Shown here piece after piece: positions 1 to 64,000 of a stretch of 64,000 nucleotides of DNA. Location of the stretch: positions 124,001 through 188,000 of the forward strand of contig NIVC01001104.1 of assembly GCA_002269645.1 (NCBI GenBank), in the 5' to 3' direction. A model generated the notes under the pieces. The model had not been told where the DNA came from. It was given only the letters and a program-made list of their open reading frames with translations, and did no database searches. Positions within the stretch are counted from its first letter, which is position 1; every line of letters begins with the position of its first letter. The position numbers were made by a program, and so were the translations under genes. The DNA is from Macrostomum lignano. Taxonomy: Eukaryota.

Positions 1-3
1 GTC

Positions 4-2781
4 ATGGCTTGTCCGGCTTTTGATCCGATCCAGAGACAGTCTTATAGACAAATTGAACTGACTGTGTCTACGGTAAGCGACTTGCATGTACGAGTAGCGT
101 ACGATTTCGCATTGAGTCGAGTTGTGCATTTACAATGCGTAAAACTGCCCGAATAACGACATGAAATACTAGAGCGGAGGTTGGCCAACGTTTTTACCAC
201 AAGGGCCAGATAGAGAACCTAGGTCATAACTGCGGACCGGAGGAGGGAAGAGGAGGGAATAAAGAAGGGGGAGATAGGGAGAAAGAGGCTTGAAGCGAGG
301 GAATTAACGAGAAAAGAGAAGACGAGAGGAAAGAACAAGAAGAGATGAATTGGGAGAGGAGAGAAGAGGAGAGAGGAGAGGAGAGGAGAGGAGAGGAGAG
401 GAGAGGAGAGGAGAGGAGAGGAGAAGGGAGAGGAGAAGGGAGAGAGTAAAGTAGAGGAGAGGAGAGGAGAGAGGGGAGAGAGTAGAGTAGAGGAGAGGAG
501 CAGGGAGGAGAGGAGAGGGGAGAGAGTAAAGTAGAGTAGAGAAGAGGAGAGGAGAGAAGAGGATAAGAGAGAAGAGGAGAGGAGAGGAGAGAGGAGAGGG
601 GAGAGGAGAGGGGAGAGGAGAGGGGAGAGAGTAGAGTAGAGAAGAGGAGAGGAGAGAAGAGGAGAGGAGAGGAGAGGGGAGAGGAGAGGGGAGAGTAGAG
701 GGGAGAGAGTAGAGTAGAGAAGAGGAGAGTAGAGAAGAGGAGAGGAGAGAAGAGGAGAGGAGAGGAGAGGGGAGAGGAGAGGGGAGAGTAGAGGGGAGAG
801 AGTAGAGTAGAGTAGAGAAGAGGAGAGAAGAGGAGAGGAGAAAGGAAAGAGTAGAGTAGAGGAGAGGAGAGGAGAGAGGAGATTAGATAGAAGAGCGCTG
901 AGAAGAGATATAAGCACTGAGCGGGCCGGATTTTGCTGACCCCTGTTAACTAGAGACTCAATTTTCTTCTGTACTTTCTAAAAAATAGAATTTTTCTCGT
1001 TTTGGCGTTCGTTAAAATTCAAATCTAGCTCAAATTTCGTGTCAAACGGTATTGTTAAATAAACAATCGTTAGGCAGTTAACACAGCTAAATATTTTATT
1101 AATTGTGTTTTTTTTTAAAGCTGTTTTCCGAATTACTAAAAACGACAATTTTACAGTCCCAATGTTTGGCGCCAATTTGAATAAAATAAAATAAAATAAA
1201 ATGGAATACGATCCTTTGGCGCCTGGTATTACGAGTAACTGCATCACCATATAGCGCAGGCGCTCTAAACTTCATTCATCAAGGGGCCAATCGCATCCGG
1301 CACGTTCGGCTCCGTGTACCGAGGCCGCCTGTCCGAGTCAGGCGAGTCGGTGGCTCTCAAGCGGGTGCTGCAGGATCCGCGCTACAAAAATCGGGAACTG
1401 CGCACTCTGTACACACTTGGTGAGCACGAGAATCTGGTGCGACTGCGCTACCACTACTACTGCCGGGGCAAGATGGACCCGGGCAAGCTCTATTTGCACC
1501 TGGTTACTGAGCTCTTCCCGGAGAGTCTGTTAGACTTGCTGGCAAGATACAGGAAAGCTGAGACCTTGCCTTCCATGCTCAAAGTGCGAATCTTTGCCTA
1601 CCAGCTTCTGCGAGCTATCAATTATATGCATTCGCATCGCATCTGCCACAGGTGAGCGGCTGATGACGGAGCAGCTGGGACCATCTGGGACAGCGTCAGA
1701 CTTAGAAACTGGGAGTCTGGGAGGCCGGCCCAGCACTGGGGATCTGGGAGGCTGACCCAGCAACTGAGGATCTGAGAGGCTGGCCCAGCAACTGAGGATC
1801 TGAGAGGCTGGCCCAGCAACTGAGGATCTGAGAGGCTGGCCCAGCAACTGAGGATCTGAGAGGCTGGCCCAGCAACTGAGGATCTGAGAGGCTGGCCCAG
1901 CAACTGAGGATCTGAGAGGCTGGCCCAGCAACTGAGGATCTGAGAGGCTGGCCCAGCAACTGAGGATCTGAGAGGCTGGCCCAGCAGCTGAGGATCTGGG
2001 AGGCTGGCCCAGAAGCTGAGGATCTGGGAGGCTGGCCCAGAAAAAAAGGGGATATGTGGGGCTGGCGGTAGGCCTTAAAAAAAAGGCCTAACACGTGACT
2101 GCAGCATGTTAGTGTCTTGGAACCCGATTACTTTCCTTCCCAAGGGACATCAAAAGCCCGAACGTTCTGGTTGACGAATCCGACTGCCGCCTGCGCCTGT
2201 GCGACTTCGGCTCGGCCAAGGAGCTGCCGCTGCCCGGCGAAGTTGCCGAAGGCGGCGGCGCCAACGCGGCCGCCGCAGCCGGAGTGGCGTACATCAGCTC
2301 CAGGTACTACCGAGCTCCCGAGCTGCTGTTCGGCTCTACTAATTACAGCTGCGCCATCGACCTGTGGTCAGTCGGCTGCGTGCTTGCCGAGCTGTGCATC
2401 GGCCACTGCCTGTTCATGGCCAACAACTCGCTGGACCAGCTGGTGGCCATCATCCGGGTGCTGGGCACGCCAACCAAGCGCGACCTGCTGGCTATGAATC
2501 CAGTCTATGAGAAGTTCCCGCTGCCACAGGTGGCCCCTGACCCGCAGTTGAGCTTCCCGATTGGTACACCGCCCGAGCTGCTGGACCTGCTGTGCCGCCT
2601 GCTCGCCTACCAGCCTGGCAGCCGGTTGGCACCGCTGCGAGCTCTGGCGCACCCGTTCTTTGACGAGCTCAGACAGCGGCTTCCTAGCGACAAACTGGAG
2701 CTGTTCAACTTTAGCCAGCAGGAGCTCGGCTCGGCTGATCGGGACCTGCTGGCCGCTTTGAAGCCGAGCTATTCCAATTAA
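4..2781 (+). CDS. GSK3: GSK3/shaggy-like Ser/Thr kinase, spliced join(4..72,1284..1651,2145..2781), ~357 aa
   Basis: Motifs GTFGSVY, VALKRVLQDPRYKNRELR, HRDIKSPNVL, LCDFGSAK, AYISSRYYRAPELLFG, DLWSVGCVLAEL, AHPFFDELR. Donor CACAG|GTGAGC (1651/1652) joins acceptor ttcccaag|G (2144/2145) to restore HRD. Exon 4..72 ends ACG|GTAAGC in phase 0, matching acceptor catcaag|GGG at 1284; an in-frame TAA at 1266 rules out simple 5' extension. Exon 1 is less certain and may extend beyond the window. Confidence 0.9.
175..945 (+). mobile_element. hAT-like MITE (family copy 1) with expanded GA-rich core
   Basis: Right end gcgggccggattttgctgacccctg (rc CAGGGGTCAGCAAA), degenerate left end cggaggttggccaac, and internal AAGGGCCAGATA / TGAGCGGGCCGGATT blocks shared with copies near 8.3, 28.1 and 50.55 kb. 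About 660 bp of (GAGAG)n-type sequence inside. Confidence 0.65.
1705..2040 (+). repeat. 28 bp minisatellite (CTGGCCCAGCAACTGAGGATCTGAGAGG)n in kinase intron 2
   Basis: About 11-12 direct tandem copies; the same unit recurs at 45455-46345. Confidence 0.95.
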
Positions 2782-3029
2782 CTAGTTTACAAGCTAAAGC
2801 TTTTATCTGGTGCGAATATTTTCTTCTGAACCATTCTGGCTTGTAGTTTTATGTTTATACAATGCTAGCCACGTTTTTTAGCATCCTATCTGTTGCACTT
2901 TTAAAGCAAAAGTTCTCCCAAACTCTGCTGTTAGTAATTATGGGAAACACCGAATCGACTGTATAACTTTGAAGTATTCGACAGAGTTGTAATGCTTTTC
3001 TGCCTTTCAAAGACTGATCTTAAACACGG

Positions 3030-4325
3030 CTGACTGTCAGTGACCAATTTGACTGTCAGTGACCAATTTGACTATCAGTGACCAATTTGACTATCAGTGA
3101 CCAATTTGACTGTCAGTGACCAATTTGACTATCAGTGACCAATTTGACTGTCAGTGACCAATTTGACTATCAGTGACCAATTTGACTGTCAGTGACCAAT
3201 TTGACTGTCAGTGACCAATTTGACTATCAGTGACCAATTTGACTGTCAGTGACCAATTTGACTGTCAGTGACCAATTTGACTGTCAGTGACCAATTTGAC
3301 TATCAGTGACCAATTTGACTGTCAGTGACCAATTTGACTGTCAGTGACCACTTTGACTATCAGTGACCAATTTGACTGTCAGTGACCAATTTGACTATCA
3401 GTGACCAATTTGACTATCAGTGACCAATTTGACTGTCAGTGACCAATTTGACTGTCAGTGACCAATTTGACTATCAGTGACCAATTTGACTGTCAGTGAC
3501 CAATTTGACTGTCAGTGACCACTTTGACTATCAGTGACCAATTTGACTGTCAGTGACCAATTTGACTATCAGTGACCAATTTGACTATCAGTGACCAATT
3601 TGACTGTCAGTGACCAATTTGACTGTCAGTGACCAATTTGACTGTCAGTGACCAATTTGACTGTCAGTGACCAATTTGACTGTCAGTGACCAATTTGACT
3701 GTCAGTGACCAATTTGACTGTCAGTGACCAATTTGACTATCAGTGACCAATTTGACTGTCAGTGACCAATTTGACTGTCAGTGACCAATTTGACTGTCAG
3801 TGACCAATTTGACTGTCAGTGACCAATTTGACTGTCAGTGACCAATTTGACTGTCAGTGACCAATTTGACTGTCAGTGACCAATTTGACTGTCGGTGACC
3901 AATTTGACTGTCAGTGACCACTTTGACTGTCAGTGACCACTTTGACTGTCAGTGACCAATTTGACTGTCAGTGACCAATTTGACTGTCAGTGACCAATTT
4001 GACTATCAGTGACCAATTTGACTGTCAGTGACCAATTTGACTGTCAGTGACCAATTTGACTATCAGTGACCAGTTTGACTATCAGTAACAGATTTAACTG
4101 TCATTGACAATTGACTGTCAGTGACCAATTTGACTATCAGTGACCAATTTGACTGTCAGTGACCAATTTGACTATCAGTGACCAGTTTGACTATCAGTGA
4201 CCAGTTTGACTGTCAGTGACCAATTTGACTATCAATGACCAATTTGACTGTCAGTGACCAATTTGACTGTCAGTGACAAATTGGACTGTCAGTGACAATT
4301 GACTGTCAGTGAAAATTTGACTTCC
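3030..4325. repeat. 19 bp minisatellite (TGACTGTCAGTGACCAATT)n, ~68 copies
   Basis: Highly homogeneous tandem array with a G/A variant (TGACTATCA). Confidence 0.97.
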
Positions 4326-4495
4326 AGTGAGAGCCAAATGACCTTCAAATTTATAGATATTATGCGGAAAGCTTAGTTAACCTCCGCTAGTACTTGAGCA
4401 TAGGCTTCTTATTGAATCAGTAAAGCACACAAGTAATTGTAAAACCCAAATTAATTTCTTGTCCGTCCGTGACTCTGGAAGGCGATCGAGCTTAC

Positions 4496-5765
4496 CTTCA
4501 ACGAGTTGGCAGTCTTGGCCAGCATCTCCTTCTCGATGGACTCCAGCACCTCGATCTCCCGCTGCTGCTCCTTCTCCTTGGCCTTGACTTTGTCGTTCTC
4601 CTCAATCAGGCCGGTGATTTTCTCGCTGAGCGAGCCCAGCTGCCTGTTGAGCGCCGCGTTCTCTTCGATCGTCTTCCGGGTCGTCTCGGCCATCTGCCTG
4701 TTGGACACCTTGCGGAATTCGCTGGCCACATCGTTCACTTTCTCGACCATCTCCTTGCGCAGAGAGTCTTTCTGCACTACTGTCTCCCTCTCCAGTAGGT
4801 AGATCTCCTCCTTGTGAATCTCCTCCTGGCGCTTCATTTTCTCGTCCATTTCTTGGAACTTCTCGTTCATCTCCTCCTTCTGGATCCGGTACTCGTCCAG
4901 GGTGGTCAGCTTGCTCTCTGCGGTTGGGATCGGCGTACAGCAAGCTGTTAACAATTCACAGATACTTTTGTAACTTGCATGTAAATGGTAGCCAAACTTA
5001 GTGGATGTGGCGCCAAAATGAGTGTCGGGAAGGCGCCAAAATGATTTTTATAAGGAAGTCACAATGAATGTCAAGAGGGCGACGAAATATTGAATAAGTG
5101 TCGGGACGGCCCCAAAATGAATTTCAAGAGGGCGCCGAAATGTGTTTCAAGACGGCGCCGAAATGAATTTCACGAGGGCGCTAAAATTGAATTTCACGAA
5201 GGCGCCAAAATGAATTTCAAGAGGGTGCGAAATGAATTTAATTCAAGAGGGCGCCAAAAGATGGAGAACGCTACAACGCATGTAACTGAAGTTCATTTAA
5301 TTTCGATCAATTCAACTCACGCAGCGTGAACCCGTCCTGCTCCAGCTGCTCCTTCGTGTCCCGAAATTCTTTCTTCTGCTTCTCCATTCTCTCCTCGTAG
5401 GATTTCTGATCCTTCTCGTAGGCCTCTTGAAGCGCGCGCAGCTCCTCCTGCAGCTCGGCGCAGGTGTTCGTCTTCTCGCTCACCCGGTCGCGCAGGTACT
5501 CGGTGATCTCCTCCATGTCGCCCGACACCGTCACCCGCTTGCTCTTCAATTGGTCGTTCAACAGTTCCAACTCGTCGCAGCGTCTCTGAAGTCCGCTTAC
5601 TCGACGTTGGAGATCCTTCAATTGGCGCAGTTTGGCCTCCTGTTCGCGCTTGTCTGGCAATGCTGGCGCCAATTTGGCGCCCGCGCCAGCCTGTCCAGTG
5701 GCGCCAGATTGGGCGCGCGAAGACTTCTTAGACTTCTTGCCGCCTCCCTTTTTCTTCTTTCCCAT
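4496..5765 (-). CDS. CFAP157: Cilia- and flagella-associated protein 157-like coiled-coil protein, first two exons (5765..5321, 4917..4496)
   Basis: Lys-rich start MGKKKKGGGKK; joined exons read GFTLQSKLTTLDEYRIQKEE...SLRKEMVEKVNDVASEFRKV...MAETTRKTIEEN, matching my recollection of CFAP157 (ILGGKLAALEEFRLQKEE...[20 protein letters not shown]...MWETTKRAIKEN). Donor C|GTGAGT and acceptor gcag|AG are phase compatible; exon 2 ends AAG|GTAAGC. Confidence 0.85.
5005..5260. repeat. Degenerate ~22 bp repeat (GGCGCCAAAATGAATTTCAAGA) in CFAP157 intron 1
   Basis: About 10 imperfect copies; core GGCGC(C/T)AAAATGA resembles the reverse complement of the array at 54095-54535. Confidence 0.75.
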
Positions 5766-7810
5766 TGTTGGTTGGGGATCTGCAATGTATTTTTGTCGGC
5801 TATTTGTTGTATAAAGAATGAAATTCAAATGAATAGAAACATAATATTTTATTTAAAAAACAAATTTAGGAATGAATCCAGTTTATTACTAATAGATCAG
5901 CAAGCTTAATTAAAGGTTAGCTTTTTCGTTTCTGGCAGAATGGCTGAATAAATTAATTCAATGAACCATATTAACTTGGTCTTACAGGTTTGGTATGGAC
6001 ATCTTAACTAGCTTAAAATAAATTTAAGGTACAGATTCCTCAAACTAAATTATCTACTTGGAATTCATATTAAAAATACTCAATAGAAACAATAAAAACA
6101 GTTGTCTGGAAATCATAAACCATTTGATGATTTGGACAGTTGATATGGACAATTGGATATGATGTACATCATCCATTGTATTTTTGCCTTCTAAAATAAA
6201 AGTGATTTGATATTAAATATTTTTAGATATGTTCATTTTAAAATTCGGTTTAACATAAAATAATACTGCGATACAAACTATTTTAATTTCTAAATATGCA
6301 AGTTACCACATTAGTAAGTGCATACAGAAAAAGTAAAAAAAATATGTTTTTAAAAACTTGCTAAAAACAGGTTTTCAAATAGATATGCTGATTATATTAA
6401 TTAAGAATGACAATTAGGAAACCATTGAAACAGCCGCTCAAAAAACTATTTTTAAAGCCTAGAAGCAGAAACATAACAACTGGTAAAATCAGGTTAATCA
6501 GCGCGACAATATTGTGCTATTTTATACATTTTTATACTCGGACGAAAGGCACATTATCCCAGAATGATATAGAAACGTAGTAAAATGTATTTATTAATTA
6601 ATTCTAATACTGGCTGTCTCAGACAAAATCTGTTAGATTGGTAAACTGTTGAGTATGCGTATAAAAGTATGCAATAAACCTAGATCTAGTCATGTAGATG
6701 CATAATTGCATGAACTCTCGTATACTTTGTTCCTTGACTGTTACGTCAGACGGTAAAGTTTTGATTAAAATAAAGTGCATTCGTAATGCTAAAACAAGTG
6801 GTGTTGTTGTAGCCTAAGCATATAACGATGGTGCATGTTTTTATTGCTTTGATGTATGTGAAACGAATGCAGATTTAGGCAAATGCAAATTCGATATTTT
6901 TAGAAAAGTTAAATATCTGAAGCGTATCTAGCAATATAAAGCTATAACAAATTTAAAAGTTTAAAGTTTAAATTCAACAATAGACGAGTTTTTAACATGT
7001 GGAACTAACTACTTGTTTACTTTATACTTTTAAAAAATAAATCTTATCGTAATCTTGAGGTGCAATTACGTATTCACCAAGGACAAATAAATCATACTTA
7101 CTTAATACAGTCAGTCGATTAGGCAACGGAAATTCCCCATCTTGAATAAACTGCAAAGCAAAAGCACGTATAGTGCGTGTTTTTATATTAATTCACTCCG
7201 AATTATTTTTATAATGCATGTGTTATACATGTACGTACAGATATTTCATACACTTGTTCTAGATGTACGAGTATCATCTCGTAGTATCATAGCCGATAGT
7301 AAAAAACTGTGTTCTGTTGCTTACACCTAACTCAGAAACTTTGTAGTTGTTGAACTGTACTGTAATTCACGTACATTTAATGTTTGATTATTGATCTTGT
7401 TAAAGTTAACCTGCTTTGAAATATTTGTACATAACGGTACAAATTGTGGTAAAATTGCAAACCATCCAGATCAGATTTAGTTTTTAGATATTTTTTGACT
7501 GAATGATTTCCAATAAGCAACTCCAAAATGAATTTCGAAAACAAAACATCACACAAATACTAATTATATCCAGTCGTGCGAGACCTAAGCCATGGTAACA
7601 GTTCAGTAACCACAGAAACAGCAAGTAAAGCGGAACTTTTATTTTCATTTTAATAATAAAAATTGAAACCAAACATAGCCAAATAGATTTATTACATTCA
7701 AACAGTTTTCAGCGGTATTACCTAAAAATACAAACCATTATTTAGACAACAAATCAAATGCAAGTGCACAGAACAGTAAACTAAACAAGCAAAATGATTT
7801 TCTTAGTTAT

Positions 7811-8002
7811 TCAACGCGCGTCAAACACAATCATTCGGGACGTCCGCTTCTTATACATAATCCGATGGCCGCACTCCCGACAGCGGATCACCTCCTTGGC
7901 TTTGATTTCGCTTTCTTTATGACAGTCGCCGCAGATGTAGACAACTGCGTGCAGTTTCGGCGGCGGAACAACGCCCGGTTTGGGAGTCTGGCCCGGCTCC
8001 AT
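7811..8002 (-). CDS. POLR2K: RNA polymerases I/II/III shared subunit RPABC4 (RPB12), intronless, 63 aa
   Basis: [14 protein letters not shown]...[25 protein letters not shown]: C4 zinc ribbon and the characteristic C-terminal FDAR. Confidence 0.97.
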
Positions 8003-8239
8003 CAGTGCCGGCTAACTGGCTGTGGCTGCAACGAGTATTTGTTTTGATGCGCGAAGCTTGTAAGGTTTCAGTTTCTTACAGTTTCTAATTAGTGCTACGT
8101 AAATACTCGTACAAGGCGACAGTCGACTTGCAGCCCAGCAGTTGTGCCCCCCTCCCACAGAACAAGCACACGCCCTGAATTTCTAATCATCATTAGAAAG
8201 CTCAGGGGGCCAATTTTCGTGCACAAGCCCCGAGTTAAT

Positions 8240-8312
8240 GCGGCCGCGTACGGACTCAAACCTTGGGACTGTAGCGCGTGAGTCAGGTGCGCGTTAATCA
8301 CTGGGCTGCTTT
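8240..8312 (-). mobile_element. Possible degenerate tRNA-derived SINE head
   Basis: Minus strand has A-box-like GCAGCCCAGTGATTAACGCGC (8309-8289) and B-box-like GGTTTGAGTCC (8262-8252) at tRNA-like spacing; no full cloverleaf. Confidence 0.3.
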
Positions 8313-8319
8313 GCAATAA

Positions 8320-8637
8320 CTCAAACTCCGGCATGCGGGCCACATCCGGTTCTCGGGTCCTTTGAAACTTCACAATAGCAATCCGGCCCGCTCAGGATTT
8401 GTCTTTCTTCTCCCTTCTCTCCTCTCATTTCTCCAGTCTCGCCTCTTCTTCCTCCTCTCTCCTCTCACTTTTCTTCTCTCTTCTATTTCGTCTTTCCTCG
8501 CTTCTCCTTTATTCCCTTGCCTCTCCTTTCCACCATCTCTCTTTTCTATATCTCTCCTCTCCCCTATTGCGGCCCGCAGTTAAGCGCTATAGGCTTTCTA
8601 TCTGGCCCTTTAGGGTAAAAAAGTTTGCCGACCCCTG
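8320..8637 (-). mobile_element. hAT-like MITE (family copy 2) with CT/GA core
   Basis: End gtttgccgacccctg (rc CAGGGGTCGGCAAAC) and block GGGTCCTTTGAAACTTCACAATAGCAATCCGGCCCGCTCA, the reverse complement of a block in the 28.1 and 50.55 kb copies. Confidence 0.75.
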
Positions 8638-9223
8638 CAATAAATCAAAACTAAACTATTCAGCTCGTATGCGCATGACAGATGACAATATGGAGTCTAT
8701 AGACAGAAAGGAGTGTTTTGAAATCAAGCATTTGTCCAAATATGGGTTCCGCTGTTTATCGAACATCTTTCAGCCTATTTTTCCCGAGCTGTTTCTTTTT
8801 AAATGAATCGACCTGGCTTGGCCCATTCCAGCCTCATTTTCAAGTCTCCAGTGCTTAGTGAAAGAAAAACAAATTTGTCCATCCGCTGTGTACAGTTAAG
8901 CAGAATTAGTCTGGGAAATACAGGATGGGGATATATAGAGAGGGGAAGGCTAGGAGAGAGAGATGCAGATGGGAATGTTGAGAAAGAACAATGGAACAGT
9001 GGGGGGAGGAGAAACAGTCGTTATTGCATAGCAACACGCCCATCTTTCCTCTCCCCTCGCTCCCAAAGTGGCGGGGATCTATCTGGAGCAGCTTGGGGCA
9101 AGAGTTGGACAGATAGGGAGAAAAGGTTGAAGCGCAATCCCTACAATAAGAGCCTATTCACTGCGACGCTTCCAGAAATTTCCAACCAAATATTACCACC
9201 TAGCTTTTCAACTGGATTTCAAG

Positions 9224-9488
9224 ATGAGTCACCAAGGCACTACGCAGGACAATGCCACGATTGCCAACAATCAGTTGGAAGAAGACGAAGTGGATGAAAC
9301 TGCAGCTGCAGCAGAGGCGGCTGCACTGGCCGAGGCTAGAAAAAGAGCAGCGGAATCTTCTGAAGCTCGCAGGCGTCGACACGTTGAATTCGCGGTTTGG
9401 GAGGCCGGCATCAACCAGCGTTTCACTGTAGCGGCGGGGCGCTTTGAAGCCTTGCTGACACAGTCCGGGGGAGCGAAGCAATCGGAGA
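9224..9488 (+). CDS. Candidate coding exon of an unidentified gene (acidic/Ala-rich helical peptide)
   Basis: GC-rich open frame MSHQGTT...HVEFAVWEAGINQRF, preceded by tttcaag|ATG and ended by consensus donor GAGA|GTAAGT (9488/9489). A minisatellite follows directly, as in the confirmed introns of this window. No family recognised. Confidence 0.4.
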
Positions 9489-9529
9489 GTAAGTGATGGC
9501 GAATGGCCTAGGAGAAGCCGCGAACTGAT

Positions 9530-9800
9530 GAGACCAGCTCTGACCTGCGAGATACCAGCCAGCACTGAACCCATGACAGACCAGCTCTGACCTGCGAGAT
9601 ACCAGCCAGCACTGAACCCATGAGACCGGCTCTGACCTGCGAGATACCAGCCAGCACTGAACCCATGAGACCAGCTCTGACCTGCGAGATACCAGCCAGC
9701 TCTGACCTGCGAGATACCAGCCAGGACTGAAACCATGAGATACCAGCTCTGACCTGCAAGATACCAGCCAGCACTGAACCCATGAGACACCAGCACTGTC
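9530..9800. repeat. ~42-45 bp minisatellite (GAGACCAGCTCTGACCTGCGAGATACCAGCCAGCACTGAACCCAT)
   Basis: About 6 tandem copies, some partial. Confidence 0.9.
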
Positions 9801-11384
9801 TGAGTCACATACAAGATACTAAATCTGAACTACAAATGATGCCAGACCTAAACTACACTGAGATGAGATACCAGCTCTGGCTGCCCTGAACAAAAATGAG
9901 ACCCTTAAGTTTAGCCTCCTAAATGTGGTGTAAAAAGATAGCTTAATAATATAGTATACAATGCATATGTTTCTAAGAAAATCTTACTAAAACAAACTTT
10001 CAAATATTATGTTTAAAAAATATATAGTATACAATATTAACAAAAAAACAGACAACTTTGCATTCTAAATGGCATTGTTATTTTTTTTCAAAATGAATTT
10101 AAAGATTCTAGTAAGAGAAAAAGCAATGTGCATTTGAAATATAATTTTCTCATATTAATAAAACCTATAGCTTTGAAATTATTTCACTACTAAATATCTG
10201 GAATTAATTTTAAATGTCTTCATTCATTTGAGGATGAGCAAATGACTAGCCTATCTAGGACTTTGTAGAATATTTCTATATATTATACTCAGGAAAGTGG
10301 CCTATATGCTAGAAAAAAATAATTATTGTCATTCAATATGTTGCTTTAATCAGACAATTGCATATAGGAATGCTGCTTTGTCTATTCATTAGAAACTGCA
10401 AGGTGTATGGCCAAATAAACAGAGAAATTATTTGATTGATAGCCATAAACCATAATACTATTTTACCTCCTATTTAAACCAATTCATATTAAAAAACAAG
10501 TAGGATTTCAATTCAAACACTTAAAGAAATCTTAGAACTTGCAAAAATTCTTGCAGAAAAGTCCTTTCTATTGAAACAAAATTAAGTCAACTTAGACTGT
10601 TTATGGCCAAAACTTCTCAAGTGATGTGGCCGCAGCCTTTTGCTGCAAGCATAGGGCCGCAGTCACATCTTAGGCACTGCTGTCTGCTGCTAGTATCTGG
10701 AATAGGAATTTTCTGCTGCCTCCATGCACTCTAAGCAGCCTTCCTCAGCACTCAGAAGTTGCACAATATGGCGCAATCGAGTCATCATAATGAGACTCTT
10801 TAACATAGGAAATTAGGAAGTTTGCCTAGCCTTAGGGTTAGTTAGTGGAAGCCGCCAAATTTGGCGCTTGCCTGTAATGTTGTTGCCTGGCCTGCCGCGT
10901 ATGATCGCTCAGTGTACGCAAAGTCTAGTTAGCCACACTCCTCCCCTGTGCACTCTCTGGACCCTTTCCCCCTTTTTCTCTCTTAGTCTAAAAATAGAAT
11001 GACACATGGGGAGAGGCTCGGATGCAGGAGGAATGAGGGTTTCGCGGACCCCATGTCCCGAGCTGAACCCTCCCTCACATGCAGCCTTGTGCGCACAAGC
11101 CCAAATTTGGCATGGTATTGTCACTGGTGGCTTGAGGCAACTGTTGGCGCTTCGTACAAGCTACTTTCTCCCCCCAATGTTTAATCAATATCTGTTGTGC
11201 ATCATTATCCGCACTTTTCGGCTGCAGTTCCATGGTCAAGCCACAGAATGCCCAAACACTCCACCCTCCGCATTCTATATTAACAAATGCAGGCCTGCTT
11301 GTCTGAATTTTTCCTCAGAACCTTTTTGACCGCTGTTTAGACTCATTGAGAGCTATATCCGAGAAAGCGCTCTAGCGCCAGTTA

Positions 11385-11530
11385 ACAGCAAAGCAAAGCT
11401 CCTAAGCAGGTCTTGGTAGAGCAAAGCATCGCTAAAAGCAGCCGCAAGCTCCTGAGCAGGTCTTGGTAGAGCATTGCAACGCTCAAGCAAAAAGCACGCT
11501 CCTGAGCAAGTCTTGGTAGAGCATTGCTAG
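11385..11530. repeat. Three-copy ~50 bp tandem repeat
   Basis: Core GCTCCTGAGCAGGTCTTGGTAGAGCA occurs three times with related linkers. Confidence 0.8.
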
Positions 11531-12620
11531 TGCTATAGCTCTGGTTCCCAGCCCACTCTATTGGCAGGAAATCAGTTGGCTGAAGCCATTCTGCTAGTGT
11601 CTATTCGCGACACAGGCGCAAAAAAGAGTGAGTGAGTGTGCAGTCACAGCACTCGTGCGCGATTCTAAGAATAGCTGTTAGTTTATAGGCCTAGAGTCTA
11701 TTGCTGCCATAGGCACATAGACTTATTTCCTTGCCGCCCATCTGCGCAAGACATAGCTATTAGTTTATAGGAGTTAGGGGTCCTCTGAGAGCTAAACTCA
11801 GACACGCTCAAGCGTGGACATTTGTCAGTACCAGGACTACGCCACTCAGGCCATTTGCTACCATTGAGCCCTGTCACTTGGACATTGAAATATCTGAGAC
11901 TAGTTGTTCTAGTGTTATTTATTTGCGTAAAGCCCAAACAGACCCCTTCATTGCGGATACTATGGTTCCCACGCTGGTAGCAGCACTACCCTTAATTTTA
12001 GATTTCTCCCCAGTCTCAGCCCCCATAAGAATACTTAGCAAGGTTGCTTCGGACAGCAGTCTGCCCCACCACAGAAGCCAGAAAGCCAAGCTGTCACTGG
12101 TGATAGCAGTGGGATATCAAAACCTGCCAAACCAACCCAACAACTAAAGTATAACACTGGTGATAGCGGTGGGATTCGAGTAATAACACCTAGCTCGAGC
12201 AACCAAAAGCTCAGTTACTACACAAGTAACATGCATATGCAGATTTGAAAAAAAACAATTACACTTTCTTTTAACAAAGAGTCTTTTTAATCTGATCTTC
12301 TTTAGTGCTTAAGTTGAAAATGGACTAACTTAAATGATGATATTTCCTAAATTGTAAATTTTTTTAGACTGAAGTTTTGTTTGTTCTTTATAAAGACAAG
12401 ACTTTGTTCAAAATAGGAGGTAAAATGTATTATATTATTGAACATGAGCTTTCTTGTAAATGCTTAAAAATACTTGTTTTTTAATATATATATATAATAA
12501 ATTAACTTGTCTAGGATAAAAAGCAAAATTGTCTAGCCTAGAACATACTATATAATAAGGCAGGCTAGCCTATTACAAGACTTAGCTAAGTTTTCTCTAA
12601 TTCATTTCTTTGCCAATGTA

Positions 12621-13220
12621 TGAGGGATATCCCAAAAGTAGTGTCACTTGTTTGCCATCATGATTCTGATAAGGTACTAAAAATAAATTGCCTTCACTTG
12701 CAAAGTGGCTTTTCTTGGCTTTATAGGGTCAAATTCCCATACTCTCACTATGATTCAGCATAGTGAGTTATGATATAAAGACCCTTGGCCATAGATTGCT
12801 AGATTTATAGTGTATACAGTCTATTTCAACTTCAGTAAAAGCAAGCATCTCAGTGGAGCTAAGACAGCATAGACTAGCAAAGCATAAATAACAAGGTTTT
12901 TTTAATGTCATAGATACAAGATTTATTTTTGAGAAAGGCAATGACATGCCATATTTGCCCTCTAGAGTCTTGAAATCAGCACTGTTCCCTATCTAAAGCA
13001 ACTACTATGGGCTCACATTTGATAATTATAATTGTATCATAGACACTACTTACTATATCCTAGTTCATAAGATTTCTTTAGAATTCTACACCAATGTGAT
13101 CAATACATTTCACCTTTTAATGGCAAGTGTGTCTAGCTGCAAAGAGACTTTATAGAAAAGAGGGCAATGTCTATATATATAGTGGGAGCAAATATAACAC
13201 TACTTTTAAGATATACCTTA
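12621..13220. mobile_element. Old Tc1/mariner-type MITE, 600 bp
   Basis: TA|TGAGGGATATCCCAAAAGTAGTGT at the left; ACACTACTTTTAAGATATACCTTA|TA at the right (degenerate inverted repeat, TA on both sides). Confidence 0.6.
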
Positions 13221-14411
13221 TAGTACAATTAATATAAGGGATTGACATACAAAATGTCAATATTAATATTTCTACTCTTCTAGACCTAAATAATTATTAA
13301 TATGACAATAGAAGAATAATGCTTTAGTTAGGTAATGGCCCCAATAATAAGATTTTCAAGTTACTTTTATTTTTTTAATTATTCAATTTCATAAATCTCA
13401 TTTATCTAAGACTAAGGCAGAATTAAAAAGACATCTTCCCTTAATTTAAAAAAATTATCAAGTAATAAAAAAGTAGGGATTAGGCCCTACAAACCATTTT
13501 TGTATCTTTAATTTACCTTTTTAATATCTTAATGCAATTTGCCCATTAGGTTAGCCTAGGCCTCTATTATAATTTTTGTAGAAGATAACTTTTGCAAATA
13601 TTTTAATACATTTTCAATAGGCCTTAAGGCATATTAAACTAACTTATATGCCTCATTAGATGTCAAATAAGATTTTTATTGCAATTATCAAGATCTCAAA
13701 AAGGTCAAGATTTGTTACTATTAATCATTTTTTGAGGGTCTACTTTGCGCAGTTTGTTTTATTCTATATATTATATGAATAACTATAGGATTAAATCTAA
13801 TATAGCTAGAGTAGTCAAAACCTTTTCTGCAAAATTTGACACTGCAATTTTGTATCTTTTAATGATTATTCATAATAGAACTTTTGATTTTTGTTTATTT
13901 TTTAAAACATAAATCTTTTGTCAATGTTACAATTTTTTTTAAGTTTCTATGCTAGTTTTGCCTAGTTTAGGCCTATGATACAAAAGGCAAAAAAAGTAAT
14001 TATAATAATATAATAAAAAATAGGCCTACACTATATTACAACAAAACCATTATTTATTTTGTTAAACTAGCATGCTTTTTTATTTTGGAAAACAATTTAT
14101 TTGATAAAATTCTAAATTAGCTAGGCCTATATCTATCATTAGATGCCACTGAATTGGTCAACACCTAATTTGTCAACTTTATTGTCATTGAAAAGTTTGG
14201 TTTACCTTACTATGCATTGTTGAGAATTTGGTTACCTGACAAAATACTATTTACTAGCTAATCCATATACTAAAAATGGTCTTATATTTACATTAAAAAT
14301 TAAAAAGACAAACCCTATTGAGAAGATACATATAAGATAATGAAGGCAAATGGTTTTTATTTAATATTTTTACAAGCTAGTAAAACCCACAGATTTTAAA
14401 CATAATACTAA

Positions 14412-15258
14412 TCCTTTGAAGGACACTTTCCTTCAAAGCTCCCACCTACCCAGGGAAATCCATATCTGTCTAAGCGCTGTCGTGTCTGCTACAGAAATGG
14501 AGTATCAAAGTGCACAGTGACCGTCTGCAAGGGTTGTGTGAATCAGCCAGGACTGTTCATTGGAGACTGTTTCGAGCAGTGGCACGTTTAAGTGCAGTCC
14601 CTGGTTTGTGTGACTTCTCAGCCAGCATTTAGAGCTTACACAAGTTTGTGCAACTTATCATGTGCAATGTACGAAACTTGAGTATGTATCATTGTTTATT
14701 ATTCTTGTTCTAATGTCAGATGTGGATTAGATATTGTAAAAAGTTGTAAATTTTTATTAGCAATGAACGACATCAGACAATTTAGTTATCTGAAAAAATT
14801 ATAGGTGCTTGTGAGTTCCAAGTAGCTCATATGGGTTCAAAACATAAGAAACAAATGCTTAAAAACTTCAAATATCAGTTTTTCCTCAATCCTTCCTTCC
14901 TTCCTTCCTTACCTCCTTCAAAAAACCTTTCTCATGTTTTATACTTTTCTAGACGGTACGATTTTCATGATATGCCTTTCTTTGTTCCAGTTTTTATTGC
15001 AAGAAATTATTGAGAAATTGTTTGATAAATTAGTTTATTTCTATAGTACTTAACCATTAAAAGCTTTAATAAAAAACTTTTGAAAGCCACGAAGTAATTG
15101 CATCTCTAATCATGGCATGCATGGCCTACCATTTGTCACTTGTAAGTCTGTGTTCTTGCATCTTAAGATTTCTGCAGGTTTAAAAAAGTTGTCTATGATA
15201 GTAAGCGGGCAAAGCTGTGAGCCATGGTATGCTATGTGTACCATCGGGTTCGATAGGG
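14412..15258 (+). mobile_element. piggyBac relic: C-terminal cysteine-rich domain fragment (14412..14591) plus right terminus
   Basis: FEGHFPSKLPPTQGNPYLSKRCRVCYRNG...CKGCVNQPGLFIGDCFEQWH* fits the piggyBac/PGBD C-terminal Cys-rich finger; in-frame stop just upstream. Ends ...GATAGGG|TTAA (15258/15259). Left end not found. Confidence 0.75.
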
Positions 15259-15304
15259 TTAAATAGGTACAGATCTAGAAAATTTTAAATGGGAGGCGCA
15301 TATT

Positions 15305-15343
<39 letters not shown>

Positions 15344-16446
15344 AGTAAAAACATAATAAATGTTTTTTGTATAAAAAGAACAAATTTAAACTAGATGGGA
15401 GCATACTGCAGGTGCCCTATATGCCCCCCTAAAGCTGCCATTCAAAAAGCCATGCTTATTCTAATGGTCCTATGGTAAGTAGCTATGTAACTGGGTTTTT
15501 TGTAAATTAATGCAAATGATGGCATCCAAGAATTCAAAATTAGACTTTAAAATTTCAGCTATAATATGACTTCACAAATGTAACAGGCCTTTTAGCTCTC
15601 TCTAGAAATCCTACGAATGCCACCAAAGTTGACATAGGGTTTGCTTCTGTCCTTATAAATAATCCCATTGGTTAGCCACCTGGTTGTCTTCTATTTAATT
15701 AATGTACCTTTGCATGAAAACTTGTACACTTATTATTGGTAGCATCTATACATGTACTGTATTCTTTGGCCTGAGCGGTCTAATGGCACTGTCTACTCCT
15801 ATAGGTTTTCTCTCAGTCCCAGGTATTCCCTGGATCAGAGGTTCATAGCCTTAGCAAATTCTTTGCCCTAAAGTGATTTATACACTCTCTGAGGTTATTG
15901 CCCTAAGGCAATTTATATACTCTCTGAAGTTACTGCCCTGAAGTGATTTATATACTCTGTCCTCTGAGGTTACTGCCCTGAGGTGATTCTCGCTTTCTAG
16001 TGGTCTTTTTAGTAATACTCCCAATTTGGGGCTTTATATTGTCGCAATGAATAAGTCAAGTAAGAATGTTTTTGGAACATTTATTAAGTGGACTAATTGT
16101 CACTGTCTTACTTGAACAAGCAAATGCAAGGATATGCTCCTCTTGGCCTATTCTGGGCTTCTATTTATACTGTTTTGTCTATGTATTTAAAACAAACTTA
16201 ATTTTGTACAATATTATTTGCGCATACAACATTAAAACAAAAATATTATTATTTGGCAGAAATTTGAATATGTCATGATGATTCTTAAGAAATAAGTTGT
16301 TTGCGTAACAGAAATATTCTATACTATAAGGCTAAATATACTACATTGCCTCACAAACTTAAATTTGATCTAGACTAGACTAGACCAGTGCAATTCAGAT
16401 TTCATTAGGCCCTAGATTAAACTGATGTCTAATGATGTTAAATTAT

Positions 16447-16892
16447 TTGAAGAGCTTGTGTGCATGGCAGCCATCCATCCAATGTTATAATTGCATGCAA
16501 AGCAGCCATATCTATTCTTATATATAGTAAGTTGTATACTAGGCCTATTCAAATTATATTCAAATTAACAAAAATAGCAATGAATTGAAATTACATTAGG
16601 CGTACATGGTGTATATGGGATAAAACATTATAAAACAATGTAACAAAAATTTTTAATTAGGTTTAGGGCCCAGTTTAGTTAGGTCTAGGGGCCTAGTAGC
16701 AATGCACAGATTTGAAAGAAAGGGTCCAATTCACTAGTTCTATACTGCAGCCAACTGCTGGCTGCCATGCACGCAATTAAAACACTAGGTGGATGGCTGC
16801 CATGCATGCAACTAAAGCACTAGGTGGATAGCCGCCATGGACTCAATTAAAACACTATGTGGACGGCTACTGTGCATGCAAGCTCTCCATAA
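16447..16892. mobile_element. Degenerate inverted-repeat element (MITE-like)
   Basis: Left GAAGAGCTTGTGTGCATGGCAGCC versus rc of right GGAGAGCTTGCATGCACAGTAGCC; subterminal GGATGGCTGCCATGCA repeats. Confidence 0.45.
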
Positions 16893-17513
16893 ATTATTAA
16901 AGCAAAGTGAGTCATGTCTCATTAGCTACAAAAACTAAATGCAATAGATAGTCGTTGGGGCCTATCACGATACATGTTATGACATTCGTGCGAGTAAGCA
17001 GAGCATTAGGGCCTATATTGGCATGAGATGGGACCATGGGATGGGATGGGAATAAGCACTACAAATTTTATGAAAAACATGCACTGATTCAACCCATGTG
17101 GTATTCGACAATCTAAATTTAAATTCATGTAATTTCAACTTTTGCTTAGGCCTAAAGTCGTCACGAAAATTGAAATCAAAAAGTATGTCAATATTATTTA
17201 TAAATGTAATGTCAGTAACAAGAAAAAAGGAACTTTTCAGGCAGCAAGTCACCGCTCGGCGCTCACCGGCCGGCCGCGCAATTCATTTAGTAGTAGTAGT
17301 AGGGCCTAGTAGTAAATTTGGCTCAGGCTTAAGGAGCCTGTTTTGCCAGTATAAACCGATGTATAGTAGTAGTAGTAAGAGAATTTGGCTCAGGCAATTA
17401 GCCTGTTTGGCCAATATATTATAGAGCTATGTATTTGGAAAAATTTTCGAAATAGAAGTTTATTAGAGATTTAGTATATTGTGATAAAGACGATTTGACG
17501 ACGATTTGCCGAG

Positions 17514-20500
17514 TTTTTTTTTTTTTTTTTAGTAGTAAGTTGGCTCAGGCAAGAAGCCTGTTTGGCCAATATATTTCTGTGTATAGTGTATTTAAGGTTA
17601 CTTCAGGAATAGGAGACAATATTTTAGCACTAGTTATTTAATTATGATTAGTACGAGTTTTGCAATATGGTATTTTAAAAGAACGCGGAAATGTTATTAA
17701 CGTTACTTGGACGACTAACGAAGCGAAAGGAAAAGCAAGGGGTTAAAAAAGTATTGCGTGAAATTTATGTATGTAGTTGGTGGTATTGCACGAATCAGCT
17801 TAGTCCTTACGTTATAAAAGTAAATTTATATAGATATTAATTAGATGACAACAAAATTGAATACAATATGAAATTTGAAAGAGCGTGAAAAACGAACGAA
17901 AAATGAACAAAAACGAACTTCGAAAGAACTTTACGTTAAACGAATAACGACGATTTAAATAGGTAATAGATAGGAAGCTAATTAAATACTAATTAAATGC
18001 TAATTAAATAGGAAATTAAAAAGACAGTAAATGAATAAACAAAAGAAAAGCGGATTTATTACACTGCTGATATGTCTGTTTCAGTTTGCATAACTGTTTT
18101 AGCTATTCATGACTTCATATATTTTAGCTACACCAGTGAGCTCTTTTCTGACTCTTTTTTCATTTGTAGCATATCCTAACTTGTGTACTTGCTTGTCATT
18201 TAAGAGGTACTGACAGAAGTATTTTTTTCTGATCTTTTCAGTTTGTGGACTTTCGGTCAAGTAGTGTAGGATATCGGAACCATTTCTCGCTCCACACAGT
18301 CTACATGCTTCATGGGAGAAAATGTTGGGTGTAATTTCGCATTTCAGTTTTAGGAGGGTTGTTAGGTATTTTTTTGTTTCTAAAAGTGCATGGAAAGTAA
18401 TCTGAAAGGTCGGGCCTGCAGATTTTTTTGTAGAGATAGGCGTTTTTGTAGAGTTTAATATGTTGCTGATTCTCTAGCTTTTGACTAAGTTCTCTCTCTC
18501 TGTGTATCTTGAGGTGCTTTTTCACTAGGTATTTCTCGTTATTAAAGCTTTGGGAAAGTTTATCTTCAGTTAGTGCTTTTAAGTCTATACTTTCCAGTTT
18601 CTTTAGTACATTTGTTTTCCAAGGATTTTTTTGGCTGGTGTTTGAGTAGAAAATTTTTAGTGTCGTTTGGCAAAGTTTTTGGTGTCTAATCTTCAGCCAG
18701 TAGGTAAGGTAGGTTTTAGCGATTCGTTGGGAGATTGGAGTAAGCTCAAGTTCTGATGATATCACACTGTTGCTAGCAAATTTTGGTAGGTTGAGGAGAT
18801 ATTTGTAGAATTTCAGCTGAATGTTATCAAACTAACTACTGAATTCACCGGCTGTTGGGTTCACCGGATTTTTAACTTTATTTTTAAGGCTTCAAAATAT
18901 ATATAATCGATAGCGCAAGTAAAACTAGAGATGCGCCTAGATTTTTGGCTCTGCGCGTTGCCCCTGGACATCAGGAGGGCGATTTTTGTTATTTTTTGGG
19001 GGGTGAAACCGGCGGTGAACCCAATAAATCCTTCCAGAGAGCTGAAAACCTGTCATGCAATATTTCAAAGCAAAATATAGGCAGATTTCGACGTGCGCAT
19101 AAAATTTCAGCGTTGCGCGTTGCTCCTGAACTGCAGGAGAACGTTTTTTGTTAAATTCCGGTGTTGAATGACTGCCGCTGAACTCCGCGGTGAACGAAAT
19201 TAAGTGCGTTTCCCGAGTCGAAAAATAGTAAATTTTCCTATTAAAAAAGTTATCAAAGTAAAGTTTTATCACTTTCATCAGCATTTTTGCACTCCCTTTT
19301 GTGTTGACTGTTAAGCTATTTATTTTAATGCAAAGCGAAAACATTAAAAAAATATTTTGAACTGCGAGTCTTTATTGCGCAACGTGGCAGCAGGCAGTTA
19401 CAGCGCACTTGCGCATAAAAAATACATTATATTTATACGCCGTGTGGTATTTTTGTGGTCATACTTAATAATGAAGCCTTTTATTGGCTAGTAATATTAC
19501 ATAAAATTACAAGTAATTAAATAGGCTAGTATAGTAAATATTTTTACTGCATGTTATAGTTATTATTTTATAAAAGTATACTAAGTGGCTGCCTGAAGTA
19601 ATTGAATTTATACTTAATGGAAAAGCACTATGGAATCTTAAATAGATATTATGTTTATAATTTGACTTATTAGAAGAGAAGAAATATTAAAATAGAGGTT
19701 TTAACAAGTTGTAAAAAGCATCAAGCCAAGAAATGCCAATTTTATTTTATTGCCTATACTGATATTAACACTTTGACTGCATGTTTCAAGACGTAATTGA
19801 AAAATAAATCTAAAAATATAGGAAGTAAAACAGCATAAAAGGCTTCATTATTAAGTATGACCAAAAAAATACCACACGGCGTATAAATATAATGTATTTT
19901 TTATGCGCAAGTGCGCTGTAACTGCCTGCTGCCACGTTGCGCAATAAAGACTCGCAGTTCAAAATATTTTTTTAATGTTTTCGCTTTGCATTAAAATAAA
20001 TAGCTTAACAGTCAACACAAAAGGGAGTGCAAAAATGCTGATGAAAGTGATAAAACTTTACTTTGATAACTTTTTTAATAGGAAAATTTACTATTTTTCG
20101 ACTCGGGAAACGCACTTAATTTCGTTCACCGCGGAGTTCAGCGGCAGTCATTCAACACCGGAATTTAACAAAAAACGTTCTCCTGCAGTTCAGGAGCAAC
20201 GCGCAACGCTGAAATTTTATGCACACGTCGAAATCTGCCTATATTTTGCTTTGAAATATTGCATGACAGGTTTTCAGCTCTCTGGAAGGATTTATTGGGT
20301 TCACCGCCGGTTTCACCCCCCAAAAAATAACAAAAATCGCCCTCCTGATGTCCAGGGGCAACGCGCAGAGCCAAAAATCTAGGCGCATCTCTAGTTTTAC
20401 TTGCGCTATCGATTATATATATTTTTAAGCCTTAAAAATAAAGTTAAAAATCCGGTGAACCCAAGTGCCGGTGAATTCAGTAGTTAGTTGTTATCAATAG

Positions 20501-23220
20501 CTTTTGTTTCAGAAATGGTAGCCAGAGGGCCCCAGAGCTCACAGCCGTACGTGATAACGGGGGTGACAAGCGCGTCGAATAGTCTGCGAATGAGTGTGAT
20601 GTCCAGGGACGTATTTTTTACCTTGTGGAGTAGGGAAAACATGGCTGTATATCCCTGCTTAGTTTGATGTTCAATACATTTTTTAAAGCTGTTTTTTGGT
20701 TCAAAAATAATTCCCAGGTATTTAAATTCATTTACTTCCTCTATTTCTTGGTTGTCGTAGATTATTTTTGTAGCAAAGCTTTCTGTGTCGTTTTTTTGCC
20801 TGGTACTGCCCTGCATAAACTTTGTTTTGCTTGCATTTACTTTCAAGTAGTTTTGCTTGCAGTAATTTTCCATAGTCGTAAATGTGTCTTGGAGTTCGTC
20901 TTTGTTTTTAGCTAGAATGGCTTGATCGTCTGCAAAGAGCATGCAGGATGAGTGGGAAAGCAGTTCTCGAAAGAGAGCGCCTAGCGCTAGAGAGTTCAAG
21001 ATATTCAACAATGTCGTCAATATATAGTTCAAAAAGAATGGTAGAGAGAGGGTTGCCTTGAAGAACACCTTTAGATATTGGGATTGGCTGGGTTTCATCA
21101 TCATCATCATCTTTTTTTAGAATGAAGCAGGCATTTTTATGCATGTTCTTGATAAGTTCCGTCATTTGACCTTTAATACCCTGGTTATCCGTTTTGTGCC
21201 AAAGGGTCGGTTGGTTTAAGCTATCGAAGGCTTTTTCATAGTCAACAAATCCGATAAGGAGTTCTTCTTTGTTGTAGATGGATTGGTTTATAATGTTGTA
21301 AAGATTAAAACATTGGTCGATTGTGCTGTGATTGGGCTTGAAACCGTATTGGTATTTTGATATAAGATTGTTTGCGTATGCTAGGTTTTCGAGTCTGGAT
21401 TTAATAATTTGGCAAAAGAGCTTGCCAAAAATTGGTTGAATGCAGATTCCTCTGTAATTGTTGGGGTCGGCACTGCTGCCTTTGTTTTTATAGATCGGAT
21501 GAAGTGTATTTGTAATCCAACTAGTTGGGAAGGTTCCTTGTTTGAGTGCTTCGTTGAAAAGTGAGCATAGGAGGTCAGCAAGTTCGTTTTCAAGGTATTT
21601 GAGTGTTTCTACATATACTTTATCGTGCCCAGGTGCTTTGTCGGTTTTGAGCTTTTTAATATGTTTTATAACTTCTTCTTTGGTGAATGGGGCATTGAAA
21701 TCCTCTAAATCAGCCAGAATAGGGTTGTCAAGGTGAAGATTGTATGATAGTCTAATGTTGCTGTCTTGTTCAGTTACAAGATTTTGAAAGTGTATGACAA
21801 ATTTTTCATCAATTGTTACTCTGTTGTTTGGGGGATTTGGTGTTTTTAATAGGTTCCAAAGTTGTTTTGTATCGTTTTGGATAAAGGCCTGGTTGATCAT
21901 GTTGTCTGCACAGAGAGTTGTTTCAAATTTCCATGAAGTGAGCTTTTTTTCGTATGCTTTTTTGAGTTGTACTTTGCTTGAGAGGTTGTTGGGAGTAGGG
22001 AAGGTTTTATATCTTCTGCAGGCATGTCTAGCAGCGTTTCTTAAATCTTTAAGGAAGCGAGGCAGTGTTGAGCATAGTGGGTTCTTTATCTCTACTGTGA
22101 TGTTGTTTTGAATTTGTCTAACTTTTCTACTTAATTCATTTATAAAAGCTGGGTTTTGTATGTCTAGATTTGTGATTTTGTCATTCATGTTTTTCAGGTC
22201 ATTTGCAAAGTTATTGATATGTTTTTCTTGTTGCAGGTTGGGTTTATCTGACTTTTTTAGGACTCTGTATCTCGTTTTCGAGTTATTGCAGTTGCTTGTT
22301 TAGTTTCTGTGATTTCCTCTGTGAATTCACTTGATAGGGAGAGCACTATTTGGTTGTGGTCGCTAAAGTAGGTGTGGTTCTTTACTTTAAAGTCTTCGAG
22401 GTGTTGGAGTAAGCTGGTAGAGACGAAACAGAGATCTATAACAGAGGAACCAGATTTTGAGAGAAAGGTGAATTCACCATTTGTGTCTGATAGTGATCTA
22501 CCATTGATTAGATGCAGGTTGTATGAGTCAGTAATCTGGTTAAGTAGTCTACCATTTTTGCAGTTTTTCTTGTCTTGGCTTTGTCTAGTAAGTGAGATGT
22601 TTTTTGCTCTGGTGGTATATATTGAATTTAAATCTATGTATGAGGTATTGTTTATATGAGCATTGAAGTCTCCAATAAGGAAGATGTTTTCTTCGGAGTG
22701 ATGAGCATCTAGGAGAATTGTTAGCTGTTCCCAATTTTCTTCTTCATAATATTTTGAAGACAGTGGGGGTATATAGGAGTTTATTAAGGTGAAGTTTTTG
22801 TTTTTATCCTTTTTGTGTTTAAAATTTAGCGTCAAGAAGTTTTTATAATGTTTGAATGATTCTGTAACATTGTATTGTGTATCTAGTGACTTTTTGTAAG
22901 CTGTCAATAATCCACCAGAAGCTCTGCCAATGAATTTACAGCCTTTTTTGTTTGCAGGCTTTTGGTATGTTATGTAGTTTTCAGACAGGTTGTTGATTTT
23001 GAGTCGTTTGTTTTCATTTTTTGTGTCTATTATCCAAGTTTCTTGAAGGCAGAGAATATTATTCTTAAAAATTGATTCAGTTTCCAGTAGTTCAAGTTTG
23101 GGAATCATCACAGAGTCTTTTATTGTGTAAAGACCATTGATATTCCATCTTGTAATTGTAATCCAGCTTGTAATCGAGTTATTGTAAAAGATAAAGTATT
23201 TGAAAGCGCGCCAGAATTTT
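17514..23220 (-). mobile_element. Non-LTR retrotransposon (APE endonuclease + RT + C-terminal CCHC), frameshifted and interrupted by a foldback insertion; clade unresolved
   Basis: Endonuclease RWNINGL, LCLQETW, IGDFNAH, SVIDL, FSDHNQI (23220-22257). RT KAPGHD, YRGIC, QYGFK, VDYEKAFDSL, GVLQGNPLS, LFADD, FKYLG (22188-20490). Continues after the insertion as IDNIQLKFYKYLLNLP (from 18830). 3' stem-loop and A17 tail at 17514-17560. Frameshifts near 22260 and 20945. Confidence 0.95.
18831..20488. mobile_element. Non-autonomous foldback DNA element, 1658 bp, 654 bp TIRs (18831-19484 / 19835-20488), 350 bp spacer, 9 bp TSD TGTTATCAA
   Basis: Termini ACTAACTACTG / CAGTAGTTAGT; TGTTATCAA at 18822-18830 and 20489-20497. 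Removing the element plus one TSD restores the LINE frame (GCT ATT GAT AAC ATT CAG). Only a handful of TIR mismatches seen. Confidence 0.93.
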
Positions 23221-23384
23221 TACGGTATTTTTGGACGAAAAGTGACGACTAACAACTAACAACGAGTATAAAATATTAATACAAAAATGAGTACAAATTA
23301 CGAGATGTAGCTTTAATTGCGAGATTACTTTGGTAAGCGAGTTTGTAAAAAAAAAGATGTAGTATTTTTGAAAGCGCGTGATAT

Positions 23385-24090
23385 TTCAAAGCGTGAAAAA
23401 CGAACATGAACAATACTTCGAAAGAACTTTACGTTTAACGAATAACGATGATTTAAATAGGGAATTAAAAAAGACAGTAAATGAATAAATAACTGAGAAG
23501 CGGATTTGTTACACTGCTAATGTATCTGATTCAGTTTGTTTAACTGTTTTAGCTATTCATGACTTCATATATTTTAGCTACACCAGTGAGTTCTTTTCTG
23601 ACTCTTTTTTCATTTGTAGCATATCCTATCTTGTGTATTTGATTGCCATTTAAGAGGTATTGACAGAATACCTCTTATTCTGTATTTTTTCCTGATCTCT
23701 TCAGTTTGTGGACATTCGATCAAGTAGTGTAGAATGTCAGAACCATTTCGCGCTCCACACATTTTACATGGTTCTTGAGAAAAAAGTTGGGTGTAATCTC
23801 GCATTTCAGTTTTAAGAGGGTTGTTAAGAATTTTTTGTTTCTAAATGTGCATGGAAAGTAATCTGAAAGGTCGGGCCTGCAGATTTTTTTGTAGAGATAG
23901 GCGTTTTTGTAGAGTTTAATATGTTGCTGATTTTCTAGCTTTTGGCTAAGTTCTTTTTCTCTGTGTATCTTGAGGTGCTTTTTAACTAGGTATTTCTCGT
24001 TATTAAAGCTTTGGGAAAGTTTATCTTCAGTTAGTGCTTTTAGGTCTATACTTTCTAGTTTCTTTAGTACATTCATTTTCCTTTAGTACA
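23385..24090 (-). mobile_element. Second, 5'-truncated copy of the same LINE family (ORF C-terminus with CCHC knuckle + 3' UTR)
   Basis: Collinear with 17880-18620 at roughly 85-90% identity by eye; encodes NVLKKLESIDLKALTEDKLSQ... and CKMCGARNGSDILHYLIECP. Confidence 0.9.
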
Positions 24091-25680
24091 TTCATTTTCC
24101 AATGAATGTTCAATGAAACGAGATACTTTTCAAAAGAAGTAGTGCGTCAACTTAACAAAAAATATTACTTTAGTTACTTCAAGAAAAAGTACTACTGATA
24201 ATTTACTTTAAGATTAGGACCTAATTTTTAGTTTTTGGTCTATTTTTATAGTAGTAAACATTTTCCGTGGCAATATTTGCCTTCTCCGGGATTTTATTTG
24301 GTATCCCGTAAAGTCTGTTATGTTTATGGTTTATACGAGATTATACATGCCCTTTAAATCTGATACTTAAGGCACCGAAAAGAAAACAGGGGTACCGAAA
24401 TGGAGGGTACCAAAAGGCTCAGGCACCAAAAAGGGCGTATACCCCAATTTTAATTGCCTTTTAAATTTGCTAAGCTTATTCGTTTGCAAAAAAACTTTTT
24501 ATTCAAATTTGCATTTTTAATGATTCACATGAAATATTTGCAAGTCACCAGCAGGAATTCTCAACTGAAGGATCCCTACCATAACTTACCTATCAATGTA
24601 AAATGATATTCAAGCTATTAAGGACCAAAAGCAGCTAGGAATCGAAGCAGGGTAAAAAATGACAAATAAACAAGTCATGAACGACTCATACATGGATTGC
24701 ATGGCCTTGCACTCGCAGAATTCAGGCAGTGGTACTGCGTGGATTTACCAGGATTTTCATACAAGGTGCCGCGGGCCGGATGGTGGCCGAGTCAATTTTG
24801 TGTTCTACCTAAATTTCCAATTTTGGAGGGGCCTTATAATTTCTTCAGTTTGGTCGACAGAGTGAATTAGTCAGTTGAGCTGTCGAGGGTCAAGCTGGTG
24901 ATCCAGGAGCTACAGTAATTTGGTTTCAACTGCATGGTCAGGGGGGCTGAGTGGGTCAAGCTGCTCAGAAGCTGACAAGCTGCCAAATAAAGTGGGTTGA
25001 GGCAAGGGAGCAGATCGTGGGTCAAAGTGCGTCAAGGGGGCTGATATAGGCGGTAGAATGCACGAGCTAAGGGCCAAAATCACGTACCAGAGGAAATTAA
25101 CACAGCTTAGTTTTCCAATACATGTACATGTAGGAACTACATTTATAGCACCATAAAAATTCGTTGTGGCGGCCCCTGTGCATTGTTTACTTCAATTTTT
25201 GTCGTCAATTATTCAATAGGCAGCTGAGCTAGTTTACTTTGAGAAGTGTTGTTCAGACCAGTTTTCTTATAGAGCAAATCTGCTATAGATAACTTTTTTC
25301 AATCACATCATTTTAACGCGCAACCTCCTAAAACATGAAATGTGTTTTAAGTTGTTTATTATTCTATTTGATTTTTTATTGGAAAGAATGGAAGGTTGAA
25401 AAAACAAAATTTTTGCTTCTTCTATAGTAAAAGGTTGAAGAATTACACCGGGTATATTTAATAACTACAGTGTATGCTATTTAGGCCTAGAATTTACTAT
25501 AATTTGTTTAGAGGTACTGATATACACTACTGATTTCGTAGGTACTGATTTCGCAAAGCATTCGTTTAAACGTAGTTTGTATTAGTTATTTAAAGAATTA
25601 AAACGCCTTAGTTTATGAAACATGGTTGAAATTGTTGATATGATTTCAGGAATAGGATTAAGTTTAATTATATCGACGCT

Positions 25681-26529
25681 TCACGGTGCGGTTTGACCAT
25701 CACCATCGACCACTGGAGCTGGCGGCTGCTGTTCAGTCTCCATTGGCAAGTCCTTCACATGCGGCTTCTCCTGGGCTGGCGGAGCCTCGAACGGCGCCAG
25801 AATGGTCAGCCGGCCGTCGTGACTGAGCTTGCTCGCCACCTGGTCCAGCTTGGTGCCGTCCGGCAGCTGGAAGATTCGCTCCAGCTTCTTGTACACCCGC
25901 TGCCCGCCGGCCTCCTCCTTGTGCTCCGCCTCAACCAGCACGCAGTCGCCCTGCTGTCTGACGCGAATCTCCTCCGGCTTGAACTCGCGCACGGACAGCT
26001 CGGCGCAGAATCGCTTGCCGCCCCCGTCGACATCTTCGACGTGGCCCATGGAGTCCTGGCTGATGTCCGGCGCTCTCAGTAACTCGCGCAGCTCATCCCA
26101 CACTGAGTTCTCCGTCTTCTGCTTCTGCAATTGCTGCTGCTGCTGGTCCCGAAGCTCCTCCTTGAACGGCGCCTGCAGTAGAAGAATTCCTTCTCTAGTA
26201 AATCCGCTGCTAAGCTTCTCAACATCAACGTCTTCTGGCACGTCGATGGTTCGCTTGACCTCAGTGACATCTTCGCCGTCCTCGTGGCGTGCCGCTATCC
26301 GCATCTTGCAGCCGTCTCGCTTCACCGACACCTCGCTGGGCTCGAAGCCTCGCAGGTCCACCGACCGAGTCCACTGGCGCGGCCGCTTCGGCCCGCGGCT
26401 CCTCAGCCGGTGCACCAGAGGGTCGTGGTGGGGCAGCAGGGCGTCGTCCAGCTCGCTTAGAGCTGCCAGCAAAGGCAGCGAATGCGAGAATGGAGTATAG
26501 ACGTTGCTAGGCGCTAGCCAGAGAGACAT
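25681..26529 (-). CDS. Small heat-shock protein with two tandem alpha-crystallin domains (p40/major egg antigen-like architecture), intronless, 282 aa
   Basis: Domain 1 VDLRGFEPSEVSVK...RTIDVPEDVDVEKLSSGFTREGILLLQAP; domain 2 LSVREFKPEEIRVR...ERIFQLPDGTKLDQVASKLSHDGRLTILAP. Confidence 0.93.
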   Translation of the reverse strand: MSLWLAPSNVYTPFSHSLPLLAALSELDDALLPHHDPLVHRLRSRGPKRPRQWTRSVDLRGFEPSEVSVKRDGCKMRIAARHEDGEDVTEVKRTIDVPEDVDVEKLSSGFTREGILLLQAPFKEELRDQQQQQLQKQKTENSVWDELRELLRAPDISQDSMGHVEDVDGGGKRFCAELSVREFKPEEIRVRQQGDCVLVEAEHKEEAGGQRVYKKLERIFQLPDGTKLDQVASKLSHDGRLTILAPFEAPPAQEKPHVKDLPMETEQQPPAPVVDGDGQTAP

Positions 26530-26612
26530 GCTGTTGTTGACTGGCGTATTATAATTGCTGATTTGAACAGTTCGGTGAAAACTTAACTTCTAAACACGAT
26601 GTGCTTTCTAGC

Positions 26613-26696
26613 TTAAATAGACTTGCTCTGACCTTCCAGAATATTCCAAATTGTAATGCGTTAAGAAAATTCTAGAATGTTCTTAAGTTGACGTGT
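26613..26696 (-). promoter_or_regulatory. sHSP promoter: TATA-like box, two perfect heat-shock elements and a CRE/ATF-like site
   Basis: TATTTAA on minus (26619-26613); TTCcaGAAtaTTC (26634-26646); GAAaaTTCtaGAAtgTTC (26665-26682); TGACGTG (~26689-26695). All lie 85-170 bp upstream of the sHSP ATG. Confidence 0.85.
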
Positions 26697-27059
26697 CTCA
26701 ACATATTAATCTTGTGAGGGCTACTTTAGCTACTAACAGTAGAAAAATTAGCAAAATGTCGTACATATTTTAGAATGCTTATATTTTCTCAAGAAAGACT
26801 AGATTTGTTTTCATTATAATTATAACTGATAAGTTAATCAGTTAAATCAATTTTTTTTTCTAAATTATTAAATCAGATATTAAAATAATGAGATCAACAA
26901 CGATTTAAAAGTACGGTACGCTTATAAATGATTCTCAATTCAATCAACATAAAAAACCGACCTTCTCATAAAAAGTCTGTAAGAGGTTTGTAAAAAGTCT
27001 AGTTAATAGATGGAACATTTTACGTACACGGTACACATCATTTTTAATGTAGAATTCAC

Positions 27060-27065
27060 AAAAAA
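27060..27065 (-). terminator. Pol III terminator (T6) of the 5S gene
   Basis: TTTTTT directly after the 5S 3' end on the minus strand. Confidence 0.85.
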
Positions 27066-27183
27066 GACAACGGCATTTGGTATTCCCAGGCGGTCACCCA
27101 TCCAAGTACTAACCAAACCCAACGTTGCTTAACTTCGGTGATCAGACGAGAACCGGTGTTTTCAACGTGGTATGGCCGTTGCC
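27065..27183 (-). rRNA. 5S: 5S rRNA gene, single copy in the window
   Basis: GGCAACGGCCATACC...CGAAGTTAAGC (box A)...AGTACTTGGATGGGTGACCGCCTGGGAATACC (box C)...CCGTTGTC; 119 nt, terminal stem pairs, AT-rich element at about -25 to -30. Confidence 0.97.
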
Positions 27184-27240
27184 ACTGGCTAATAGGAGCT
27201 TAGCTCATAATTAACCTGAACCTGCAGCTATACATAATAA

Positions 27241-27497
27241 CAGTAGTGGCGGCGCAGCACCAACTCCGATTAGAGGGGGTGGTTGTTGGGTGGTCACCCC
27301 CCCTTCGCCGGCGAATTTTTAGAGCATCGCATAAAATCTCACAAAAACGCATATAACGAGCTCGTACTAAAGAAATTATTGTGGGTCAGACCACGGAGGG
27401 ATGGGAGGTACATGTAAGTCACCACCCCCCAGGAGGGTAGGTAGGAGGTCGCCCGGGGGCAGCAGCACCCTCTGCCCCCCCCCCGGCGCCACCACTG
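27241..27497. mobile_element. Short MITE-like element
   Basis: Imperfect TIRs CAGTAGTGGCGGCG / CGGCGCCACCACTG with G/C runs inside; no clear TSD. Confidence 0.5.
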
Positions 27498-27894
27498 ATA
27501 CCTAATAGGTAGTACGCTTAATTACGGGGCGTCTCGTCTCATATATAAGAGCAACAGTTGGTGGTGATTGCAATTATTAACCAATAGCTAGCTCAACGCA
27601 AGTGCAGTGCAGTTCGACTTTTTAATTTTAATTAGCGCCATCCCATAAAAAAGTTGTACAATTGTACATGTACTCGTATATAGTCATAGAAGAGCAATTG
27701 ATCTAAAAAATACATTTCATTATGGCAAATCGATCCAAGAGATCGAGCCTGCACTGTGTACTGCACACCGCGATGCGCTCGCTGTATTATGTGTCTCTTG
27801 ATGCTGCTGGTGCGACTCGAGGGCGAATGAATAATCATTATTTATTGTACACACGGATAATTATTAATAATCAATTAATTTAGGCTTTGTTGGG

Positions 27895-28006
27895 TAGCCG
27901 CGGAAGCGCGGCTTGTCAAAAATTGAGTAGATCGCTCAATTGGATCCACGCGGTGTCTTACCATGCAAAATTAAGAGTCTTCGCAGTAAGAGACCGTCGG
28001 CATGGC
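27895..28006 (-). ncRNA. SL RNA: Spliced-leader (SL) RNA gene, flatworm type; predicted leader 28006..27962 (45 nt)
   Basis: Leader GCCATGCCGACGGTCTCTTACTGCGAAGACTCTTAATTTTGCATG then donor GTAAGA. Hairpin across the donor (GGTCTCTTAC/GTAAGACACC and TGCGAAG/TTTTGCA); stem-loop II GTGGATC/GATCTAC; Sm site AATTTTTG (27924-27917); terminal hairpin AGCCGCG-CTTC-CGCGGCT. The core closely resembles the Macrostomum SL as I recall it. The 5' end is inferred. Confidence 0.92.
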
Positions 28007-28133
28007 AAAGTGAAATTAGGTGGAACACACCAGCTGGCTCTAGCAAGGGCAACAGTTCTGCGCTTCAGCCGCGAGCCGTAAGCTGAATTATTTTTTTGTC
28101 CGATTTTTTCTACTTAAAGTACGCTACGCCGAC

Positions 28134-28490
28134 TAGGGGCAGAGGGAACGAACTTTTTTTATCTAAGGCCAAGGGCCAGACAAAGAAAGCAGCTCATGAC
28201 TGCGGACCAGAGGGGAGAGAAAAGGAGAAGGAATAATGGATAGAGGAGAATAGGAGATCCGAGATTCGAGATGACGGAAAGAGAAAAGGCGAGAGAGAAG
28301 ATGAGAGAAAGGATAAGAGGAGACAAGAAAGATTAGGAGAAAGGAGAGAGAGATGATAAGCAAGATGATAAGCCAAGGAGCGAAAATGAAAGCAGAGGGT
28401 GAGAAAAGAGGAGAGAAGAGACACAAACCTTGAGCGGGCCGGATTGCTATTGTGAAGTCTCAAAGGACCCGTGGGCCAGATAGAGTTTGA
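28134..28490 (+). mobile_element. hAT-like MITE (family copy 3) with GA core
   Basis: AAGGGCCAGAC...GA tract...AAACCTTGAGCGGGCCGGATTGCTATTGTGAAGTCTCAAAGGACCCG shared with the other copies. Confidence 0.7.
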
Positions 28491-28780
28491 GTGGTAACCT
28501 TGAGTGGTACCCCCCCCCCCTCCGTAATGCATGGCTCCCCGCCCATGCTCCAAAACAAGCTCCTTATCGCATTATACTACAAATTGTTGGGCCTCATTGG
28601 ACAGAATTTTATCCCGTAGAAATTCCAATTGCCAACAAATTGTAACTGGCCCAGCCAAACTGTCAGCCAGCCAATTAAACGCTAAAAATCTGCATGGGGT
28701 CGTCTTTATAAAATACGAATGCGTTACTAAACTGAATAATGGTAAAAGCTTGAAGCAACAATTCCATTCTAATTGAAAGC

Positions 28781-31626
<2,846 letters not shown>

Positions 31627-31724
31627 GCGTCTGTTTGACTGGGATTCGGGACTGCTGCTCTGCAGTTTAGTTTATCCTAAGATACTCACATGTTGGCAGA
31701 TTTATGACTAGGATAAAGTTTATT

Positions 31725-33960
31725 TACAGGTAATCATCAGTTAAGTGGTGGATTGATAGATAATCATCAGTTAATTTATAGATAATCCTCAGTTAGTTGA
31801 TCGATGATCCTCAGTTAATTGATCGATAATCCTCAGTTAATTGATATATAATCCTCGGTTAATTGATATATAATCCTCAGTTTATTTGATCGATAATCCT
31901 CAGTTAATTGATAGATAATCATCAGTTAATTGATAGATAATCCTCAGTTAATTGATAGATAATCCTCAGTTAATTGATAGATAATCCTCAGTTAATTGAT
32001 CGATAATCCTCAGTTAATTGATAGATAATCCTCAGTTAATTGATATATAATCCTTAGTTAATTGATAGATAATCCTCAGTTAATTGATAGATAATCCTCA
32101 GTTAATTGATAGATAATCCTCAGTTAATTGATAGATAATCCTCAGTTGATTGATATATAATCCTCAATTAGTTGTTCGATAATCCTCAGTTAGTTGTTCG
32201 ATAATCCTCAGTTAATTGATAGATAATCCTCAGTTAGTTAATTGATAGATAATCCTCAGTTAATTGATAGATAATCCTCAGTTAATTGATAGACAATCCT
32301 CAGTTAATTGATAGATAATCCTCAGTTAATTGATAGATAATCCTCAGTTAATTGATAGATAATCCTCAGTTAATTGATAGATAATCCTCAGTTAATTGAT
32401 AGATAATCCTCAGTTAATTGATATATAATCCTCAGTTAATTGATAGATAATCCTCAGTTAATTGATAGATAATCCTCAGTTAATTGATAGATAATCCTCA
32501 GTTAATTGATAGATAATCCTCAGTTAATTGATAGATAATCCTCAGTTAATTGATATATAATCCTCAGTTAATTGATATATAATCCTCAGTTAATAGATAT
32601 ATAATCCTCAGTTAATTGATAGATAATCCTCAGTTAATTGATAGATAATCCTCAGTTAATTGATAGATAATCCTCAGTTAATTGATATATAATCCTCAGT
32701 TAATTGATATATAATCCTCAGTTAATTGATATATAATCCTCAGTTAATTGATGTATAATCCTCAGTTAATTGATAGATAATCCTCAGTTAATTGATAGAT
32801 AATCATCAGTTAATTGATAGATAATCCTCAGTTCATTGATATATAATCCTCAGTTCATTGATATATAATCCTCAGTTAATTGATAGATAATCCTCAGTTA
32901 ATTGATATATAATCCTCAGTTAATTGATATATAATCCTCAGTTAATTGATAGATAATCCTCAGTTAATTGATATATAATCCTCAGTTAATTGATATATAA
33001 TCCTCAGTTAATTGATAGATAATCATCAGTTAGTTGACCGATAATCCCCAGTTAATTGATCGATAATCCTCAGTTAATTGATATATAATCCTCGGTTAAT
33101 TGATAGATAATCCTCAGTTCATTGATATATAATCCTCAGTTCATTGATATATAATCCTCAGTTAATTGATATATAATCCTCAGTTAATTGATAGATAATC
33201 ATCAGTTAGTTGATAGATAATCCCCAGTTAATTGATCGATAATCCTCAGTTAATTGATATATAATCCTCAGTTAATTTATAGATAATCCTCAGTTCATTG
33301 ATATATAATCCTCAGTTAATTGATATATAATCCTCAGTTAATTGATAGATAATCCTCAGTTAATTGATATATAATCCTCAGTTAATTGATAGATAATCCT
33401 CAGTTAATTTATAGATAATCCTCAGTTAATTGATATATAATCCTCAGTTAATTGATAGATAATCCTCAGTTAATTGATAGATAATCCTCAGTTAATTGAT
33501 ATATAATCCTCAGTTAATTGATATATAATCCTTAGTTAATTGATAGATAATCCTCAGTTAATTGATAGATAATCCTCAGTTAATTGATAGATAATCCTCA
33601 GTTAATTGATAGATAATCCTCAGTTAATTGATAGATAATCCTCAGTTAATTGATAGATAATTCTCAGTTAATTGATAGATAATCCTCAGTTAATTGATAG
33701 ATAATCCTCAGTTCATTGATATATAATCCTCAGTTAATTGATAGATAATCCTCAGTTAATTGATAGATAATCCTCAGTTAATTGATAGATAATCCTCAGT
33801 TAATTGATAGATAATCCTCAGTTAATTGATAGATAATTCTCAGTTAATTGATAGATAATCCTCAGTTAATTGATAGATAATCCTCAGTTCATTGATATAT
33901 AATCCTCAGTTAATTGATAGATAATCCTCAGTTAATTGATAGATAATTCTCAGTTAATTG
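31725..33960. repeat. 22 bp minisatellite (ATAATCCTCAGTTAATTGATAG)n, ~100 copies
   Basis: Starts about 100 bp after the Sox stop codon. Confidence 0.97.
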
Positions 33961-35029
33961 ACTACCTGTTGACTGTCATGTCGTGGATTACAAAATCAAA
34001 ATTTAATTTATAATGTTTTCAGTAACGTTAATGTGTCTTGGTGTCTTACTCTTATATTGTGAAATAAACTTCTTTTTTGCAAAAATATACCCAAGTACAC
34101 ATCTTATCAAACACAGCCGACAAAAGTTATGTCATTTGTTTTACTATTTATAATTATTAGAAAATTAAATACTCTCTCAGCAGCTGAGAGGAACAGGACA
34201 GAACAATAAAAAACTGCTCAAAATTCATGCCGCAAAAAAGTCTTAACGGATTGAGATAAATCAACAAAATCTATTGCGCATCGCAGCAATCGACTCCCCA
34301 ATTAGAAGAGGGGATCGCGGCGCCCCCCCCCCACAGAAGGATTGTAAATGAGTATTATATTAGGCAAGACAAAGAAAACCCAGTCTGGTATTATGCGCAA
34401 ACAATAGCACAGACTCAATGGGCTTTATTCAGCTTCCCAGCAGCAGTCAACTGTCTTGAAGAAGCCGCTGCTCACAATTGCAACAAAGCAGAGTTGCTTT
34501 TAATTGTTTCCAGAAATCGGCAGCAGAAACAGCAACAGCAGAAAAAATCAATTTAAAAAAATAGTTTTTATTTTCCACAGCTAACTGCTTTCCGCTGCAA
34601 GAAAAAATTGGCTACGAGAAAAACCCCTGAGCTGAGTGTGATCCGCTCCGCTGCGATGACTGCAGCTTGGTGGAGAACAATAACCTATTGTTTTCGCCAC
34701 CCATTGTGGAGCAAACCTTTGTCGGTGTAGAATCAACTGCTTTGTTATTTTGCCGTCTTCTTCAGTGCGCCCGCCGCCCTTGCATTCAAGCAGAATACTG
34801 TTTAGCATTGCCTGTACAGGTAAAAATATCCCAATTAACTTGGCATAAATGCATCGCGCCCACTCGGAACAGCTGGACCGTAGAAGGAGCAGTCATTTCA
34901 TTTCGATTTCAACGTTTTTTATTGTTTTCGGCCATTTCAAAAACGATCAAACGGGAGGCATTGAGACGGGAAAATAGGAGTTTAAAAACAGTGCAGCATG
35001 TTGAATAGCTGCAGAGAAGCATGAATTTG

Positions 35030-35425
35030 GTAGATAGCAGCTCACTGGAATTGGGGAGGGGCTGCAGCTCACTGGAATTGGAGAGGGGCTGCAGCTCACT
35101 GGAATTGGGGAGGGGCTGCAGCTCACTGGAATTGGGGAGGGGCTGCAGCTCACTGGAATTGGGGAAGGGCTGCAGCTCACTGGACTTGGGGAGGGGCTGC
35201 AGCTCACTGGAATTGGGGAGGGGCTGCAGCTCACTGCAATCAAGGAAAGGTTGCAGCTCATAGAATTGGGGAGGGGCTGCAGCTCACTGGAATTGGGGAG
35301 GGGCTGCAGCTCACTGCAATCAAGGAAAGGTTGCAGCTCATAGAATTGGGGAGGGGCTGCAGCTCACTGGAATTGGGGAGGGGCTGCAGCTCACTGGAAT
35401 TGGGGAGGGGCTGCAGCTCACTGGA
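35030..35425. repeat. 27 bp minisatellite (GCTGCAGCTCACTGGAATTGGGGAGGG)n
   Basis: About 14 copies. Confidence 0.93.
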
Positions 35426-35650
35426 ACAGGGGGGGGGTGCTACAGCTACAGCTAGGTGACAAGATGTTGAACGAGCAGCTACATGTAGCTAATAAGCATA
35501 TATAAAGTTCTGGCACGTAAGCATTGAGGAATCAAAACACAGATTAATGACGTTATATTCTAGCTTTACATGTAAATCCTGATCACACAACTTTAGCGAC
35601 ATTTTAATCAGAATTAAGCACACAGAATCTTTTAAAAAGTTAAACGAACG

Positions 35651-35911
35651 TCACGCTCTGTTTTCTGTCACAGAATCCTGGTCGTGCTGCATCTCCTGGA
35701 AGCGAGCCTTCACTTTGTTTCTGAGCACGTTCTGCCTTCTGTGAAGTAGAATTCGCTGGTAAAGCAGCACAAGATTTTCCAGAGTGACAATCAGCAGTAG
35801 GAGCAGTAGGATAACCAGAACTACAATGACCAGTGGCTGCTTGTAGAATACATAGTCTGCAGTCTTCTCCTTTGTGCTGAGGCTATAAAACTCTTTTATG
35901 CTGAATGACAT
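35651..35911 (-). CDS. Small single-pass membrane protein, 86 aa, unidentified
   Basis: ATG at 35911 (AT-rich sequence upstream). One hydrophobic stretch PLVIVVLVILLLLLIVTL followed by the basic segment RILLHRRQNVLRNKVKARF. Non-repetitive, coding-like composition. Confidence 0.6.
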   Translation of the reverse strand: MSFSIKEFYSLSTKEKTADYVFYKQPLVIVVLVILLLLLLIVTLENLVLLYQRILLHRRQNVLRNKVKARFQEMQHDQDSVTENRA

Positions 35912-36664
35912 GGCGATTTTTTGCTTTTTAAACCAATGATTTATAATTGCATGAATGATTAAGTAATGCACGTGTCTTACCGTTCAAATTTATGAAAAGT
36001 TTGGTCTGGAAGTCTATGGTGAAAATCGTTGACGTACGAATGTAAAGATTTAATGTGCTACTTTTTGTGTTTTTTTAACCAATTTGGTTTCACTGGTGCT
36101 TGATAGAATTGGTACACGCTCATATAGGTGTCAACTGTGATAATTAGGTCATAGGGATCCATAGGGACTTAGTGGATGTCATAGGGATCCATAGGGACTT
36201 AGTGGATGATAGGGATCCATAGGGACTTAGTGGAGGTCGTAGGGATCCATAAGGACTTTGGGGAAGGGATCCATACGACTTATCATATATTCTTTTAGCG
36301 ATCGTATTCCAGGTAGAGTAAAATTATCTAGAAATTTGAGTAGAAAACAGCAGAATTTCAACAACCCTTGCGGGACAGCACTGGGGCGTTTCCGTCCTTA
36401 CCAACCGGTTTCCCGTAAAATCCCGTAAAAGAGTCGTATCTAATAACCGAACCAGTATTTTAAACAGTTTTGTAATAGTTAGCCAAGCAGAGGGGCGGGT
36501 GGGGCTGCGTCAGAAAGAGATTCTTGGCATTCTTCGCCTCACAATGAAAAGATGTTTACTTATCAGACCCATCTGTGTGCCCATGCTTGGTAAAGAATAA
36601 GACAGATAGCTATTCTACACAGAATAATACTTTGGTCTAAGCTAAGCGCCAAGCTTGCTCACCT

Positions 36665-36695
<31 letters not shown>

Positions 36696-36827
36696 TCTAT
36701 AGAACAAAAAGTCTAGAAAAATGGATAGAAATAAAAACGACGACTGTGAATAGTAGGCGCAGGGGTCAACCTAGCTCACAGCCTGCACTCGGTTGTTTTA
36801 GCTTCTAACAAGCTTTCAAGCCTAGAT

Positions 36828-39800
36828 ATGTCTGAACTCGAAATGGAGCAGCAGATGGAGCAGCAGCTTGAGCAGCAGTTTGAGCAGCAGCTTGAGCAGC
36901 AGCTTGAGCAGCAGCTTGAGCAGCGGACCAATTCCGCTCCAATCGTCGTTGACGAAGAGTTCAACGAGGAGTGCCTGGAGGCGCACAACGAATGCCGGGA
37001 ACTGCACGGCTGTCCACCGTTGGAGCTGTCGGAGAAGCTGGCTAGGAGTGCTCAGGCTTGGGCCAACCACCTGGCCAGTCTTGGCCGGCTGCAGCACAGC
37101 ACGCCCAACCGAGAGGCAGCTACGGCGAGAACATAGCCATGAAGATGGTGCAGGGCAGTCAGGAGTACAGGGGCAGTCAGTGCACGGCGCAGTGGTACTC
37201 GGAGATTGAGATGTACGACTTCAACGGCGGAGAGAACCAGATGAATTGCGGTGAGTTGAGAACTACCTGCCTGGCTGGGGCACCGATGCTGTAGTTACCT
37301 GCCTGGCTGGGGTGGAGGGGCTGGGGAAACCGATGCTGTAGTTATCTCCCTGGCTGGAGTGGAGGGGCTGGGGCACCGATGCTGTAGTTATATCCCTGGC
37401 TGGGGTGGAGGGGCTGGGGGCACCGATGCTGTAGTTATATCCCTGGCTGGGGTGGAGGGGCTGGGGGCACCGATGCTGTAGTTATATCCCTGGCTGGGGT
37501 GGAGGGGCTGGGGGCACCGATGCTGTAATTATCTACCTGGCTGGGGTGGAGGGGCTGGGGCACCGATGCTCTAATTATCTACCTGGCTGGGGTGGAGGGT
37601 CTGGGGCACCGATTATCTACCTGGGGCATCGATGCTGCAATTATCTGCTGTCCCGTGTTAACTGCAGGTCACTTCTCTCAGGTGGTGTGGAAGAGCACCA
37701 AGGAGGCCGGCTTCGGGAAGGCGATGGCACCAGACGGCAAGATGTTTACAGTCGGGCAGTACTCTCCCCCGGGAAACTTCATGAACAAGTGGCGCGCCAA
37801 CATTCCCGCGCCCCTGTCTGGTGAGATTTGGGTGCCGACGCGCGACGATATCAGTGAGTGCCAAGATGACATAAATTGTTAAATCGTTTCATTCTGCAAG
37901 GTTGAAGATTCAGAGAATGAGCTGCAATGAGAAGGGGAAGAGAGACTGGAGATGAGATGGGAAAGAGAGACTGGAAATGAGATACGGAAGAGAGACTGGA
38001 GATTAGATGAGGAAGAGAGACTGGAGATGAGATGAGAGAGAGAGAGACTGGAGATGAGATGGGGAAGAGAGACTGGAGATGAGATGAGAGAGAGAGACTG
38101 GAGATGAGATGGGGAAGAGAGACTGGAGATTAGATGAGGAAGAGAGACTGGAGATGAGATGAGAGAGAGAGAGACTGGAGATGAGATGGGGAAGAGAGAC
38201 TGGAGATGAGATGAGAGAGAGAGAGAGACTGGAGATGAGATGGGGAAGAGAGACTGGAGATGAGATGAGAGAGAGAGACTGGAGATGAGATGGGGAAGGA
38301 GACTGGAGATGAGATGAGAGAGAGAGACTGGAGATGAGATGAGGAAAAGAGAGCCTGTAGATGAGATGGGTAAGAGAGACTATAGATAAAGATGGAGTGA
38401 GACTGCAGATGAAAAGAATGGACAGGTGGAGCATTATCCAGTCCCTTGTCACGAACAGTGGGCGGCCAAAGCTCGCAGCAGCAGCAGCAGCCGCAGCAGC
38501 CGCAGCAGTACATCAAGCAGCAGCCGCAGCAGCCGCAGCAGTACATCAAGCAGCAGCCGCAGCAGCCACAGCAGTACATCAAGCAGCAGCCGCAGCAGCC
38601 GCAGCAGCCCCAGCAGTCAGTCATCAGCCAAGGAGGCGGCCAGGAACCCGACCCGGCCGATCCGAGTGACCGGCCGGTTGGCAAAGCCACGAAAACTCGA
38701 ATTGTGAACGGCGAGAAGACCGTGACGGTGACGGTGACCTTCGCCAGGCCGGACGGAAGTCGCTACCAGCTGTCGAAGGAGACCACGACTAGTCAGGACG
38801 GCGGCTCCCAGCCGGCGCGCCCCGACATCGGCCAGGAGATGATCATCCAGCCGACTCGATTTCGTCGAAATTTTGCCGCTCCGCCGACGGTGTCTGGCAA
38901 TGACGGCGGCGGCGAAGACGACGCCGAGCTTAGAGAGACATTCGCTGACGAGGTGGCCAAGCAGCACAACGAGCTGCGCAGGAGGCACGGAGCTCCGGAG
39001 CTTCGCCGATCGAAGTCTTTGGACCGGCTGGCGCAGAGCTGGGCCGAGTTGCTCAGCCAGTCGGGGAGGCTGCAGCATCGCCCAGCCGAGGACTTCAACG
39101 ACGCCAGCGTTGGGCAGAATATCGCGAAGAGGCCGGCGGAGGACACCAGCGGGTGGGACTGGCGGCAGGCTGGCAGGCAGCTGGTGCTGCAGTGGTACGG
39201 CGAGAGACACCGGTTCGACTTCGGGAGGCCCGACCCTGGCGACATATGCGGAGGTGCGTAGCCGGGCTTGGTCTGGCATCTCTACCCTCTGAGGGCCGTT
39301 TGGGGCTGGCATCTCTACCCTCTGAGGGCCGTTTGGGGCTGGCATCTCTACCCTCGGAGGGCCGTTTGGGGCTGGCATCTCTACCCTCGGAGGGCCGTTT
39401 GGGGCTGGCATCTCTACCCTCTGAGGGCCGTTTGGGGCTGTTACCTTTACCTTCTGGGGGTGTGGATAGGCTGGTCTGTAGGTATCCAGAGTAGAGTTCC
39501 GTGTGTTTGGTTCCGTGTGTATGTAGGGTCTGGTTCCGTGTGTATGTAGGGTTTGGTTCCGTGTGTACATTGGGTCTGGTTCCGTGTGTATGTAGGGTTT
39601 GGTTCCGTGTGTATGTAGGGTCTGTTTCCGTGTGTATGTAGGGTTTGGTTCCGTGTGTATGTAGGGTCTGTTTCCGTGTGTACATTGGGTCTGGTTCCGT
39701 GTGTATGTAGGGTCTGGTTCCGTGTGTATGTAGGGTTTGGTTACGTGTGTATGTAGGGTTTGGTTCCGTGTGTATGTAGGGTTTGGTTCCGTGTCTATGT

Positions 39801-40869
39801 AGGGTTTGGTTCCTTGTGTATGTAGGGTTTGGTTCCGTGTGTATGTAGGGTTTGGTTCCGTGTGTATGTAGGGTTTGGTTCCGTGTCTATGTAGGGTTTG
39901 GTTCCGTGTGTATGTAGGGTTTGGTTCCGTGTCTATGTAGGGTTTGGTTCCGTGTGTATGTAGGGTTTGGTTCCGTGTGCATGTAGGGTTTGGTTCCGTG
40001 TGTATGTAGGGTTTGGTTCCGTGTGTATGTAGGGTCTGTTTCCGTGTGTACATTGGGTCTGGTTCCGTGTGTATGTAGGGTCTGGTTCCGTGTGTATGTA
40101 GGGTTTGGTTCCGTGTGTATGTAGGGTTTGGTTCCGTGTCTATGTAGGGTTTGGTTCCGTGTGTATGTAGGGTTTGGTTCCGTGTCTATGTAGGGTTTGG
40201 TTCCGTGTGTATGTAGGGTTTGGTTCCGTGTGCATGTAGGGTTTGGTTCCGTGTGTATGTAGGGTTTGGTTCCGTGTGTATGTAGGGTCTGTTTCCGTGT
40301 GTACATTGGGTCTGGTTCCGTGTGTATGTAGGGTCTGGTTCCGTGTGTATGTAGGGTTTGGTTACGTGTGTATGTAGGGTTTGGTTCCGTGTGTATGTAG
40401 GGTTTGGTTCCGTGTCTATGTAGGGTTTGGTTCCTTGTGTATGTAGGGTTTGGTTCCGTGTGTATGTAGGGTTTGGTTCCGTGTGTATGTAGGGTTTGGT
40501 TCCGTGTCTATGTAGGGTTTGGTTCCGTGTGTATGTAGGGTTTGGTTCCGTGTCTATGTAGGGTTTGGTTCCGTGTGTATGTAGGGTTTGGTTCCGTGTG
40601 CATGTAGGGTTTGGTTCCGTGTGTATGTAGGGTTGGTTCCGTGCGTACTAGGGTCTGGTTTTGCTGGTATCATGATGTGGTGCATTCCAAAATGCATTAT
40701 TTTCACAACAGGTCACTTCAGCCAGCTGGTTTGGTGCTCCTCCGAGGACCTGGGCGTCGGGCTGGCCGTGGACCCGGACACCGGAGACCAGTACGCCGCC
40801 TGCTTTTACCGGCCTGGCGGAAATCTGGCCGGCCAATTTGCCGATAACGTGCTGCCAAGCTACGATTAA
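36828..40869 (+). CDS. Double CAP/SCP-domain protein (GAPR-1-like, no signal peptide), join(36828..37250,37668..37820,38459..39253,40712..40869), ~509 aa after correcting one frameshift near 37110
   Basis: Domain 1 AHNECRELHG, GENIA, QWYSE, GHFSQVVW, QYSPPGN; domain 2 QHNELRRRHG, GQNIA, QWYGE, GHFSQLVW, FYRPGGN. All three introns are GT-AG and phase 1; Gln/Pro-rich linker. Could alternatively be two genes (in-frame stop at 37882 if the 37821 donor is not used). Confidence 0.85.
37265..37650. repeat. ~46 bp G-rich minisatellite in CAP intron 1
   Basis: GGCTGGGGTGGAGGGGCTGGGGGCACCGATGCTGTAGTTATATCCCT, about 8 copies. Confidence 0.9.
37930..38400. repeat. GA-rich repeat (GAGAGACTGGAGATGAGATG) in CAP intron 2
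   Basis: Direct inspection. Confidence 0.9.
39270..40650. repeat. 33 bp array (39270-39440) then 23 bp array (GTGTGTATGTAGGGTTTGGTTCC)n (39500-40650) in CAP intron 3
   Basis: Direct inspection; about 50 copies of the 23-mer. Confidence 0.93.
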
Positions 40870-41269
40870 AAATCTGACAATATTCAACTTTACTACTGTT
40901 GTTCTAAGTAGCGTGACGCAGCAACTTTTTCTTTTTGAGTAGTATACCTGCAACTAGCCATAATTAAGCAAAAATGTAAAACTGTTTCTATGCAGATGGA
41001 CTGACACTACTGCTGTGTATATATCAGTAGTATGATGCAGACATGTTTCTTACTGTTCACACTGTGGTGAAATAATTAGGCAACATTGAGTTTTGGTTAG
41101 ATCTGATCACAAGCATTATTATTACATGTTTCTAAATGAAAAATTTTTATAATAAACTCATCAAGTCTTCATAACTCTTGCAGGCTCTAACAAACATGCG
41201 CTTGTATTTTTTGTTATAATATTTCCACGCATTCACTTGCTTTTCTAGACAGTGCCTAGACTCTACTAG

Positions 41270-42960
41270 TTAGTGTTTAGCCTCAGATAGAGTGTTTAGT
41301 CTCTAGAATAAAGTGCTTAGACTCTAGATAGTTCTTATAGTCTCTAGATAAGAGTGCTCAGTTTCTAGATAGAGTTTTTAGTCTCTAAGCCTAGCAGTGC
41401 CTGGCTCTGCCAGAGCGACACGCTGGCGCAGTTCCTCTTCGTGCTGCTCCTGGACTGGGTGCTTCGGACCGCACTCCCCTCGGCTGACGACGGCTTCCTG
41501 CTGCGCAGACGCATCGGTCGCCGCCACAGCGAAAAGCGCCTAAGCGTGCTTGGCTACGCCGACGACCTCGCCCTCCTGTCCTCATCCGTTGAAGGCGCCC
41601 AGCGCCAAATCGACAGGCTGGTCGATGTGGCATCGAGCGTCGGTCTGGTCGTCAACACGCTGAAGACCGAGGTGCTGACTGTGCTGGCCGACATCCCAGC
41701 GGACCTGACGTGCCGCGGCGCAGACGGGCAGACGACCAGGCTCGCACGCTGCCAGCGGTTCACCTACCTCGGCGGTCTGGTGCCCCACGTGGAAGAGGAC
41801 CTCCGGCGGCGCAGAGGACTTGCCTGGGCGGTCTTCCGTTCGATCCGGGCCGTCCTCCAGTCCGAAGCGCTGCCCGACCGCCAGAGTGCTCGGCTGTGGC
41901 AGGCGATGGTCGAAACCGTCCTGCTATGCAACGCCGAGACGTGGACGCCGACGGCTACGCTGGAGCGGCAGCTGGACTCGGCGCACTCAGGGCTGCTCCC
42001 TGCGGCCTTTCGAGCTGACGAGAGCGTCGGGACCGAGGCCCTGTACGATCGGGCCAAGCTGCAGCGGCGCGGCGGCGACTTCAACTGGCGGGCCACGTGA
42101 TCCGGGCCGAGGGCTACTGCCCCCAACCTGTTCAGGACGTCCTGCTGCTCACCTTGCAGGGTCCGTTCAGGGGGGGGGTCAGGCCCAAACCCGTCGATAC
42201 GTGGACTGCCTGCTGTGCGACACTGGGGCGCCCGACACTGCCAACGGAGCGGACTTCATCCGCTCCCAGGCTCTGCGGCGCGCCATCTGACGCACCCTGC
42301 TCTAAATGTGACCTTGCTTGCTGCGTACTTTGTTTTTGTTGTTAGTCTCCAGATAGAGTGCTTAGTCTCCAGATAGAGTGCTTAGTCTCCAGATAGAGTG
42401 CTTAGTCTCCAGATAGAGTGCTTAGTCTCCAGATAGAGTGCTTAGTCTCCAGATAGAGTGCTTAGTCTCCAGATAAAGTGCTTAGTCTCCAGATAGAGTG
42501 CTTAGTCTCCAGATAAAGTGCTTAGTCTCCAGATAGAGTGCTTAGTCTCCAGATAGAGTGCTTAGTCTCCAGATAGTGTTTAGTCTCCAGATAGAGTGCT
42601 TAGTCTCCAGATAGAGTGTTTAGTCTCCAGATAGAGTGCTTAGTCTCCAGATAGAGTGTTTAGTCTCCAGATAGAGTGCTTAGTCTCCAGATAGAGTGCT
42701 TAGTCTCCAGATAAAGTGCTTAGTCTCCAGATAGAGTGCTTAGTCTCCAGATAGAGTGTTTAGTCTCCAGATAGAGGGCTTAGTCTCCAGATGGAGTGCT
42801 TAGTCTCCAGATAGAGTGCTTAGTCTCCAGATAGAGTGCTTAGTCTCCAGATGAAGTGCTTAGTCTCTATGTAGAAACTAGCAGCGACTGCAGTATCTAG
42901 AGACTAAGCACTCTATCTAAAGTCTCCAAGATAGTGTTTAGCTTCCGGACGGAGTGCTCA
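41270..42960. repeat. 20 bp minisatellite (TAGTCTCCAGATAGAGTGCT)n, split by an RTE insertion
   Basis: Degenerate units at 41270-41390; homogeneous units at 42345-42860, degenerating to 42960. Confidence 0.9.
41395..42340 (+). mobile_element. 5'-truncated RTE-like LINE fragment (RT C-terminal half)
   Basis: QSDTLAQFLFVLLLDWVLR, LGYADDLALL, LVVNTLKTEV, FTYLGG, LLCNAETWT, then (frameshifted) RRLQLAGHVIR. Confidence 0.88.
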
Positions 42961-43222
42961 GTGTCTCTGCAAAGCACGGAAAAACCAAACTACGAGGCAA
43001 GCCTCTCACGAAACAAAATTAGCTAAATACTCTACTATCAGTAAAAATTAGCACAATTTCAGTACAAATTAATCACGCAACTGCTCAGCAATCCACCGCT
43101 TCCCTTGGACAGCCAATCGAGCAAGCCGGTATGCCGGGCATTAAAGCGCCGGCTCAGTCCAAACACTGGCATTGAGCACAGAGACAACTCAATTTCTCGG
43201 CATCAAGTTCACCATAGACAAG

Positions 43223-45419
<2,197 letters not shown>

Positions 45420-45454
45420 GCCTGCGATGCACTGCGCTGGAGTGCTCAGCTGAT

Positions 45455-46345
45455 TGAGAGGCTGGCCCAGCAACTGGGGATCTGAGAGGCTGACCCAGCA
45501 ACTGGGGAACTGCATGGGAGGCTGGCCCAGCAACTGAGGATCTGAGAGGCTGGCCCAGCAACTGAGGATCTGGGAGGCTGACCCAGCAACTGAGGACCTG
45601 AGAGGCTGGCAGCCCAGCAACTGGGGATCTGGGAGGCTGGCCCAGCAACTGAGGATCTGCATGGGAGGCTGGCCCAGCAACTGGGGATCTGCATGGGAGG
45701 CTGACCCAGCAACTGGGGATCTGCATGGGAGGCTGGCCCAGCAACTGAGGATCTGGGAGGCTGGCCCAGCAACTGGGGAACTGCATGGGAGGCTGGCCCA
45801 GCAACTGGGGAACTGCATGGGAGGCTGGCCCAGCAACTGAGGATCTGAGAGGCTGGCCCAGCAACTGAGGATCTGGGAGGCTGGCCCAGCAACTGAGGAT
45901 CTGGGAGGCTGACCCAGCAACTGAGGACCTGAGAGGCTGGCAGCCCAGCAACTGGGGATCTGGGAGGCTGGCCCAGCAACTGAGGATCTGCATGGGAGGC
46001 TGGCCCAGCAACTGGGGATCTGCATGGGAGGCTGGCCCAGCAACTGAGGATCTGAGAGGCTAGCCCAGCAACTGAGGATCTGAGAGGCTGGCCCAGCAAC
46101 TGAGGATCTGAGAGGCTGGCCCAGCAACTGAGGATCTGCATGGGAGGCTGGCCCAGCAACTGGGGATCTGCATGGGAGGCTGGCCCAGCAACTGAGGATC
46201 TGAGAGGCTGGCCCAGCAACTGAGGATCTGAGAGGCTGGCCCAGCAACTGAGGATCTGAGAGGCTGGCCCAGCAACTGAGGATCTGAGAGGCTGGCCCAG
46301 CAACTGGGGATCTGGGAGGCTGGCCCAGCAACTGGGGATGTGGGA
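45455..46345 (+). repeat. 28/32 bp minisatellite, same family as in the kinase intron
   Basis: CTGGCCCAGCAACTGAGGATCTGAGAGG plus GCATGG-containing variants, starting about 35 bp after the GPCR stop. Confidence 0.95.
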
Positions 46346-46553
46346 GGGTGTTAATAGCTATTTATCTGAGATTGCCGGTACTAGAGTCTACAGAGTTACA
46401 GTAAAGAACAAAACCTATATTTTAAGAAGCAAAGCACAGATTTAAATATTTCACTTTGTTTGATTCCCTCTCGCGTCATTTGCTGCTGCAATTTACGAAA
46501 TATTGAGCTTTGAAGATGGACATCAGGCGCTCGCTTTACTTTGTTAGTCGGCT

Positions 46554-46754
46554 TCAAACCATCGTTAAAAATATTTTGTGTTTTTTTTTATCTAAGACTC
46601 TATTCACCAGTGACTCATTAATATGTAAATATGCGAAATTTTCCCAGACAGAGGAAGGTCTACTTCTCCTCATGATTTTTTCTAGTTGATGACGCTGATA
46701 GCGGCGCATTAATTCATCAATCTGCATATCGCTATTCACGGTCATATTTGTCAT
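46554..46754 (-). CDS. Unidentified short ORF or exon (66 aa)
   Basis: Non-repetitive frame QIDELMRRYQRHQLEKIMRRSRPSSVWENFAYL; no family recognised. Confidence 0.3.
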   Translation of the reverse strand: MTNMTVNSDMQIDELMRRYQRHQLEKIMRRSRPSSVWENFAYLHINESLVNRVLDKKKHKIFLTMV

Positions 46755-46969
46755 TATATAGTGCTCGGCTCTTCCTTCAGTTCTCCGTCTGGTGCTTCCT
46801 CTCGGTCATTGGGGGGTATTTTATTTTTTGTCGGCTGGGCATTCCGATTAAAAACATGAAAGGCTCACCGGGGAACCGAACCTGGACTACTGAGCAAACC
46901 ATGGACTACTAAAATCTAGCTTCTGGAATGGAGGCTAGAGTCAGGACTGTAAACTAGCTCGTACTCCAT

Positions 46970-47545
46970 GTATATCGGATTGAACCATGTACAGTTATAT
47001 TTAAGAATCTGGAATGGAAACTACTATACCGGATTGAACCATGGACAGCTATATTCAAGAATCTGGAATGGAAACTACTATACCGGATTGAACCATGGAC
47101 AGCTATATTCAAGATTCTGGAATGGAAACTACTATACCGGATTGAACCATGGACAGCTATATTCAAGAATCTGGAATGGAAACTACTATATCGGATTGAA
47201 CCATGGGCAGCTATATTCAAGAATCTGGAATGGAAACTACTATACCGGATTGAACCATGGACAGCTATATTCAAGAATCTGGAATGGAAACTACTATACC
47301 GGATTGAACCATGGACAGCTATATTCAAGATTCTGGAATGGAAACTACTATACCGGATTGAACCATGGACAGCTATATTCAAGAATCTGGAATGGAAACT
47401 ACTATATCGGATTGAACCATGGGCAGCTATATTCAAGAATCTGGAATGGAAACTACTGTACCGGATTGAACCATGGACAGCTATATTCAAGAATCTGGAA
47501 TGGAAACTACTGTACCGGATTGAACCATGGACAGCTATTATCGAG
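46970..47545. repeat. 54 bp minisatellite, ~11 copies
   Basis: CCATGGACAGCTATATTCAAGAATCTGGAATGGAAACTACTATACCGGATTGAA. Confidence 0.95.
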
Positions 47546-48024
47546 AATTCGGAATGAAAACTGCTTTGTCTCCTAGCTGGTAATTCAACCGTCATTCGGG
47601 TATAGAAAAATCAAAGATTTTTAGAAGATTTCGAAGTTGCTCTTGAAGTCTTGTAGCACGGAATTCCATAGACCAAGAAGGAAAGGGCTAGTTGCTATGG
47701 CGAAGTCCCTGTTCAAACCTTTAATAGCAAATTTTTCTTTAATAAAAAACTTTGCCAGAAATTCCCGAGCACTTCCTGCCAGATCCTTGCTTTGGGGAAG
47801 CGGAGGCTGACCGCGTGGTCCGTTTTTACAATGGGCTGAAGCACCGACTAAAAGCGAAATTGTGCGTATGGAAAGATGAATGAGGAAAGTCTGCTTGTGC
47901 AGGAAGGATGTGGCCCTGCACTGGGCTTACAGAGAGGATGCATTGTCTTCTGCTTTTGCTGGCTCGTGCCTGTGAAACTGGGGATTGGGATTATTTGGCT
48001 AGGGGCGGGGACGAAAACTTAGGG

Positions 48025-49175
48025 TAGTGAGAGTGACAGATGGTTTGTGAGTGAGAGTGACAGATGGTTAGTGAGTGAGAGTGACAGATGGTTAGTGAGT
48101 GAGAGTGACAGATGGTTAGTGAGTGAGAGTGACAGATGTTTAGTGAGTGAGAGTGACAGATGGTTAGTGAGTGAGAGTGACAGGTGGTTAGTGAGTGAGA
48201 GTGACAGATGGTTAGTGAGTGAGAGTGACAGGTGGTTAGTGAGTGAGAGTGACAGATGGTTAGTGAGTGAGAGTGACAGATGGTTAGTGAGTGAGAGTGA
48301 CAGATGGTTAGTGAATGGGAGTGACAGATGGTTAGTGGGGGAAAGTGATAGTGAAAGATGGTTAGTGGGTGAAAGTGAGAGTGAAAGATGGTTAGTGGGT
48401 GAAAGTGAGAGTGACAGATGGTTAGTGGGTGAAAGTGAGAGTGACAGATGGTTAATGGGTTAAAGTGAGAGTGACAGATAGTTATTGGGTGAAAGTGAGA
48501 GTGACAGATGGTTAATGGGTGAAAGTGAGAGTGACAGATGGTTAGTGGGTGAAAGTGAGAGTGACAGATGGTTATTGGGTGAAAGTGAGAGTGACAGATG
48601 GTTAATGGGTGAAAGTGAGAGTGAAAGATGGTTAGTGGGTGAAAGTGAGCGTGACAGATGGTTAATGGGTGAAAGTGATAGTGACAGATGGTTAGTGAGT
48701 GAGAGCGACAGATGGTTAGTGAATGGGAGTGACAGATGGTTAGTGAGTGAGAGCGACAGTTGGTTAGTGGGTGAAAGTGAGAGTGACAGATGGTTAATGG
48801 GTTAAAGTGAGAGTGACAGATGGTTAATGGGTTAAAGTGAGAGTGACAGATGGTTAGTGGGTGAAAGCGAGAGGGACAGATGGTTAATGGGTGAAAGTGA
48901 TAGTGACAGATGGTTTAGTGGGTGAAAGTGAGAGTGACAGATGGTTAATGGGTTAAAGTGAGAGTGACAGATGGTTATTGGGTGAAAGCGAGAGTGACAG
49001 ATGATTAATGGGTGAAAGTGAGAGTGACAGATGGTTAATGGGTTAAAGTGAGAGTGACAGATGGTTATTGGGTGAAAGTGAGAGTGACAGATGGTTATTG
49101 GGTGAAAGTGAGAGTGACAGATGGTTATTGGGTGAAAGTGAGAGTGACAGATGGTTATTGGGTGAAAGTGAGAGT
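48025..49175. repeat. 24/30 bp minisatellite (GAGAGTGACAGATGGTTAGTGAGT / ...GGGTGAAAGT)
   Basis: Direct inspection. Confidence 0.95.
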
Positions 49176-49564
49176 GTAGCACGTGACCTCTGTTTGATTC
49201 CATGCGTTCTCTATTTTCTAAGACATGAGCAGGATCGGCTCAGGCTCTTTGATGGAGACGATGAAAACCCGTCACTCCAGCTCCGTCATGCATAATTGAC
49301 TTTTCCAGTTGAGCTGGCGGCTGACGCTCAGTGCAAACTTTGACACTACGTTTCCGTCTATTAGTTGCACCGACGAGTGCTGGCGAGACACCTCACCTGC
49401 TCACATGGCAGGCACCAGCCTTTCTCCGTTTTCAGCTCCCCTTTGGCAGGCATCCTTGAGCTCCTAAGCTGACTTCAGTTGGGAGTGCCAAACGAGGTGA
49501 GGAGAGCTCACCGCTCCTCCACTCACTCACAATGACTTACCTTGATAACTACCACCGAATATAC

Positions 49565-50550
49565 CATTTGCTCTACTCGATCATCTACTCGAAACTCTAC
49601 TCGATCATCTACTCGAAACTCTACTCGATCATCTACTCGAAACTCTACTCGATCATCTACTCGACACTCTACTCATCATCTACTAAACGCTCTACTCATC
49701 ATCTACTCGACGCTCTACTCGATCATCTACTAAACGCTCTACTCATCATCTACTCGACGCTCTACTCGATCATCTACTAAACGCTCTACTCATCATCTAC
49801 TCGACGCTCTACTCGATCATCTACTAAACGCTCTACTCATCATCTACTCGACGCTCTACTCGATCATCTACTCGACACTCTACTCGATCATCTACTCGAC
49901 ACTCTACTCGATCATCTACTCGACACTCTACTCATCATCTACTTGACACTCTACTCGATCATCTACTCGACACTCTACTCGATCATCTACTCGACACTCT
50001 ACTCGATCATCTACTTGACACTCTACTCGATCATCTACTTGACACTCTACTCGATCATCTACTTGACACTCTACTCGATCATCTACTCGACACTCTACTC
50101 GATCATCTACTCGACGCTCTACTCATCATCTACTCGACACTCTACTCGATCATCTACTCGACACTCTACTCATCATCTACTCGACACTCTACTCATCATC
50201 TACTTGACACTCTACTCGATCATCTACTCGACACTCTACACGATCATCTACTCGACACTCTACTCGATCATCTACTCGACACTCTACACGATCATCTACT
50301 CGACACTCTACTCGATCATCTACTCGACACTCTACTCGATCATCTACTCGACACTCTACTCATCATCTACTTGACACTCTACTCGATCATCTACTCGACA
50401 CTCTACTCGATCATCTACTCGACACTCTACTCGATCATCTACTTGACACTCTACTCGATCATCTACTCGACACTCTACTCGATCATCTACTCGACACTCT
50501 ACTCGATCATCTACTTGACACTCTACTCGATCATCTACTTGACACTCTAC
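49565..50550. repeat. 24 bp minisatellite (CTCTACTCGATCATCTACTCGACA)n
   Basis: About 40 copies. Confidence 0.95.
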
Positions 50551-50552
50551 TG

Positions 50553-50730
50553 CAGGGGTGGGCAAACTTTTACCTTAAGGGCCAGATAAAGAATCCAAGT
50601 CAAGCCTGCGCGCCAGGTGAGAGAGGAAAGGAGAGGAGAGAGTGAGAAGAGACACAAACCCTCAAACCTTGAGCGGGCCCGGATTGCTATTGTGAAGTTT
50701 CAAAGGACCCGAAGGCCCGGGTAGAGAGGC
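50553..50730 (+). mobile_element. hAT-like MITE (family copy 4) with short GA core
   Basis: Begins CAGGGGTGGGCAAACTTTTACCTTAAGGGCCAGATA; contains CCTTGAGCGGGCCCGGATTGCTATTGTGAAGTTTCAAAGGACCCG. Confidence 0.75.
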
Positions 50731-51454
50731 TTCGCACTCGACTGTCTATTGTACCCTCACACAGCTGTCTTCTTCTCCCCCTATTTATAATAATATAATA
50801 ATATTAATACATGTAATAGTACAAATAGCCATAAAACTATGCAATAGGACTGCATGTATTTTTTCTTTCGATTCTGGAGGCTCTCGGTTCGTGGACACTC
50901 GTTACAATATTTTTTAGTTCATCCGTAGAACACCTCATCCCAACAGACAAGGGCCCGACGGCAAACCCAAGTCTTCCTCTCCTTGAAGGAAACATTCCCA
51001 GAATTATAAATTAATAATAAATGAAATCATAAAAGGCCTGTCTATTGCCGGCTGACATTTTTCTTTGAACCGTAAATGCCCCTCATTATCATCATCATCA
51101 TCACAGACTCTGAGGACACTTCATTTAACTGATTGCGAGAGCAGCCCCAGACTCTTTGGTGCGGAAGCAGAATTTTGTAAACAGGACAAACAGTTCCCCA
51201 ATGATCCTGCTCGTTCGCTGCTTGATCACGTGACTTGTGCAGAAGGATGCTTGATTTGAATATCCAGTCTGTTTTACACTGCAGATTATGATAGAGAACG
51301 AAGGTGAATTTCTGTTAATCCACTGTGATCGTTATTCAATCAAATTAAATTGAAAATGAATGCCCGTTGAAATATGATCTTGATATGAAAATATTGAGAA
51401 GTGAATTTAGCGTGTACAGTTGTATGCTTTCAAGCAACATTTTTTTATTTTCAG

Positions 51455-52065
51455 TGTGAATGCTCTATCTTAATCGTGAATGTATTTTCTTAAGCGTGGA
51501 TGACTTTTATCTAAAGCGTGAATGTCTTTATCCTAGGTGTGAATGTCTTTATCTTAAGTGTGAATGTCTTTATCTTACGTGTGAATGTCTTTATCTTAAG
51601 TGTGAATGTCTTTATCTTAAGTGTGAATGTCTTTATCTTAAGTGTGAATGTCTTTATCTTAAGTGTGAATGTCTTTATCTTAAGTGTGAATGTCTTTATC
51701 TTAAGTGTGAATGTCTTTATCTAAAGCGTGAATGTATTTATCTTAAGCGTGAATGTCTTTATCTAAAGCGTGAATGTATTTATCTTAAGTGTGAATGTCT
51801 TTATCTAAAGCGTGAATGTATTTATCTTAAGCGTGAATGTCTTTATCTTAGGTGTAGATGTCAATGTCTTGATCTAAAGCGTGAATGTCTTTATCTTAAG
51901 TGTGAATGCCTTAATCTAAAGCGTTAATGCGTGAATGTCTTTATCTCAAGCGTGAATGCCTTTATCTTAAGCGTGAATGCCTTTATCTTAAGCGTGAATG
52001 CCTTTATCTTAAGCGTGAATGCCTTTATCTTAAGCGTGAATGCCCATATCTGAAGCGTGAGTAGA
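51455..52065. repeat. 21 bp minisatellite (AAGTGTGAATGTCTTTATCTT)n
   Basis: Direct inspection. Confidence 0.93.
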
Positions 52066-52719
52066 CAACAATTATTCACTATGGAAACTCGTACATTAAA
52101 ATTCATTACTGCATTTCGACGAAAAAGTTCTTCTATTAGGATCAGGGCAATAAGATTTGGCAGCTGAGAAATAAATTAGGAAACCTCAGAGCAGCTGCTA
52201 TGATCGCAGTTCATTTTCAATTTATTTAGAAGTTGGTCTGAGACCTCACAGACAGAGCGGGAGCTATCGATTAAACGCAGATTTGCGGATGCGAAAATTC
52301 TGGGAAGGTTTCCAAGAAAAAATGTACTTTTCCGCTCAGTTCCCGAAGGCCTGAATTGCTTGGTTTTCTAGGGTGGTTTAGGCAGCTGAGGAGCAACTCA
52401 ACAGTAAGCCTCCTGTCTCATTCAGCAGCCCCTTCATTATTAATGACTTCGAGTCCAGCAGGCATGCGAAACTCGAATTTGTCGAACCGACCCTCAGCCC
52501 CCCCCCCAGAACCGAGCTATATATGGAATGTATAGATTTATATCTCTATCTATCTATACATGAATTTTGAATACTAAATATCTCTGCTTGTTAGGCTAGC
52601 ATTGTAGTTTCACAGCAATCCCGCCGCTGAACCAAGGTGAACCAGCTCTACTTGCTCATCTGCTGGGATTGAATCTCTTTAAGTGAAGTGGGCGACTGAG
52701 ACCACTCACTGATCTGTCA

Positions 52720-53695
52720 TGTCTCATCTCAGCCTCATGTCTATTATCTCATCTGAGTCTCATGTCTCATCTCAGCCTCATGTCTATTATCTCATCTGAG
52801 TCTCATGTCTCATCTCAGCCTCATGTCTATTATCTCATCCGAGTCTCATGTCTCATCTCAGTCTCATGTCTATTATCTCATCTGAGTCTCATGTCTCATC
52901 TCAGCCTTATGTCTATTATCTCATCTGAGTCTCATGTCTATTATCTCATCTGAGTCTCATGTTTATTATCTCATCTGAGTCTCATGTTTATTATCTCATC
53001 TGAGTCTCATGTCTATTATCTCATCTGAGTCTCATGTCTATTATCTTATCTGAGTCTCATGTCTATTATCTCATCTGAGTCTCATGTTTATTATCTCATC
53101 TGAGTCTCATGTCTATTATCTCATCTGAGTCTCATGTTTATTATCTCATCTGAGTCTCATGTCTATTATCTCATCTGAGTCTCATGTTTATTATCTCATC
53201 TGAGTCTCATGTTTATTATCTCATTTGAGTCTCATGTCTATTATCTCATCTGAGTCTCATGTTTATTATCTCATCTGAGTCTCATGTCTATTATCTCATC
53301 TGAGTCTCATGTTTATTATCTCATCTGAGTCTCATGTCTACAATCTCATCTGAGTCTCATGTCTACAATCTCATCTGAGTCTTATGTCTCATCTCAGCCT
53401 CATGTCTATTATCTCATCTGAGTCTCATGTTTATAATCTCATCTGAGTCTCATGTCTATTATCTTATCTGAGTCTCATGTTTATAATCTCATCTGAGTCT
53501 CATGTCTATTATCTCATGTGAGTCTCATGTTTATTATCTCATCTCAGTCTCATGTCTCATCTCAGTCTCATATCTAATATAAAATCTCAGTCTCATGTCT
53601 CAAGTCTCATGTCTCATCTCAGCCTCAGCCTCATATCTCATCTCAGTCTCATGTTTTATCTTAGTCTCATATCTTATCTCAGTCTTACGTCTCAT
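52720..53695. repeat. ~25 bp minisatellite (TCTCATCTGAGTCTCATGTCTATTA)n
   Basis: Direct inspection. Confidence 0.93.
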
Positions 53696-53938
53696 CTTTT
53701 CCTTAGCTCTTGAGCAGTCCTGAGCAGCACAGCATTTGAAGCCATGGATAAACTACGAGTGCATAAAACTTTGAGAAAAGAACATTTGAGAGCAATTATG
53801 GCAGTCATAATTGCGATAAAAATTAGAATTTATTTTATTATTTTATGGCAAACTGGAGAATTTAGAGGCCTCAGCAAGAGATCCCCAATACTGCTAATTT
53901 TTTCTATTTTATTATCCACCAATAAAAATTCCCAAGAC

Positions 53939-56900
53939 TTTCTCTCTGCGCTGCGACGTTGACTCGAGCTTTATCGAAGGAGAGCAGCTGCAAGAAGAAA
54001 ATGATTTTCTGCTCCAGCATGATACACAACAGGGGATCAAGTTGATGAAAAAGACATGTTACATTATTTTCAGAATCGAAGTTGTCAGCGCTCATTGTAG
54101 CGCCGCAGGCACTCATTTTAGCGCCGCAGGCACTCATTTTAGCGCCGTAGACACTCATTTTAGCGCCGCAGGCACTCATTTTAGCGCCGCAGGCACTCAT
54201 TTTAGCGCCGCAGGCACTCATTTTAGCGCCGCAGGCACTCATTTTAGCGCCGCAGGCACTCATTTTAGCGCCGCAGGCACTCATTTTAGCGCCGCAGGCA
54301 CTCATTTTAGCGCCGCAGGCACTCATTTTAGCGCCGCAGGCACTCATTTTAGCGCCGTAGACACTCATTTTAGCGCCGCAGGCACTCATTTTAGCGCCGC
54401 AGGCACTCATTTTAGCGCCGTAGGCACTCATTTTAGCGCCGCAGGCACTCATTTTAGCGCCGCAGGCACTCATTTTAGCGCCGTAGACACTCATTTTAGC
54501 GCCGTAGGCACTCATTTTAACGCCGTAGGCACTATATATTTTGTCGCCCTGGGAAGCAAAAATATTGATTTCCATAACGGGTCACAAAGATGGGCGGTGG
54601 CGACGTCCTTAGTGAAGGGCAGAGGTGAGACGTGGGTGTAGGGCAGAGGTGAGACGTGGGTGTAGGGCAGAGGTGAGACGTGGGTGTAGGGCAGAGGTGA
54701 GACGTGGGTGTAGGGCAGAGGTGAGACGTGGGTGAAGGGCAGAGGTGAGACGTGGGTGTAGGGCAGAGGTGAGACGTGGGTGTAGGGCAGAGGTGAGACG
54801 TGGGTGTAGGGCAGAGGTGAGACGTGGGTGTAGGGCAGAGGTGAGACGTGGGTGTAGGGCAGAGGTGAGACGTGGGTGAAGGGCAGAGGTGAGACGTGGG
54901 TGTAGGGCAGAGGTGAGACGTGGGTGTAGGGCAGAGGTGAGACGTGGGTGTAGGGTAGAGGTGAGACGTGGGTGTAGGGTAGAGGTGAGACGTTGGTGAA
55001 GATCCACCATCACACCACGAGCTAGATGTATTTCCGCTTTCATGACTTGCAAAGTCCCGAAATCTCAGACAGTTACAGTCGGCACACCTGGATGCAGAGT
55101 TCCGGGCCTCTCTCTGTAAATAAGAGTCCTCGAATAAGAAATTCCAACTCCGCCAGTCTTGAATCAGTTAAAAGAGGAAGTGTTTAATTTCTCGTAGATA
55201 TAGAGTGAACCCTGGATTAGACTAGCACGCACTCTAGCTTAGGTATTCCAGTTGCAAATGAGTGCGATAGCTGAGCATGGAAGCCAGTCATCGTGACACC
55301 TGCATGTTTTGTTGCAAACATAGTTCTAGAAATAAAAAATAGAGAAAATAGAAATAGCAGAAATAGAGAGGAGAGGGAGAGAGTAGAGGAGAGAGAGAAA
55401 AAATGGGAGAGAGAAGATAGGAGAAAAGCGAGTAAAGATGACGAAAGAAAGAATAATGGAGAGAAGAGAAAGAAGTGGAGAGAGGGGAGAGAGGAGAGGG
55501 AAGAGGAGACAAAAGAAAGGAGAGAGAAGAGGAGCGAGGAGGGGAGAGGAGAGGAAAAGAGAGAGGAGAGGAGAGGAGAGGAGAGATGAGATGAGATGAG
55601 AGGAGATGAGAGAGGAGAGGAGGGATGAGATAAGATGAGAGGATAGAAGAGAGGAGAGGAGAGAGAGGAGAAAGGAGAAGAGAAAAGAGAGAGGAGAGGA
55701 GAGGAGAGGAGAGGAGAGGAGAGGAGAGGAGAGGAGAGATGAGATGAGATGAGATGAGAGGATAGAAGAGAGGAGAGGAGAGAGAGGAGAAAGGAGAAGA
55801 GAGAAGAGAGAGGAGAGGAGAGGAGAGATGAGATGACATGAGAGGAGATGAGAGGAGAGGAAAGGAGAGATGAGATGACATGAGATGACATGAGAGGAGA
55901 GGAGAGCAGAGGTGAGGTGCAAAATCAAACAAAAATGCTGGCACATTGAGGCACACATAAAGGAGTGCACAGAACAACGGAGACTGGATCAGTCAGACGC
56001 CAACCGAGCAGACTGACGACTGGCTGCCCTGCTTGAGCTTGCTTGACCAAATTTCCCCTAAGATTCCAAATTCATCCTTCCCCTTTCCGTGGCGCCTCCG
56101 GTCTGGGGGGTGCCAGGGAGCGAGGCTGTTGATCCCCACAGTCGAGCGGAAATTGATGGCTAGTCCAGCATCCCCCTGCCTCATCCTGCCTGTCAATCAT
56201 TATTATCAGTTCTGCCGCAGGAATGTTTCTACTCGATAGTTGTGTGAGCTGGTGAATTTTCACTGCTCACAATTTTGGCGGTGAGCGAGCCGAAAAAAAG
56301 AAAACAAGAAAAAACTGACTGCCTCTGAGTCCCATAGCTGCACGCGATGTTTTCTGCTCTGCCCCCGCCTGCCAGGCAACACAGCAGCCGCTCCACTTCC
56401 TCGTGACGGCTAAAATCAATTGATAAAATTCAATACTGTCTAAATTGGTGCGCCATTAAATTCTAGAAGCCCGTCTGACGGCCTTTTATACCTGCATGTA
56501 GTACCAATAAAGTGCAGTGCAAACTCACTTCATCGCTTCTGGCAGTCACGCCTGCTGATTCAACAGGTGGTTCGAATTGCATACCATTCACTCACTCACT
56601 CACTCACTCACACTCTCACTCACTCACACTCTCACTCAATCACACTCTCACTCACTCACACTCTCACTCAATCACACTCTCACTCACTCACACTCTCACT
56701 CACTCACACTCTCACTCACTCACACTCTCACTCACTCACTCACTCACTCACACTCTCACTCACTCACACTCTCACTCACTCACACTCTCACTCACTCACA
56801 CTCTCACTCACTCACTCACACTCTCACTCACTCACACTCTCACTCACTCACACTCTCACTCACTCACTCACTCACTCACTCACTCACTCACACTCTCACT

Positions 56901-57079
56901 CAATCACACTCTCACTCACTCACACTCTCACTCAATCACACTCTCACTCACTCACACTCTCACTCACTCACACTCTCACTCACTCACTCACTCACTCACT
57001 CACTCACTCACTCACTCACTCACTCACTCACTCACTCACTCACTCACTCACTCATTCATTCAATCAATCAATCAATCAC

Positions 57080-57111
<32 letters not shown>

Positions 57112-57349
57112 TCACTCACTCACTCACTCACTCACTCACTCACTCACTCACTCATTCATTCACTCACTCATTCATTCACTCAATCAATCAATCAATCAAT
57201 CAATCACTCACACACACACACACACTCACACTCACACTCACACTCACACTTACTCCCTCATTCATTCCCTCACTTAATCAATAAATCACTCATTCATGAA
57301 CTTACCGTACGAACTCAATGAAATCAATTACGACCTCAGGCGCCACCAT
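53939..57349 (-). CDS. Candidate unidentified micro-exon gene: 57349..57306, 56409..56320, 56189..56140, 55299..55233, 55157..55088, 53987..53939 (3' end unresolved)
   Basis: Six unique islands between repeat arrays are bounded by AG/GT and join in compatible phases (2,2,1,2,0) into one stop-free frame: MVAPEVVIDFIEFVRRHEEVERLLCCL...GIPKLELAELEFLIRGLLFTERGPELCIQLLSFDKARV. Two splice sites are weak; hand-assembled. Confidence 0.5.
54095..54535. repeat. 21 bp minisatellite (CACTCATTTTAGCGCCGCAGG)n
   Basis: About 21 copies. Confidence 0.95.
54612..54995. repeat. 24 bp minisatellite (GGGCAGAGGTGAGACGTGGGTGTA)n
   Basis: About 16 copies. Confidence 0.95.
55330..55915. repeat. GA-rich low-complexity tract
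   Basis: (GAGAG)n / (GAGAT)n. Confidence 0.92.
56585..57290. repeat. (CACT)n / (CA)n / (TCAA)n compound microsatellite
   Basis: Direct inspection. Confidence 0.95.
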
Positions 57350-57749
57350 TCAAGTAGCAACGTCTCGCATATTTCAATATACTTTTCAAACAAATTTCCT
57401 AATCTTGACGACAAGCCGGCATGCTTCCGGGATTTCTCAAAGTGACAATTTTTGTCTACTAATTAATTAGTGGGGTAACCTGACTCGGGTAGTGAACTGC
57501 GTGATTCGCAAAAATTCCACCCCATAGCAACCGCTGACAAAATCTGCTAATCAATTCGGAGAGGAAGTGCTGTTAGCTGGATTAAATAAATGAATAACAG
57601 ATCAGATTTCTGCAAGTGACGAAAACACTCTCATGAGATTTGTGCCACCGGAGCTAACTGATCCGCAACATCCCTGTCTGTTCCTGGGTTGTTTGGCCTT
57701 CACTATCCTCTCCCTGCTGCCTGTTTTGTATCCACGCCTCTTGCTGCAT

Positions 57750-58700
57750 GCATCTACCCCTGCTATCTGCCTTTATCTACCCTGCTATCTGCCTTTATCT
57801 ACCCCTGCTATCTGCCTTTATCTACCCTGCTATCTGCCTTTATCTACCCCTGCTATCTGCCTTTATCTACCCCTGCTATCTGCCTATATCTGCCCCTGCT
57901 ATCTGCCTTTATCTACCCCTGCTATCTGCCTTTATCTACCCTTGCTATCTGCCTTTATCTACCCCTGCTATCTACCTTTATCTACCCCTGATATCTGCCC
58001 TTATCAACCTCTGCAATCTACCCTTATCAACCCTTGATATCTGCCCTTATCAACCACCCCTGCTATCTGCCCTTATACATGTAAACCCTGCAATCTGTCC
58101 TTACATTTATCTACCCCTGTCATCCGCCCTTATCAACCCTTGATATCTGCCCTTATCTACCCCTGCTATCTACCTTTATCTACCCCTGATATCTGCCCTT
58201 ATCAACCTCTGCAATCTAACCTTATCAACCTCTGCAATCTAACCTTATCAACCTCTGCAATCTAACCTTATCAACCTCTGCAATCTAACCTTATCAACCT
58301 CTGCAATCTAACCTTATCAACCCTTGATATCTGCCCTTATGAACCCTGCAATCTGTCCTTACATTTATCTACCCCTGTCATCCGCCCTTATCAACTTCTG
58401 CTATCTGCCGTTATCTACCCCTGTTATCCGCCCTTATCAACCCCGGTTATCCGCCCTTATCAATCCCTGCTATTTGCTCTTATCTACCCCTGTTATCCGC
58501 CCTTATCAACCCCGGTTATCCGCCCTTATCAACCCCTGCTATTTGCTCTTATCTACCCCTGTTATCCGCCCTTATCAACCCCGGTTATCCGCCCTTATCA
58601 ACCCCTGCTATTTGCTCTTATCTACCCCTGTTATCCGCCCTTATCAACCCCGGTTATCCGCCCTTATCAACCCCTGCTATTTGCTCTTATCTACCCCTGT
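57750..58700. repeat. Pyrimidine-rich ~21-24 bp repeat family (CCCCTGCTATCTGCCTTTATCTA and higher-order variants)
   Basis: Direct inspection. Confidence 0.9.
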
Positions 58701-59273
58701 TATCTGCCACTCTTATCTTTGCAACTACCTGCCGAAATTTTATTCTAGCCTGTGTAAAAAGAAAACTTTTTATAATACTTTAAGCATCAGGTCCCTCTAT
58801 TGCACATAAAATCAAACATATTGTACTTACAATTAATATTGTAAGTAGCAACTAGCGCATATCTATGCATGTGTATCTCTTTGGTAAAATTTTAAATAAA
58901 ATAATAAAATAGCGTACAAAACCAGCCTCTCAAACAGATTTTCAACAAAACCAGAAAGTGTACTGGGACTAAACGGGCACGCCAGCAAGATTAAGTGCGA
59001 AATGACACAATATAATAAGCTTGTATTTTCCAGGCGGATAAGCTAAACAGAGATATTTACCGAATATATTATAATCCTTATCCAGTTAACATCCGAAATA
59101 AATTAATCAACTCAGAATGATTCTAGCTAAACAAAGGCACCGTTTTAGCATTTACTGAAAAAATTGGGAGACTAAATTGATCTTAGTCTAGACTAGAAAG
59201 TGTTGAGATTCCAGAGAGAAGTTTATAAAATAGATATGTGCAGATAAAACAGTCAGTGCATTCTTTGCTACTA

Positions 59274-60239
59274 ACAGTAGGACTGCCGAAACATGATGTA
59301 GGTCAGTTTCTGAATAAATATTCTAAGACTGGAATTTTAAGAAATAATCGTGATAATTAGAATCGTGGGAGAGGTAGATAAGAATTCTGGAAGATGATGC
59401 CAGGAATATGGGATCTTAGATTGGAATATTGGAACAGTGATCAGGATTATGCAAATAGGGATCAGCATTCTGGGAAAAGGGATCAGGATTTTGGGAATAG
59501 GGATCATCAATATGGGAATAGGGATCAAGATTATGGGAATAGGGATCATCATTATGGGAATAGGGATCAGGATTATGGGAATAGGGATCATCATTATGGG
59601 AATAGGGATCAGCAATATAGGTATAGGGATCAGCATTGTGAATAGGAATCAGCATTCTGGGAATAGGGATCAGCATTATGGGAATAGGGATCAGCATTAT
59701 GGGAATAGGGATCAGCATTCTGGGAATAGGGATCAGCATTATGGGAATAGGGATCAGCATTATGGGAATGGGGGTCAGGATTATGGGAATTGGGATCAGA
59801 ATTATGGGAATAGGGATCAGAATTCTGGGAATAGGGATCAGCATTATGGGAATAGGGATCAGCATTCTGGGAATAGGGATCAGCATTCTGGGAATTGGGA
59901 TCAGCATTCTGGGAATAGGGATCAGCATTCTGGGAATTGGGATCAGCATAATGGGAATAGGGATCAGCATTCTGGGAATAGGGATCAGCATTCTGGGAAT
60001 AGGGATCAGCATTCTGGGAATTGGGATCAGCATAATGGGAATAGGGATCAGCATTATGGGAATAGGGATCAGCATTATGGGAATAGGGATCAGCATTATG
60101 GGAATAGGGATCAGCATTATGGGAATAGGGATCAGCATTATGGGAATGGGGATCAGAATTTTGGGAATAGGAGAAAAATCAGGTACTTATATTTTAAAAC
60201 GTAAAATACAAGAGCCCTAAGGCTAGACAGTCCTACTGT
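59274..60239. mobile_element. TA-flanked TIR element whose interior is largely an 18 bp minisatellite (GGGAATAGGGATCAGCATT-type unit, 59400-60170)
   Basis: TA|ACAGTAGGACTG ... CAGTCCTACTGT|TA; the inverted match extends to 16/17 bp when flanks are included. Confidence 0.55.
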
Positions 60240-60779
60240 TAGTGAATTTCTCTCCTCTCTACGGTCGATCACAGATTGATAAGTAGGCTGCAAGTAGTAT
60301 GCATAAAATTTTATAAATCATATATAATAGCATAGCAATAGAGAAACTGTATTTGGAAGACAGACATTTAGAATGACCAGGCGGAATGCGCTGTAAACCA
60401 CGGACCAAATAGAATAATAAAAAGTCGATTTTATCAACTGAGCGACACAAGTCAAAGGCGCAGAAAAAACTGGCCATGGATGACTTGAATAAAAAAAATA
60501 AGACTTGGATTGGAAGCCACCGTGAAAATACACGACACACCTAACTAGAGAAAATGACTAGTATTTGAGTTAAATAATAAAAAATGCTTAAAACAACACT
60601 GCAGCCCCATTTCCTTAACTAAGCTACTGTATATAGCAGACCGGTGGAACAACACGCAGCTGAAGCAAGAAATTTTACAACAAATAACATGATAAAACAA
60701 GTCGACTTGACTGGGATCCTGGGATTTTATATATTATTGCCTGATATTACTGCAATATTGCGATCGTTATGATTTTTAA

Positions 60780-61170
60780 AAATGGGAACCAGGATTCTTG
60801 GCGTTGGGGTTAGTATTCCAGGAATGGTAATAAGGATTCTAAGAATGGGGATCAGGGTTCTAAGAATGGGGATCAGGGTTCTAAGAATGGGGATCAGGGT
60901 TCTAAGAATGGGGATCAGGATTCCAAGAATGGGGATCAGGGTTCTAAGAATGGGGATCAGGGTTCTAAGAATGGGGATCAGGGTTCTAAGAATGGGGATC
61001 AGGATTCCAAGAATGGGGATCAGGATTCTAAGAATGAGCATCAGGATTCTAAGAATGGAGGTCAGGATTCTAGGAATGGGGATCAGGATTCTAAGAATGG
61101 GGATCAGGATTCTAGGAATGGGGATGAGGATTCTTGGTTTAAGATTCTAAAAATGGGGATCAGGATAAAA
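60780..61170. repeat. 21 bp minisatellite (GGGGATCAGGGTTCTAAGAAT)n
   Basis: Direct inspection. Confidence 0.92.
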
Positions 61171-61316
61171 ATGGGCATGGGAACAAGAGTTGCTCAGGCT
61201 TCTTGGGACTCTCTTTAACTAGCAAGAAATCCAGGATTTTCTGAGCCACCACCCTCAGCAACCAGACAAGACACGCCAGACAAGCAGGGAATTATCCTGC
61301 CGACATCCAGAGCAAT

Positions 61317-63357
61317 TTATCCCAACCTACCCGGCAGCAGAGCGGCCGCATCGAACTTGCCGCTCTGGTGATAGCGGCCCCTGTCTGCATAGTCAGAGTT
61401 CTCCTCCGTCACAGCGGCCGGAGCGCTGGTCACCGGCGGCCGCGCCTGCGACCCTCCGCTGACGGCCGCCGCCGCCGACGACGTCGCATCAGTCGAGGCT
61501 CCCCGACGAAGTTGAGCAAAACAACAGGCGCCAGCTCTCAGCCAGGGCAGCAGGGCGAAGGTGGACACGCCGGGATGGGCGCCGGGACACAGGCGGCCCA
61601 GGCACAGGTACAGGAGGGCCACTAAGGCCAGGCAGGCCAGGGCATAGGCCCACTGAATAGCCAGCATGGCAACCAGGCACAAGCAGGTGGCAGAGAGCGA
61701 CAGCCACCGGTTTGTTAGCCGGCTGGTCCACGCGGCCGACTTGGCGCCGACCTCCAGCTGACCCGACTGGCTGCGGCAAACCGCCGGGTCTTCGTTGGCT
61801 ACAGCGGATGATTTGGCGTCGCTCCGTCGTGTTGGCTCGGCGCTGCCCAGCTCGCGTTCGGGGAAAAGGCGATCCAGATCGTCCGATGACCTGCGGTAAG
61901 GGATTTGAATCCAATTGAGCAATCGATATCGACTCGAATACTCGTATCTGGCGTCAAAATTGAACCCTAAAATCTTTAAATCCCGAAACCATATTCTGAT
62001 TCGCAGTCCCGATCCCCAATTCAGAAATCAAATCCCCAATCCAGAACTCCCCCCATTTCAGAAATCCCGGCCCCCAATTCAGAAATCCCGATCCCAAATC
62101 CAGAAATCCCATCCCCAATTCAGAAATCCCGATACTCAATTAAAAAATCCCTATCCCTAATTAAGAAATCCCGATCCCTAATTAAGAAATCCCGATCCCA
62201 AATCTAGATATCCCTATCCCAAATCCAGAAATCCCGATCCCAAATCCAGAAATCTTAATCCCCAATCCAGAAATCCTAAGTTCACGATCCCTAATCCAGA
62301 AAACCGGATCCCCAATTAAGAAATCCCGACCCCCAATTCAGAATTCCCGATCCCAAATCCAGATATCCCTATCCCAAATCCAGAAATCCCGATCCCAAAT
62401 CCAGAAATCCCGATCCTAAATCCAGAAATCTTAATCCCCAATCCAGAAATCCCTATCCCAAATCCAGAAATCCCAATCCCCTAATCCAGAAAACCGGTTC
62501 CCCAATTAATAAATCTCATCCCCAATTCAGAAATCCCGATCCCCAATTAAGAAATCCCGATCCCAAATCCAGATATCTCTATCCCAAATCCAGAAATCCC
62601 TATCCCAAATCCAGAAATCTTAATCCCCAATCCAGAAATCCCGATCCCAAATCCATAAATCCCAATCCCCTAATCCAGAAAACCGGATCCCCAATTAAGA
62701 AATCCCGATCCCCAATCTAGAAATCCCGATCCCCAATCCAGAAATCCCTATCCCAAATCCAGATATCTCTATCCCAAATCCAGAAATCCCTATCCCAAAT
62801 CCAGAAATCTTAATCCCCAATCCAGAAATCCCGATCCCAAATCCATAAATCCCAATCCCCTAATCCAGAAAACCGGATCCCCAATTAAGAAATCCCGATC
62901 CCCAATCTAGAAATCCCGATCCCCAATCCAGAAATCCCTATCCCAAATCCATAAATCCCGATCCCAAATCCATAAATCCCGATCCCAAATCCAGAAATCC
63001 CATCCCCAATCGAGAAATCCCTATCCCCAATCCAGAATAGCATGAAATATCTGATCTGAGTTCACGAAGCATGGGACTGCATTATTGGAAATGTAAAACA
63101 CACAGCTAGATGTCGCACCTCAGCCTCGGGCTCTGCGGCTCGGAGTCCCTTCGGCCCCTGCGGCGGCCCAGATCGAATCGCCTGACGCGGTCGGCCTCGA
63201 GGTCGCGAGTCATAGCCAGCGCGAAATAGGCATAAGAGACGGTCGCGTAGGTAATCAAAAACGGCATAGTTACTATGGGGCCGAGAAAGTTGACATTGCC
63301 AACGGCCGTGAACAGTAGCGAGACGGATGTGACAGTGAGCAGAGCGTATAGGGGCAC
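61317..63357 (-). CDS. SLC12A8: Cation-chloride cotransporter family member SLC12A8-like, last two exons (63357..63119, 61890..61317); upstream exons lie beyond the window
   Basis: VGNVNFLGPIVTMPFLITYATVSYAYFAL, DDLDRL, NRWLSL...MLAIQWAY...LGRLCPG, TEENSDYADRGRYHQS match my recollection of SLC12A8 (GQVNVLAPIVTINFMLTY, NPWVSL...IQWVY, TQENADFATRDRYHHS). Phase-2 junction AG|GTGCGA...ccgcag|G. Confidence 0.9.
61950..63050. repeat. ~20 bp minisatellite (AAATCCCGATCCCAAATCCAG)n in the last SLC12A8 intron
   Basis: Direct inspection. Confidence 0.93.
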
Positions 63358-63579
63358 CTGGGGAGGTTTGAAACGCGAGTTGATAGGATTCATGGGCTTT
63401 TGAAACCTACAATTCCCCTTAATTCCTTTCATCCCCACGAGCTAATCGCAGCTAATGAGTCAAGAACTATCCTAAGTCCTTTAATCCCAGATTACTTAAT
63501 CCAACTCCAATGCTAACTTTCTTAATCCTCAATCATATCTGCCAAAATCACTAATCTGAACACGAGAGCATAATATATA

Positions 63580-64000
63580 ATCCCGAATCCCAATATCCCC
63601 TATGTTTACTCCCATAATCTCAAATCCAAATTCTCTTCTCTAATCCCAACCCCCGTAATCCCTAATCCAAATTATCTTCTGTGAGTCCCAACTCCCGTAA
63701 TCACTAATCCAGATTCTCTTCTCTAATCCCAACTCCCATAATCCTGAATCCAAAGTCCTATAATCCCTAATCGTAACTTTCATCCATAATCCCAATACCC
63801 ATAGCCTCAAAATCCCAACTACCGTTATCCCTAATCCCAATAATCATAATCCCAACTCCCATAATCCCTAATCCCAATACCCATAATCCCAACTCCCATA
63901 ATCCCAACTCCCATAATCCCTAATCCCAATACCCATAATCGCAACTCCCATAATCCCAACTCCCATAATCCCTAATCCCAATACCCATAATCGCAACTCC
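63580..64000. repeat. AATCCC-rich repeat in the preceding SLC12A8 intron (runs off the window)
   Basis: Direct inspection. Confidence 0.9.

What the first reader, a model, noticed from the sequence alone, without database searches (positions are those of the whole stretch)
27962..28006. SL leader that carries its own complete uORF in frame with the terminal AUG
Seen: the predicted 45 nt leader reads GCC ATG CCG ACG GTC TCT TAC TGC GAA GAC TCT TAA TTT TGC ATG. That is a 10-codon uORF (MPTVSYCEDS*) followed 6 nt later by the flatworm-typical terminal AUG in the same frame. Recalled and unverified: the canonical M. lignano leader (GCCGTAAAGACGGTCTCTTACTGCGAAGACTCAATTTATTGCATG) has the same length but lacks both the upstream AUG and the TAA, so both come from the variant positions. 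Inference: if used, this leader would add a uORF to every mRNA it is spliced onto, a portable translational-control module. Its position upstream of a heat-shock gene makes stress-dependent use worth testing. Caveats: an AUG 3 nt from the cap may be poorly recognised, and the changes weaken the small 5' hairpin, so this could be a species variant or a decaying copy.
Basis: partly seen in the sequence, partly recalled or inferred. Interest (0 to 1): 0.8.

Follow-up and report, generated by a model that had tools for sequence, protein, structure and literature searches.

The report
Divergent second spliced-leader RNA gene
The flatworm Macrostomum lignano carries, beside a 5S rRNA gene, an unreported second type of spliced-leader RNA gene whose 45-nt leader happens to contain a tiny reading frame, but nothing here shows that this leader is used or that the reading frame does anything.

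Summary
The minus strand 28006..27962 reads GCCATGCCGACGGTCTCTTACTGCGAAGACTCTTAATTTTGCATG. It holds a 10-codon uORF (MPTVSYCEDS*) in frame with the terminal AUG. A GTAAG donor, two further hairpins and an AAUUUUUGA Sm site follow, so this is a complete ~115-nt SL RNA gene.

The window is M. lignano itself (Mlig_3_7, NIVC01001104.1). That species uses the canonical leader, so this is a paralogue, not a species variant. Three redundant loci in the assembly carry it, each in the order SL variant, 5S rRNA, HSP20.

Against the canonical gene, 42 nt are unchanged (exon 9-32, and exon 39 to intron 56). Two exon blocks and the 3' half are rebuilt, yet the three-hairpin fold is kept. The new 5' CCAUGC pairs with the intron's GCGUGG. 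This points to long structural constraint.

The three recent copies differ at 5 sites within the gene, 2 of them in the leader. The canonical leader is invariant across five taxa.

I found no evidence of use. No paper mentions the variant, and RNA-seq could not be queried.

An in-frame uORF arises by chance in about 4% of comparable leaders, and its AUG lies 3 nt from the cap. HSP20 has its own heat-shock promoter.

Most likely this is a minor or relic SL RNA gene with an incidental uORF.

The parts
27892..28006 (-). Complete variant SL RNA gene, about 115 nt. The 3' end is approximate.
   Evidence: Sequence read. It folds into three stem-loops, dG -39.8 kcal/mol, z = -4.2 against shuffles. 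It is alignable to canonical SL RNA genes L011 and L012.
27962..28006 (-). 45-nt leader exon, GCCATGCCGACGGTCTCTTACTGCGAAGACTCTTAATTTTGCATG
   Evidence: 36 of 45 positions match the canonical leader. The context CTTTGCC at the 5' end is shared with canonical genes L011 and L012.
27971..28003 (-). uORF: AUG 28003-28001, nine further codons, UAA 27973-27971 (MPTVSYCEDS*)
   Evidence: Read directly from the sequence. It is kept in all three paralogous copies, and the two exon substitutions among them are both synonymous Ser changes. The chance rate is about 4%.
27962..27964 (-). Flatworm-type 3'-terminal AUG of the leader
   Evidence: It is in frame with the uORF, 6 nt after the UAA.
27956..27961 (-). 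Trans-splice donor GUAAGA. The first 11 intron nt (GTAAGACACCG) are identical to the canonical genes.
28000..28005 (-). 5' arm CCAUGC (leader nt 2-7, contains the upstream AUG) of a stem extension specific to the variant
   Evidence: In the MFE and centroid folds it pairs with GCGUGG, RNA nt 56-61.
27946..27951 (-). Intron arm GCGUGG that pairs with the variant 5' end
   Evidence: The canonical genes have GGUGAU or GUUGAU at this place.
27921..27941 (-). Stem-loop II (AAUUGAG / CUCAAUU), rebuilt relative to the canonical GAUCCA / UGGAUC hairpin
27916..27924 (-). Sm-binding site AAUUUUUGA, which fits the consensus RAU(n)GR
   Evidence: Read. It lies between stem-loops II and III.
27896..27913 (-). 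Stem-loop III (AGCCGCG CUUC CGCGGCU)
27065..27183 (-). 5S rRNA gene, about 710 nt downstream of the SL RNA gene on the same strand, followed by a T-run
   Evidence: Rfam RF00001, 117.4 bits, full length. It is identical in all three paralogous loci.
25681..26529 (-). Neighbouring HSP20/alpha-crystallin gene (context only, not part of the SL RNA gene), with its own heat-shock elements at 26682-26665 and 26647-26634
   Evidence: Pfam PF00011, E = 5e-23. Promoter read. The database gene model P0001 is 296 aa.

Best explanation
This is a genuine, anciently diverged paralogue of the Macrostomum spliced-leader RNA gene. It lies next to a 5S rRNA gene and is present at three redundant loci of the M. 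lignano DV1 assembly.

Shown: it keeps every sequence feature needed to donate a leader. These are the conserved leader core, the terminal AUG, a GUAAG donor held in stem I, an Sm site and two flanking hairpins.

Inferred mechanism: if it is transcribed, it assembles into an Sm snRNP and donates its 45-nt leader to the same acceptor sites as the canonical SL. It would do so at a low level that read-trimming pipelines built around the canonical sequence would miss.

Inferred origin of the uORF: it is a by-product of two replaced blocks. One block now pairs with the gene's own intron, and the other lies in the apical loop of stem I.

Inferred effect on an mRNA: scanning ribosomes would mostly skip the AUG 3 nt from the cap. 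The rare initiations there would end at the UAA before the terminal AUG. The leader would therefore behave much like the canonical one, not as a dedicated translational switch.
For: Identity of the genome:
- NIVC01001104.1 belongs to GCA_002269645.1, which is Mlig_3_7.
- Three loci carry SL variant, 5S and HSP20 in the same order.

Gene anatomy and fold:
-; dG -39.8 kcal/mol, z = -4.2.

Mosaic conservation against canonical SL RNA genes recovered from a metagenome (L011) and a contaminated MAG (L012):
- Leader nt 9-32, and leader nt 39 through intron nt 56, are 42/42 identical.
- Nt 4-8 and 33-38 are almost fully replaced.
- The 3' part is 34% different with indels, yet still forms two hairpins around an Sm site.
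- At the divergence of the 3' part, 42 unchanged nt have P between 1e-3 and 2e-8.

Variant-specific pairing:
- 5' CCAUGC pairs with intron GCGUGG.

Incidental nature of the uORF:
- 3.6-4.4% chance rate.
- Both variant blocks have structural contexts.

Literature context:
- Flatworm SL paralogues are used interchangeably (PMC12582326).
Against: There is no direct evidence of transcription or trans-splicing.

Only one SL has been reported for M. lignano (PMC12582326; PMC8629364). No paper in the library contains the variant k-mers.

The few metatranscript contigs that carry the shared core all have the canonical 3' end.

Among the three recent copies the gene body carries 5 differences in about 115 nt, where 1.5 are expected (P about 0.02). 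One of them (U18C) breaks a stem I pair. Meanwhile 225 nt upstream, 155 nt downstream, the 5S gene and the HSP20 CDS carry none.

The canonical leader is invariant in five taxa. The variant leader is therefore not under comparable constraint now.

Partial gene conversion from canonical genes could also produce the mosaic pattern.
Confidence: 0.5

Rival explanations
1. Dead or dying SL RNA pseudogene. It is a formerly functional paralogue (an orphon beside a 5S gene) that is no longer transcribed or spliced. The uORF is simply decay.
For: - The density of differences in the gene body among the three copies is higher than background (5 observed, 1.5 expected).
- U18C in L002 and L003 breaks a pair in the otherwise frozen stem I.
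- An upstream AUG is something used leaders normally lack (own knowledge of published SL sequences).
- Only one SL is reported in every Macrostomum transcriptome study.
- SL RNA pseudogenes are documented in other flatworms (PMC12582326; PMC2770079).
Against: - The donor, the terminal AUG, the Sm site and all three hairpins are intact in all three copies.
- The window copy keeps all 42 conserved nucleotides.
- Four of the five differences fall in loops or tails.
- Deep divergence with a retained fold implies selection for most of the gene's history.
- The documented flatworm pseudogenes had lost the donor or the AUG. This gene has lost neither.
Confidence: 0.38
2. Specialised uORF-bearing leader. 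The variant SL is spliced onto a subset of mRNAs or under particular conditions such as stress, and its uORF lowers or redirects initiation.
For: - The uORF, its stop and the terminal AUG are kept in all three copies.
- The two leader substitutions among copies are both synonymous Ser changes. P is about 0.05 given that both lie in the uORF, and about 0.18 for anywhere in the exon; these are my calculations from codon degeneracy.
- The -3 position relative to the AUG is a purine.
- An in-frame stop 6 nt before the terminal AUG would prevent an N-terminal extension.
Against: - The AUG is 3 nt from the cap, where scanning ribosomes initiate poorly (established knowledge, Kozak 1991, not tested here).
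- The chance expectation is about 4%.
- Two synonymous events are too few to argue selection, and copies about 1% diverged would keep the uORF anyway.
- Flatworm SL paralogues show no specialisation (PMC12582326).
- Proximity to HSP20 is irrelevant for an RNA that acts in trans, and HSP20 has its own heat-shock elements.
Confidence: 0.06
3. Assembly or sequencing artefact, or a chimeric copy of the canonical gene.
For: Mlig_3_7 is a PacBio-based, highly redundant assembly with known errors. The CG insertion in L002 could be an indel error.
Against: The same 9 leader differences and the same rebuilt intron occur independently on three contigs, with identical flanks. The differences are block substitutions, not homopolymer indels.
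Confidence: 0.02

Closest known systems
Canonical Macrostomum SL RNA gene (109 bp, 8 copies in the deduplicated M. lignano genome; PMC8629364)
   Same: - 45-nt leader ending in AUG.
- Identical core (nt 9-32).
- Identical donor region (nt 39-56).
- CTTTGCC start context.
- Three hairpins with an Sm site between hairpins II and III.
   Different: - 9 of 45 leader positions differ, creating an upstream AUG and a UAA.
- A new 6-bp pairing joins the 5' end and the intron.
- Stem-loops II and III are rebuilt with insertions.
- The Sm site is closer to consensus.
- The gene is a single copy beside a 5S gene rather than one of the identical repeated copies.
- The leader is polymorphic among copies, whereas the canonical leader is invariant across five taxa.
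Minor SL RNA variants and SL RNA pseudogenes of parasitic flatworms (PMC12582326; S. mansoni has 43 identical genes, 5 variants and 6 suspected pseudogenes, PMC2770079)
   Same: Several SL RNA sequence types coexist in one genome. Some have negligible transcript support. The paralogues are used interchangeably.
   Different: Those variants usually differ by a few bases and are homogenised by concerted evolution in tandem arrays. This one is deeply diverged, solitary and 5S-linked. The described pseudogenes lost the donor or the AUG, and this gene did not.
Nematode SL genes: SL1 genes in tandem with 5S rRNA genes, and dispersed SL2-like genes with 13 different leaders (PMC1657053)
   Same: Physical linkage of an SL RNA gene with a 5S rRNA gene. 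A second, dispersed and sequence-variable class of SL genes exists beside a monomorphic major class.
   Different: There is no tandem array here: one SL and one 5S per locus, on the same strand, about 710 nt apart. There is no evidence of operon-specific use. The lineage and the leader are unrelated.
Flatworm SL 3'-terminal AUG used as initiator, and 'slORFs' created by leaders (Cheng et al. 2006, as cited in PMC9851317)
   Same: A leader can contribute start codons, and therefore reading frames, to its recipient mRNAs.
   Different: Known cases supply a start codon that reads into the mRNA. Here a complete ORF with its own stop lies inside the leader. I found no such case in the papers searched, and the search was not exhaustive.

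Membership tests
Spliced-leader (SL) RNA gene | 5' exon homologous to a leader known to be trans-spliced | tested here: met
   36 of 45 positions match the canonical Macrostomum leader, including a 24-nt exact core. That core is seen on mRNA contigs L009 and L010.
Spliced-leader (SL) RNA gene | GU splice donor immediately after the leader, held in stem I | tested here: met
   ATG|GTAAGACACCG is identical to the canonical genes. The donor is paired with leader nt 16-22.
Spliced-leader (SL) RNA gene | Sm-binding site flanked by hairpins, with a total length of about 100 nt | tested here: met
   AAUUUUUGA lies between stem-loops II and III. The gene is about 115 nt.
Spliced-leader (SL) RNA gene | The RNA is transcribed and its leader is found on mature mRNAs | not testable with these tools
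   No RNA-seq reads are accessible. The only metatranscript contigs with the core carry the canonical 3' end.
Spliced-leader (SL) RNA gene | Match to a curated Rfam SL family | tested here: not met
   Nothing but the 5S gene passed in 26500-29000, even at E <= 10. The canonical genes L011 and L012 gave no hit at E <= 0.1 either. Rfam therefore seems to lack a model for this lineage, and the failure is uninformative.
Canonical (major) Macrostomum SL | Leader identical to GCCGTAAAGACGGTCTCTTACTGCGAAGACTCAATTTATTGCATG | tested here: not met
   9 mismatches. It would be missed by the 100%-identity BLAST used to map SL genes in PMC8629364.
Regulatory uORF | Complete AUG-to-stop frame upstream of the main start, on the mature mRNA | tested here: met
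   The frame is present in the predicted leader. This holds only if transcription starts at or before leader nt 4, which is inferred from the shared CTTTGCC context.
Regulatory uORF | The uORF is translated and changes downstream translation | not testable with these tools
   This needs Ribo-seq or reporters. The position 3 nt from the cap argues against efficient recognition (established knowledge, not tested).
Regulatory uORF | Conservation beyond neutral expectation | tested here: inconclusive
   It is kept in three copies with two synonymous changes. The copies are only about 1-2% diverged, and no orthologue from another species could be retrieved.
SL RNA pseudogene | Loss of the donor, the AUG, the Sm site or the fold | tested here: not met
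   All are intact in the three copies. Only U18C weakens stem I, in L002 and L003.
SL RNA pseudogene | Neutral or elevated substitution rate compared with the flanks | tested here: met
   5 events in about 115 nt against 1.5 expected, Poisson P = 0.018. The numbers are small.

The most novel reading that the evidence does not exclude
M. lignano has a second, functional SL RNA class. Its leader is trans-spliced onto mRNAs, perhaps in particular tissues or conditions. Its cap-proximal 10-codon uORF measurably shifts initiation away from the leader's terminal AUG. That would make it a translational-control element carried by a spliced leader.
Probability: 0.06. Interest if true: 0.8.

Novelty: new member of a known kind. 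Interest (0 to 1): 0.4.

Why it matters
M. lignano is a transgenic flatworm model. Its annotation pipelines find trans-spliced genes by trimming one leader sequence.

A second SL RNA gene type would mean that some trans-splice sites and gene boundaries are being missed, if it is used even at a low level. It would also give a natural pair of leaders for asking what the leader sequence contributes to translation.

If it is a relic, it is still a useful example of how SL RNA genes diverge once they escape concerted evolution. The core and the donor stem stayed frozen, the rest was rebuilt, and the gene sits beside a 5S gene as in nematodes.

The uORF idea deserves attention only after use of the leader has been shown. 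Existing public RNA-seq can settle that quickly.

Tried and rejected
1. Rfam, at gathering thresholds and then at E <= 10. There is no SL family hit, and none for the canonical genes either, so this is uninformative.

2. Search for further SL copies in the window and loci. I used the 21-mer with up to 3 mismatches and short-word blastn with the variant and canonical genes. There is one copy per locus.

3. Literature search for the variant k-mers. There was no relevant hit; the single hit is a walnut primer.

4. Scans with the shared core.
- Metagenome scan and GTDB genome scan: only canonical-type genes and mRNAs were found, and no variant outside M. lignano.
- Viral contigs: nothing.

5. Protein-database proxy for use of the leader, looking for SL-derived N-terminal peptides on predicted proteins.
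- A local HMMER trial showed that 10-residue matches, which is all that k=31 contigs would carry, cannot reach the allowed E <= 10.
- I did not pad the query to get round that limit.

6. Query with the 64-aa antisense ORF that spans the gene, to fish out orthologous loci. There were no candidates.

7. Comparison of upstream regions for a shared snRNA-type promoter element. Only the CTTTGCC start context is shared, and no consistent proximal element was found.

8. A covariance model was considered and dropped. Only five sequences in two types were available, and the blastn search had already answered the copy question.

9. 'Species variant' is rejected, because the window is M. lignano.

10. 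'Co-regulated with the heat-shock gene' is rejected as unsupported.

Full report
**What is there**

The finding's coordinates are right, but the feature lies on the minus strand. Window 28006..27962 reads GCC ATG CCG ACG GTC TCT TAC TGC GAA GAC TCT TAA TTT TGC ATG.

It continues GTAAGACACCGCGTGGATCCAATTGAGCGATCTACTCAATTTTTGACAAGCCGCGCTTCCGCGGCTACCC. That stretch holds a consensus donor, a hairpin, an Sm-type site (AAUUUUUGA) and a GC-rich hairpin.

The 115-nt RNA folds into the classical three-stem-loop SL RNA shape. The energy is -39.8 kcal/mol, z = -4.2, and 0 of 200 shuffles fold as well. The 21-nt core occurs once in the window, with 0 expected.

**Which organism**

The HSP20 protein encoded 1.4 kb downstream is found on exactly three contigs of GCA_002269645.1: NIVC01001104.1, NIVC01003399.1 and NIVC01002601.1. 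NIVC01 is the Macrostomum lignano DV1 assembly Mlig_3_7, which is known to be highly redundant because of chromosome duplication (PMC5730564).

The window matches NIVC01001104.1. The variant is therefore not the leader of another species. It coexists with the canonical SL that M. lignano puts on about 30% of its genes (PMC8629364).

**The canonical leader**

GCCGTAAAGACGGTCTCTTACTGCGAAGACTCAATTTATTGCATG is given for M. cliftonense and, minus 2 nt, for M. hystrix in Table S3 of PMC10468722. Its 35-nt 3' part is given for M. lignano.

The variant differs at positions 4, 6, 7, 8, 33, 34, 35, 36 and 38.

**Canonical genes for comparison**

Scanning public metagenomes and GTDB genomes with the shared core returned two genomic contigs with canonical-type SL RNA genes.
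- L011 is a JGI metagenome contig.
- L012 is a eukaryotic contaminant in a 'Flavobacteriaceae' MAG.
- Two metatranscript contigs also carry the canonical leader on mRNAs.

Both genes have a leader identical to the canonical 45-mer. That leader is therefore invariant in at least five taxa. L011 and L012 are 94.6% identical to each other over 92 nt. The variant aligns to them only over nt 9-56.

**Pattern of divergence**

Compared with the canonical gene:
- Nt 9-32 and nt 39-56 (through the donor) are 42/42 identical.
- Nt 4-8 match at 1 of 5 positions and nt 33-38 at 1 of 6.
- The 3' part is 34% different, with several insertions that rebuild stem-loops II and III.

At the divergence of the 3' part, 42 unchanged positions have P between 1e-3 (substitutions only) and 2e-8.

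The replaced 5' block CCAUGC, which contains the upstream AUG, pairs with GCGUGG in the variant's own intron. This adds 6 bp below stem I. The replaced 3' block, which contains the UAA, lies in the apical loop of stem I, and the A38U change adds a pair.

I read this as an old paralogue that stayed under selection for SL RNA structure. Partial gene conversion from canonical genes is an alternative that I cannot exclude.

**The three copies**

L001 (the window), L002 and L003 all carry SL variant, 5S and HSP20 in the same order. Over 5 kb they differ at 65 events.

Five of these fall inside the ~115-nt gene:
- U18C, shared by L002 and L003.
- T33A, in L003.
- A CG insertion, in L002.
- Two changes in the 3' tail.

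Only 1.5 events are expected there (Poisson P = 0.018). There are none in the 225 nt upstream, the 155 nt downstream, the 5S gene or the 891-nt HSP20 CDS.

U18C breaks a U-A pair of stem I. The other four events lie in loops, junctions or the tail.

All three copies keep the AUG, the UAA, the terminal AUG, the donor and the Sm site. The two leader substitutions are synonymous Ser changes in the uORF. Two events between copies about 1% diverged carry almost no weight.

The leader is thus not held as tightly as the canonical one. This fits either a lightly used gene or one recently released from constraint.

**The uORF**

A complete uORF in frame with the terminal AUG arises in 3.6% of shuffled leaders. 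It arises in 4.4% of canonical leaders given nine random substitutions. Any complete uORF arises in 7-11%.

The AUG is at nt 4-6. It is well established that AUGs within about 12 nt of the cap are mostly bypassed by scanning ribosomes (Kozak 1991; this is my knowledge and was not tested here).

If the AUG were recognised, translation would end 6 nt before the terminal AUG. Re-initiation would then favour downstream AUGs.

As a free 45-mer neither leader folds significantly: -5.7 kcal/mol for the variant and -8.8 for the canonical.

**Neighbourhood**

- A full-length 5S rRNA gene (117 bits) lies about 710 nt downstream on the same strand.
- HSP20 follows. It has two clear heat-shock elements and a TATA-like box of its own.
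- In a related species (Logan SRR31628434/35, HSP20 73% identical) the contigs begin with the last 23 nt of a 5S gene about 860 nt upstream of HSP20. The 5S-HSP20 linkage is therefore older than M. lignano. Whether the SL variant lies beyond that 5S gene could not be seen, because the contigs break there.
- An SL RNA acts in trans, so proximity to HSP20 gives no reason to expect stress-dependent use.

**Evidence of use**

None could be obtained.
- The literature describes a single SL in M. lignano (PMC12582326).
- SL genes were mapped there with a 100%-identity BLAST, and reads were selected by the known leader. A minor variant would have been invisible to both.
- No paper contains the variant k-mers.

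**Comparison with known systems**

- Several SL RNA sequence types per genome, interchangeable use and pseudogenes are documented for parasitic flatworms (PMC12582326; PMC2770079).
- SL-5S linkage, and a dispersed variable second SL class, are classical in nematodes (PMC1657053).
- Leaders that contribute start codons are known: the flatworm terminal AUG and slORFs (PMC9851317).
- A leader that encloses a complete uORF was not found in the papers I searched.

**Verdict**

The object is a real, previously unreported, divergent SL RNA gene of M. lignano, a new member of a known kind.

My estimates are:
- About 0.5 that it is a structurally competent minor SL donor whose uORF is incidental and largely bypassed.
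- About 0.38 that it is a recent pseudogene.
- About 0.06 that the uORF is a working control element.

Counting two k-mers in existing RNA-seq data would decide between these.

Noticed in passing
window 27065-27183 (-); L004 1-23; L005 1-23: A full-length 5S rRNA gene sits between the SL variant and HSP20. In a related species (HSP20 73% identical) the HSP20 contigs also start inside a 5S gene, so the 5S-HSP20 linkage is conserved across species.
   Followed up: partly
window 25681-26529 (-), promoter 26611-26682: A two-domain HSP20/alpha-crystallin gene with textbook heat-shock elements (GAAcaTTCtaGAAttTTC and GGAATATTCTGGAA) and a TATA-like box. Its 891-nt CDS shows no difference among the three paralogous copies, while the flanks differ at about 1.3 events per 100 nt.
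   Followed up: partly
L001 8358-8835 (window about 27737-28214): Differences among the three copies cluster inside the SL RNA gene body. The 225 nt upstream and the 155 nt downstream are identical. This is the reverse of what purifying selection on the gene would give. Transcription-associated mutation is one speculative reading.
   Followed up: partly
window 20484-23111 (-): A non-LTR retrotransposon (LINE) with an endonuclease ORF and reverse-transcriptase ORFs. The RT is split over two overlapping ORFs, so the element is probably degenerate.
   Followed up: no
whole window, e.g. 3031-4330, 31752-33961, 39505-40660, 48026-49176: More than 40 minisatellite arrays with units of 12-54 bp and up to 100 copies. 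Many of the long 'ORFs' in the window are artefacts of these repeats.
   Followed up: no
window 43105-43986 (+): An ORF with a rhodopsin-family 7TM receptor domain (PF00001, E = 1e-10), probably an exon of a GPCR gene.
   Followed up: no
L012 1589-1692 (JAGQZA010000190.1): A contig of a GTDB MAG labelled Flavobacteriaceae (HKST-UBA79) carries a canonical Macrostomum-type SL RNA gene. This is flatworm contamination in a bacterial MAG.
   Followed up: no
window 27275-27301 and 27380-27496 (-): G/C-rich inverted repeats in the spacer between the SL variant and the 5S gene (GGGGGTGGTTG..TGGTCACCCCC, and a G-run/C-run hairpin). They gave only chance-level Rfam hits, and their function is unknown.
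   Followed up: no
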